Of a stretch of DNA of 64,000 bases, positions 1 through 64,000 are shown piece by piece. The notes below the pieces were generated by a model, which made no database searches, was not told the DNA's origin, and was given only the letters and a program-made list of their open reading frames with translations. This DNA comes from Camelus ferus (lineage: Eukaryota): contig NC_045727.1 in NCBI RefSeq assembly GCF_009834535.1, forward strand, positions 6,820,001 through 6,884,000. The letters are read 5' to 3'. How positions within the stretch are numbered: position 1 is the stretch's first letter; every line of letters starts with the position of its first letter. The position numbers and the translations under genes are program-made.

Positions 1-376
1 ACGAGGCCACTGTGAAACCACAATGGAGCAAGACAATGGACACAGACCAAACATGAACACTGTCCAAACCACAAATATGACCAAAATTCCCCTACCCTGA
101 TATGAGGGGCTGCTGCTTCTTTAACAATTTACCAAGTGAATTTCTGCCACTTCCTGCCAGTATCCAGTCCCGAGCAGAGCCCTAGCTCCTTAAACCCTAC
201 CCAAATCATCCAACCTAAGTCCAAATCCCATACTAAGTCCTTTCTGATACCCTCTAACTGAGATACCCCACACCTCCCATAGTGCAGTTCCCCTCTCACT
301 GCAATGAATATTAATCTCAACTTGTACAACTGCAAGTTTTATTCCTGGTGGTCTTTAGTTGAAGGGCACTTTGACA
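1..376 (+). mobile_element. 3' part of an old ERV-type LTR
   Basis: LTR-like U3/R/U5 composition ending ...gaagggcactttgaCA; family not assigned. Confidence 0.5.
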
Positions 377-1912
377 CTCGGTAAAGGCTGTTAAGAGATC
401 TGAGAAATCCAAACCATGCACCAAAAACACTTCTAAATTTAAAGAGGCAAAAAAAAGTTTATTATTTGGATGTTTAATTAATATTTATCATAGCTAATCT
501 ATTAGTTTTATGGTAAATTTAAGATGGAATTGTTTTCATGTGCCGGATATACACTTTCACAGTACATTGAGAACCTTTTATAATTAATGTATCTAGTATA
601 TCTTTATTTAGATCTGAAGCATAGTTTATTACCTTAAATCATTATGAAGGCTTAGAATTCTCATAGTTCTGCTTCAGGCAATCTCTAGTTGTCACTTTTC
701 TTCAAGTTTTAACCTGTGTTACTAATGATTTAGAGGAATCCATAGTGACCTTGGCCTTTAGCACCTTGACCTTAACTTGACCAAACCAGAACTCATTAAT
801 CACTTCTAAAAATGAGACTGTCTGGCAATTTAGAAGAATTTATCCAATTTTTTAATGTGCTTAACCTTTGGCCCATCAATTATAGTCTACAAAATTTATC
901 CTATAAATTCACTGGCACAAAAATCCAAAGATATACAAAGTCATCCATTGTTCTATTGATAATAACATCAAAAGCCAAAAAAAAAAAAAGGAAAAACTCA
1001 AATTTCTATCAATATTCAGTTAGCTAAATGAACCTTAATATGTACACCTATACAGTGGAATACTATGTAGCCATTAATAATAATGCTGAAAATACACATG
1101 AATTGGTTTGGAAAGACGCACATAATATACTGTGGGGAAAAAGTTGCAGAATAATATAATCCAAGATTAATACACAGACACACAAACACATGTTTGTATA
1201 AAGATATATTTTTATACCATGGATAAAAGTGGGTTCCTTCTGGGGGATTGGTATGGAAGAATTTTATTCCATCTACGTGTTCAAAAGTCATGTTGTATTG
1301 CTTTTACCTTTAAAAATACATTTTTTATATGTTCCATTTGCTGTATTCCCTCCCCAGATTTACCAAACACCCAATCCCCCTCCAGGATCTTATCTTCATT
1401 TCTTGTCCCTACGTCCAGCCATCAGCTGAGCCAAACATCTCAACCTCTGAAACACTTAACAGAGCTTCACTTTGCCCTTCTCTCTGGCCGGGGTCAGTGT
1501 GACCTGGCAGTTCTCCCCGAATCTGCTTCCTCACTGTCTCGACGTAAGCTGTGAACGGCCGCAGGGGACTCCTTCTAGCGTGCAAAAACATAATTCCATT
1601 CCTCTGCCCAAAACCTTTTGGCTCTCCTGGACCAACAGAATAAGCCTCAAGCTTTCACTGAGGACTCCAAGACTCCCTTTTACCTCCACTTTGCCATTTC
1701 AGGTTAAGGTCAAGCATCCAAGGCATCCGTCACTCACATCCCAGACGCAGCAGCATTAAGGGACCCCCTGGATTTGAACCTGCATTTACATACCTTCAAA
1801 TCTTTCTCACTTAGTTCCCTCCTTTCCCCTGCCTCTCCTTTTAAGTCCCATCCTACAAATACAATTGTCTTCACTTAACATTCGACACTAAATGTTGCTT
1901 CTTGCTTGCACT

Positions 1913-2130
1913 GAGAGGTAGCCTAGCATGATTGGAAAACGCACAGATTTTGAGCCAGCCAGATGAGATGAAATCTTAGCGGCCGTTTACTAGCTCTGTG
2001 ACCTTGCTTCACTCCTACCTTGGTTTCCTCATCTAACATAAGGATAAGAAAGCCAGTCTCCTAAGCTAACACTTGCAAAGCACGGAAGGACTGAACACAG
2101 TAAACACTTGAAAAAATGTTACTTACTTTG
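1913..2130 (+). mobile_element. MIR SINE remnant
   Basis: MIR core tactagctctgtgaccttg ... ggtttcctcatct. Confidence 0.7.
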
Positions 2131-2284
2131 GTTACTGGACTCTAAAATGGTAACTTCCGTCGCTCCTGAGGCTCGTTGTTTTTTGCTCCTAAAGTTAATG
2201 CTCCCCTCCCAAAGCTCCCAAGCCTTTGAGTTCCTGTGACTCCTTTTTATTTATAGCATTTTTGGCATTGGTCTCCGTACAAAA

Positions 2285-2730
2285 TAGTTAAGCGGTTAAG
2301 CTCTGAAGCAGAACTTTCTGGATTCATGACCTTGACCCTTGGCTTGTGCAAGTTAACTGTCTCTATGCCTCAGTTTCTCCATCTATAAAATAAGGTAATC
2401 ATAGTTCCTGCCTTAAGGTGGGTTCTTAAGAATAAATGTGGCCATCTCCAACTCCCGGTCTTTGGCATCGCGTTCGGTCTTCGGCGTCGCGTTCGAGAAC
2501 AGCGGGCGACGAGCAAGCGGCGAGGGGCGGGCTCAGGCCTGGACAGCGCTCCGGATTGGACAACGCGGCAGGCCCCGCCCCTGCGGGAGCCCCCCGTCTG
2601 GCCGGGCGGGGGAGGGCCCTCCTCCCTCCCCGGGTGACGAGCCACAGCAATTAAAAAAAAAAAAGTGATCATCTCCTGAAAATACTTAACATAGTACTAG
2701 CACTCAGTAAGTGTTAGCTATATTATTTAT
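2285..2730 (+). mobile_element. MIR SINE, split by the CpG-rich insertion at 2450-2664
   Basis: gcctcagtttctccatctataaaat lies on the left of the insertion; tagcactcagtaagtgttagctatattatt continues on the right. Confidence 0.75.
2450..2664 (+). mobile_element. Unidentified CpG-rich retroposed insertion with poly(A) tail
   Basis: About 200 bp with roughly 25 CpG, an A12 tail (2653-2664), and flanks gtggccatctcc (2438-2449) and gtgatcatctcc (2665-2676). Confidence 0.65.
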
Positions 2731-2816
2731 CAGAGCGGGAGAATGAGAACATACGCAGCATAGTTCAAATAAGGTGGAATTCATTTTAAAGACCCAGGCA
2801 GAAAAATAAAGCTACC

Positions 2817-2910
2817 TCAGGGTTTCTCAACTAAGCCCTGTTGACATTTTGGGCTAGACTGTTCTTTCAGTGGGGACTGTTTTGTGCATTTAAACAGTAT
2901 CCCTGGCGTC
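2817..2910. mobile_element. MER20 (hAT-Charlie) fragment
   Basis: cagggtttctcaac...ttgacattttgggc...gtggggactgttttgtgcatt...atccctggc. Confidence 0.65.
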
Positions 2911-2912
2911 TC

Positions 2913-3110
2913 CCCGAGACAAGAAGGAAGGCGGCAGGGCACAACCCTTAAAAGAATGAGGAGGGGGACACAGCCGTTGAGGAAAACAGGATTAAGATAA
3001 AAACTGGTTAGAACTAGACTCAAGATGGCGTAAGATTTGACTTCCAGTAGACCTCCAGCCTGGGGATACTGCTCGTTGTAATATATTAGCAAGCTAAATA
3101 CACAGTATTA
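2913..3110 (+). mobile_element. ERV1-like LTR fragment
   Basis: aaaactggttagaactagactcaagatggcg and tgtaatatattagcaagctaaat resemble ERV1 LTR motifs. Confidence 0.4.
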
Positions 3111-3607
3111 TAAGCATACTAGACCAATGTGTTTTCTTAGCTTTTCTTGAAACAAAGACCTTTTGGAAGACAATAAATAACACTTTTAAGTTACATATAA
3201 TTTCAGGGTGGTTCATAGCCCTCATCCTATGACCATTTCTTGGATCCTGTAAGATTGTACACATACATAAAAATACAACATGCCTAAAATAGTTAAACAT
3301 ATATTGTATCTAGTGTGTTGTCAACACATACACATTTGCCTTATTTGAACTCAATTATAAGAAAAAGAGAAAAATTTATCCTGTAGCTCTTAAAATCAAT
3401 CACATCAGAATTTGGCCTCAATGCCTTAGAGAAAGTGAGGGCACAAGCAAATGCAAAAAGAAACAAGGTAAGTTAATTCTTGCCTTTTGCCCTTATAAAG
3501 ACCCAGGGCAATTTAAGGTGATTTTGGCCACATAAGATTTTTGCCCTAAGCATTAACTCTAGAGCCTACCCCTTTAACCTCTCACTCAAGATGTAAGCTT
3601 TCCATAT

Positions 3608-3819
3608 CAATGGTTTTCAAACTTTAGGCCTTCACCTATAAGTGGTCAAAAAAATCAATATACTGGGTCATGACCAATCAGCATTTTTTTTAATTAAACG
3701 GAACTGAATGGAAAATATCAGAGTGCAAGATTCACAGTATGATGATTATTTCATAACTGTTATGCTTCATTTTTAGTGTGTATGTTTCTTACTCTGTTCA
3801 AAAATGTTTGAAAGATCTA
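3608..3819. mobile_element. hAT-Charlie-type MITE
   Basis: Terminal inverted repeats caatggttttcaaac ... gtttgaaagatcta. Confidence 0.5.
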
Positions 3820-3822
3820 TGT

Positions 3823-4723
3823 TGTGTGCTGCCCAGTGTTGGTAGCCAGTAATCACACGTGGCTACTGAGCACTTGAAATGGTTGACCAGAAGACACATG
3901 CTGTAAGTATAAAACACATGAAATTTCAAAGACTAAATAGGAAAAAAAAAAAAAAAAGAATGTAGAATAACTAATAAGTTTTCTATTGATCACATGTTAA
4001 AATATAACATTTAACTTCATGTATATTTTGTTGAACGAAATATTATTAAAGTTGTAAGTAGATAAGGTAGGGGGTTCTTGAAGAAAGAGAACCAGGCATG
4101 GCTTTCTTGACATAAGAGAAGCTGTTTTTGTCCTAAGCTGTTTTGTGATCTAAGGCTGGCTGCAGTGCTTGCCTTTGAATAGGTATTAGTAATTAATGAT
4201 CTTAAGGGGACAAAAGAATGCAGAAACAAAGGACTGTTATCAGGCCAGAGAAGTAACTTCAGCAAAGATAATACATCCGTTGTAAGGACTCCCAGTTCTA
4301 TTTCAATGGTAAAAATTATCCTGAAGCTCTACCATCAGATCAACTGGAACCTAAGGGATGATGTAGACCTTTGCCAACCCAGCCTCCTGACTTCAGCAGC
4401 TAAAGCTTGGACTCTATCCACCACCCAAGCCCCTTCATGAATATGCATACACCCTTAGCTTAAAACTTCCCCAGTTTTGCTCTTCAGGGAGACACTGCTT
4501 TGGGGAAGACCCCTGGTGTTCTCCTTACTTGCTGCAAGTAATAATAAATCCTTCCTTCTCCCGTTTTTTTTTGGCTTGATTGTGTCTTTTACCCACAAAG
4601 AGGCAAACCCAGTTTTCAGATAACAATATTAATTTCACATTTTTTTTTACTGTTATAATGTGGTTACTAGAAAATTTTTAATTATGTATGTGGCTATCAT
4701 AATATGCCTATTGGACAGCACTG
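3823..4723. mobile_element. MER33 (hAT-Charlie), interrupted by a solo LTR
   Basis: ggtagcc...gtggctactgagcacttgaaat at the left end; gtggttactagaaaattttt...attggacagcactg at the right end. Confidence 0.75.
4053..4625 (+). mobile_element. ERV1-type solo LTR (about 570 bp)
   Basis: TG...CA termini (tgtaagtag ... cagataaca), AATAAA near 4542, and MER33 sequence resuming immediately on both sides. Confidence 0.75.
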
Positions 4724-6412
4724 CCCTATATGTGTTAGCAAAGTATTGCGTGTATATACATGTTCACGATATGTTTATAATCTGGCTTATATTATCTTTA
4801 TATTGCTTTGTCACCATATTACTACCAAACACTTGAGGGATTTGTTCAATGTCAAAATGAGAACCAGCCTTTCAGGGTCAGCTAAAGTGTTTCTCCGCAT
4901 GGTCGGAAGCACCCACTTTCAAAGCAGAGAGTGAGTACCCACTGACTCAGCCTGACTGACTCCATCCCATGTTGCAGGGCCTTGGCAGCGATGACAAACC
5001 TCTTAGGAATGTTTCCTTCTCTTTTTTTCTCTTACTTAACCTTGTTAGTTCAGAAAGGGTTACAGCCATCCTGCCAATGGTTATGCGCTCAGAGTGACCA
5101 CACCTCTGGATCCGGCAGTCCTGAGTTGTGCATCAGCTTTATATCTCATAGTCTCCTTTGCTCTCCTAGCTCAGGGAAAGTCCCACTATCTGTCAATCAT
5201 AATCATGACCTTTCTACTCATCAGAAGTGTGCTGCGGGGACCCTCCCAACATGCACCTGCACGCACCTGCCCCTCCTGATTAGTTTCAGCCTCCCTGGAG
5301 CCACTCATTTCCCCCCAGCTTAACTCCTTCTGCATTCAATACCTTGAATCATATTGATCTTAGGAATTCTTCCCTTCCTTGAGGTTGATAAAAAATAATT
5401 AAATAATCACAAAAAGCCATTAATATTATATAGAGTACTTATCTTGAGACATTATGCTAAGCACTTTCTCTCACGTAATCATCACAACAGTTTTGTTGTG
5501 CTGCGAATCCTCCCCCTTTAAAAATAAAGAAACTTTGCCTTATGAGGTGACCTAAATTTTAAGATCCAGGATGTCTTGTTCACTATAGACCCAATGTATA
5601 CAAAAAGTGCCTGGCACATAAGTGCAAGTGCTCGATCAATGGCTGTTGAATAAACAAGTGAATGAATAAATGGTGCCATACACCACTTTCTACTTTTACT
5701 TATGGTTGTGTCTACGTGCCAACAACCTTATTAGGTTAAGCTATTAGTTCCTTGAAGGCAGGATTTATTTTTGGCATTTCCTGTGGTTATTAGCACAATG
5801 CCTGACACAGAGTGGACACTCAAAGATAAAACAAATAAATCAATGATTACATGAGAATCACTTTCCCACAACTTCAGCATATGACATTACCTTGCTAAGA
5901 ACCATTCAATGGCTCCCTATTACCCTTAGGCTGAAGCCCAGATTATTCTTCATGGCCTACAAGGGCTCCCTCACCACTTGAGCCATTCGTTATCAGCTGC
6001 ACTGAACTTCTTTCAGTTCCTCAAGTTCCGAGTGATGTTAGTGGCAGAGTCTCCACTACCCTGTGAGGACCTTTCACCTGGCCATTCTTACCTTCCCCCA
6101 GCCCCCCTGCTACCCCTGCACCCGGCTGACCCTCGTCTAGGTTAGTTTCCTTCAGATGGCTCTCATGATACCCTGCACTTCCACTCTTGCAGTGCTTATT
6201 GTAAGGATAACTCAATAATTATTTTTATGTTTTTTTCATCTAGTGTTTATGTTCTGTAAGCCCCAAGGAGCATGTCTGTTTTGTTTACAACAATGTACCT
6301 TGTGTTTAGGCCAGAGGTAGGAAACCAGTGGCCCACACACGTTTTTTGGCCCACCCTCCCAATGTTGTGTCTGTGCATTTATGTGGATAGAGAGATAGAT
6401 AGAATTCTATTT

Positions 6413-6448
6413 CTATATCTATATCTATATCTATATCTATATCTATAT
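6413..6448. repeat. (CTATAT)n microsatellite
   Basis: ctatatctatatctatat... Confidence 0.85.
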
Positions 6449-6648
6449 AGAACTCATTATAAAACTACTCTAATTTGAAAAGACACANNNNNNNNNNNNN
6501 NNNNNNNNNNNNNNNNNNNNNNNNNNNNNNNNNNNNNNNNNNNNNNNNNNNNNNNNNNNNNNNNNNNNNNNNNNNNNNNNNNNNNNNNNNNNNNNNNNNN
6601 NNNNNNNNNNNNNNNNNNNNNNNNNNNNNNNNNNNNNNNNNNNNNNNN

Positions 6649-7078
6649 ATGGATGGACTTAGAGATTGTCATTCTAAGTGAAGTAAGCCAGAAAGAAAAA
6701 GAAAAATATCATATGATATCACTCATACATAAAATCTAAAAAAAAAAGGGCACTATGAACTCATCCATAAAACAGAAACAGACTCTCAGACATAGTAAAC
6801 AATCTTATGGTTACCAGGGAAAGGGGGTGGGAAGGGATAAATTTGGGAGTTTGAGATTTGTGAATGTTAGTCACTGTATATAAAAAGAAATTTCTTAGAA
6901 GTTTCCTCTGAAAAAAAAAAAGTTTATTCTGTATAGCACAGAGAACCATGTTCAATATCTTGTAATAACCTTTAATGAAAAAGGATATGAAAATGAATAT
7001 ATGTATGTATATGCATGACTGGGACATTGCGTTGTATCAGATATTGACACATTGTAACTGACTGTACTTCAATTAATA
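6649..7078 (+). mobile_element. Lineage-specific L1 3' end (5' side hidden by N block)
   Basis: ctaagtgaagtaagccag ... gcatgactgggacatt ... tgactgtacttcaat; near-identical in style to 11305-11673. Confidence 0.85.
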
Positions 7079-7387
7079 AGTTTTTTTAAACTTTAAAATA
7101 TTTATTTCACAAAAAAAACTCTGTATTTATGGCTTCTCTTGGGAAAAAATATCCAAAGATCTGGCAATGCTGCACATAGGAGTCAGGACAGGCGAGCAGT
7201 GCTACAGGAACAACCCCAGACCACTGGTTTCTCACTCACACCGCAGGGCTGATGGGGGCAGGTGGTGGCTCTGCTCCCCATCCCTCCTGAGTTCCATCTG
7301 GAACACTGACAGTCACTGGGGCAGAAGGAAGAGGGGACGCAGCAAACCATGCTCACCGCTCTCACCCACAAGTGACACACACCTCTT

Positions 7388-7402
7388 TTTTTTTTTAAAG
7401 TT

Positions 7403-7461
<59 letters not shown>

Positions 7462-7575
7462 TTTTGGTGGGGGGGAGGTAATTAGGTTTACTTAGTATTT
7501 ACTTATTCTTAGAGGAGGTACTGGGGATTGAACCCATGACCTCATGCCTGCTAAGCATGAGCTATACCCTCCCCC
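7388..7575 (-). mobile_element. Camelid-type tRNA-derived SINE with (ATTT)n tail
   Basis: Head GGGGAGGGTATAGCTC on the minus strand, B-box ggttcaatcc, and a perfect 12-bp TSD cacacacctctt (7376-7387, 7576-7587). Confidence 0.9.
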
Positions 7576-8236
7576 CACACACCTCTTCCACTCACGTTTC
7601 ATTGCCCAAAGCCAGTCACCAGCGTGGGGATAGATAACCCCCTGCAGGGAGGGCCGCTTCAGGAGGGAAACCCGAATATCTAGGAAGCAGTAATCCAAAT
7701 CTACCCCAGAGACACAGTCAGCTGGAGCTGAAGCGCAGCTGTCTCCTTCCGATGGGACATTTACTCTCTAGTTTGACACATTCATTACTCTTCATTCATT
7801 ACTCTTCATATATTACATTCATTTCCTGTGTGATTTAAGTTTGCAATCCCCCTAGTAAAGGGCCATAGAANNNNNNNNNNNNNNNNNNNNNNNNNNNNNN
7901 NNNNNNNNNNNNNNNNNNNNNNNNNNNNNNNNNNNNNNNNNNNNNNNNNNNNNNNNNNNNNNNNNNNNNNNNNNNNNNNNNNNNNNNNNNNNNNNNNNNN
8001 NNNNNNNNNNNNNNNNNNNNNNNNNNNNNNNNNNNNNNNNNNNNNNNNNNNNNNNNNNNNNNNGTATTTCATANNNNNNNNNNNNNNNNNNNNNNNNNNN
8101 NNNNNNNNNNNNNNNNNNNNNNNNNNNNNNNNNNNNNNNNNNNNNNNNNNNNNNNNNNNNNNNNNNNNNNNNNNNNNNNNNNNNNNNNNNNNNNNNNNNN
8201 NNNNNNNNNNNNNNNNNNNNNNNNNNNNNNNNNNNN

Positions 8237-8530
8237 AATATGACAAAAAAGAAACAGACTCACAGGTATACAGAGCTAATTAGCGGTTACCAGTGGGGAG
8301 AGAGAAGGGGGAGGGGTGAGGTCAGGGGAGGGGATTAAGAGGTACAAATTACTATGTATAAAATAAGCTACAAGGATATATTGTACAGCACAGGAAATAC
8401 AGCCAATGTTTTATAATAACTAAAAATGGAGTATAACCTTTAAAACTTCTGTGTCACTGTATTGTATACCTGTAACATATAATATTGTATATCAACTATA
8501 TTTCAATTTTTAAAATACATTATTAAAAAA
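8237..8530 (+). mobile_element. L1 3' UTR fragment (L1MA/L1_Art-like)
   Basis: aaacagactcacag ... ggttaccagtgggg ... aaggatatattgtacagcacagg ... atcaactatatttcaat. Confidence 0.85.
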
Positions 8531-9339
8531 AGAATGAATAAGTGAATAAGTAAGCAAACCCTTCTGTATATTCTGGCACAAGCAAACACTAGCTCTTTGA
8601 GAAGCCAAGCCCTGGCTAGTCAGTCACTGGCTTTCTTAGAACATTTCTGCCTGGACTAGCCCCACATCCGGTGACTGCCCTGTTAGCTGCCCAGAGGAGG
8701 ACTGCACCCCCATGCAGTCTCCCCATGATTACAGCACAAACGGAACATTTGTCTCCCAAGTGGCCGAGCAGCCATTACTCACGGTGGGCTGACCCATCTT
8801 CATGAAACAGATGAGCTTGGCGGGGCGAGGAGCTGGCATCTCCAGTAGGTGGGAAAACTTGTCGGTGTGCAGCCTCCTTATTGTATTCGTAATGGCCTCG
8901 GGATCAAATATTGATCTCAAATGCCTGGCGGCCCACAGTGACAAGAGTCTCTTTGCTCTGCTGATGGACTCGGGGATATGGAAGGCAGATTTCCTATTTC
9001 CTTCACACTCGCTTTCGTCACACTGGAAAGGTATAGGCAACCCAAGTTTTTCTCTAAACTTTTATCTCCAAGAGGTCTTAAGATGCCACAATCAGGCACC
9101 TAAAATGTGAATCACCTGCAAAACAATCTCCTGTCCCAATCAGTTCTGTTAACGTCCTTTCATCAGGCTACCAGATTTCAGGTTATCTCCTCCTATATAC
9201 AGCCCCCCAGTGTTCTCATTTGGACACCTGAGGGGACATCATTCTATTTTTACCAGCCTTCCAGATTGTCCCCTTTTCTGATTCCCATCTGCTGACTCTC
9301 TCATGTGTGTATGTGTGTGAGTAAACATATACACACATA

Positions 9340-9920
9340 CACATTTATGAATGCATTTGTAAATTTCATTATTTCTTCCCATGAATACTTAGTACAATGC
9401 TAGATACTTGGGGTAAATGATGAGGCAGATAAGCAGGGACGCTAGCCTTCTGGAGCTCACAGTCCTAATGGGAAGACAGCAGCAGTAGGAAGAAATGGTT
9501 ATGATAAGTGCTGCAATAAAAAGAAGTTCAAAGACTTTGGGAAGCCTGAACACAGACCAGGAAGGTTCATGGACCACTTCCTGGAAGAAATGACATTCAG
9601 CCTAAGAGCTAAAGGTCGGCAGTAGTGAGGTAACTCCAGGCAGAGGGACCAACTGTGAGGAGACCCAGAATCCAAACAGCATGGGATCCTTAAGGAACAA
9701 ATGAGTTCAGTTCGGCTGGGACACAAGTAGCAAGAGGCAGGATGGGAAACAGGTGGGAAAGCTAATGAGGGATGCAAGGGCCGGATTGTATAAAGCCTTG
9801 GATGTTCCATGAAGCAGCTGGAACTTAATTCCGAGTGAAACAGGGAGCCAAGGCAATGAAGTGTTTTGCAAGCAGGAGGGTGATGTGATCCGATTTACAT
9901 CTGCTCCACGAGGATATTCA
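9340..9920 (-). mobile_element. L2 remnant
   Basis: ggagctcacagtcct, ggaagaaatgacattcagcctaag and gattgtataaagccttg are typical antisense L2 3' motifs. Confidence 0.7.
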
Positions 9921-10595
9921 AAATCCATGAGCTGGAAGTCTTATTAGCACTGACCCATCAGAATGGATTTAGACAGGGTCCTGGAGGCACCCTGCTCTTC
10001 TAGGCATTTACCCATTGGCTGCTGGAGGTCTGAAAGGTCCCAGGGGAGAGGCTGAGCTGCCTGGAGGACAGAGGACTCAGGACAGTGGCTCTTAATAACT
10101 GTATAGTGTTAATTTACCCCTGCATTAATTATATTCATAAATATCTAAAAATACACATATGAGAAAGATGAAGAAATATCCACCAGCAAAAGTTGTCTTT
10201 TAGGATAATAGGCTTTGTAGTCTAGTGCAGAAGCATTTTAATGTTTAAAGAACCAGCATGGCCATCCTGAGGCATACCAGCTAAATACATGTGCTAAAGT
10301 CTGCACAGAACAAATAAGCCAGGATGGTATTTTGAAAGATTAACTGATGTTCTTTTCCCCCACCACTCATATGTAATCCAGTGGCCGTTCTCTGTTTTAA
10401 GGGGTCAGATCATGGTCAGACCATGAAAGCAGAAAAAAAGTCTTTAAAGTTTCAAAAGCCTGAACCTAGAAGAAACTTCGGCCAGTGGAAAATAAACACA
10501 AGGAAGCAGACCAGGGATTCTTGCCTTCAAGATGAGATCAAAGAGGAAGAGAAGCGGAGAACCGGGAACTCCTTGGGGGAGTACGTGCCCCCATC

Positions 10596-10611
10596 CCACC
10601 AGGGGGCGCTA
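10596..10611 (+). promoter_or_regulatory. CTCF-binding motif
   Basis: CCACCAGGGGGCGCTA matches the CTCF core consensus exactly. Confidence 0.65.
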
Positions 10612-11304
10612 TCCACAGCCGCCCCAGTTGGGAATCTGAGTGCTGGGGATGCGTTCTGAGGGATTCACCCAAGAAGCCAGCAAGAATCTGGCAAGAACCC
10701 AAGCAGGGAAATAAAAATCAGGGACATGAAACAGTCTTACAGATCTCCTCCCACAGAGGACACCACACCTCACCCACTCCCCATCTCACGACACTGATAT
10801 CATTTAAGCCTCCGGGAACTTAAGAAAGAGTCAGGCTCTCAGAACCCAGATGTAAGAGGTATTCTCGGGACAACTGGAAATTTTGAATATGGATCAGATT
10901 TTATACAATATTAGGAAATTATTGTTAATTTTCTTAACTGTGGTAATGGTATTGCAATCATGTAGAAGAAAGTACTTTTATTTAGGTAAATCATGCTGAA
11001 CTATTATGGGGTAAAATACCATAACTTCTGCAACTTATTTTCAAATAATTTAGAACGGAAAACATACAAGTTCATAGGCGGGGGAGAGAGAAAACAAATC
11101 CAGTAAAATGTCAAGAACTGACATTGAAGGGAGGGTTTATGGGTGTTCACTGTACTAGAGTTTCAACTCTCATAGGTTTTAATTTTTCAATAATGTATAA
11201 ACTTCTAAAATAAATATTTATAAAATTCATAATTGTAATTATAAATGCCAGAAGTCACAAGGAAAATGTTGATCCAGTAACATTAGTTTAAAATGTGCTA
11301 AGCA

Positions 11305-11673
11305 AAGAAAAATACCATATGATACCACTCATATGTGGAATATAAAAAAATAGGACACTATAAACTCATCTACAAAACAGAAACAGACTTGCAGACCTAG
11401 TAAACAATCTTATGGTTACCAGGAAAAGAGGGTTGGGAGGGGACAGATTTGAGAGTTTGAGATTTGCAGATGTTAGCCACTATATATAAAAATAGATTTT
11501 TTTAAAAAGTTTCTTTTGTATAGTGCTGGGAACTATGTTGAATATCTTGTAATGACCTTTAATGGAAAGGAATATGAAAACAAATATATGTATGTATATG
11601 CATGACTGGGACATTGTGCTGTACATGAGGAATTGACACATTGTAATTGACTGTACTTCAGTAAAAAATAAAA
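11305..11673 (+). mobile_element. 5'-truncated young L1 with TSD
   Basis: Perfect 16-bp TSD taaaatgtgctaagca (11289-11304, 11674-11689), A-rich tail, TT/AAAA endonuclease site. Confidence 0.92.
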
Positions 11674-11787
11674 TAAAATGTGCTAAGCAGCATAAAGAAT
11701 GGTTTGTATTAAGGATATTCATAAATTTGTAAAAATGTATACACATGAAAAAGATAAAGAAGGTAAAAATAACAGTTGTTAAATTAA

Positions 11788-11890
11788 GGGGGAGGGTATA
11801 GGTCAGTGGTAGAGCGCATGTCTAGCATCATGAGGTCCTGGGTTCAACCCCAGTGCCTTCATCAAAAAAAATTGTTTTAATAAAAATAAA
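11788..11890 (+). mobile_element. Camelid-type tRNA-derived SINE
   Basis: ggggagggtataggtcagtggtagagcgc...ggttcaacccc; degenerate TSD aaataa(c)agttgtt(a/g)aatt. Confidence 0.9.
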
Positions 11891-12154
11891 AATAAATAGT
11901 TGTTGAATTAGAATGGTGGGATTACCTGCGGCATTTCCCTCTATTTCTCACTCTTCTGTGCTTTTATATTAAAAGTTACTTTTAGATGCTACCTTGAAAA
12001 AAGTTGGGATGAGAAGGAAGAGATTCTGAATTGACTCAGATTAAGTAACTTCCACCCAACAGAATGGGAGTTCCGAATAAAAATTAAATTCAATTATGGA
12101 AAAGTAAGAAAGTTATTGTTATTTTTGGGTTAGTGGACCACAAGTTTACACAAG

Positions 12155-12720
12155 TCAGATTTCCTAGCTGCAAGCAACAGAAACCACCCCTGGCTCCTTT
12201 AAGCATTCTGGGGGTGATGTGGAGCTCACAGAATCACCTGGAAGGCTGGAGAGCCAGGCTCGGCAAGCAGGCAGGCATAAAGGAAGGCTGGCCAGCAGCC
12301 ACGACCACTGCTAAATTCAGGCGACAAGACAGTTCAGAGAGGACTGCCGCAGCCATTGCACCGAGGGTGCCACAGCTCAGACCTCCACCCCTGCTGGCCT
12401 TGGCACCATCACTGGCTTCTGGAAACCTACTGATACTCCTGCCATCTCCAAAATAGATCCTCCACGGCCCCTACTTCCGCGTAACACAGCTCCCATTTCA
12501 AAGTCTCACCTGTGTGCAGCTAAGTGGTCAAGGCTAGGCCACATGCTCACGCCTGAGCTGCAAAAAAACTGGGAAGGCAATTACCTCATCTTTAGAGCCC
12601 CTGCAGCTTAGGGAGGGCCCAGCCTCCGCCTAAGACTCATATAATGCGAAATTTTCCAAAGATAGGATGGAGATTCTGACAGTGGGCACCAAAACATTGA
12701 CAAATGTCACCATGCGGTTG
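12155..12720 (-). mobile_element. Old ERVL/MaLR LTR (LTR33/MLT1-like)
   Basis: gtcagatttcctagctgcaagcaacagaaacc ... ggccacatgctcacgcctgagctgc. Confidence 0.55.
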
Positions 12721-13544
12721 TTCCTGCTGTAACAACTGGACCAGGCACTATGTAAGAGAAAACAAGACCGAGCCTTGACCTTTGTCCTCCAGGAGCCACC
12801 TGAAGACTGGATACTACATCTCAGCCTTCTTTGTTAACCATGGTGTTTGACAGAGAGCAAACACTGAATAAATGTTTGCTAAATAAATAAAAGCAAATGA
12901 ACAGTCTACCCTGGACAAATCAAACGGCCCCTTTGCTGGCCGGGGCCTGGACAAAATAATACTCCAGGATCATCTAGCAAGAGGGTTCTTGGAATTCATG
13001 CTCTTCCCTGAGAATGGCTGAGACTCCCGGGGATCTTCCAGAGACTGTCTGTGAACCAGAAGCTACAGTAAAACTGCACCGATGCACTAAACCTTAACAA
13101 AACCCAAATATTAAATCTTGTACATGGATCCACCTAGAAAACCAATTCAAATCAAGTCTGAATCCAAGCATCTAAAACAGTTGAATGAGAATGAAATTTG
13201 TTCTGAGTCCCTGCTTAAGGTTGAATTCTCTTATCTTTTAAGCAAAAAGCCCTATGTCATTAGTTTTGGTCATACCCTGGCCTGTGGTGCCATGCTGGGC
13301 TATGTCACAGCACACATCAGCAATAATTTTATAAAGGTTCTCCTCAGCTGCCTACCTCTGAGCTTGAATCAATTTCCAGTCACAGTTTGCACATTTCATG
13401 CCAAAAGGCTGCAATGGGCGTACTAATGGTTAGTGAGAAATCACTTGTTCTGCAGATCTTTAAACACAGGTAAGAATCATCACTCCTTTCATGGTTTTAG
13501 TCTCATTAACTAGATGTAAAGTTGCTAGATTCTGTGCAGTGTCT

Positions 13545-14960
13545 GGACTTTTCATTCATTCATTCATTCAACAAATTTGCATGGACTGTTTAGTATGGGC
13601 CAGGAACTAGGCTAGATGCTGGGGACACGGCAGAGACCAGAAGAGATCTGGTCCTTGAATTCATGGCACTTAAATTCACAGATGAATATGCAATTACAAA
13701 ATGGAATAGGTATTAGAGGGGGAAAAAGAAACAGAGTGGTGTATGAAAGAATAATAGGAAATCTAATTTAGATTGGAGTGGGGTAAGACACGTCCTTCCT
13801 AAGGAAGTGACATTTAGGCCACAGTCTCAACAATGAGAAGAGTTGTTATGGGCTGATTTGTGTCCCCTCAGAATTCATGTGCTGAAGCCCTAAGCTCCAG
13901 GACCTCAGAATGTGACTGTATTTGAAGATAGGGGTCTTTAAAGAGGCAATTAAGTTAAAATGACATCATTAGGGTGGGTCTTCACCCAACATGACTGGTC
14001 TCCTTACCAGAAGAGGAAATTTAGACAAAGACACACACACACAGAGGGAAGACCGTGTGAAGACACGGGGAGAAGACGGCCGTCTACAAGCCTACAAGGA
14101 GAGAGCCTCGGAAGAAAGGAACATGCTGACACCTTGATCTTGGACTTGCAGCCTCCAGAGCTACGAGAAAATAAATTTCTGTTGTTCAGGCCGCCCGGTC
14201 TGTACTTCGTTACAGCAGCCCTAGCAAAATAATACGAGGGTTAATCAGGCAGAGGATCGGGGTAGGGGAAGGAGGGCGGCAGAGGGGAGAGTATGAAAGA
14301 CAAAGACCCAGAGTCAGAAGAGAGCTTTGCCCCCCTCGAAGAACTGAAAACCCAATAAACGGATGTGTTTGGAGCTGAATAAAGAAGAGAGAGGAGGGGA
14401 CAAAGTGAGACTGGAGAGGGAGGCAGAAGCCAGAACATTTAGGACCTGACAGGCCAGGCTGAAGAGCCTGACGGTTTCCTCTGAACCATAAAAGGAAGTC
14501 ATTGAGTGTCTTTTGAGAAGGGGGAGGAGGTGGGGTGACATGGTTCGATTTGCATTGTCAAATATTGTGTTGTCTAGTGAGTGGAGTCGGGGGTGGGGGT
14601 GGGGGTTGCCGCAGGGGGATCAGCTAGCAGCCATGATGGTGTTTGGACCAGGGTGGTGGCGGTGGAGGTGGAGAGCTGTAAACAGATACATATTTAGAAG
14701 GCTTCAGTGTGTGGGAGCTGGAGAGGAGGAGGCGGCAAGGATGGGAACTCGGCTCCTGGCTTGAACACCCAGGAGCGCTTAAGGAAACATTTCCCTCTGT
14801 GGAGAGGAGCTTGGGAACAGGGTTGGACTTCCAACCCTGCCATCTTGCGGCTGAGATGCCAGACAAGAGGTTTAACCTCTTCAGGCAAAGGCTAAGGTGC
14901 TCAACCTGGAAAACAAGGTTCTTCTAAATCTAACCCCTCACCTGCCATCTCAGCTGCCTT
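13545..14960 (-). mobile_element. L2, split by MLT1B
   Basis: (ttca)n caacaaat 3' end at 13545-13575; L2 motifs resume after 14240. Confidence 0.7.
13844..14236 (+). mobile_element. MLT1B-type MaLR solo LTR
   Basis: tgttatgggctg...cctcagaatgtgactgtatttgaagatagg...gcagccctagcaaaataatac; 5-bp TSD agagt/agggt. Confidence 0.88.
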
Positions 14961-15915
14961 TTCCATCACCTCCCTCCCACCCAATACATTCCAGGCTCTC
15001 AGACACACGAAATTTCTCAGTGCCCATCTTTGCTCCCCCTATGTAGAAGCTGCATATTCTCCTCAGAACCCCTGCCCTGTGGAAACACCTCTGCCAAACC
15101 TTCCTTGACTCTCCTGTGTTTCCACCTTGACCCCACCTCTTCCTCAGGCAGCTCTTCCTTAGAGGTCCCCCCACTGTTCCCACGTCCCCTCCTCCCTGAT
15201 CACACCACTGCCATCTGGCTTTTGCCTCCCCCATTCCACTAGAACTGGTTTGACCAAAGCACAAATTACATCCATGCCATTCCCTCATATAGCACACTGT
15301 TCTTCTTTTCCAACTCCATTCCAATCTGTAATTACATATTCATTTATGGGTTTCCTTCTAGAATGTAAGTGCCATTAACTCAAGGCTAAATCCACGTTGC
15401 TAAGTCCGATGGACACTTCCGACTTTTATCTTGACCTGACTGCACCACAGAATTTGACAATGTATAATATATATCACTCCTTTCTCTCTCTCTCTCTCTT
15501 TAAACTTTTTACTTCAAAATTTTTCTATAGAAAAGTTGTAAGAAAAGTTCAAATACCCACATCTCCTTCACCCAGATTCACCAATTACTATTTTTCCTTT
15601 TATATGTTTATCAATTTTTTTATAGACCGTGGCAGAGTAAGTTACAGTCATTATAACCCTTCACTCCTAAATACTTCAGCATGTTTCCTAAGAACAGAGA
15701 TTCTCTATTATATCATCATAATGATCAAATTTAGGAAAAATAACACTGATGAAATACTACTGTCAGTCCATCTGGGCNNNNNNNNNNNNNNNNNNNNNNN
15801 NNNNNNNNNNNNNNNNNNNNNNNNNNNNNNNNNNNNNNNNNNNNNNNNNNNNNNNNNNNNNNNNNNNNNNNNNNNNNNNNNNNNNNNNNNNNNNNNNNNN
15901 NNNNNNNNNNNNNNN

Positions 15916-16100
15916 ACAGTCATTTTCTGTGTCCTCACATGACCAATAGGAGCAAGGGAGCTCTCTGGGTCCCTTTTATCAGGACACTAATCCCATTCAT
16001 GAAAGTCCCACCCTCATGAGCTAATCACCTCCCAAAGGCTCCACCTCCATGTATCATCACACTGGGGGTTAGGATTTAACATGTGAATTTTAGGGGAACA
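15916..16100 (-). mobile_element. MLT1A-type MaLR LTR fragment
   Basis: actaatcccattcatga...ctaatcacctcccaaagg...gggggttaggatttaacatgtgaatttt. Confidence 0.8.
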
Positions 16101-17152
16101 GAAACATTCCGTTTATGGCCAACTCCTATCTAACAGACAGCATATTCTAAAATTTTTATAAATTGTTCCTATAATGTCTTTTATAGTGATTTTATTCTGA
16201 CCTAAGATCAAATCAAGAATCACACCCTGCATTTCGTTGTCATGTCTAACAATCCCTTAGTCTTTCTCAGTCTTTCAAGCTGTGAATATTTTTGAAGAGT
16301 ACAGCCCAGCTGTTTTGTAGAGTGCCTCTCAATTTGGGTTGGTCTGATGTTTTGGTTAGATTCTGAATACGCATTTTTGGCGAGGATATTACAGAAAAGA
16401 GGTTGTGCCCTCCTCAGTGCATGGTACCAAGAGGCATGTGATACTGGCTTATCCCATCATCAGTGATGAAACACTCCTTCCTTGAAGCTCTCTCTTCCTT
16501 TGGCTTCTGTGGCTTCCCTCCTACCTCCCTGGTGGATGCTTCTTGGTCTTTTTCAATCCCTAATTGCTGGCCAGGCAGGCGCCTATGGTAGGAGCCTAAT
16601 CTAGGCTCTGTACACATTAAACTCTCCTAGGTAGCTTCACATTTCTTCTGTATCTTGACTCTAATCTTCTGTAATTTCAGCTACCACCTTTGCATTGATG
16701 GTTCTCAGATTCTCAACTCCCCTCACCCTGGGTCTCTTGCCTCAAATCCAGACCCAGACCTGCCTACAAGACAGCTACACCAGGATGTCAGCACAATGTG
16801 CAAGACCGAATACATCATCTTCCCCTGCCCCAAGCCTGCTTCTCTTTCTCCTTTGGGGAATGGCAGCACCCAGAGCCCAACATTCCTGAAGGCACTCAGA
16901 ACTTTTCTAATTTGGTTATTCAGAGTCTTCCTTCCTGGATTGTCAGTTTCTTTAAATAAGAACTCTGTCTGTCTGGTTTGCTATTGTATCCCTAGAAATC
17001 CCTGACACTTGAACATTTCTAATTAGACTCTCAGTTTCCTCATCTCTAAGGCAGAAATAATAATGGATAGCTCACAGGGCTTGGGTGAGGATCAAATGAG
17101 ATCATATATGAGCAAGTCCTTTATAAACCTGACACTATGTCCCCCTACCAAG

Positions 17153-17288
17153 TTTTGCTTTTTTGCTTTTTATGAGGGGGAGGTAATTAGGTTTATTTAT
17201 TTATTTGTATTTGGAGGAGGTACAGGGGATTGAACCCAGGACCTCGTGCATGCCAAGCATGCATTCTATCACTTGAGCTACCCTCCCC
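17153..17288 (-). mobile_element. Camelid-type tRNA-derived SINE
   Basis: ggggattgaacccaggacctcgtgcatg...cacttgagctaccctcccc; degenerate TSD ctat(g/c)tccccctac. Confidence 0.88.
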
Positions 17289-17317
17289 CTATCTCCCCCT
17301 ACTCAAAATGCTCATAG

Positions 17318-17458
17318 ATCAGTGGTAGCAGCATCACCTGGAAGCTTATGTGGGCCTTGGGCTCCAGTCCAGGCTTCACCCACCTGCTGTATCAGAATCT
17401 GCATCTTAGTAAGATTCCCAGGTGATTTGTATACACAGTAAAGTTTGAGAAGGACTAC
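17318..17458. mobile_element. MER5A (hAT-Charlie)
   Basis: gcagcatcacctggaagctt...atcagaatctgcat...aagattcccaggtgatttg...aaagtttgaga. Confidence 0.75.
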
Positions 17459-18623
17459 TTAATCCCAAGGGAATTACAGACACATCCACTGAATATACCA
17501 TAACTATTTGTGAACATTCAGGTCATGGTCCTTCCCATACAGGAGGTCTGTCCTGATCAAATGAGGAGATGTGAGGTTCCCGTGAATGGCTCAGCATCAC
17601 AGAAACAGCAGGCTTTCAGAGCCTGACTCTTGATGCATGTGGTCTGTTTGACCTTGGGCAAATTGCTTCACCTCTGCAAACCTCAATTTCCTCATCTCTG
17701 CCATGGTTTTGAGAGCACCAGGCTCCCTGAGTGCTGTGAAGACTGATGGAGATAATGCACATTAAGGCTCATATACAGAGCATGGCATGTGCTGAATACT
17801 CAGCTAATTATACTTGTTTTTTAAGAAACTCACAATCAGATGGCTTCCTGTTTGCCACGAATGTGTAAAATCTGAGCTTGTTTATGGGTTTTGCCTAAGA
17901 GAAGAACGGGAATTTCTCCTTGTTCTATGTCTGGAACAAATTATCATTTCACAGAGATCTGGATGGGTGTGCTTTTTCTCATCTACTGGTTTTTTTTTTT
18001 TTTGTTTGAATTCCTACTATGTGCCAGACACAAGCTGAATCAAGTTAAACTGTCTGGTCTTTACATTCCCCGGGCTGGTTCCAGGCCTGGAGCACATAAG
18101 GTGGGCAGGGGCTGGAGCAGCAGAACAGAAGGAGGGGAAGGAGCTGGAAGGACAGGGAGACAGACGGTTGGAGGCGCAGCCTGGCGTGCTCAGACTCATT
18201 CCACCAAAGTTTATTTCAATCTGGCTGGGCTTTCTCAAGCTTCAAACTTACAAGCTCGAAATAATAACAATTCCCACAGCTCAGCGCCTTACCTAGGTAA
18301 AGGTGCTTCTTAAATATCAAGGACCTCTCATACCTAAGATTATTGCGGCTCTTCAAAGAGAAAGGCGTGCCAGGTAACATGCATCGTAAAATCACACACT
18401 GACATTCTCTAAAACCCCTTTGAGATTCTGATGAACACTGTATTGTGCACCTTCCAAAAGAAACAATCATGCTATAGACACAAAGTTTTGCATACAATTT
18501 CAGGGAAGGGGAGGTTGCAGTCCTTGAAAAAAAGACTCAAGAACTTCCCATTTAAAACCTCTAGATTTAAGCCATGTTTGCTTCTCAACGTGCAGATCCT
18601 TGTGTATCAGCACACAGGTGCAG

Positions 18624-18624
18624 G

Positions 18625-18655
<31 letters not shown>

Positions 18656-18656
18656 A
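18624..18656. repeat. (GC)n(AC)n alternating purine-pyrimidine microsatellite
   Basis: gcgcgcgcgcacacacac... Confidence 0.9.
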
Positions 18657-19564
18657 GACTCACTGAGTCGTCAATCACTTCATTTACCTCTCTAGATCCA
18701 GAAGCAGAATAAATTAACATTTTCCTGGCAGTAAAGTGGAGACATGTTTTGTCTAGAGATTACACAGATTAAGTCATCAAGTGCCATAATCTACTCCCCA
18801 ATAAGGCAGAAAGACAGACAAGAAAATTTGAATATAGCCATCCAAATCCCAGCAGGAAACTGCAAATTCACATCTCAGGAGTGTCCTGGCAGACGGAAAT
18901 GCCCGGTGCTTCAGCCTTCCTCCTGAGAAAAGTGCTCCTCTGATCTAACTGACATTGTTCAGAGGAAAACACATCTTGCATGGAATGTGATTTTAAAAAG
19001 AAAGAAAAAAAAACAAAAAACCCATATAGCCAGAAAGACCAGAGCTGCTTGGAAGCCACTAACAATTTCATTTCTCCTTTATTACTGCTTAACTAAGTAA
19101 ATGCTCAAAATAGGTTTTTTAATCCGGCGGTAAGCATTTGGCTCCAAATCTCAGCAAAAAAGGAGTCCAATGGTTAAAAGCATGGGACTCATATGGAACC
19201 TGACTACCGGGGCTTGGTTGAACACTGGCCCACCCCTTTCTCTGAACCTCAGTTTAATCGCAAATATAATGGGGTAATACAAGCACCTACTTTGCAGGGT
19301 TGTTTTGAGAGTTAGATCAGGTGATTTGTGTAAAGACTTTGGCTCAGAACATGGTAAGTACTTGACAGAACCTGTGTCTCTAACATGGATGTCTTCAAAC
19401 TCCACAGACGCTAATCCTAACAGTCAGAACAAAGAGTCCCCGAATCCCACCTACTCCTTCCCCGCAAATGTTCCATCATACACGACAGCATCTTGGGAAT
19501 TAAGGCACTGCACCAAAAGCTACAGGACCTGGAAAAAACTTATGACTTTAACTCATCTGAAATT

Positions 19565-20037
19565 CTTCTGTTTACTCTTATTTATTACATTCACAATGTT
19601 GTGCAACTATCACCACTATCTAGTTCCAAAATTCTTCATCATCCCACATTGAAGCTCTGTACAAATTAAGCAGTAAATCTCCCTTCTCCCCTCTCCAGCC
19701 CCAGGGGTAATGTCTATTTTTTTGTCTCTATGAATTTTCCTATTCTAGATATTTCATGCAAGTGGAATCATGTAACATTTGTCTTTCTGTATCTGGCTTA
19801 TTTCACTTAGCATAATGTTTTTAAGGTTCACCCATATTGTAGCATGCACCACGATGCCATTCCTTTCTATAGCTGAGTAATATTCCACTATGTATGTAGA
19901 AATCACGTTTTACCTATTTATTCCTCTGTCAGTGGACCCTTGGGTTGCCTCCACCTTTCAGTTATTGTGAACAATGCTGCCGTGAACATCAGTGTGCAAA
20001 TATCTGCTTGAGTCCCTGCTTTCAATTCTCTGGGGCA
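19565..20037 (-). mobile_element. L1MA/L1MB 3' fragment
   Basis: gtggaatcatg...ctggcttatttcacttagcataatgttttt...tgtgaacaatgctgc. Confidence 0.85.
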
Positions 20038-20297
20038 NNNNNNNNNNNNNNNNNNNNNNNNNNNNNNNNNNNNNNNNNNNNNNNNNNNNNNNNNNNNNNN
20101 NNNNNNNNNNNNNNNNNNNNNNNNNNNNNNNNNNNNNNNNNNNNNNNNNNNNNNNNNNNNNNNNNNNNNNNNNNNNNNNNNNNNNNNNNNTGATTCATTT
20201 ATTTTTAATGACACCTCAAGACTCTCCCACAAGGCAGTTAACTTACTGTTCTAAAATCATTGAGAAGTGAGTAATTCAGAAGTGAGTTATTCTAGTT

Positions 20298-20493
20298 TAG
20301 TAGTTCTCACCTAGGAACAATTTTTTCCACATAAGGAATATTTGACAATGTCTGGAAATGTTTTCAGTTGTCATGATCGGGAACAGTGTGATACTGGCAT
20401 CTAGCGGGTAGACATCCTACATGCACAGGACAGCCCCCACCGCAAAGAATTATGGCCCCAAACAGCAACAGTGCCAAGGTTGATAAACCCTAG
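20298..20493. mobile_element. MER20 (hAT-Charlie)
   Basis: tagttctca...tttgacaatgtctgga...ggacagcccccac...aagaattatggcccc...gttgataaacc. Confidence 0.8.
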
Positions 20494-20739
20494 TTTAAAA
20501 GTTAGCCTATAGGCCAGTCTTCAAACTAGGTTCTGCAGAGTCACAGCATTCCAGAGGAAACTTGGAGCCTCTTACAAGGGAAAATATTGGGGTCCAAGTG
20601 GGCAAGACTGCAGCACTCCATCCCCACTTCTTCTAGGGCAACTCCTCATATAATTACTTTACATATTAGTCTTCCATATAAGATTCCATTCAAAATCCTC
20701 ACTTCTCTTTTCTACCTAAAAAAATTCTGGAAAAGTTAT

Positions 20740-21720
20740 TCCAATCCAGTTGCTTTTGGCTGCACGTAACAGAATGCCAAATGAAAGGTGGCTAAAAAAT
20801 AATGACATCTCAAATTTTTAAAAGTCTGGAAATAATGAGGTTGATAGTTCAATACCACCACAGACACAGATTTTTTTCCATCTCCCTGCATTACTACACT
20901 TGGCAAGCTGGCTCCATCCACAGACTTGTCTCCTCATGGCCTCAAGCAGATGGCTGCAGATCCAGTCATCACATCCTCACATAGCCATGTATAAAGGCAG
21001 CAAAGGGCAGTTCACCTCTTTGTACCCAAGAGGAAAACCAGTCATAGAATTTAGGCAGGAAACTTCCCTCTGAGTCTCATTCACCTGGGTTGCATCACCT
21101 ACTCATGCCTAAAGCAATCATTGGCAAAGAGAATAAACTCACTATGTTCAATCTAGGCTAATCAAAGCTTACCCCTAAGGCTGGACAGAGACCACCTTTG
21201 CTGAGCTCATGGGAGGGTGAACATTCAAACAGATGTTGCAGGTACTAACTAAACTGCAGGTTGTTTCATTGGTGCTTTAAGACAGTTAACACTTCACTTG
21301 GTTTCAGGTGCAAATAAGAAAAACCTGTTTTGTTTTGTTTTTTTAAAGTAGGGATTATCAGCTCATATAATTGAAAAATCCAGGGACAGATATTGCTTTT
21401 GGATACACATGGATACTGGTGGTCAAATGCCATCATCAAACATGGTGGTGCTTTCTCCAGTTCTCAATTCTGCTTTCTTCTGTATTGGCTTCCTTCTCAG
21501 GCTGCCTCTCCCGTGCTGGTGAGAACATGGCCAACACAAAGCCCCAGAACTGAGTTCTCATTGGCTGTGATTGGTCTGGCTGGTATCACATGTCGATTGC
21601 TGAATAAATCACCATGGCTAGGGAAATGGAATGCTCTGATTGGCCATACTTGGATCACATGGCTCCCAACCAGCACAGGGCAGGGATCTCCCATAAGCAG
21701 GTAGGGTAATGGATGCAGGG
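20740..21720 (-). mobile_element. Two old MaLR LTR remnants (MLT1J/K-like)
   Basis: gcttttggctgcacgtaacagaa and ctcattggctgtgattggtc motifs. Confidence 0.55.
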
Positions 21721-22689
21721 TTTGCAAAATCAACAAATATGCATTACACAGATACATGAAAAAAAAAGTATTTTTGGCCTCCAGGTAATCTGGATATTAT
21801 AAAAATGCATCAATTCATTCCACAAACATCTGTTGAATGCTAACCATACACCAGACACAGTGCACTGTGGAGGTAAATAAGAGTCTCTTCCACAAAGACT
21901 CTAACCCTCTGCCACGAACCCACTATGTGACCCTGAATAAGTCCTCAACCTCAGATTCTCTTGCTCATCATCGGTAACAAGAAATAGCTGGAGTGCTTGA
22001 CTTCTGAGTTATTTCCACTTCTGTATTCAATTAATCCCATCACTTCCTCCCTGAAAACTGCTTTGAATATTTTTTTCTAGATGCTACCAATCAGACAAAT
22101 TTGATTCTACTTGCATGGCTTGTTGCCACCAGAGAAGAACAAATGAAAAAGGAATAAAATCAACTTAGAGCCCCTCCATGACTAGGCAGTTGACTTAGGC
22201 ATCCAGAGTTCACTGACTCTTGGAGCCAGACACCTTGTGACTGACCAAGGTGAGGAAGCCCAGTGGAGAAAGAGGGGTGTGGGCAAGAGGGAGGAGGATG
22301 ACTACCCTTGGGAAGGAAGCTCTGGGCCACACACACTGCTCCTCCCCAGCTCCCAGCCCCAGCCTAGGTGAGCCACTTCCAAACCATGTCTGTTAAGGGT
22401 CCTTGGCAAAAAGACTCATTGTTACCCTCTGCAGATTGCAAGCTAAAATTAGCAGAGGGTGTGAAGCCAACTCCTTCGGAGTGATTGCAGGGCCCTGGAG
22501 GTTCTGGCTTCTGTCGATTACTCATGACGCTGGCTTGCAAGGAAATGGTGTCAAGTGCTTGAAATGTTTAGTGACCCTTAAAAGACAGAATATTGCAGCT
22601 GAGCCCAAGTTTGCTCTTACAATCTTGTATTCTTTCCCCAAAGTGATGAACAGAGTAATAATGAAGAAGTAAGAGGCTGACAGCCCTCA

Positions 22690-22824
22690 AATGAGGTGTT
22701 GTGCTGGCTAGGCACTGCACAACTCCAGGGGTGCCAGGCATACTGCAGTCTATGAACTCCTAGGTGAGTGGTGCCCCCTAGAGTTATGCAGTGCTCAACC
22801 TGTGTAACCTCACAGGGCAGTCCT
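22690..22824. mobile_element. MER91-type palindromic MITE (hAT-Tip100)
   Basis: gcactgcacaactccaggggtgcc ... ggtgccccctagagttatgcagtgc inverted arms. Confidence 0.75.
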
Positions 22825-25021
22825 TAACACTGACACTAAAACTAGGGAGAAGAGGCTGCCATGGCAGGAATGCAGAGATTTTCAATTAACCAACACATAA
22901 TTTTTAATATTGATTATATACTGAAGTAATATGTTAGATGTATTGGGTTAAATGAAATATATTATTGTTAATTTCATTTCTCTTTACTTTTTTTTATGTG
23001 GCTACTAAAAAATTTTAAATCTCACATGTAGCTTGTATCTGTGGCCTGCATTATATTTCTACTGGACCAACCTATCTCAGAAGATCCCCGGCAGGACTGT
23101 ACCCAGTTGCCCACAGTGGTAACCCACTCTTTTTTTTTTCAAAAAATTTTTTAAGGTAACCTACTCTTTATCACACACTTTTCTTTCTTCCTTTGCCAGT
23201 CTCCCTTTCCTACTCCCTCACCACGTTACATTGGATCACCTCCCAGATAAACTAACTAGACCCAAATCTTGTCTCAAGGCATGCTTCTAGGGTAAACTAA
23301 TAAACAATTATTCTGTACCAAGAACCATGCTAATGTACACCTTTCCTTATATTCAATTTGCATAAAGTCAGGTAGAGAGAAACCAACACAGGAAAGGTTC
23401 AATACCAGATTTAAGTAACAGGACAACAGACATGCATGATTACCTGCCAAGCGGGCAGTGCAGAGAATAAGTGCTAAGAGCTTGAAGGAGAAATGGTATG
23501 AGTGTGGAGTAGTGTGGTTGGGGGAGATTTCTGCTTGGCCCCATGAGATCTAACTGCTGTTCGGTTTGCTGCCAAAGAATGGGTTGTAAAATGTGAAGTA
23601 TGAGCAAGGACTCAAGGAATGACTTCGGTGCTGACGGCAATGCGCTGTGTATCTTGTGGGGAGTTCACTTTGAAGTGCATTTATGGGTGTGGCGTGTATG
23701 TGTGTACTGGGAGTGGGGGGTGCCAGATCTGATTCTCTTATTTCACTCATTCCTCTTGTGAGCAAAGTTGGCAGGGGGAGCTTATGCAGCCTCCCCTTTT
23801 TGTTTGGATTTTTTGAAATCCAAACAAAACATACTTTCCGGAAAGGGATCAAATTGATCCCTTTACCATTAGCACCTTGCTTTCTGTGACTGAGATGGGT
23901 GATTGTGTCACCATAGGAGGGGCAAGCTTTCATTCTCTGAGCATTGCTGACCGTTCACTATGTACCAGACGCTATTGAAAGAGCAGTGCAGAAAGCAAAG
24001 AGCAAATGCTTTGTAGCTTTCAGGGAGAAGAAATAACCCCCTGCCACCATTCAGTCCTTTAAAATAAGCAGTAAATAAACCCCCAAAAAAGTACATAAGG
24101 GAAATAATTAAAATGTCCTGAAGACTAGACATCTTGGTAGTTACCCATTCTCTTATTTGCTGTTCCCCTTATCAGAGTTACATCCATTAAAAAAATAAAA
24201 GTCTGGACTTAGTTGGAACTTTCAGAGTGACTGATACAGTATTTCCCCATGTAGAAGAACAAACTCGCATCAAAGAACTGGGATGGTGCTGTCCAAGGTA
24301 CCAGTTGGCTTCTCAGTGAGCCCAGCTGGAATTCAAACGTAATTATGAGTTCTCCCATAATGTTACAGGGGTGACATTTTGCCCTCAATAAGTAAGCAGG
24401 TATCACAGTCTACAGTTAAATATGTGTGTACTAAAAATAGCTTTTCTTTCATTGATACTTTGTTTTAATGTCCTGTTCTAATTTAAAGATAAGTTTCTTT
24501 AAAATGCATAGAGAGACTTAAGGGTTTTGATCAATTCAGTTCAAATGATTGTAAAGTGCACTTCATCTCGTAGATGGTGCTCTTCCTTATACCCAGCTGG
24601 AAATCTTTCCTGCTTCGCTGTGGAAGTTACAAAGTCAACTATCTACAAAGATCAGAGGGCAGAGTAGGTGACTAAAATGGTGCATTTTAAACAGCACCTG
24701 ACACGGCTTCAGTGTTGGGGAGATAACAGGCATGATGGGGACTGAAAGTGAGTGTTGTCTAAAGGGAGACCCTTCTACTCAACTCTAGTCATTGTGCCCA
24801 CATAGGAAAACAAACTCAGTCTTGCAAAGCTATCTAATTATTCAGGAGAAGCTAAGAAATCTCTCAACTTAAAAAAAAATTTAATTCAACTTCTAGCAAT
24901 TCACTGAGGTAGCCAAAGAGAACACCTGTGGGTTGGATCTTACCCACGGACTTCTGCTTTGCAATCTCCGTTCACTTCAAACTCTCTTGCTTGAAATCTC
25001 AAGATCTTAGCAAACTGGAAG

Positions 25022-25055
<34 letters not shown>

Positions 25056-25204
25056 TGTTCTCTTCTCCATCTCACAGACGAGGAACTTGAGGTACAAAAC
25101 ATCTTAATCGACAGAAGTTAAAATCTCCAGGGCCCTGCAATCACTCTGAAGAAATCAGCTTCACATTCAATGCTAGCTTTAGCTTGCAATCTCTGAAGAG
25201 TACA

Positions 25205-25390
25205 ATGAGTCCTATTGCCAAATAAATTCAGCTTCGTGAGCCAGTCTTTGTTGCAGAACTCTGCCCTTTCAGTGTGAAAGCAGTCATGGACAATGTGTAA
25301 ACTTATGGGTGTGGCTGTGTTTCAATAAAACTTTATTTACAAAAACAGTGGCAGGCTGGATCTGGAGTCATGGTTTGCTGACTCCTGGCT
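25205..25390. mobile_element. MER58A (hAT-Charlie)
   Basis: gtgtgaaagcagtcatggacaat...gtgtggctgtgtttcaataaaactttatttacaaaaac...tttgctgactcctg. Confidence 0.8.
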
Positions 25391-27379
25391 TAGATTGATG
25401 ACGATGTGATAAAGCATGCTATTCAGTTCAAGAAACCAACAGCAGAAGCACTTAACCCCCTGGAATTTAAATAAAAACTCAGGACAATCATGGGAAGTGA
25501 GGTACCAAAAACAAATAAAAAATTGCTAAAGTGATTTTAGGCCACAAAAGCCAAAAATTCTACCCTAGTGTGTTTGCATGGTCCATGCCTAGATCAGTTG
25601 TGGATAAAGTAATGTGAGCTGGAGCATGTTCAACCAAAACTGATAAAAGACCCCAAAAGAAATGGCTATTATGTTCCATCTGGTGTAACTGCCACTCCAC
25701 CTCACCCTCAATTAGTTGCTGGTAGCCACAAAGAGCACGTATGGAAAAGGATCGTGAGACTTTCTTCACCTGCAAACCCAGAGAGAATGAGGGCCATGAC
25801 TGATTAGTGACTGCCAGGGTGGACAAGGGGGAGGGCACTGATGAGTACCAAATTAACTGCCATCTCTAAAACCATAACCACACGAGGAAAGATAGGGAGT
25901 AAATAAATGGAATTTGTTACCCCAAATAAGTTGTACAAACCAACATACGATTATCTTCGAACTGGAAAGATAGCACTACAGTTTCTAAATATTAATCTGG
26001 TCTTGCTAATAATATACATGACATACCCAAAAGTTTTTATTACAGCAGGCAGCAGGAGGCTGGGCTGGGTCACCTCTGAATATTCTTCTCAGCCCAGCAC
26101 GAAACTCTGTGATTTTCAAGATGCCTCACTGTACTATCACAGCTGTGTTCCAGGTGGCTATTCTCCCAACAGCTTTGCTTTGAAGACGACATGAATATTT
26201 AAACATACTTTAGGCTAAACATGTTTCACGCTTCTCATTTCATCCACAGTCCAAAGGTGGGTTTTGTTTGGCTCACGTTTGAGATGTGTGTATGTGCATG
26301 TATATGCATATAAACCCACAGGCACTGCGTTACATACGCATCCTTGGACCTCCAAGGTGTGCGTATGTAAATTCCTCCTCTTAAATCTTGACACGCAGCT
26401 CATAAGTCAAAGTCTGTAGTTACAGGCCACTGACGTGTCCTCAGGCACACACAGCAGCTCTGCAGTAAGTATGAATGTACTGATTATTTGGAAATGACCT
26501 GTTAATGTTCCCACTGCAGTGATTCATAGACTGTGACCTCAGAACCATAGTGACTATGAAAAACCAATGTCTTCCTCACTGTTTTGATGGGCAAGAGGCT
26601 CAGTGAGTCACAGAAGGTCCCAGAGAGAGACGGGGGGGTCAGGTAGGGGCATGAAGGGTTGAGGTTAAAGACATATATTTTCTTTCTCTTTGCCATGAAA
26701 TCCCACTAAAACAACTATAAAAATGTTTTGCTTTTTGTTTTGTCTTCTTTTTACAGTTTAAACCCACCAGAATGGAGAGAGAGTAGGTGAGGGGAAAACC
26801 AAGGCGTCGAAGCTGAATATAGATGAAAAAAGAAATATAACAAAATCTTAAGCCAGCAGTGGAGAAAGTGAAGTATCATGGATTAGCAGCACCTCATCAG
26901 AAAGGAAGGCGCATCTAGACATGAAGGCGAAGGCAGCAGGACTGGATGAAATTCAGTTTAAGAAGCTGTCAGTTCTCTAGATCTGTTTCCCTACTTCATG
27001 TCACTAGATTGCCAAGATTCCAACCTGGCAAGAGACTAGAGGTTTCTTCTCTAGAGAAAATAAAACTAAAGATCTCTGGACTAAAGGACTCCAGAACCAG
27101 GTAATACATTTTAAAAAGAAAAGAGGATGAAAAATCAGAAAATAAAAATAGCTCTTAGAAAAAAAAAATTCCTTTTAATGAAAGAGCAAAAGTTAAACTC
27201 AATAGAAAGTTTAGAAAATAAAGTTAAGGAAATCTCCCAGAACAGAAAGCAAAACAAAAAAGAGAAATAAGAAAGAAATGAAAATTTGAAGACTGTTATA
27301 GGAAGTCTACTATCCAAGTAATAGGAATCCCTGAATGAAAAAAACAGAAAAAAAATGGGAGGAGGAAATCATCCATTAT

Positions 27380-27938
27380 ATTATGTATTTATTGCTTCAT
27401 AAAAAAATTACCCCAACACACAGAAACTTAAAACAAATATTTATTCTCTTACCCAGTTTCTGAGGGTCAGGAATCTGGGAGCAGCTTAGTGGGGTAGTTC
27501 TGGCTCAGGGTCTCCCACGAGGTTGCAGTCAAGCTGTCAGCAGGGGCTGCTGTCTCATCTGAAGGCTGGACTGGGGAAGGAGGATCATTTTTTTTTTCCC
27601 CAAAGTGACTTGCTCACATGGCTATTGGCAGAAGCCTCATCTGCTAGCTGGCTGTTGGCAGGAGGCCTCAGTTCTCTGCTACATGGGCCTCCCCGTAGGG
27701 CTGCTTCACATGGTAGCTGGCTTCCCCCAAAGCAAGTGATCCAGGAGAAGAGCAAGCACCACCAAATGGAAGTCACAGAGTCTTTTTTACCCCAATCTCA
27801 GAAGTGAATTACATCACTTCTGCTCTATACTATTGGACACAGAGACCAACCCTGGTTCAGTAATGAGAGTGGACTGTACCAGGTATGACTATCAGCAGAC
27901 AAGGATCATTGGGGCCATCTTGGAGGCTGACTACCACA
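27380..27938 (-). mobile_element. MLT1F-type MaLR solo LTR
   Basis: ctggctcagggtctcccacgaggttgcagtcaag ... ggccatcttggaggctgactaccaca. Confidence 0.85.
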
Positions 27939-28438
27939 TCCATGAAATGTACATGTGTGCATATTATGTATGTGTATATTTTAATTCTCAGATTTTGAGG
28001 ACCTAGGTTTCCAATACTGGAAAAGCCCCACTAACTGCTTAGCACAAAGGGCCCATGCCAATGACCTACCATCATGAACTTTCAAAATGCCAAGCATTGT
28101 ATTACTTTCAAGAGATGTTAAAANNNNNNNNNNNNNNNNNNNNNNNNNNNNNNNNNNNNNNNNNNNNNNNNNNNNNNNNNNNNNNNNNNNNNNNNNNNNN
28201 NNNNNNNNNNNNNNNNNNNNNNNNNNNNNNNNNNNNNNNNNNNNNNNNNNNTATAAAACAGACAAGAGTTAACNNNNNNNNNNNNNNNNNNNNNNNNNNN
28301 NNNNNNNNNNNNNNNNNNNNNNNNNNNNNNNNNNNNNNNNNNNNNNNNNNNNNNNNNNNNNNNNNNNNNNNNNNNNNNNNNNNNNNNNNNNNNNNNNNNN
28401 NNNNNNNNNNNNNNNNNNNNNNNNNNNNNNNNNNNNNN

Positions 28439-29090
28439 GATGAAATTGCCATCTCAGAGAGGTACCTCCTTGTTCATTACAGAATTATTTGTAATAGCCA
28501 AAGCATGAGAAAAACCTGTGTCCACTGATGAATACATGGATAAAGAAAATGGGGTATACATACGAAATGGAGTATTACTTAGCCATAAAAAAGAAGGAAT
28601 CTTACCATTTGCAACAACATGGACAAAACTTGATGGCATTATGCTAAGTGAAATAAGTCAGACAAAGAAAGACAAATACTTTATGTTATCACTTATATGT
28701 GGAATCAATAAAAAAAATTTTTTTTAAAAAACTCACAGAAACAGAGTAGATTGCTGGTTGCCAAAGGCAAGGCCTAGCAGGTAGGGGAAATGGGTGAAGG
28801 TGATCAGTGGTACAAACTTCCAGTTATAAAATAAAGTAAGTCTGTAGGTATAATTGGACAGCATGGTGACTACAGTTAACAATACTGTATTGTATACTTG
28901 AAAGCTGCTAAAAGAGTAGATCTTAAAAGTCCTCACCACACACACACACTATATGGTAACTGATGAGGTATGAGTATGTTAACTAGCCTTAGTGTGGTGA
29001 TCATAGCACACTATGTGTATGTCAAATCACGTCGTATGCCTTAAACTTACACAATATATCAATTATATCACAATAAAGCTGGAGGAAAAA
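28439..29090 (+). mobile_element. L1 3' end (L1MA/L1_Art-like)
   Basis: catttgcaacaacatggac...ctaagtgaaataagtcagac...aataaagctggaggaaaaa. Confidence 0.88.
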
Positions 29091-29276
29091 GTCAGATCAA
29101 AGTATTAGTAATCAGAATGGCTTCGGACTTCTCCAAGGCAACACTGGAAGCTAGAAAGCAATAAACAGTGCCTTGAAAATCCTGAAGGAAAATGATTTCC
29201 AAGTTAGAATTAAATCCTCCAGAATGAAAAACACTGGAGAGGAAGCAACAAAATTTTAGAAACTGGAAAGTAAATT

Positions 29277-29303
29277 CACACACACACACACACACACACA
29301 CAC
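29277..29303. repeat. (CA)n microsatellite
   Basis: cacacaca... Confidence 0.9.
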
Positions 29304-30734
29304 CCCTGAATTCTAGAACTTGACAATGGAGAAACCTGAAAATAATGAATTAGCAGCATAAGGAACCTCTAGAAAGAGGTTAAGGAAAGGAGGGGCCGGT
29401 TGAGACATGGTTAAATGCTAAGCACTTACTGGGCCTTTTCAGTTCTGGAAATGTATGGGCCTAAATTCTAGGAATTAAAAATGTAGTTATACCAGCCAAA
29501 ACATCAATGACGTAAAAGACAGAAGGAAAGTGTTCTGAATCATGCTTGGTAAGCTACTGCAAGATTTGTTTTACCCGAATGGGGGAGGAAGCAGAGAAAC
29601 AGGAAGACAAGAGAAACAAGAAATGGGAACTCAAAGTCAAACGAGGTAAAGAGAGGGGAGCTCCAGTATGGTGGTGAAGGGGAATCCCAAAGGGACAGCT
29701 GTGTGCCAGGCTGCCCGGCTCCCAGTCCAGAGTAGAGGTCAGAGGTCCCCAGGAGGAAGCTCTCTCCCGGCGATGAAACCAGGTGCCTCTCAATGTCTTA
29801 GGGGGGATTTAGACACTCGGTAAGGGCTTTGAGGATGAGTTTGTAATAGTACATAGAAAACCAAGCAAACAATAAAAATGAAAAATATACAAGATAATTA
29901 TTAATTCCTGGGGGGCACAATGTCAAGGAAAGAAAAAGCAATCAGTTTACAACCCAGCTCAGCTTTGACTAGCGTTGACAGCCATAATAATGTAAACACT
30001 GAATACTGACCTAATCAAAATTATGAGAGAACTGTACTCAGGGAGAAGGGGATGACTTCCACAGTGGGAATTTAATAAAGAATACCCAGAACTGAAATAT
30101 CTAGCATTAGTAACAAGTAGATGTAGATAGAAGGTAAATATCAAAACAATCAGCGAAAGGAGGCGAGACAGTTGCTTGTAGGAGGGGAAATCAGGGCGAG
30201 AACAAGGGACTACTGTATTTTGTGGTGAATTTTGCAGAACTATTTGACTTTCTAAGCTGCACATGCATTACTTTGACCTTAGAAAGAGATTAATACGCTG
30301 CAATGAGAAATGACGAGGCAGACAGCCAACCATCCATTCATTCAATAAGCATTTAACATGTGCCTACAGTATACCAGTCCTTGGGGATTTGGAAGAAAAA
30401 CAAACAAAAAACAATCTGTCCCTTTCTTCCCTGGCTCACAGTCCAGTGGGTTTCTCAACACAGGCAGAGGGACAGACTCTCTTCTAGTGAGGCATTAATA
30501 AGGTGAAGAAGAGAGGCTTAGCCACCTGCGTGCCTTGAACTTCACGGTTTGTGGCCAGTGGCTTCTGTTGGCTCGCCCTAGGCAGGGATATCCTTGGAAG
30601 GCTGCTGTGGGCTTAGCCTCAAGTCATGATGGGACCCAAGCAGGTGGGGTAGCTGACAACTAAAATTAATAATGGTCCCTAATACGGGCAGTCAGCAATG
30701 AGGGATACATTTTCTGAAGCACTAGAGCAACCTA

Positions 30735-33650
30735 AGGCTTGTTTCAAACATGAGGGTCATTGCTCTGGCTGCTCTGCTTGCATGACCTTATTTAGTCCTC
30801 ACAATAGACTTCTGAGGTGCTACTATTATCCCCACTTTCTGGATGAGGCAACTGGAGCCCAGAGAGGTTACGTGACTTACCTAAGGTCACACAGCTTGTA
30901 AGCAGCAGAGCTAAAATTCAAACCTGAGTCTTGAGTCCACGCCGAAATTCTAGCTCCTGCTCTACCATTAATCGGCTGTGTGATCTCAGGCAAGTCCCTT
31001 CCCTTCTTGGTGTCTGTTTCCTTCCTTCTCTGTGTGATCAGAGGAGGTTGACTCAGATGACATGTAAGCATCCTCTATACTTCGGCAGTCTACGTTAGGA
31101 TAGGGGAAGCCAAAGGGGAAAGGAAACATGAAGAGGGTACAGAGGCGAACATTCATTTCTCCTCCGAGCCTCAATTTCCTCATCTGTAAAATTAGGGAAT
31201 CATTAAGACACATCTCGCGGGGTTGTTGAGTGTATTAAATAAGACAACGTAAGGATTCCTGAAAGTTTCCACTTCTGGGAAGGTCAAAGCACCATGTTTG
31301 CAGAAAGAAGAGTGATCAAAGCAGAAGAAAGGGAGTCAAACAAAATTACTGTCTAACAGGAATGTGCGCTGTTGCCCTTTATTGGTTTTACATACGAGTT
31401 AGTTTACGAATACTTTCAGGAGCATGTAGGTGTGAAATTGGAAAGCGTCACCGCAGGATTGCCACGAGCCACTGCACTGGCGATATCAAAGGGGGAGGGA
31501 GGCGGGAACAGGGTGGGCCAGGGATGGGGAGGAGAGGAGAGAGGCAGAGGCAGAAAGGAAAGGAAGGTGAGCCCCAGGTGTGGAAGGACAAAAAGATACG
31601 GGGCTGGGGAGCAAACTGATTTTTAAAGTTTAAAGCTCATTCACCCAGATTTATTGCTGAACACACGCTGTCTTGACTTTCTGGACATGTCCCGAACTCT
31701 CCCGCCTCTGCGCTCCCGCTCAAGCCATCCCCTCTGTGCGCTTTCCTGTTCCTAGCCATGGACACTGCTCCAGGCCTGCCTAGCTTTCAGGCCAAGCTCG
31801 AATTTTATTTTCTTTCAGAAGAAATTATAAAGCATTTGTCGTTAATACAGACTCTGGGTCAGCAAGACCTGCTTTAGAACTGAGTCGGCTGAACTTGAGG
31901 CAAGTTTCTTAACCTCTCAAAACCTCAGCTTCCCAATCTGTAAACTGCAGACACACAGGAACCACCTCACAAGGTTACAATAAATAATGAATGATACTGC
32001 ACATGAAGGCTTAACCATCTGCTCAATAAATGTCAGGTGCTATTATTTTCTCAGTTGCCCGCATTCCAGTCCCACTTTCTCCACGGCCTATTACACTGAA
32101 CTAGAATTACTGACAACCATGGGTGCCCATCCCCGCTCTCCCAGAGGGAAGGAACACGCTTTTATTTATCTCTGAATCCCTGAAAAGAGCCCAGTACACT
32201 ATGTAACATGCAACAGAAGCTCCATAAACGTCACTTGAATTGAATGCAATGATTATCCCATTCTCAAGCCCATGATTACTGTTTCAAGTAGAAGAAAAAA
32301 GTATTCCAAACAATTGGCTGTAGGTAACCAGATGACCATGGAGGTTCCCCATCTTGTCTGGGATGAGAGCGAAGCTCTCCAGGAACCCATTCTGTGGCAG
32401 GGACCCTTCTGCTCCCATAATAATGAAAACAAGAACAATAAACAACAAACATGTACTGAGGGTTTACTCTGTCCCAAACAACTACTTATAAGGGCTTTAC
32501 CCAAAATAAACCAGTTAATCCTCAAAGCAACTCCATGGAAAGGGGGCAATTCTCATCTTCATTCCACAGAAAACTGAGTAGAGTGACCCACTGTCCCAGT
32601 TTGGCAGAGTCTGAGCGGGGTTCCTGGGGTGCAGGACTCTGCGCTAAATCCAGAAAAGTCCCAGCCACGCTGGGATGAGTGTGCCCAGACTCTGAAGCAC
32701 ACCGATGTTATGCAGATGGCCCAAGGTTAATGAGTGGCCCAACCAGGATGATGAACCCAGGACCCCCATCACCCCTACTGCAGGCACAGAGGCAAAAACG
32801 AATCTACTGAGACAACAAATTGTCCAAGTCATAAAGGGGCCTGTCCACCATGCTTTCCAGCATAGTCTGATCCAAGCAGGTATTCAAATGACTGTCCCAG
32901 CTGTGTTCTAGCCACACACTGCCCACGGCAGGCCATATGACCTAGGCAAATTATTACCATCTCTGGGCCTCAGATGTTTTCATTGTCAAAATGAAGTGGT
33001 CAGACTAGATCAGGGATAGCCTATGACGTTTACTCTACCCAAGCTTGAGCCTCAGAATCCTTCTCAACCCATCCCGCTGGGCGTTTACAACCCAAATGTA
33101 GGAGCTGACACTTACCATGATCTCTAAAACCTGCAGCTTCACCTTTTGTCTGATGGCGCTAAACTACCTTACCAGGAACGGGCGCCGATTTGGCACCTAA
33201 TGTCCAAAGCGGCGGCAGCAGCAGCAAGGGAAGGGGTGGTCTGCACAGGCTGGGGGCACGCCCCGCGCCCAGGCCTGCGCTACCCACACCTCATGGTACA
33301 GCCTGGTGAACGAGGGCAGGGACTCTGCGGAGACGGCCTGGGCTTGGCCCTGGCTCACCATTTACGAGCTGTGTGACCTTAGGCAACTTACTTAATCTGT
33401 TTCTTGATTTCCTAAACTATAAAATAAGGATTATAGTACTATTTACCTCATAGGATTACAGGATTCAGTAAGTTAATGTGTGTACAATGTCTAGCATGTA
33501 GTTAAGCAGTACGTGTGCTGTTATTATTAGAATCCTCAAAATCACTCTGAGGTAGGAACTGAGGTTCAGAGAGATTAAGTTGCCCCAGGTCACACAGACA
33601 GTTAAGAAGCAAAGCCGGATCCAAACACTAATTTCAAAGCCTTTGCTCTG
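30735..33650. mobile_element. Cluster of at least seven MIR/L2 remnants in both orientations
   Basis: Repeated MIR cores (gcctcaatttcctcatctgtaaaa, gtgtgaccttaggcaa, gaggaaactgagg-type motifs). Confidence 0.7.
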
Positions 33651-35705
33651 CTGCGCTTGCCACAATGCCACACTGCATCTCAGCAAACACTCAAATGCTC
33701 ATTTCAATGGTGAAATGAAAGCGATTCTTGGTCACCTGCAGGGGCTTGCCTGCATTCCTGGGGCTGCCGCACCCCCATCCCACTCAGCACCTGCTCGTTC
33801 CCCACGGGCACTGCTCTTCCACCTGGGTCCGCAGTATCACCTGCTTTAACCTCTGGCCCGTCAGCACCATCGGCTGAGAGAGGGGTGTTGCCCACAGATG
33901 GGGGCACCAGTCTACAGAAAACCAGAGCACAGACTACTGACCCTCCAGCTCTCGAGAAATAGGGCAGAGAATCTTTGTAACTCTCATTATTGGTCTTCCC
34001 CTATCAGCAAAGTAAATTCTGCTATTTTATAGATCTCTATCTTTCAGGGAATTATGAGCAAACGCAGATTAGAGAAAATGGGTAAAGGTATTAGCATCTG
34101 GGTACCTGTGCTGTATCTTATGTCCCTCACTCCCCTAACGATCTTCCTAAAACATATGTATCTCTTTGTCTTAATAACCAGAGTTAGTTATTCACGAAAG
34201 TATCTATTCTGGTTAACACTAAAGTTCCTGAAGCGAATATATTTCTTGCTATGCTATTATGCCCCAAAAGAGTGAACTGGTACCCATGTTTCTAGTTCAT
34301 TCCATCCAGTGCCTTCTTTTTAAAAGCAGGAAAAGGACTTAGCTTTACCAAAAATGGGGCTTGGGGTGTCTCTAACACTAGTGAAAGACCAGAAACTGGT
34401 TCCATTCCTGCTTCTGCCCAAAGACTGCAGCCCCCCAGGATCTACTGTAGCACAGCTTGCTGGTCGGGGCTGAGCAGGCGGTCTGCAGCAGGCGACGTGG
34501 GAGTGGTGTGCTCTGCCAGCAGTGACCCCACAGGACGTGACAGGGAAGGTTCACCGACACCCAGGAAGCAGCAAGAGGTAGGATGTCCAGCTCTTCATCT
34601 AAGTTTTTGGAAACCGGTTCACTGGCTCCTACCCTTCCTCCTGACTTTACAGATAGGAAAGGTGGGAAGAAAGTCATCCGGAAAAACAGAGACACGTTTT
34701 CCTCCAAGGCTTATCAGATAAAGTCGGCTCTACCGAGACTGATGACCCTCTACGTCCTGAATGGTTCCTCCCTTTGTGGAACCGCCATGCTCATGTCTTG
34801 TTAAAGGAAAGTAACTTCCTGGTGAAGAACTTGACTCCCTTGACTCTACTGCCAAGGGAGAAGCCCAGAGTTATCCAGCAGGGAGGAGGGCCCTACCCAA
34901 TAGTGTTTTGACCTCTAAATTTGCTCTGGGAGTATGCCAGTCCAAGAGGTGAGAGCAGATAAAAGCCAACCCCCAGGGAAGGCTGAAGGAGAAAGGTGGA
35001 AACACTGAATGTGTTTTAACAGAGGAGGTTGGGAAAAGGACAGCAGAGGGCAGCCGTTAGGAAACCTGCCTTAGATAGATTCCAGAAGAGTGGGACCCGG
35101 CCACTCAATGTGTGACCTTAGAGAGGTGCCTGAACATCTTCTGTGACTAAAGGGGTCTGCTTTCTCCTCTGAAAATTGGTGGTAACGACAAACCAGTGTA
35201 TTCTTTCCAGGGCCGTTAAGCGACTTAAATGACATGACGCCGGTGGAGGGCACGCCACCTGGAACTGGAGCCACTGTAACCAGCCTGCCTTGCTTTGCCT
35301 GTCACTTGGTACAGTAACACTGTCCAACAACTGACATTTGCGGAGCACTTCCTGTGACCAAGCACAGTGCTGAGCTCTGGCTCTCACAAGAGAATTAAAG
35401 CCTCAAGTTTGCGGGTGTTAGTACTCTTTACAGATTACTCCTTTGAAGGTTGAGTCTAGTGCCTGGCATACAGGCAGTACTCAGTACAAGGCGGATATTA
35501 GCGTCAAGGGCAAGCCCCATTCGCCTTGGTAACAAACAGGAGGGTGAGATGCGGGAGCTGAGTCTGTTTTTTCACTGCCTCTCTTTAGCCACATCCTTCG
35601 CTGCCTGCCAGCTAGCCTACCCCTAGGCTACCCCAGGGACTTGGCTCCTTCGGAACAACTGTGGAAGGACCCGCAGACCTCAAGAGCTTGAATCTTAAAG
35701 TGATC

Positions 35706-36345
35706 AAAACAGAGTAAACTTAGTGGGCTAGCAGTTACACTAGTGAGGAGTGGTAACTGGAAGAAACGCTACGGGGCTCATGGACGTTGGTGACATTGTT
35801 TCATGGTCTGGATGCTGGTTACATGGTTGTCAGTGATGCTGTCTCCTGGTCCAGATGCCGGTTATGTGGACACTGGTGACACTGTCTCCTGGACCAGGTG
35901 TCGGTTACGTGGACATTGGTGATGCTGTCTCCTGGTCCAGATGCCGGTTATGTGGATGTTGGTGATGCTGTCTCCTGGTCCAGATGCCAGTTATGTGGAT
36001 GTTGGTGACACTGTCTCCTGGACCAGGTGTCGGTTACGTGGACATTGGTGATGCTGTCTCCTGGTCCAGATACTGGTTATGTGGACATTGGTGATACTGT
36101 CTCCTGGTCCAGGTGCTAGCTACATGGACACTGGTGATGCTGTCTCCTGGTCCAGGTGTCAGTTACGTGGACACTGGCGATGCTGTTTCCTGGTCCAGAT
36201 GCCAGTTGTGTTGTGGATGTTGGTGACACTGTCTCTTGGTCTAGATGCTGGTTACGTGCATGTGTTCACACTGAGAAAACAACTTCTACAATTAAGATTT
36301 GTGCACTTTTTCATATGTATGTTATGTTACAATAAAATATTATTC
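35706..36345 (+). mobile_element. Old L1M (L1MC/L1ME-like) 3' UTR fragment hosting the minisatellite
   Basis: Right flank tgtgttcac...aagatttgtgcacttttt...tatgttatgttacaataaaa matches the recalled L1M 3' end. Confidence 0.65.
35780..36262. repeat. 43-bp minisatellite, 11 units
   Basis: The anchor gtctcctgg (or a variant) recurs at 35798, 35841, 35884, 35927, 35970, 36013, 36056, 36099, 36142, 36185 and 36231. Confidence 0.95.
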
Positions 36346-36859
36346 AAATATTGACTGCCCCCTCCTCCATTATTCAAAGCATGAAGCAGCCCTTCTAATG
36401 AGTGACAGAAGCACGACTAGGTTACAAGCACAACAGAGTGGTCACTTGCAGCAGTGAGTGGCCTCATCCGTTTACCGCCTAGGAGCTGCAGAAACACTTC
36501 AGGTGCTGGTGAGACGGGCCAGCACTGCTCCAGGGTACCAGATGAACATCTCCTCCTCCTACCAGTTTATCTTCACGCTTTTCCTATTTAAGGCCAATTT
36601 TAGTTACTCAGTTTCTAAATCAGATTCTTTTATCCAACCAGGAGACAGCTGACTACCTTTAAGGGTCGACACCCCTAGACTGCTCTTTACAAACCCGAGT
36701 CAGTCTTTGATGCCACTCCACCTCTCACTCTCCATAACAATCCAATGTCTCGTAGAGCCTTCCCTCTTCCTCAACTTCCTTCCCCTATGGTCGTTGGAGA
36801 GAAAATCTAATAAATTTCAATCATTTATCAAGTCAATGGATATAACACAGACTATATGC

Positions 36860-39800
36860 TGGTTTTCTCTTTGAAAGTTTATTGTAATTAAAAAAAAAAC
36901 ACACAAAAAACCTCTATCTTTTACATTTTACATTCACCTCTCAGAACATTTAATGTACCAGTTAACAATGTTATTGTATAAAAAGCCCACCAGTTGCCTG
37001 AAATGGCTGCTGTTTTTTGTTTTTTGTTTTTTTGCCATGTTCTGCTATTAAAGTGGTTTGAACTCTTTGGAAAAACTGGTGTAACATTATATACCGAGTT
37101 TTCAAATTCCCAGATTAGAAACAAGACTCTCAAATCAGGAGGAAATTTAGTAAAAATTCAAGGCTAAGAGGAAATGTTAATAGAAAAACAAAAACAAAAA
37201 TACTGTAAAAAATAGGATTTCCCTCCACCCCGAAGTTAGGTAAAAAAATTCAACCAACCCCACCCCACCCCCCACATTTCTCTTAGAAAAGTCACCCAAT
37301 CCTAAACGCAGGATCTCACACACAAATACAAGCAGCTTGATTTGCAGACCAGCCTCTGCGATCTTACACTGGCCCCAGCTAGAAGTTTTTAAAAAAAAAA
37401 AAAAAATTTACATTAGGTAGTTAGACTTCCAAAAATACTGGTATCCAAATGAATGAAAACGTCCTGGGCTTTGGTATGGCTACAGAATCTGGACACTGTT
37501 AAGAAGACACTGGCTTGGGGGGGAGGGGGAAGTTGAGGGAGGCACATAAAAACCTCCAAGTGGAGGTAAAATAAATACAAGGACACATCCAAAGCAAACA
37601 CCGCGTATAATACTTGAGGCAGATGCCTCCAACAAAATAAACGCATAGGTTCTTGATCAAAATAACACACATACAGGTTCTTGATCGAAACTGTCTGGAT
37701 CAAATTTTATCAAAGTGTCACCTGTAGGAAACAGGCTGAATTTGGGGATCCATCTGGTGCCCTGGGGTCTAAGGAGAGACAGAGACCTTTTGGAATAAGA
37801 ATAGGCAGCCAGGCCCCTCTTACTCTAGGAAGCTCAAAGTCTGGTTTTTTTTTTTCCTCTCTAGGTTGACTTTGCTCATCACAAAAGCACCTCCATTTCC
37901 TCCTAACAAGGGGCCTTTTCCACCCCTGGTCACCACAGGGGCCTGTCCGATGGGCTGAACTGCTGATTCTTCCATCTGCAGAGTGACTAAATAAAAAAAT
38001 CAACTCATCCGGGATTAGGAATATAATTTACTGTGCTGTGTCTCAAGAGTACTTCACAGTTTACCCCATTTTCATGAGATCATGATTTTTAAGGGCTGTG
38101 AGGCTACTGAGGAGAAGGCAGTGATGGGGCCGAGACCATGCTGAAGTCTGACCTCAAACATTCATAGAAGGGAAAAGGCTCAAGTGCCTGGTCTTCAAAT
38201 GAACGTCTTTCATGACAGCACAACAGAGCCACCAGACAAGGCAGGAAAACCAGGCAACTTGTTGCTGCTTCAAACTGAACCTCCAGTGATTATCAATACA
38301 ATTCTTCCCCCTAAAAAACAAACTTTGCTGTACTGTTAGGAAGACAAAACAATCATTTCAAAACAACAGCAACAAAAGACCCACCACTTTCAGTGGCAAC
38401 ATACACTAAATACATCTAAATAAATTTCCATTACAGGGCACTAAGGGGTAACAAAGAGCTCCCTGACATCATGAGATGTTACGTACACCACCGGGACAAT
38501 TCCATCGAGAGAGCCTCTCTTACAGCAAAGGCCGCCAGGAAGAAACAAAAGGTGAAGCCCCTGATCTTACTGTAAAGATCACAATTATGGAGGTGGGGCT
38601 GGGAGGCAGAGAAGAAACACAGAGCGCCCAGGCAACTTGATAAACAGCATCATTTATCCTGTTTTCTAAAGGAGACTCCAACACCAGAAAAAAATGAGAG
38701 AAAAATTGGATTATAAATTAAAACTAAAATGTATCTGTGCAAATCTCTACTCTGAGTCTGTAAGGTCTGGTCTCTGTTGAAGCCAGGACTTCGGAGAAGG
38801 TGATTTACTTGTCATCACAGCTCCCCAAGTCGCTTTTGGGTATGTGCATCAAGAAACAACACAAAGAGAATCACTTGAGACCAAGGGAGTTAGTTACAAC
38901 GATTTCTTAGGCTGTGTAAGGTCTATTGATTGTCCGTAGAGATGCTAACACTTGCTCTAATTCTAAATATTTGAAGCATTTAGGTGGAAACTAGAATATT
39001 AAAAAAAAAAAAAAGTCACCCAATGAATCATTTCTCTGATGATGGGAATGAGGGAAAGGGAGCAGGGAGAGCAGGGAAGGCTGCTTCATCAGGACTCATT
39101 AGGGAGAGTGCAGGTTTAGTGGCAGCCACAGCCTGCCCTGTCTCCACCTGGGCCAGATCTCCCAGGAGATGGCCTGGGAGGCCGGGAGTGCCCACAATGA
39201 GGTTCCATGGGTTTGGAACAGCCAAGTGCGACAATGGCAACAGCAACAGGAGCGCAGTGTGAGTTATGAGTGAGAGTCTATGGACCACTGACGATGACAC
39301 CATCCAACTCATCTCCCCACCTACAACAGACCCCCCAGATAATCAGCCTGCGGCAGGCACCGCCTCATCTACTTGCGAGCAGGAGAGAGAAGTGAATTAC
39401 AGGTGAAAACTTCCAAAAGGACCACTTCTTGTTCCAGCCTGAGTTAGAACAAACGTGTCTGAATAAAACCGATTGCACTAAACAACATTTAAAATATGGT
39501 ACCGTCAGTACTTCATGAATATGAAACGGCCCCTCCCCCGACCCCATTTACTGCAGCGCACATAGTCTCCCAGGCAAGTTTTTCTGTCTTTTAGCCAATG
39601 GAATGGATGGCATACGCCAGATGTTACACAAGGCATTTATTTCTCCGAGAAGGCTGAGAGCCAGGAGAATTAATCTCCTTCCTCTAGGACCTTTGCCCCG
39701 AGCTTCTGGGGAAACAGCGAATTGGGCCCAACAAAGAAAGTAGCTAAGTGATCCACTAATCAGATTCAAAACATGAAAACGCATTGTAGAGTGCATCCCT

Positions 39801-40178
39801 TCCTACTCCTCTTCATGGCAGGAAAACCTAAAGAGATTTTAATCGAGTTGTCCCTTCAAACTCAAAGGAGGCTTAATTTAAAAAAAAAAAAGAAAAAGTA
39901 TAAGCAAAAAAACAAAGAAGTAAAGCAAACTCCCAGTGCTCCCAGAAGTGAGAGAGTCTCACGGTGACCGACGACCGGAAGGAGTCGAGGTGGATCAAGA
40001 AGGACACACGATGGGGAGTGGCTGGCCACAACAGCGCCTTGCAGAATCCACAACTGTATTCGCCATTTTCCATGGCCAAGGAGCAATCCCCAAGTTAAAA
40101 ACTTTCTATTAAGAGGAAAACAAAACAAAACCAAAAACCGCTCCAGGAAAGGGGTCAAGGGAAGAACACTGTAGGAAG
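36860..40178 (-). other. SUDS3: SUDS3 3' UTR (about 3.3 kb, end inferred)
   Basis: Runs from the stop codon to the distal poly(A) signal. It contains U-rich tracts on the transcript strand and no transposon remnants that I could recognise. Confidence 0.7.
36878..36883 (-). terminator. SUDS3: Distal polyadenylation signal AATAAA of SUDS3
   Basis: Transcript strand shows two UGUA (36932-36922) and a U-run upstream of AATAAA, a CA about 20 nt downstream, and then GU-rich gtctgtgtt. Confidence 0.75.
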
Positions 40179-40277
40179 TCAAGCCGCTGACCTCCGGCGG
40201 ATCACGAAGAGCCCGCGCTGCAGCTGGCCCAGGTAGATCCTCATCTTGGTGCTGTCACTGGTCTTCCTCACCCAGAT
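40179..40277 (-). CDS. SUDS3: SUDS3 last coding exon (99 nt): [32 protein letters not shown]
   Basis: cccctgcag|ATC TGG GTG ... GCG GCT TGA. This is the C-terminus of SDS3, visible in ORF 40179..40415. Confidence 0.97.
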
Positions 40278-40604
40278 CTGCAGGGGAGAAGGAAAAGGGA
40301 CAAGATGAGAGGGGCTCATACTGAGGAGGAAACGCTCCAGGGCACAGAGACATGCGTGAATTGGGTGCAGGCAGACAACTGGCAACCTCTTCCTGCCAAC
40401 CCGTGGGGCCTTCACAGGCGCCTCCCAAAGGCACCCTCTATTGCAGAGCAGGGATCAGCCTTCTCTCCCGGTCGTCTCTCTCACACCCTCGGGTAAGCAA
40501 ATGGAAAGCACAGTGATCTTGAGTTCTAGTTGTGCCTTCATCTTGAAGACTCTTTTTGATTTGGTTTGATTACCTAATTATCAACTCAAGATACATATAT
40601 TCAT

Positions 40605-40715
40605 TGTTATGTTCATGTATGACTGAAGCCTTGTGCTGTACACCAGAAGTATACACAACATTGCAAACTGACTATACTTCAATTTAAAAAGAGTAAAACA
40701 AAAACAAAAACAAAA
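40605..40715 (+). mobile_element. Short 5'-truncated young L1 in intron 11 (antisense to SUDS3)
   Basis: gtatgactgaagc...tgactatacttcaat plus (caaaaa)n tail; TSD acatata(t/c)tcat (40593-40604, 40716-40727). Confidence 0.8.
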
Positions 40716-43111
40716 ACATATACTCATGAACATAAACTTTCAACCAAATTTGGGAATATCTTCCTCTTCCCAAGGGACTTCCAAACAGTCTAGCCTTTCA
40801 ATAGTCTAGTTTCCTGGCAATTAAGGCTAAAGGTCATAAAAAGAAAAGAAAAAAAAAAGGACAACAATAAAAGCACCCATGAGTGAGCCAAGGGCCAAGG
40901 AGGATCCTGAGGAGGCCAAATTAGCTTAAGACAGTCCTTCCCTCCTGAGCATACTGCTCTCCCACAGATGGGATCAGATGTCTGGTATTTTCAGGGCAGA
41001 CTCGACTCCAGAACTGAGATGGAACGCTTCCAACAGGGGTCCTGCCAGCGCTGCCTGGTGCACTCGGTACGAGGCACCCCTGCTGCCAGGGATGGGAGGG
41101 AGAGCTGCCGGCTCCTCAGTCACCTGCCACACTTGCAGGAGGGATGACTGGGGGCTCCACACTGCTGACCAAGCTGAGCCTATTCATCCTCAGAACCACC
41201 ACATGAAGTAAGTACTGTCATCACCCCCATTTAACAGAAGAGCAAGAGTGAGTCATCTTGTCCCAGGTGAACCCTGGAGCCTGACATCAAAGCCCCATGC
41301 TCTTCTTCATTAAACCACAGCCCTCGACTCTCCTTCTCACCCTTTCTTTCACCCGTTTAACATGCAATGAGATGGAGCCAAAAGCATGACTCTTTTAAAG
41401 ATCTGCATCTCACCCATATATGCAAGCACAACTCTGCAGATTTATCTCCTCCTTCCCCACTCAGTTTTCAGGTTAAAAAAAAAAAAAAGCTATGTTTCAT
41501 TTCAACTTCTTTACCATGATTACTTAACAACACAGAGACTTTAAAGTCAAACACATTGGTTTAAAAATAAAGACCTCACATGAAGCTGAGCCTCCAAAGG
41601 ACCCAAGGAGGGCTGCACTAGGCAGTCACCAACATGCTGAGACCCAAGCACCTGATACACCCAGAGTCAGGTAATGCAGAGGCCAAGGGACCCTCAGTGT
41701 CACTTAGGACTTGACCTGGAAAATCAGCGGGGACACTTCCAAGAAGTAAGAAATGTTCCCTGTTACCAGGGTTGTATGCCTGCGACGCACTGAGGCTTCT
41801 CCCCTCCAGGATAACATGTCTCAGTGTCACCGCTTCCTTGTCAGATCTTGTTGACACTCTATTATGACAATCTTCAACATAGAAAAAAATCTAACTTGCA
41901 TGTCTATTTTCCTGAAAAATCCTGAGATGTCACAGAGAATGATGATGGCTTCTGGATTTGGGTTCAGGTACTAGGAGGCCACCTGCACTTAGGACAGTGG
42001 CCCACGTGGCCAGTCACAAATGCCCTGCTGTGACATCGCAAAGCCTCCTGTTGAGGAACAGCAAGCAGGTCTCTGAGATCCTCTCTTCTAGTTTTGACTT
42101 GGCTTGGGATGACATACAAATCCCAAGCCCAGAGAAAAACCACATTCATTTATCTGGAAGGCTCTCTCTAACTTCAAAGTAAACAATCACTTTACAAACT
42201 AGTCACATTTGAGGGCATTTTCAATGCAGGAAGCTGGGAGAACAGAATAGGCTTAAGTCATTTCATAATCCAGTCTCATTAGATTTACTGTGCACTGGCA
42301 CGAATAAGTTACAGAGGGTAGACACATAAAAATCAATTTCTTTGCAGACATTTGTGCACTGATAAAAGATGAAGCCAATCCAGCTAGTAAAGTTTTAAAC
42401 TGTTTTTCGACTATTAACAATGCCAGCTACACACAGACCACATCCCCCTAATGAAGGGCCAGTTGGAGAAGTCACAGGCCACGCACATCACCCCTGAGCA
42501 TGACCCTCTGAGCTGACTCCACTCAGTCCCCATCCTACAAGAGTGACTGGAGGAGATCAGAACCTAAGGGCATGAGCCTGGTAGTTCGCTGTTCGGGAGC
42601 ACAACAGGACACATCAGATTAGAAACAGCAGTGAGGAGTAGTGTGCGGGTCAGATCAGGCCAGCATCCATTTACTGGGCACTTACTGTGTGCCAGACGCC
42701 TTGTTAAACCCTCAGAGCAGGAAGCAAATCTATCAGTACACACGAAAGCTTGAGAGAAATAACACAACAGAGAAGGAATGTGCTCCACAGGCAAGTCCCA
42801 TTCTCAGTAGATGGTTACCTTAAAGAGCAGCAGGATGTGAATGTGCAGATAGCACACCAACTTGCATCTCAGTGGTTCCTAACTGGGTTCCTTTACAGGG
42901 AGTTCACAAAACCACAAGGAATACACAAACCCACGTATACCGTAGTCAAGCAGAGTAAGGGATTTTCCAAGGGTGACTTCTGCCTATGTGCCATTTCTGC
43001 CTGGAAGTGCTGGCTTTAGACTCTAACCCACATGGAGCATGTGACTCTGCACTTGCACTGCAAGTCTGTCCCATTTCGTTCTCCTAAAGGGTGAGGGAGT
43101 TCAGGCCTTAC

Positions 43112-43196
43112 CTCATTGGCTCCGACAGAGCTGATCACACAGCTCAGTTTCTGGTTGTCCTTTGACTCCAGATAGATGGCTTGGCTCTTGTGGTAC
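43112..43196 (-). CDS. SUDS3: SUDS3 exon 11 (85 nt): (W)[28 protein letters not shown]
   Basis: tttctggcag|G TAC CAC ... AAT GAG|gtaagg. The peptide is visible in ORF 43016..43273. Confidence 0.97.
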
Positions 43197-43218
43197 CTGC
43201 CAGAAACAAGACACATAC

Positions 43219-43355
43219 TTTTTTTTTTTAAACACTTCACTGAGGTATGATTGATATGTAAAAAGTAGTTCATACATATACAACTCAGTGAGTTTGGGGA
43301 TAAGGATACACCTGTGAAAAACCATCACAACCATCAAGGCCATAAACATAGCCAT
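43219..43355 (-). mobile_element. L1M 3' end fragment abutting the exon 11 acceptor
   Basis: T11 followed by aaacacttcactgaggtatgattga...cacctgtgaaaaccatcac, the reverse of an L1M 3' terminus. Confidence 0.75.
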
Positions 43356-46300
43356 CTTCCCCCTTAAGCATCATGGGAGGTGAGGAGAGCGTAGGTTTCA
43401 CTTCCTGGAGACAAACGGGATGCCGGTGAGCCAGCAATCCTGCTCCTGATTATTTACCCCAAAGAAACACTCTTGCAGGTCTAGAAGGGACTCAACAGAT
43501 GTCGTGTGTGACATTATCTGTGGATAATGGGAGTTCGCGCCAAAGCAGGGTGGCCATCACTGGGAGGGTGGAGAGATGTAATTAGTGTGGACCCGTGGAC
43601 ACAAACAGCAACATGGGTGGATCTTAAAAACCCAGTTCTTAGTGAAAATGTAAGAAACAGAAAAATATGAATACAATATCATTAACACAAATTAAAAACA
43701 CCAACATGCTCCATTCCCCAACAAAATAAACAAACAAATGAAATAAAGGCTTCCATCCTTGGATTAGTTTAGATGACTTCCTGATCTTCTAAAGCTAAAG
43801 CTTATATTCTTGGTCCCACTGCAAAGGAGAAAAGGGGGTGAAGCAAAGGGCTGGGAAACTAACTCTGTATTTTTTTATTCAAACTGTATGATCCAATTCA
43901 AAAGATAAATTATAATTTTTCAAGTAAAACCTCTGTTCCCACTTTCTGCCTCCACCCCAAAATACTGCAGAAGGCTGGGTGGACAGAACAAATGGGCTTG
44001 AACGACTGCCCTGTTTTTTTCTTTTTTTTTCCATGTGTCATCCACAAGACGGGACACCAAATTCAGCCCTTACTTCAGTCACTCATTCAACAAATACTCA
44101 TTAGTCACTTGCTGTATACCATTGACCAGGCTGGAGGTTGCAGGTAGACAGTGAGCAAAGCCACAAGGCCCCTGCTATCAAGAGCTTCAAATACAGTGGC
44201 AGTGATGAATATTAAACAGTCACACCTGGCAGACACTAATGAACAAAGTTCAGAGCATCTTGACATGCAACAAAGGGTATCTAATTTGACCTGGTCAGCC
44301 AGGAGAGCTGCTCTGAATGGAGGAGACGAGACAGACTCTCCCCTTTCTGACTCTGTATCTATTCTCTTGGCCTGTAGTGCAGGACCACCTTCACCGTCTT
44401 CTATGAGCTCAGGGACAAGGCCAAAGACGGAAGTGAGGAAGCCAGGGCCGAAGCCCAAATGAGTCAGTAACAGATGCCACAGGAGAGGGGAGCAGCTGCT
44501 GGGTTGCAAGAGTTGGACACATCAGCTTAGCTGCTGCTGGCAGCCCTGGCCTGGGCCAGCCCCAGTTCAGTCAAGAACATAACCTTTGGTTCATTCTGGC
44601 AGCACAGATTTAGCTAAACAGACCCACTAACTTATGTAACTTTCACCAAAATGCATCTCCCAGCAAAGCACTTCATCTTATCGTTATTTTTGTGGGGGAA
44701 GAAAACAGACTCTGTTCTGCTGGTGCAATAACACACTGCTGAGACATCACAGTAAAGGAGGAACACTCCCACGGTAAGTTTCTTCCAATCCACAGTCTAT
44801 GCACTCCCTAACCTGCTACTTAGGAGCTGAAAACTCAGGTTTCCAAGACAATTTACTTCCTGAAAACACTGTTAAATGAAATCAAATCATAAATTCAATT
44901 AGAACAGGGAGATTAGTTTAGACTCAGCTTTAAAGTTGTTTTTGGCCAGAAATTAGTTGGTAAACGGGCCAGGGGACCTTCATTACACTAAATATGTAAT
45001 ATTACAAGGTCTGAATTGCACAGTGCATGAAGAAGGGCTGAACTAGTTCAGAGCAAAACTCAGACTTGAGTTTCCCTCCCACATCTAAGCCAACCACCCT
45101 ATGTAAGTGGTAATGTCTTAAGTAACAGTTAGAATAAAAACACAGAGGGGGAGAACATCCAGTTATTCTATGCAGGTTATGAGTTATTAAAAAGATAAAA
45201 ACACAAAACAACATGCAACTAGCCTCAAGTCATTCTATACTTTCTAAACACTTTAATAAAGGTCATGAGTGTGGTGAAGACGTACATTACCAGTGTGGAA
45301 ATGTGCTCAACACAATGCTAAGGAAAAAACCACATCCACTGTGTTTCTCTGTGTGTAACAAAACATGATGTATGCTTTACATGCATATCACAAATACACA
45401 CAGAAAAAATTGGGGAAGTTAATATTAAGATGTTTAGTAAGTATATATTAAAATTTTATAAAAATAAAAAACAAACTAAGAATGACATTCCTTTTATCAC
45501 GTAGATTTTTTTCAGAAGAAATAGGTATTATTTACATTAAAAGTAATTATTTTCTTATAAATCATGGTACTGGAAAATACCTAAGTAACAAAGAAAGGAT
45601 GAGGAGAAAATCTAATGTCACAAATTAATGTCTTAATGTCTGTTAAAGACAACCTTGGGAGACAATTCCAACAGCTCTCATGAGATGTGCTGCATTTTCC
45701 TTCAGATGTGCTCAGCTCCCAAACCCCAACACACCCGACTGGCTTTGAAGTCAACGTCAGGAGTAAACAATGCAATCTGGTCTTTTCCTCCTGGGAAGTG
45801 GTATGGGACTAAGCCCAAATCTGTCTGCTCTGGGATCACCAAATGGTGGTGGCTTGAATGCCCACCATTAGCCATCATGTGCCTCACAAGAGAGCTGGCC
45901 AGCGTGTTTCCCAAACCTGATTCCCAGGTCCTCTTGAACCAGAGGCTCTGGGACCTCCAGGAGATTCTCAAGCACCACACAATGGTCTTAGGGAACCATT
46001 ATCCCTGGGTATCAAATCTATGCAATTGTCAGAATTCTCTGAAAAAAATAAGTCTTCAGAAACTGAAGTCTTCATATTAGGGTGGGATTTCCAAGATAAA
46101 ACCAAAAAGTCTATGACACCCTTCACATACAAATTTACTTTCCAATTTCTAAAGACTAATAAAAAAAGGGAGAGAGGAATTCAAAATATGTTTAGACATA
46201 AAAATGTTAAAAAAAAAAACATCAATGGAGTTAAATCAGTAAAAATGCACATTACCACTTTTTTTTTTGCCAATTAACCAGTTTTACAAGCTACAACTCA

Positions 46301-47848
46301 TCTCTACTGAAAAAAATACTTTAAATAGCCTCAGAGAACAAGCCTCAAATGTCAAATTGACTTTATTACTAATGGAAAATCTGACCTGGGAATCCTCACA
46401 ATTACGCTCTTCAAGTTTTGCCTCTGTTCTTAAACCCAATGAACCAGAACCACCACCATTATTATGGAAGAAAGCAATTTCTTTAGAAGATGGGTCACAA
46501 AGTGAAGCAGGGAAGTGGGTAGAATTAATTTTATACACTACTGGGAATCTTGATATTAACATTTCAGACCCCCTTCCCTTCAAAAAACGAATACTACGTG
46601 ACAGCTACAAAACAGCAAGGAGTTCCAATTTTAGTTGTAAACAGCCAGTTTTGGGTTAATAGTCTCTCTTGTGTCAGGCAAAGGCTGGAGGGTTAAATTC
46701 AGTGGAGCAAGTGGGTGAATGCATCTGATCCATTTTAGCAGTTCCAGATTTAAAGTGAGAAGAGAAAAAACAGTCCGCCAGCACCGTCAGTGAGTTATTT
46801 TAAAACCTCAGCTACTTCCACAGTACTCTCTAAGTAGAGTCATTAGTCCAAATCAAAATGTGAGGAAAACTTACAGCAGGATGTAAGATGCCTTAAAAGC
46901 AGTATAAGACCAAGGCCAAGGGAAGATGCTTATCTTTCAAAAAGAAACAGCGTGATAAGCGCTCAGGCCAAGATGGGGAGCCCCAGTCATACTCCTTTTG
47001 CTGAAGGCATTTAAAACTCAATGAAACGTGTTTTGCCAGAAATACTGTTTCACCGAAATACTCCGCACTATTGCAAAGAGAGTAAAGCGCCTCAGGCGAC
47101 CTCTGAGCCACGCGCCACGACTGCTGGTAAGTAAGGAAGAATGACAGCTTCCAAACTGACAAAAGCCAAACACTTCAAGAGCCTGGTGAGACTGTGAGAG
47201 GCCTGTTCTGCACTGGTGGAGGCGCCGGCCAGGACTCCTGCAAACACTTCCCAGATACAGCAGGGAAGGGAGAGACCCACCTTTCAACAGACGAGTCACA
47301 AACTCTGACTGCCAAGGCCGAAGAAGAGAAACACACAGAATACAGAAGACAACAACACCCCAATACTGAACAACAGAATAAGCAACTTTCAAGTCTTTGA
47401 AACAGTAAAACGCTCCAAGGGACCTTATTTCAAAAATTTCTGCCACCACTGGGAGAAGGAGTGTAATTTCTTCAAAATGCTTAGGTGATCTAACACATCC
47501 CCTCAGACCACTGTCTACACTGTAAGACACCAGTCACCGTGGGTCCTTTCTTTAGAAAAACAAGACTTTTCTTTTACTGCATTTTCACCCTCAAAACATG
47601 TCTCATAAAGTCTAAAGATTACGCCTTAGCAAGAGGAAGATCGGAAGCAACACAATGACAANNNNNNNNNNNNNNNNNNNNNNNNNNNNNNNNNNNNNNN
47701 NNNNNNNNNNNNNNNNNNNNNNNNNNNNNNNNNNNNNNNNNNNNNNNNNNNNNNNNNNNNNNNNNNNNNNNNNNNNNNNNNNNNNNNNNNNNNNNNNNNN
47801 NNNNNNNNNCATCTGATTTTGCCCCTCAGTGTGTTGAGCTGTCAGGGC

Positions 47849-47862
47849 CTGCCACCTAGTGG
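47849..47862 (-). promoter_or_regulatory. CTCF-binding motif in SUDS3 intron 10
   Basis: Minus strand CCACTAGGTGGCAG matches CCASYAGRKGGCR. Confidence 0.55.
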
Positions 47863-49165
47863 TCACAGGCTCTGATAAGCAATGTTAGGACACAATATAA
47901 CTGGCCTTTTTGAAGAAGGTCAAAGAATCACCAAATGACAAGGGCAGAAGTCACTAAGATCAGGCGTACAGCCAGAGCAAGCCTTCACCACCTACTGGGT
48001 TATTAACTCGCTGTGATCTGACAGGTGGAAATGATTTATTTCAGGCACGTCAACTTCAGAAGTGCAATATTATAAGGTTATCAACTGACACAATGTTGGA
48101 GTTTTTCCTTTAAGAAAGCTGAAAACATCTGAAATAACCTTACTCTAATTTTGGAGCCCTGGGTTAAATAAATACACTGAAACTCAAAAGATTATACAGC
48201 CATTATAGATGACAGTTACAGAGAGCATACAATAACCTAGAAAAACATTCTCCACATAACCAAGTGGAAATACAGAACGTAAATGCCTGTCCACCAGAAC
48301 TTAACTCTGAGTGAGAGTCCCTGCATGTGGACAATGAATACAAGGAATAAATCAGAATTTAAAGAGCTGTGAAAAGGTGGCAGGGTCTGGGTGACTGGAT
48401 ACCTAGCAGAAACTCTAGTTACAGAGCACAGTAAATGTTTGGGTAAATGCAGGAGTATTTAAAGTTCTTTCATATTGTTTTGCCATTTCCTTCCCAATGA
48501 AAATGCTGGTGGCCTGAAGGTTTTCAACCATTTCAATCTAAACTAGTAATGTTTCAGGATACAAATCCCGCAAATAGGTCTCCTGGAACACTCGTGCTGC
48601 AGGATGATGCACACAAAAGGTTATCTCGGTCAAATACACAACACCTAATAACATCTTAGGAATTCACAGTGCACATTAGCATAGCAGAGAACCCAAAGAG
48701 CGCTACAATGATGAAATCCATTTATCTTAATTAACATGGTCATCCCTCAAACTCACCTGACCACAAAATCCTTTCCTCCATGGAATTAACATCTATTAAT
48801 TTTAATACATGGGGGCAGAGGTAAGGGGAGGGAGAAGGGGACATAAACCCTGACCTCAGTCTACAGGAGCATTGCATAAGATGTAAGGCTGCAAATTCCA
48901 GTACAGTGACAGCAGTGCGGAGAGAGAAGGGGGGCCGCCATCAGAAGAACACGTTTTTGGGAAACACTGCCTTCAGAAATCCAACAAGTAGTTACCGATC
49001 AAAGACCCCTGATACACTTCTACACGTTACTCCACTTTTACTACTTCCTCTAACAGTTACGCAGCAGCCATGCTCTGAAATAACAACTACAGATAAGCCC
49101 CAGCCCTCATGCCGAGTGGTCCTTTTGAGACTCTAATGAGTCACCTGCGTTTATTCATGACATAC

Positions 49166-49271
49166 CATCTTTTATCGTAGTACAGTTTGCCGTCTTCTAT
49201 CCGAGCTTCAAATCTCTGGGCTGGAGACTCTGCAGGTGTGGCCGGCAAGTGTTCAGGAGAGGATGGGGATG
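49166..49271 (-). CDS. SUDS3: SUDS3 exon 10 (106 nt): (A)[34 protein letters not shown](W)
   Basis: ttcctccag|CA TCC CCA ... AAA AGA TG|gtatgt; in frame with both neighbours. Confidence 0.96.
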
Positions 49272-50400
49272 CTGGAGGAAACAACGAGATATTTCGATGA
49301 CTAAGCGTGTCCACCAGCTAATATGCTTCAATTGAAATGCTAATAAAAGGTGATGACAATCATGATCAAGTCCTTATAGCTGTCAAAAATGGGAATTCAA
49401 CACAATTCTTGTATATCACATCTAACTTGATCCTCAAGGCAAAGATTAAACTCACTGCACCGAAGAGAAACCTGCAGCTCGGGCAGGCAAAGGGATCTGC
49501 CAAAGGTCACTCAGAGCAGGACTACACCACCAGTGACCATCACAGTAGCCCAAACAGGCAAAAAATTAGAAAAATCTCTTTAAATTTATAAAAATGAAAT
49601 CATCTCTAAAAATATTTATTACAAGGCAGGACAAGTTACTGCGTATGTATAAAGCCAAGCTAACACAGGGCTGATAATTACGGTGGGTTCAAATCATCTG
49701 AATTCACACACCTACTCAAAAAAAAAAAACAAACCAAAAAAACCCCTTCCCCACCAGGACTTCAGAAACTCAGGATCTCTCTGAGGGTGGATCATGGTGG
49801 CTCTTAGGAGGAAATTATTTAGAGGAGGAAGAGTCTTGTGAGGCGTGTGTAAGTAATCACAGTGCTTAAGACAAAAAAAAAAAAATCCTCTGTCATTCCA
49901 TCCTCCAGCCTAGCGCTGACTTAAGTGCCGTTTGGGAAGGAACCACCATGAACACCGGGCTGGCCTCTCCTGTAAGCTGGGACTGGGAGCGGCCTGCGAG
50001 ACCCTCACCAGAAGCGAGCCGTGAACAGCTGCTGGGATTAGCGGCGCCTAGTACTTAACTCCACAGAGAGAGCAAAACTGAAAAAGCCTTCTGGTTTCAT
50101 TTTCAGAAATGGATGTATACTTAATCTTAGATTTGATGCCTACACAGAAGAAAACAAGCAAATGTTTCTTTTACAATAAATCTTAAAGAAAAGACAAAAA
50201 CAACTTTAACACAGCAGGGATAAAAAGAAAAAAATCAGGGAGGGTGTCCTGAAGGTTTGCTCCAGTTTTCATGACTGTTCTTAGCAAATGATGGATGTTT
50301 TAGTTTTGCAAACTGCAACAACTCCCTGTCAGACATTCAAATGCTTTCTCAACAGCATGATAATGTGATCACACAAATGGCAATAATATCGTGCACTTAC

Positions 50401-50422
50401 CTGGTCTCTTGGGTGACTTAAG
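50401..50422 (-). CDS. SUDS3: SUDS3 exon 9, 22-nt microexon: LKSPKRP(A)
   Basis: ttcctacag|CTTAAGTCACCCAAGAGACCAG|gtaagt. Confidence 0.95.
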
Positions 50423-50585
50423 CTGTAGGAAGAACAACAACAAAATCTTAGAGAAAATCACTTCAGATGCAACTTAACGTGTCAAAGTTATCGAAATGAC
50501 TTCACGAGTAACGTGTGAACAAAATAAAGCAGAAAACTGTAATCAAGCCTAAGCTTTCAAGTAAATAAAAAAAATCAAACTGTAC

Positions 50586-50647
50586 CTTATTTAACGTTCT
50601 CAGATCCTCCATGATCTGTTCATCTGTTAACAAATAGTTTAGCTGGG
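50586..50647 (-). CDS. SUDS3: SUDS3 exon 8 (62 nt): (A)QLNYLLTDEQIMEDLRTLNK, Sin3-interaction helix
   Basis: ctcaacac|CC CAG CTA AAC TAT ... AAT AAG|gtacag. AC acceptor and GT donor. Confidence 0.95.
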
Positions 50648-51614
50648 GTGTTGAGAGTTAAAGGAATGTGTTGGAAAAGGATGGCTTCGAAGCAAACAGA
50701 AATCAACAAAATGGTGTCAGCGTTTTAGAATCTACAAAGTAAGATTACGTTCAATGATGTTTCTACAGTTTGCCTCTTGGAACTTTTTGATCCTCCTACG
50801 AAATGTCGTGGAGTCAGTTACATAAAAGAATTCACACCCTACCCCTCTCCACCCCCGCCCCATCTTACAAATTTCTATGCTGAGAAGGTAAAATGAGAAA
50901 CAGTGAGAGCTCAGGACACTGTAAGGACCTCATCCTCCATTGATGAGATGCTTTTGTTCCAAAGATGGGGAGACTTCCATACACATGGGATTAACCTTGC
51001 CCAGCAATAGAAATTCTCAGTTGTGAAGATGAAGGGACCTGAAGTTACACCCTTTCCTGGGGGCAGACAAGTAACGAAATCATTCTGTACAAATGGCTAT
51101 TTATTATGCCCCCAAGAGGACAGAAACAACACTCCCCGATGTGTCCCCTTCCCATTCATTCCCATTTTTATGATTAAAGGGGCTTCTTGATGTCTGACTA
51201 CAATCTCATCTGCTTTAATTAAACCAGTTTGCAATCCACTGTTTTGGGGAAACTGCTAACTGAAGTTAAAAAAGGAGGCAGATATTACTGTTCTCATTTC
51301 ACAAGCGGAAAAATTCAGGCACATGGAATTCTCACTTACCCCCAAATCTCCAAGTGAGTGTTCAAACCAGCACAAGGTACCTTTCCAAATAACTGCTCTC
51401 TATATTAATCCCTCCTACTCAAAACAGTAACGACTAAGGATTCCAATTATAAAATGGCCATCCTCTATCTCATGGATAAATACATACGCTTTCCAACCAA
51501 GTATGACAATTTCTGTAGGACAATGACCATGTATATAGTCCACCAAATGGAAAAGCAAAGGATTCAATACTCTCAAGGAAAAAAAAGTGACTAAGGCTCG
51601 ATGCAGATGGATAT
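50648..51614 (-). other. SUDS3: SUDS3 intron 7, U12-type (minor spliceosome) AT-AC intron, 967 nt
   Basis: 5' end ATATCCATCT; branch site TTCCTTTAAC at 50666-50657; 3' end TCTCAACAC. Among the boundaries I examined, only these join ...KPAP to AQLNY... in frame. Confidence 0.93.
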
Positions 51615-51710
51615 CAGGTGCAGGTTTTCTCCTCTTGTCTGGGATGGGGACGGGGTCATTCGGTCGCCTCCGCAACTTTCTGGTCATGATGGGTTTCACT
51701 TCCATTGAAT
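51615..51710 (-). CDS. SUDS3: SUDS3 exon 7 (96 nt): (D)[31 protein letters not shown]
   Basis: gccacag|AT TCA ATG ... GCA CCT G|atatccat. U2-type acceptor and U12 AT donor. The peptide is visible in ORF 51415..51744. Confidence 0.95.
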
Positions 51711-52329
51711 CTGTGGCAAAAATAGAATGGGTAAGTCTATCCAACTCCCACCTGAAGTCAGTAGGAATTCCTGTAGTGTTAGAACGTCAGCCCCAGAGCC
51801 ACCCAGCCAGAACTGTTTTACTGGGGACGTGTGGTCCACACAGGGCCCATGTCAGACACCCGTATCAGACTGGAGGGGCAGAGGGGCCTGTGCTCAGGAG
51901 ACTCACACCGGCTGATCGAAGCGCACGTGCCTCTCAGAAACACAGCCCCGCCCTGCAGCCTCCCACCGCAGCCACGCCGGCATCTCCCCGGCTCCCTGGA
52001 AACGAGGCATTCTCCTCCTCCCTCAAATCAAGAGGCCACAGAGCAGGGGGCTCTTGGGATTGGAAGGAGCCTTTGGATCATCTCAGTTGGTTAATTCCTG
52101 CTGTCCCCACAGACGGTGGGTGAATAAAACCCACTGGCATAAAAGGCTCTTTGAGAGGCCACTGGCTTCAGTCCCAGCATTTTCACATGGGCTCTTCATC
52201 TACAAACCTGGACTGCCCCTTTATTTTATTTTATAACCTTTTGTAGCTACTTAACTATCAAGAATGATACAGTGAAGACTCTTAATAAAGGCCTCTCTTC
52301 ATCCTCCTTGACACCTCTGTACAGTCTGA

Positions 52330-53100
52330 CGCTGCTGCCAACTACCCTTGCCTCCAAATCTCTCCTCCTCCAGCCACTTCCAGTCTCTCCTCCCCTGATT
52401 TGCCTCCTTGGGGTCCCTCTTGGTGGCCTGTTCCTTAATTGCTGGTGATCTCTGGGGTCCAGTCAGTTCTCAGCCCGTATCCCAGTGAATCTCCCATCAC
52501 CAATTCCGGCCCTGCCCACCCTGCTGAATGGCAGCCTGAACCCCATGACTCCACACGCTCTTCTCCAGGTTCCGTGAACTCACTTCTTCCTTGTCTCACC
52601 CGGCTCCTGTGTCTCAGGGTATCACATCCACACATCCTTCCCAGCTAGAGCAAACTGTCATCTGTGACTTGTCTTTCTTCACTCACACATCAAATTCAAC
52701 AGACAACGGCAGTTCTGCCTTTTACCCACCTTTCAACTCCATCCCTTTCTCCAACCCTCGCCGCCCTCAAGAGATCCTCCTCCCAGGACACCAATCATTC
52801 AGCACATCACTCTCCTCATTAAACACTTCAGTGGCTCGCCACCTGGTACAGGACAAAGGCCAAGTCTCGTTTCTGGTCTTCCACCCGCTGTCTTTCCACA
52901 CACAAAGCCTGTGTGTGAGCTCTGAGCTGTTCTGTTACCCGAAGGCCCCCTACTTCTTACGCCTTCAAGCCTCTGTATGCTGTCCTCTCTGCCAAGTGTG
53001 CTCTTTTCTGCCTGGCAAACTCCTACGTGACATCCTTTGAGAGCCAGCTCAACATTTCCCCTTCTGTGACGCCTTCCACGGAGTCACACTATCTTCCCAC
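52330..53100 (+). mobile_element. L2 remnant in intron 6
   Basis: ctctcctcctccagccac, cagttctcagccc, aaacacttcagtggctc and caggacaaaggccaagtc motifs. Confidence 0.65.
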
Positions 53101-54640
53101 TAACTAGAGCATCTGTACAAATCTCTACCACCGAGCACCGCAGAGCCTTACAGCACGGTCCCTATGGATAGAGGCCTGGTTACATCAAGTAACCACAATT
53201 AACATACAATCACGGTTTACTGGTGCTTTTTTGTTCTGCACTTCTCAAGGCCAAGTCATTCCTCCAAGGGCCCACCTGCCTACTATGCACAACTGCAGTA
53301 AAAGCTGCATTGTAACGTACTTTCACCATGAAAATAAACTCATACTTGTTCAGCTATTGAAAAGAAATGAGTTTTCATTCAAAGGAGCATCCTTTTAAGA
53401 GAATGTGACAGAAAAGCTACCGCAGAGTCAACACTGTAGCAAATCAGCAATTATCCCCAAGCCCGGGGCAGCGGACCCGGGGCCAGACTGCAGGCCCCGA
53501 GCAAACCCCCGCAAGCTGCCCTCCAACAGTGACTGCCAGTGGCCACCTGGCAAGATAAAAATCAAGGTCAGGTCTTTGGTGGCCAAACCTGGGTAGGAAG
53601 GAAGGGACCAATCTCCATTAGGCCAAAGTTGCCCATAATGCGGGGATGGCACTTCAAGAGTGAAGCCAATCAAGCCCTTCTCTGGGCCCTCAATCCCATT
53701 AAAGAGCCTGGATTCCACATGGCAGCGTCAGGAAAGAACGTCTTGGGGACAAGCCCATTCCACCCAAAAGCCAGGTTCCACCTTCCATCCTCCCCACTCC
53801 AAGATGTGTGTGGGAGCCCCTCTCCTCGCCTTGACTGTCAAGGTTCCCTGTGCACGGGCACGCTTACATATTGTGTGACCCTGCTCCCGTATCACTACAA
53901 ACACATGTACCGTTTAAAGTTTACAGTCAGTAAAAACAAGCCTGACACACCTTTACCTTCATTTAGGAGTCCTCTCTATCAAAACTGACATGGAAACCAT
54001 GTCAGTCTTAATAACTGCCAGAACATAAGCTCCTTGAGGACACAGACCTCACCTCCCAGACTCACTCTGTGAACCACTAAGACCATACAAGTCCATGGTA
54101 TTTGTGCAGAATCGGTATAATGTGGTGCATAAGAAAACATGCCTGAAGTCAGGTTCTGGCTGAAGCACTACTTCACTGGGGCACTATGAGCAGATGGCTC
54201 CAACCCTGCACACCCGTTTGCCAAGTCAGGTCAAAGGGAGTTGCAGGAACTAAATGAGGTTCCCACTTCCCAGTCCTTTAGTCCCACTCTGTGCCAGCCA
54301 CTCTCTGAAGCCCTTTATGGGTATTATCCCATCTCATCTCTACACCAAACCTCCCCAGTGGGTTCCATCATCTCCTTGCCAAATGAGAAAACCCCGTCCC
54401 CAAACCAAGTTCATGGCAGGGCCGGGATTCACCCACATCTGTCAGCCTTCAGCGGCACCTCTGTTATTTTTATATAATACTTGGCTCGATGTAAGTACTC
54501 AGACTTTCTATTTTGATATCATAACTACTCATAGCTCCTGATATGAATTCAGTATCTTCTAAAGGAAACTCACAGGCTTGAATAGCTTCCACAGGTTGGA
54601 GGAACTTACAAAAGATGGAGGGAGGGAGAGAGGAAGGCAC

Positions 54641-54641
54641 G

Positions 54642-54673
<32 letters not shown>

Positions 54674-54675
54674 CA
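54641..54675. repeat. (GGCA)n microsatellite
   Basis: gcaggcaggcaggc... Confidence 0.9.
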
Positions 54676-54874
54676 AGAACTTACGAAAGATGAAGTGGCA
54701 GTTAGTGGGCTGTTGGCAGAGAGGAGAAAAGGCAGCTGGCCTCAGACAGGAAGAGGACAAATCAATTAAAATGATAAAGCTCCCCACGTGTGAAAGCTCA
54801 CATTCCCGTTGATTATCTGACTTACTTACAACCTTGGCCTCAACTGCAGAGAAAACTCACATTCAAGGAATTCT

Positions 54875-54932
54875 ACCTATAACCTATAACCTACGACCTA
54901 TGACCTATGACCTATGAGGTTACCTATAACCT
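54875..54932. repeat. 7-bp tandem repeat (ACCTATR)n
   Basis: acctata acctata acctacg acctatg acctatg acctatg ... acctata. Confidence 0.85.
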
Positions 54933-54934
54933 CA

Positions 54935-55100
54935 CTACTTCAAGTGTGGTCTGACCAACAACGTCAGCAGCCCCTGAAAGTGGTAAGAAACGCAAGATCA
55001 TGGGCTCCATCCCAGGCCCCCTGAACTAGAATCTGCATCTTATCAAGACCCCTTCTCTCCAAACAACTCACATACACATTCATGGTAGGGGATCACTGAC
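54935..55100. mobile_element. MER5A (hAT-Charlie)
   Basis: tacttcaagtgtggtc...gtaagaaacgcaagatcatgggctccatcccagg...agaatctgcatcttatcaag. Confidence 0.75.
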
Positions 55101-57346
55101 CTATAACCCACGCCAGCTGCTTCACTGACAGTGCACCTTTCACCTGCACAACCCAGCCGTCCCAAGTTCTCCACCAGCGACTCAGGAGGTAAAGAGAACT
55201 TCCCACCAATGCCCACGGCGGTCTGGAAAGGCTTAAGCCCTGTTTGGACGGAGCAGGTCACTGGGTACACTTGTGTCCAGCGGATTACTGGGCTGAAGCT
55301 TCTCAACGGCCTCTTACTCTGCTTTGTTTTTCAAGAGCTCTTCATGTTGAACCAGAAAAGATTTTAAGAAGTATCTTTTCTGAGAAGAGCTCGGCAGTAC
55401 TGACATTGGGCATCAACCCACAGAGGTGAAATAAGTCACTCAATGAGAGGAATGAGAGCGGGCCTTTAAGCCAACACCAGAGCAGCACCATCTGTGGAGA
55501 TGCTCATTATCCTTCTAGCTCCAGTGCCTTCTCTTTCAACACTATCACTACCTTGGCAGCGCTTTCCATACCAAGGGTACCAAACGGCCTGAACAAGGAC
55601 ATCGGTACCTTTAATGCCCACAGTTGGCTTTAAGCACTTCTGTAATCTATTTTACTGTGTCACAAATGAGTTCCCTGCATTTATTTGTCTTTTCTACCCT
55701 GGCAGGCTCGGCCTTTCAAGTCACTGAGGATGCCTCCTGTCCCCGTTAAGGTCCTGGCTGTAAACCTGCCTGGCCAAACAATGCGCATCGCTTGTCAATC
55801 ATCAGGATGCCAAGTCGTAGGTGAGGTGATAATAGCCTTCCCTGCAGATGGAAAGGGAGCGGCTGTAAACTGACAATCTCTCCCACCGGCCTAATGCAGG
55901 CTCCTGAGCATCTGGTGGCTCCAGCAGAGAGCGATGAGGCATTGGTGCTGGCCAGGGCCGCCTCAGAGAAGATGGTTGTGCAGGTCAGAAAACAGGCAGG
56001 CAGACTGGCACCGGACAAGGAACCACAGTGCTTGCAGTTTAATTAAAAAAGCATTTCAACAAGAACAAGACAGAGCTGTTCTCAAGCTGTTATCTCAGCA
56101 TCCATTCTCACCAAAGCACATTTCTGAGCTGCTGTCAGCGGTCTTCAAGGAATTAATTCCTTTTGCCAAGTCTTTCAATTAGGAAGCTAGCGGAGGAGAG
56201 ATTTTTCAAGAGTTAGACTCCCCACTTTAGACACAACCCCATTCTCATCAGTGTATCAATGGGGACTGGGGCTAGAAGTCTGTGTCTATCGGAGGGCCAC
56301 ATTAGGTCACAGCAATGGAAACACAGAAGGGAAAAGACAGCTCTTAACTGTCACTTTTAGTTTCAAAGTCAGCCCTGAGGACTTACATAACAACGTCCTT
56401 TCTTAAGGACCCCTACAAAATTCAGACATGCCAGAACCCCAGGACCTCCTGAACATGATTCTAAGAGTTAAATCTGGGGGTGTGCAGAAGGCATGCCACT
56501 TATGTATCCAAGTGACAAGCTCACCACTGACATGCCCTGCTGGTATTTGCTGATGGCAGTTTTGCCAAGCTCTAAAGTTGCTAGTTCAAGCCAACACCCA
56601 CCTGTATCTTTCTAGGAGTCAGTGGACTACATACGGCAACACAAGAGTCAGCCCAGATTACTTCTTCCCTAACCTCGCCTACAACCTGCCGGGTTCCACA
56701 TGCAGACTGAATCTTAGAAGGCCAGGGAGGGACTGGCTCTGAGTCCAATGTAACTTTACTGCCTCTACAGAACAGTTCAGTTGGGTTTTCCTTCTGAAAC
56801 TGTACCAACTCTTTCTGAAACATTCACAGTAACACCTGGGGCAAAGGGATCTAATAGTACAGATGATATAGCCAAAGCCTCCGTTCAGGTCAAAGGAAGA
56901 CAATGCCTTTTCCGTAATGAAAGCAGACTGGAAAAAAAAAAAAAACAAGGTGGAGGGATTCTCACCACCACAGAGGGACTTGGGCAAGTAATTCATGACT
57001 ATAAACCAGGAATTACATGAAATAAAACGTCACTATTAAAGGTCTACCATTTACCGAACACCTGTTATATACAGGGCCCTGTACTAGGCACTCGCATTTC
57101 TACCATCTTGTGAGATAAGGAATGATCAGCCCCACTTTATGGGGGGGAACAGGCTCAGAGAGGTTAAGCGGTTGACTAAAATCACACAGCCAGTATGAGA
57201 CGGAGCTAGAACTCTGGTCACCCAAAGCCCACTTCCCTTTCAGATTCCTCTGCTCTGATGAGGAACCGAGATGTAAGACAGAGGGTCACTGGAGTGCCCC
57301 CACCCCCGCAGGTCTCCCAGAATCCTGCTCCCTGCCGCTTTCATAC

Positions 57347-57503
57347 CTCCGGTCAGCTCCATCGTGAGCTTTTCATTTTCGATCATTTTCTTCTTTTCTT
57401 CTAGCTCAGCAATCAGGTTCTCTTTCAGCTCCACCTTCTTGTCTTCAAATTCTTTCACCGCGGCCTTCTTTTCTTTGATGTAATTTCTTTCCACTTGCTC
57501 AGT
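57347..57503 (-). CDS. SUDS3: SUDS3 exon 6 (157 nt): [52 protein letters not shown]
   Basis: ttttactcag|ACT GAG CAA ... ACC GGA G|gtatga. The peptide is visible in ORF 57240..57494. Confidence 0.97.
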
Positions 57504-58732
57504 CTGAGTAAAAGAGGAACACAGGCTGGGGTGACATGACCCAGCAGCAGGGCTCCAACTCCAAGCCTGGCTCTACGCTCAAGTGCAAAGAAAATACCTT
57601 TACTAGAAATAAGAGAAAGAGCTACCCTTGCACGTCGACTTGCGGTAACAAGGTGTCTGGGAGCAAGTTCTCCAACGAACACATGAAATGGAATCGCTCA
57701 ACTTCTTGTTTTTACATATATACCTCACTTGCTAAGCAGACACCTCCTCTTTTCCATATCTGATATTTTACTGTTTGTATGTGAAAATAGAACATAAGTT
57801 TCTCAAAAGTAGTAAACAAAGGAAGGACACAATTCCAAAGGAAGATAGTACATTCCAGATGAAATATCTACATTCGAAACTCGTTACAAGATACCGAGTC
57901 GAGACAGCATGAGTTACTACATTCTTTGATGCTTATAGTAAGATAAAGACGAACTAGAGCACAAGATCACTTATTAGGTGCCTGAACCCCGAGGTGAAAT
58001 TACACTGAAATCATACTACGAAAGAAATGCACAAGCATCCATTTTCTCAATCTCACTGCCACATGAAGTGAGGAGTAAGAGGGCTCATAAGGGGCTGTGG
58101 CTGTGGATCATGTGACCCTTCAGGCTGTGACCATGTGGCTATGCTGACTTTAGTCCTAAAATGGTTTTTCCAATAACATGGCTCTGATAAAACTCATGAC
58201 CCACCCCCAAACTCAAACACACACACACACAAGCCACGAGCGCATCATCCAAGATCCTGGCCCTAATCTCCACACTGCAGCGCTGTGCCTCACACAGAAT
58301 CAGCACTCAGAAGTCTGATGAATGAATGGTTTTAAAACCGTCTTTCCTATGGACCCAGAGTTTCAGATGTAAAACAGCGAATTCAGTCACTGGGCTGCTC
58401 TGAGGACCGATATAACAAATTACCAGGCCATTGTAATTCAGACACCCTCCTAAATGGCTTTAACGTGAGATAAAAGTCAACAAGAAAGCAGTGAGGGGGG
58501 AGTATCCCCCAGTCCCCTGTGATAAGCAGAGGCTACCCATCCAACAAATGAATAGATGGAATTGCTGAGCTGAGACCAAATGGCCTTCTGTCAAACAGAA
58601 CAGTGGTAGAAGCTTCTAGCAGGGGGATTCCCCACTATCTATTTGGTGATGGAAGCAAAGGCCCCTGGATTGGGAGAGCAAGATTCCAGTCTCTGAAAGA
58701 GCCTGCAAATCCCGAAGATCCGTGGTACTTAC

Positions 58733-58752
58733 TTCCAGCTGGAGGAAGAGTT
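58733..58752 (-). CDS. SUDS3: SUDS3 exon 5, 20-nt microexon: (E)LFLQLE
   Basis: tctctttcag|AACTCTTCCTCCAGCTGGAA|gtaagt. Canonical sites; this exon is required to keep the frame between exons 4 and 6. Confidence 0.95.
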
Positions 58753-60412
58753 CTGAAAGAGATAAAATATGCAATTAGATTCACTAGGCTGGGTCACCTT
58801 TCTATACAGTGATGTTAAGATTCATTCAGAGGCAGTAATTGCTTTCTGAAAGCACAGTTACCCAGAGCAAATGTTTCCATCAGTAGAGTGTTGATATACA
58901 CGAAGGGGAAGCATGCAAGAAGTGCGCTATCTGGTTACAATCTGGCCCTGAATGGAGTCAGCTTTGGCAATTCTGTCCAGGGGACCAGCAGCAGGAAGCA
59001 AACCACCTTGGCAAAATAAAAGTAGGAGCAATCCCTTCCTCCACTCAGTACATGCCTTCCAACGGTCCTACGGGCACGATGGGTCAGGAAGAAACAAAGC
59101 GATTACTCCAGAAGCAGAGGCCACGTGGATGTTTTTAAAGCCCTGTGCACAGGGTTCTGTGTGGTAAGGAGGGACACTCCCTGAGAATCCAGAAAGCAGA
59201 GGTTCTGAGCCTCCACTCACACCAGGCCTCCACCCACAACGCCCTCCAGGCTCTGACGGCAACTTCAAGTTTCAGATCTACTGCAGCCTCCTCTGTGAAG
59301 CCTTTCCTGAGGACCCTTCGCTCACCAAGCCCCTCTCAGACAGCTGAAGTCTCCACTCAACAGTATTCACCAGCTTACTGAGCACCCCGTGTGCCAGGCG
59401 ATCAGTGGCAGTTTACCCAGCACCAACTCCCAGCTAGACTCTAAGCCCCTCTACAAACCCAGTACGTGAACAAAACAGGTTTATGGCTTCTAATCTTTTC
59501 CGGGTGACAGTGGAGCTGAATGTTGGTGGACCAACAATGCCAAGGGCACTGTTCCCATTTTACCACGGTCGCTTTTGCAAGCCTAATAAATCCTATGCAT
59601 CCACTCCCCCATAAAAAAGCACATACGCACATTCACATGTAAAATTTTGAGTTTCAGAAACTCAAGATGAAGAAACCAATCGTCAATCAAGAGCTGTCGG
59701 ATGAGAAAATCACCCGAGGAAAGTGACCAGCCACTTGCTATTTTCTACCCCTGGATGCCCCCATCACTCTGGCCCTGGGAAGCACGGGACACATGAGCCC
59801 CAGCACATCCGACCCAACACACTCACTGCTACGCGGGCCTCAGACCTCCACCTGCGTAAACGGGCCAGACACCTGGAGTCTGCACCATTCTGAGAGATCA
59901 CGCCTGCGCCAACAAGTCAAGTGACAGCACTCAGAGCTGGTGGTGTTTATTTTAAAGCAGCCAGACACCAGACACAACAAAAGCAGGCAGATTATCTCTG
60001 CACGAAACATGCTTTTTAAAGCTCAAGATGTGACTGATTCAGGAGCCCTTATGCATATTTACCCAGGGGTGGGGGGGGGGTGATGTTTGTGAAAGAACAC
60101 CTGAGGACAGGACTGAGAGTAAAGAAAAACAGTAACACTCAGCCTGTAGTTCTTGTTTAAGAAAAATGACATGAATTTTCAATCCTTATTTACATCTTAC
60201 ACCAATCCCATGAAATATGAGTATTCCCCTCTACAGATTGGGAAACTGAGGCTCCAAAAGCAAATACCTGCTTACAGGTATAAGATATTAAGAGATGAGG
60301 AAGCCCTCAACCTAGGACCTCAGCATCCACAGCACCACCTCCTTTCCCTGCTTAAAGGGAACTCCGGGAAGAGGGCTGAGGATTTCAAAGCTGTCCCGAG
60401 GAGATGCCTCAG

Positions 60413-60825
60413 TGTAGCCCCCCGACTGTGGGAACAAAGGAACGAGCCTTGGGCCAGAATGGTAAACAAGGTATAAAAAGCTGCAGACTCAGAGGTGAGA
60501 AGGCTGGTTCGCCAATGACGGGTAAGATCCCCAGAGGGGGGCAACCTAAGACAGGCACAGCCGCCTGAGTCCAAGAAGAATGTTGTTAAGCAGCTGTTTC
60601 TCATACGTTCCGCCCTGATAAGCTATAAGGCTCGCTGGTGCCAAGATGAACATGTTTTACCAAAACATAAAGGGTCTTCTGACCTTGAGCCAGACACTGC
60701 CTGTTAACCATTTCCCTTAACATTCTTTGCTATGTAAGACTATGTAACTTAATAAAGCTTTAGAGTAGCCATCAGTGCTCTCTGCATACGGTGTGTATGT
60801 GTACATTGACATTGCGACACCAACA
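60413..60825 (+). mobile_element. Young-looking ERV solo LTR (413 bp), antisense to SUDS3
   Basis: TG...CA termini, perfect 5-bp TSD ctcag (60408-60412, 60826-60830), AATAAA at 60751, TATA-like motifs at 60472 and 60624. Confidence 0.8.
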
Positions 60826-61842
60826 CTCAGGAACTCAGAGTGGGGGCCTGGGATGGGGGGAGGGGTGAACCACAGCAGCTCCATCTCCTGTTTTCCCTGC
60901 ACCCCCACGGCCTACAGCTCCTTTTCTGCATGTTGTTGGACACGGACATCTACTCACTGGGGAGGAGAAAGAAGGGTTCCATCCACAGAAAGTTGGAAAG
61001 TCAATGGATCAGAAAGCGAGAGGACAGGGGCCTGGGGAGTGGCAGCCCAACATTCATGTCACCACTGCAGGAACAAGCACCACACTTGCGCTGAAAGTGC
61101 TGGCCAGCAAAGAACTTCAAAATGTACCACTTACAGAAGACTTCCTGTCAGTGCCTCAATCTGTCTACACATTTTATTTCAACAGTCATGGCATCTTACT
61201 TTTTGAATGAGTCTCTAACTCATAAGGTTCCTTAACTTGACATGTGTGGATATCTTTTGTCAATGAAACACCAAGCTTCCTGAAGTCAAGCGTTACTTTA
61301 CAACGCTCAGAGTGGGGATGGAGCAGATGCTCAACACATTTTGCCGAATGAATACACTTACTGTGTACAACAGACCAAAAGCACACTGTTTTTCTCTAAA
61401 TGCTTATAATACAACACTTAAGGGGAAAACCATGAAGATCCCTTTTCTTCCCAGAGCACAGGACACCAGAAGCAGCAAACTCAAAACAGGAGTGAGACAG
61501 CCAACAATCCTTTCCCAAGTCAGCTTCCCCGATTGTCCACTAAACCAGCTATGCAGATCCAAGAAAAAGCGTGCGAGACTGCTGCGGGGGCACCAGGGAG
61601 CAGAGCCCGACTACAGGGAGCCCCACTAACAATCTCCACTCCAGGCCATTTGTTGGCAATAAAGATGAACAGTTGCACAAGACTGCGGCTTTGGGGTCTC
61701 TCCTTCCCAAAACTCACCCCCGCAATGGGACATTTCAGAAACATACTGGAGGATGGCTCTCATGGCCACAGTACATCGAAATCGATGATCAGTAAGAGGG
61801 CAATTGGAAGAGGATTTGTTTACTGGTAAGATAGAGCCTTGT

Positions 61843-61931
61843 GGGGAGGGTATAGCTCAGTGGTAGGGTATGTGCTTAGCATGTACAAGGTCCTGGGTTC
61901 AATCCCCAGAACCTTCATTTAAAAAAAAAAA
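61843..61931 (+). mobile_element. Camelid-type tRNA-derived SINE beside the exon 4 donor
   Basis: ggggagggtatagctcagtggtag...ggttcaatcccc, poly(A), and TSD atagagcctt (61831-61840, 61932-61941). Confidence 0.92.
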
Positions 61932-61943
61932 ATAGAGCCTTAC

Positions 61944-62015
61944 CTGCATTTCGTATCCTCTCTTTGTACTGCTGATCTAGTTTTTTCATCCTCTTCTGAT
62001 ATTCCTGTAATGTAC
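61944..62015 (-). CDS. SUDS3: SUDS3 exon 4 (72 nt): (G)[23 protein letters not shown](E), coiled coil
   Basis: atcag|GT ACA TTA CAG ... AAT GCA G|gtaagg. The peptide is visible in ORF 61915..62097. Confidence 0.97.
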
Positions 62016-62344
62016 CTGATTGAGATTTACAAAATAAAGAGTTACTTTGAAGATCAATCTGCTCTACATTTTGGTTCCTAAAATTATTTTCTAGCATCAG
62101 CAGTGACTGTTTCAGTCACAGAGTAAAACACAAACCATGGAAAGGTGCCTGTGAACAGAGCTAACCTGACTGTCAACCAAGGCACACAGCAGACATCACC
62201 CCAACCAGTGGATTAAGACTCTCTAGTAAGTGAGGAGGAGTAGAAAGGTGCAGATACCCACCAGACGTGCCCATCACTTGCTGCCACAGTTTCAGTCAGC
62301 GGGCCTCTCCTTCCTGGAAGCAGCTCACGGTCCCTCAGTAAGGT

Positions 62345-62543
62345 CTAGGTCAATGCCATTTAGTAGGACTCTGTGCAGCGATGGAAATGTTCTACATTGC
62401 CCTGTCCAACATGGTAGCCACTAGTCACACATGACCACTGAGCAGTTGAAAAGAGGCTAGTGCAAGTGAGGAACTGAATTATTAACTTTATTTAATTAAA
62501 CTTATATAGCCGCATGTGGCTAGTGAGAATACTGGACAGCTCA
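62345..62543. mobile_element. MER3 (hAT-Charlie)
   Basis: gatggaaatgttctac...tgtccaacatggtagccactag...gaggaactgaatt...gtggctagtg...ctggacagc. Confidence 0.85.
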
Positions 62544-63525
62544 GGTATAGATTACCAAATTTCTACTCGCTTCATTGCTCTTCCTCAAAGCCACTAGTTA
62601 TGGGGGTTCCAATTAGTGTGGGAAGTGTTTTCTATCAACATGCTTAAGCAGGAGGTATTAATGGCAACTTTTTAAAAACCCCTCAGTCAGGCCAGGTAGG
62701 CCTCACAGACTTGCTACAGTGAAACGAATTTCTTTCTCCCGCAGTACTTTCATTACCATGGAGAGAAAAAAAAAAAGATCTGTGATTGCAACACATGGGA
62801 ACATTTCTCACTATGAAGCAGAAATCAATATAAAATGGGCTGGTCCAAGCAATAAAAGTACCTCGTGGAAAAGCAGTTTCACTGCCGGGGACGCCACAAA
62901 ATGAGGCCAAAGAGCTAATGACAGCAGCAGCCGTCCCCAAGTTGTCACTGGGCGCCCGGGAGTGCGAGTCACCCCTCATGCGTAAACTCATCTGCTTTCA
63001 TTTTCTTCCACTTCACAGATCAGAAGACAAATTAAGCAAGAGACAGTGAGGTGCCCATGGTCAAATTTCTATAAAGTAGTGAGGGTAGGACTCGAACTCG
63101 TGGTGGGACTTGAGAGCCTGCGCTCTTAACCCCTGTGCTGACCCACCTCTAGCGGGAAGCAGCACGCGGCAAGATACAACCCACTTGTGGTTCATGAAGC
63201 AAAAAAGAGAAAACAGTGCGGATAACCCACAGCTCAGGAGCGTTCAGTTTAAAAAGAACTGTTTATAAATAAATAAATTATATTTATTCTTTGGTAACAG
63301 TATCTCTTCTGAAAATGGCTGGCTTTAGGCACAGTGGTTTTCGGTTCATGCTCCACAGAAACCCAAGCGAAATTTCGAAAAAGTAGGAAAACTGCCTCTT
63401 TACTGACTGCTAAAACCAGCCAGACCAAACTTTAAGTCACTCCCACTGAGAAGTGAAATACGTGGATTTCAAAGGTGGGCAGTATTAGGAAGTATACTTA
63501 GAGAAGGATTAAATCACACACCAAC

Positions 63526-63581
63526 CTTCCTGAAGCTGTTGCAACTGTCTCTTGAGAGAAGCCAGTTTATCCTGATACATC
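63526..63581 (-). CDS. SUDS3: SUDS3 coding exon (human exon 3 equivalent, 56 nt): (Q)MYQDKLASLKRQLQQLQE(G)
   Basis: Minus strand reads tttttacag|G ATG TAT CAG GAT AAA ... CAG GAA G|gttggt. The peptide matches SDS3 as I recall it, and the phase joins the next exon. Confidence 0.95.
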
Positions 63582-64000
63582 CTGTAAAAAAGGAAAGCCA
63601 CACTGAAAGGCAAAAACGTCCACCACCCAATCCAAAATAATCTACACAGAGGAATGAGCTGGGTTTTTATGGGAATGTCATTAACGTCCTCTAGGGAGGG
63701 AGGAAACTGAAGTCTGCTGCTGGTTTAAAATGGACCAGCAGCTAAAGGGTCAGAAAGGGACAAGGATTCTGTGCTCCTGAATCGTATCCCAGTGTTGTAG
63801 ACTCTCCTGTGCTCTCTCACCTTTAGAGAATCAATCTAAAATCTACAAATACGAAGATGTGTGGATTTTCATTAATAAATGAAAATGAGAAAGAGAGCTA
63901 GACAAGGACACACAAAGGAAAACTAAGTGTGATGTGATTTTCTTCTGGATTTAAAAGCACAGGTAACACACACACAAAAATGCAGAAAAAGAATGAATCA

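Follow-up and report, generated by a model that had tools for sequence, protein, structure and literature searches.

A CpG-rich block of 203 nucleotides situated inside an old MIR element of the camel genome is read here, with moderate confidence, as a young retro-insertion of a non-coding cellular transcript of about 203 nt, derived from a CpG island and placed in its present position by L1-mediated target-primed reverse transcription (TPRT). The analysis covered a window of 64 kb of the camel genome; all coordinates given below are positions within this window, and the insert lies on the + strand. L1 target-primed reverse transcription is recognised by a poly(A) tail, a target-site duplication (TSD) and an A-rich target, and each of these three can be placed around the block, as in the following lines.

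2428 to 2437, + strand: A-rich target, AAGAATAAAT, upstream of the left TSD copy, L1-endonuclease-like; the TSD may begin within it
2438 to 2449, no strand: left TSD copy, GTGGCCATCTCC, from sequence reading and repeat finder
2450 to 2652, + strand: inserted body, 203 nt, non-coding, matching no known RNA family; the copied RNA has the sense of the + strand
2653 to 2664, + strand: poly(A) tail, pure A12, from sequence reading
2665 to 2676, no strand: right TSD copy, GTGATCATCTCC, from sequence reading and repeat finder
2677 to 2735, + strand: presumed right-hand continuation of the interrupted MIR, judged by the MIR consensus

Direct reading of the sequence places the GC-rich body at 2450-2652 and finds it bounded by AT-rich sequence on both sides. 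The two copies of the 12-bp TSD directly flank the insert with its tail and are identical at 10 of their 12 bases; their length lies within the range of about 7-20 bp usual for L1-mediated retrocopies. For a 12-mer with no more than two mismatches at one given placement the probability is P = 3.8e-5, and for this reason the duplication is not regarded as a chance event. According to the repeat finder the direct repeat extends into the A-rich target (2428-2449 / 2655-2676, 22 nt, 77%). CTT/AAGAATAAAT, to be compared with a TT/AAAA-like endonuclease target, stands immediately 5' of the left copy; the tail and the first bases of the TSD cannot be told apart, which leaves the exact nick without a fixed position. 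The sequence-only reading of this DNA had described an A12 run, a 12-bp near-duplication and an A-rich site on the left, and all of them are present where it put them. It had also proposed that the block was inserted by the L1 machinery, a proposal which gains support from the same poly(A) tail, TSD and A-rich target, found in like manner at a tRNA-Ala SINE of the window described below. The anatomy as a whole matches an L1-type target-primed retro-insertion, and the L1 machinery was almost certainly at work.

The flanks are taken by us to be one interrupted MIR, an old SINE, on the basis of the MIR consensus, with the left part ending at 2449. When a single TSD copy is retained they join, on the same assumption, into one continuous old SINE. 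Low-stringency BLAST (E <=0.01) found no sister copy of the rejoined flanks in the window, and no Pfam domain was found in ten of the window's long ORFs, so that no host gene was identified.

The mismatches between the TSD copies are two adjacent bases, GC in the left copy (2441-2442, beside the 5' end of the insert) and AT in the right one (2668-2669). Judged by the MIR consensus, the right copy looks ancestral, and the left copy presumably took an AT to GC double change. Candidate causes are a multinucleotide mutation, a scar left by repair at the 5' junction and biased gene conversion. Two differences in 12 bases exceed what is expected for an insert without visible CpG decay, and this counts against the reading of the block as a young retrocopy.

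The composition of the body is what sets it apart from its surroundings. Positions 2450-2652 have 72.4% GC and contain 26 CpG and 25 GpC dinucleotides, with a CpG observed/expected ratio (o/e) of 0.98, as against 0.37 and 0.43 in the 300-bp flanks. It is the sole stretch of the 64-kb window with GC >0.55 and o/e >0.6, and under the thresholds of Gardiner-Garden and Frommer (>=200 bp, GC above 50%, CpG o/e above 0.6) it qualifies as a CpG island, its 203 bp being a borderline length. The abrupt GC-rich block of about 200 bp with roughly 25 CpGs, reported earlier from the letters of the sequence, is matched by a measured 203 nt and 26 CpG. GC boxes, an inverted CCAAT and GTTCGAGAAC, as well as a 19-nt tandem duplication, had been listed in the same reading; the motifs were all located again at the same positions, and the duplication was recovered both by TRF and by the repeat finder.

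2456 to 2495, + strand: 19-nt tandem duplication (TRF: period 19, 2.1 copies, 90% match, score 66)
2491 to 2500: B-box-like GTTCGAGAAC, from sequence reading
2523 to 2582, no strand: cluster of GC box, inverted CCAAT and GC box, from repeat finder and motif count
2524 to 2531: GC box GGGGCGGG, from sequence reading
2555 to 2559: inverted CCAAT, ATTGG, from sequence reading
2571 to 2581: GC box GGCCCCGCCCC, from sequence reading

Two of the GC boxes make a perfect 9-nt inverted repeat (2523-2531 / 2574-2582, repeat finder). When the insert is shuffled by mononucleotides, 0.66% of the shuffled sequences attain the joint count of three GC boxes and one CCAAT; this enrichment (P about 0.007) is modest and largely an effect of composition, since with 72% GC such boxes are nearly to be expected by chance. 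GC skew changes sign within the body, from positive values at 2470-2550 to negative ones at 2570-2650. This pattern is at odds with a divergent promoter that has the CCAAT box at its centre, which counts against a promoter reading of the block; the better match, if anything, is a + strand transcript beginning close to the left end.

The copies of the tandem duplication differ at two sites, 2463 (T/C) and 2467 (A/G), both of them CpG to TpG/CpA changes, and this decay may have arisen in the parent or after the insertion. The sole ATG of the insert lies on the minus strand (2466-2468), downstream of the CCAAT and the GC boxes of that strand. It is probably a product of CpG decay and no start codon, because the other tandem copy has ACG.

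The tRNA-derived SINEs of the same window can serve as positive controls.

11792 to 11861: head of a second tRNA-like SINE (Rfam 43.3 bits; ARAGORN names no anticodon)
61831 to 61840 and 61932 to 61941: perfect 10-bp TSD of the tRNA-Ala SINE, ATAGAGCCTT
61846 to 61917: head of the tRNA-Ala SINE (Rfam tRNA 49.5 bits; ARAGORN anticodon AGC)
61921 to 61932: A12 tail of the tRNA-Ala SINE

The tRNA-Ala SINE at 61831-61941 is a young L1-mobilised element. Behind the head at 11792-11861 come an A-run and a simple repeat rich in A. Both SINEs (61846-61917 and 11792-11861) have an insertion signature like that of the insert, with the A12 tail and the TSD demonstrated for the one at 61846-61917. They carry a Pol III head scoring 43-50 bits, whereas the CpG-rich insert has the signature without the head and shares nothing with them beyond the A-run.

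It was claimed earlier that the block resembles no known small RNA or SINE, and this is upheld by blank results of Rfam and ARAGORN on a window whose control tRNA-SINEs are scored at 43.3-49.5 bits. When the body was searched against Rfam at E up to 10, no family reached even E=1, and neither tRNA nor 7SL nor 5S was matched. The known structured small RNAs (snRNA, snoRNA/scaRNA, 7SK, RMRP, TERC, vault and Y RNA) likewise gave no match. The best matches were unrelated lncRNA, miRNA and bacterial models below their gathering scores (lncRNA 24 bits vs 70). ARAGORN found no tRNA in the body, and its fold is no better than that of shuffled sequences (MFE z = +0.73, with 149 of 200 shuffles equally stable). 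There is no Pol III T-run terminator in the body, no second copy of the body in the 64-kb window and no L1 sequence attached to the insert. Two origins suggested before for the block fared worse. A Pol III SINE or ncRNA family is not supported, in view of the missing tRNA and Rfam matches, the fold z of +0.73 and the single copy in 64 kb. Nor is an rDNA fragment supported, the Rfam search having covered the mature rRNAs and given no SSU, LSU or 5.8S match. An H/ACA RNA was also considered and rejected: its ACA, at 2644-2646, lies 6 nt from the end where 3 nt would be required, and there is no other support for it.

Coding tests were equally negative. GC content by codon phase is flat in the body (0.71/0.72/0.75), without codon periodicity; no ATG occurs on the + strand of the insert, and the open frames of the body are those expected at such a GC content. 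Protein word searches with - frame 1 and + frame 0 of the insert gave no candidate. It can be said that the body is non-coding and that it belongs to no known RNA family and has no notable structure.

As regards age, TpG and CpA are not in excess in the body (TG o/e 0.58, CA o/e 1.01), and visible CpG decay is limited to the two differences between the 19-nt tandem copies. The pure A12, the CpG o/e of 0.98 and the absence of a TpG/CpA excess suggest that the insertion is young, and the recent origin proposed by the sequence-only reading is favoured by the same values. Under the preferred explanation the richness of the block in CpG would come from its youth and from an unmethylated island as the template. 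A total of 442 ORF-preserving L1s have been counted in the dromedary and 424 in the Bactrian camel (PMC8605555); with hundreds of such elements in Camelus, the L1 machinery was therefore recently available.

One hexamer stands at the 3' end of the insert.

2650 to 2655, + strand: ATTAAA hexamer running directly into the tail, the only poly(A)-signal hexamer in a scan of 2591-2676

At the proper distance from the tail, 10-30 nt, the hexamer scan of 2591-2676 detected no canonical poly(A) signal. Since ATTAAA abuts the tail and none stands 10-30 nt upstream, the 3' end is not a canonical mRNA end, and the missing spaced signal weighs against the 3' end of an ordinary mRNA and in favour of an RNA which was terminated early or internally primed. 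Possible routes to such an end are an encoded A-run primed by L1, non-canonical oligo(A) addition or cleavage inside an A-run. The kind of source RNA is suggested by the composition, and a promoter-proximal source is preferred because of the non-canonical 3' end, the CpG-island composition and the lack of any coding signal. The most likely template would be a short promoter-proximal Pol II RNA, perhaps the first part of a transcript (5' exon or 5' UTR) that stopped early, at or within an A-run, or else an upstream or antisense promoter RNA. The sequence of events would then be a nick by the L1 endonuclease in the A-rich site at about 2428-2438, priming by the T-rich bottom strand on the A-tract of the RNA, and joining of the cDNA at 2450, leaving a TSD of 12 bp or longer.

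A promoter-associated RNA, which had been proposed earlier as one of the sources, is plausible, being compatible with the composition and with the missing coding signal. The more far-reaching version of this proposal holds that such an RNA moved a CpG-island promoter core (GC boxes plus CCAAT) which is unmethylated in the camel germline and forms a new CpG island or transcription start site; this is thought improbable, and if true it would represent a promoter travelling alone, without a retrogene. At present the block is best treated as a processed fragment, presumably inert.

Metagenomes were also scanned with a 20-mer around the CCAAT box, which gave 5 loci in GC-rich (56-66%) contigs with matches of 20-25 nt only. 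As candidates for the parent locus these were rejected, being bacterial GC-rich contigs with chance matches of 20-25 nt. A scan of viral contigs with a 25-mer of the insert gave 0 matches.

Words of the insert were looked for in sequencing runs as well. Of the 31-mers of the body 21 were sampled, and 16 DNA-type runs from three organisms contain every one of them. The run table lists 20 runs with insert words in all, which come from 11 studies, and the 16 DNA-type runs come from several of them. One interior substitution removes about 31 of 173 words, and the calculated chance that all 21 sampled words would miss it is about 0.02; with 21 of 21 words present, an identical interior copy therefore exists in all three organisms. 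The query consisted of words of the insert interior, and in other organisms the runs may owe these words to the parent locus instead. Because the words are found in DNA runs of several studies, the insert sequence is no invention of the assembly. Among runs recorded as RNA, a single one has any insert words, at a fraction of 0.10. One run of organism C (X21, contigs of about 2 Gb) has 0.05 of the insert words, while another run of the same organism (X14) has all of them; the shortfall is either GC-rich drop-out or presence/absence polymorphism.

Several other explanations have to be weighed against the preferred one. Most L1-mediated retrocopies derive from mRNAs and are heavily 5'-truncated, so the block might be a truncated processed pseudogene, namely the last 200 nt or so of an mRNA or lncRNA whose 3' end lies in a CpG island, for example one overlapping the promoter of a neighbouring gene. 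This usual origin, the tail and TSD and a + frame which ends in TAA exactly at the tail speak for it; it is nevertheless judged unlikely, as no poly(A) signal stands 10-30 nt before the tail, 72% GC and a CpG o/e of 0.98 are unusual for a 3' UTR, and codon periodicity is missing. The distance of the poly(A) signal is likewise a problem for an orphan L1 3' transduction, an alternative absent from the earlier reading, in which an L1 is read through into unique DNA and severe 5' truncation leaves only the transduced piece, a tail and a TSD. Its expected anatomy (unique sequence, poly(A), TSD) is identical to the one observed, the process is well documented (PMC7058536), and L1 3' transduction has been noted in camelids (PMC8605555). 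L1s, however, are mostly in AT-rich DNA and not commonly followed at once by a CpG island, and the insert has no L1 sequence attached, so that this origin is rated as quite unlikely.

An uncatalogued low-copy retroposon or ncRNA family of camelids, either a Pol III or a composite VNTR-type one, could account for the 19-nt tandem duplication and the B-box-like GTTCGAGAAC, and the fact that no known family matches leaves room for an unlisted one. A head similar to tRNA, 7SL or 5S is missing, although with the same tools the control tRNA-SINEs reach 43-50 bits. The fold of the body does not surpass that of shuffled sequences, a T-run that could end Pol III transcription is lacking, and the 64 kb contain the body only once; the probability of such a family is accordingly put low. 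Lower still is that of a retro-inserted 45S rDNA spacer fragment (ETS, ITS or IGS). Spacers of rDNA have the same high GC and CpG content, but no rRNA model of Rfam is matched, Pol I transcripts are normally without polyadenylation, and the words occur in one RNA run only, at 0.10, whereas pre-rRNA spacers are abundant in RNA-seq. That no insertion took place at all, the block being an assembly chimera or a native CpG element, is barely credible. In its favour it can be mentioned that the support for the sequence from the runs concerns words of its interior. A chimera, on the other hand, would not place a TSD and an A-tail precisely where the GC content changes; 16 DNA-type runs from three organisms and several independent studies contain the sequence; and the flanks, in our own reading, are continuous old SINE with one TSD copy.

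The preferred reading, a retro-inserted CpG-island transcript, can be compared with systems already described. An overview of L1-mediated retrocopies of cellular RNAs is available (PMC4151081), and retrocopies of pri-miRNAs are a non-coding case (PMC7692494). With such processed retrocopies the insert shares the poly(A) tail, the TSD, the A-rich target and the absence of autonomous coding capacity; it differs in being only 203 nt long, in its CpG-island composition and in having no properly spaced poly(A) signal. Okamura and Nakai in 2008 reported retrotransposed core promoters, which move together with retrogenes as a consequence of dispersed start sites (PMC2386082). The camel insert could likewise have carried GC boxes and CCAAT via an RNA intermediate; in that work a functional retrogene is attached and activity was shown, whereas the insert has no gene body. 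A further parallel is PPP1R26P1, a truncated retrocopy whose CpG island in intron 2 of RB1 led to an alternative promoter and an imprint (PMC3839921). There too a truncated retrocopy brings a CpG island into non-island DNA, although that island is larger than the camel block, has a known parent and is shown to be differentially methylated and active. Orphan L1 3' transductions (PMC7058536) resemble the insert in consisting of unique non-repeat DNA with a tail and a TSD and no L1 sequence; they require a source L1 upstream of the parent sequence.

The insertion event is of an ordinary kind, one more L1-mediated retro-insertion of cellular sequence, and its main use would be that of a young presence/absence marker for camels. 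It is also a reminder that retroposition can deliver orphan CpG islands. If the parent was a promoter-associated RNA, nature would here have supplied a clean case of a promoter fragment retrotransposed on its own, with no gene body attached, and a test of whether 200 bp of CpG-dense DNA with Sp1/NF-Y-type motifs suffices to remain unmethylated at an ectopic site.

Besides the elements described, the window contains eight runs of N, 128-193 bases each and 1249 N in total, at the following positions.

6488 to 6648: N run
7871 to 8063: N run
8074 to 8236: N run
15778 to 15915: N run
20038 to 20190: N run
28124 to 28251: N run
28274 to 28438: N run
47662 to 47809: N run

Follow-up and report, generated by a model that had tools for sequence, protein, structure and literature searches.

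Intron 7 of camelid SUDS3 carries AT-AC termini and the U12-type signals of its human ortholog

Described minor introns in SUDS3 and its relatives

Introns of the minor class are recognised by base pairing of U11, and later of U6atac, with a 5' ATATCC box and of U12 with a branch box, and their 3' end is set by its proximity to the branch A and not by a pyrimidine tract. By established knowledge, the AT-AC intron of P120 (NOP2), a gene unrelated to SUDS3, shows these features in a form much like that described below: it has an ATATCC donor, lacks a pyrimidine tract and carries a TCCTTAAC-like branch box near its 3' end. The P120 intron has served as the classical U12-type model in minigenes (cited in PMC8280824).

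The closest described system is intron 7 of human SUDS3, which is listed as a U12-type AT-AC intron in Datasets EV1-EV3 of the CENATAC study (EMBO J 2021, PMC8280824); the original prediction for the camelid locus had allowed that the human ortholog might already be catalogued, as is indeed the case. Dataset EV1 places the intron at chr12:118400755-118401758 (SUDS3, AT_AC), scores its donor at 0.85 and its branch site at 0.89, and gives its donor as CCTGCTCCAG/ATATCCATTTACATC, that is, ...CCAG/ATATCCATTT, its acceptor as ...CAGTCCTTTAACTCTCAACAC/CCCAGC (in short form ...TCCTTTAACTCTCAACAC/CCCAGC) and its branch sequence (bp_seq) as TCCTTTAAC, a slash marking the splice junction here and below. 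When CENATAC is depleted, its mean PSI rises from 0.16 in control cells to 0.40 at 24 h and 0.59 at 48 h (padj ~1e-19, EV1). The PSI also rises from 0.05 to 0.35 in ZRSR2-mutant patient cells (EV2) and from 0.08 to 0.20 in CENATAC-mutant patient lymphoblasts (EV3). The same study compares "SUDS3 minor intron 7" with major intron 5 by RT-PCR (Fig. 4), labels the primers SUDS3_U12_AT-AC, and puts the human total of major AT-AC and related introns at 85. In the RBM41 study (NAR 2024, PMC11039992), SUDS3 intron 7-8 was one of three U12-type test introns for lariats, which were assayed by RT-PCR across the branch junction after RBM41 immunoprecipitation; RBM41 is reported there to co-precipitate U12-type lariats in preference to U2-type ones.

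SUDS3 is not the only member of its family with such an intron, as human SUDS3, BRMS1L and BRMS1 are each listed with one U12-type intron (PMC8280824, EV1-EV3). The BRMS1L intron is AT-AC like that of SUDS3 (..GTTGTTTCAG/ATATCCTTT), whereas the BRMS1 intron has GT-AG termini (..CTGGTTTCTG/GTATCCTTT), and the donors of both paralogs, ATATCCTTT and GTATCCTTT, are closer to the consensus than that of SUDS3. The published flanks of the three genes show the intron interrupting a codon between its first and second bases, immediately ahead of the Sin3-binding helix (..VVS G/GT CCA.., ..LVS G/GC CCA.. and ..PAP G/CC CAG..); judged from these flanks, the intron positions would be either exactly homologous or one codon apart. 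These likenesses in sequence suggest an old minor intron of the family that may have changed subtype in BRMS1. A text search of the literature found no paper on U12 introns common to the BRMS1 paralogs.

The camelid gene and the anatomy of intron 7

The window analysed here is a stretch of 64,000 nucleotides from Camelus ferus (NCBI RefSeq assembly GCF_009834535.1, contig NC_045727.1, positions 6,820,001 to 6,884,000). Using short peptide anchors and then exact exon edges, we placed SUDS3 on its minus strand, where the gene extends from 63581 or beyond to 40179 (Table 1). Exons are numbered as in human (PMC8280824, PMC11039992), exons 1 and 2 lying outside the window. When joined, the ten exons within it read through in one frame for 257 codons, free of internal stops, up to the terminal stop. 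The assignment of the gene to SUDS3 (SDS3) is supported by sequence matches of two exons: exon 6 taken alone matches Pfam PF08598 (Sds3-like) with an E value of 3e-05 and 24.6 bits, compared with a cut-off of 25.4 that applies to whole proteins, and the 21-residue peptide of exon 8 equals chain A of PDB entry 2n2h (E 8e-08), which is named Sin3 HDAC corepressor complex component SDS3. Exons 5 (20 nt) and 9 (22 nt) are very short and easy for gene predictors to miss.

Table 1. Exons of SUDS3 in the window and signals of its intron 7
Feature	Position	Strand	Remarks
SUDS3 exon 3	63581-63526	-	
SUDS3 exon 4	62015-61944	-	
SUDS3 exon 5, 20 nt, ELFLQLE	58752-58733	-	normal AG/GT edges
SUDS3 exon 6	57503-57347	-	Pfam Sds3 match
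SUDS3 exon 7, 96 nt, ends with first base of Ala codon	51710-51615	-	AG acceptor 51712-51711; frame open, joins exon 6 and exon 8
SUDS3 intron 7, AT-AC termini, U12-type	51614-50648	-	ortholog of human chr12:118400755-118401758
U12-type 5' splice site box ATATCCAT, +1 to +8	51614-51607	-	identical to published human donor core
Branch-site box TCCTTTAAC; candidate branch A's 50659 and 50658	50665-50657	-	same 9-mer as human bp_seq in PMC8280824
3' terminal AC, 10-11 nt downstream of branch A's	50649-50648	-	last 18 intron and first 6 exon bases as in human
SUDS3 exon 8, 62 nt, last two Ala-codon bases and 20 residues	50647-50586	-	Sin3-interaction helix
SUDS3 exon 9, 22 nt	50422-50401	-	normal AG/GT edges
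SUDS3 exon 10	49271-49166	-	
SUDS3 exon 11	43196-43112	-	
SUDS3 exon 12	40277-40179	-	

Eight of the nine SUDS3 introns in the window are GT-AG, as had been predicted for all introns other than the seventh, and intron 7 alone is AT-AC. Read from the sequence of the window, intron 7 spans 967 nt. Exon 7 ends in ...GCACCTG, its last letters being AAACCTGCACCTG at 51615, and the intron opens with ATATCCATCT from 51614, so that the AT occupies 51614-51613. It closes with ...CACATTCCTTTAACTCTCAACAC at 50648, the AC occupying 50649-50648, and exon 8 begins with CCCAGCTAAAC at 50647 (CCCAG) and is followed by a normal GT donor after 50586. Against the consensus RTATCCTT, the donor agrees at +1 to +6 and at +8 and has A instead of T at +7. 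The branch box TCCTTTAAC is TCCTTAAC-like, with one T more than the consensus TTCCTTAAC, and its two candidate branch A's, 50659 and 50658, lie 11 and 10 nt from the C that ends the intron. Box and 3' end are separated by TCTCAACAC only, so that a polypyrimidine tract is missing there.

The original prediction had described most of this anatomy, and it fares well here: the exon 7 and exon 8 edges with the restored KPAP-AQLNY proved exact to the base and in frame, the branch-site A placed about 10 nt from the AC was measured at 10 and 11 nt, and the long polypyrimidine tract said to be missing is indeed absent. Its statement that the intron bears U12-type signals needs a qualification, in that both are present but neither is perfect, the donor having the non-consensus A at +7 and the branch box the extra T.

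The camelid intron shares with human SUDS3 intron 7 the gene, the intron number and the split of an Ala codon (phase 1), together with the 5' core ATATCCAT, the branch 9-mer and the last 18 intron bases, and is similar to it in length (967 nt compared with 1004 nt in human). In an alignment of the 25-mer around the donor, 21 positions are identical, including all of +1 to +8; the four substitutions are two silent changes in the exon, C for T at intron +9 and G for A at +11. The 46-mer around the acceptor is identical at 38 positions: the last 18 intron bases, which reach from the branch box to the AC, are unchanged, as are the 6 bases with which the exon opens, while 9 of the 22 that precede the branch box differ. 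A conserved core thus stands beside a diverged flank, and we therefore take the camelid intron as the ortholog of the human one, with its functional core under constraint. Its anatomy, its unique in-frame junction and the identity of its signals with those in human are direct observations of this analysis.

It should be noted that the conserved signals are slightly weak ones. Both fall below consensus because of the A at +7 and the extra T in the branch box; among the rows listed from PMC8280824, all 12 other A-type donors have T at +7, and the human SUDS3 donor score of 0.85 is the lowest. These departures are shared base for base between camelid and human.

Apart from the gene itself, an Rfam scan of the window outside 50392-50446 gave no match in or near SUDS3 intron 7 and two tRNA-like matches elsewhere. 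Camelids carry a SINE family derived from tRNA-Ala (vic-1). The first match is a tRNA-Ala(AGC)-like element at 61846-61917 on the plus strand, inside SUDS3 intron 4 (Rfam tRNA 49.5 bits; also found by ARAGORN), which is followed by an A-run and flanked by the direct repeat ATAGAGCCTT at 61831-61840 and 61932-61941. By its sequence, 61831-61941 as a whole resembles a SINE of tRNA origin that is bounded by a target-site duplication and lies antisense to SUDS3; as it starts only 12 nt into intron 4, a T-run directly follows the exon 4 donor. The second match, downstream of SUDS3 at 11792-11861 on the plus strand (Rfam RF00005, 43.3 bits), probably represents a further SINE of this kind.

Intron class and competing explanations

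Loose pairings of such motifs are not rare. The two strands of the window together contain 16 copies of ATATCC and 12 of a U12-like branch box, and a loose scan returns 26 pairings of ATATCC, branch box and AC; motif co-occurrence without exon context is therefore no evidence. The placement of the two boxes in SUDS3 is another matter. The specific 9-mer TCCTTTAAC is found near an exon of the window at 50665-50657 only, and donor and branch boxes both sit exactly at edges that the protein fixes. From the observed motif frequencies, we estimate the chance of both boxes falling at one fixed pair of edges at ~1e-7, and their coincidence is not due to chance.

Taken together, the AT-AC ends, the two boxes at donor and branch site, the closeness of the latter to the 3' end, the lack of a pyrimidine tract and the unique in-frame junction all fit the U12-type AT-AC intron that had been predicted, and we consider it very likely that the minor (U12-dependent) spliceosome removes intron 7 of camelid SUDS3, which is the ortholog of intron 7 in human SUDS3. 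Dependence on minor-spliceosome factors has been demonstrated by others in human cells, and by analogy the camelid intron would be expected to share it.

The strongest competing explanation, which we consider highly improbable, is that intron 7 is an AT-AC intron spliced by the major (U2-type) spliceosome. Termini alone leave the class undecided, as the text of PMC8280824 points out, and the off-consensus +7 and the additional branch-box T could be read in the same direction. Against this stand three marks of the U12 class, namely the ATATCC at +1 to +6, a branch box whose distance to the 3' end is 10-11 nt and the missing pyrimidine tract, and also the behaviour of the human ortholog, which has the same signals and responds both to CENATAC depletion and to ZRSR2 mutation, whereas not one major AT-AC intron responded to CENATAC depletion (PMC8280824). 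Human SUDS3 intron 7 also served as a U12-type test intron for lariats in the RBM41 study (PMC11039992).

The chance is slighter still that the true edges of the intron are a nearby GT-AG pair and that AT-AC is an artefact of fitting the protein. Candidate dinucleotides do exist, with GTs at intron positions +24 and +45 and within exon 7, one AG lying 38 nt upstream of the terminal AC and another 4 nt inside exon 8. The pairings checked, those of the exon 7 frame and of the in-phase GT at +45 with each of the two nearby AGs, all shift the frame, and on this basis such boundaries were rejected: the AG at 50644-50643 in exon 8 leads to a stop after a few codons, and that at 50686-50685 adds 38 nt. 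The AT-AC junction, which splits the Ala codon as G/CC, tolerates no displacement, since a shift of one base either way alters PAPAQ; the human RefSeq junction is identical, and the residues A-Q-L-N-Y read across it are those of the solved SDS3 peptide (2n2h). Equally slight is the chance that the locus is an inactive copy whose splice signals are irrelevant, for which we found no supporting point, against ten exons separated by introns, a frame that runs without interruption through 257 codons to its stop, and coverage of the SUDS3 locus by contigs from RNA runs.

Splicing of intron 7 and its meaning for SUDS3

If intron 7 is handled as other minor introns are, U11 and then U6atac would pair with the ATATCC at its 5' end, and U12 would pair with TCCTTTAAC, bulging a branch A. 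The AC 10-11 nt downstream would then be selected as the 3' end without the help of a pyrimidine tract, and removal of the intron would join G/CC into the Ala codon and put the Sin3-binding helix, encoded by exon 8, in frame. The alternatives to this outcome can be read from the sequence. Retention of intron 7 leads to the reading of 66 intronic codons up to a stop at 51417-51415, ahead of the Sin3-binding helix, and skipping of the 62 nt of exon 8 shifts the frame; there is therefore no in-frame bypass of the intron.

The original prediction had gone further and proposed that expression of SDS3 is gated by the minor spliceosome. This proposal agrees with retention of the intron in human cells after CENATAC depletion and in ZRSR2-mutant cells, but in camelid RNA contigs intron 7 is not selectively present. 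Of the words sampled from 50350-51800, a stretch made up mostly of SUDS3 intron 7, the contigs of RNA-labelled runs contain a fraction of 0.68-0.84. A U2-type control, SUDS3 intron 9 (49280-50380), is at least as fully represented, with 0.97-1.00 of words present in the runs common to both searches (intron 9 against the intron 7 region: 1.00 vs 0.74 in X5, 0.97 vs 0.84 in X1 and 0.97 vs 0.69 in X7). These contigs thus give no sign of selective retention of intron 7, and in view of the control we rejected the presence of intron 7 as evidence for retention of a minor intron. As the U2-type intron is covered more fully, the libraries must carry intronic sequence generally, from pre-mRNA or DNA. 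In the contigs of RNA-labelled runs of small size (0.4-1.0 billion letters), several of which are registered under 'reproductive system metagenome', introns 7 and 9 are almost completely represented. This suggests that these libraries are rich in pre-mRNA or genomic DNA. Support for the view that intron 7 may limit SDS3 output thus comes from human cells.

A bolder reading is that intron 7 is a conserved and deliberately weak minor intron, such that the activity of the minor spliceosome, which is CENATAC-dependent in human cells, sets the amount of SDS3 competent to bind Sin3. This reading builds on the two below-consensus signals, unchanged from camelid to human, and on the place of the intron immediately ahead of the exon for the Sin3-binding helix. 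We regard it as unlikely. If it were true, the retained SUDS3 transcripts would either be degraded or encode an SDS3 without the Sin3-binding helix, and a U12-type intron at approximately the same place in SUDS3, BRMS1L and BRMS1 would fit an old and maintained arrangement.

Since human SUDS3 intron 7 has already been published and tested, the camelid finding is without novelty: the intron is known through its human ortholog, and the species alone is new. Its practical consequence lies in annotation. A gene predictor limited to GT-AG introns would break SUDS3 at exon 7/8 in the camelid genome, and the junction 51615^50647 should therefore be recorded. Beyond the correct annotation of SUDS3 the value is small. 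The modest additions made here are the conservation of weak signals in the camelid, the position of the intron directly before the exon for the Sin3 helix and the occurrence of a U12-type intron at about this place in all three human members of the family.
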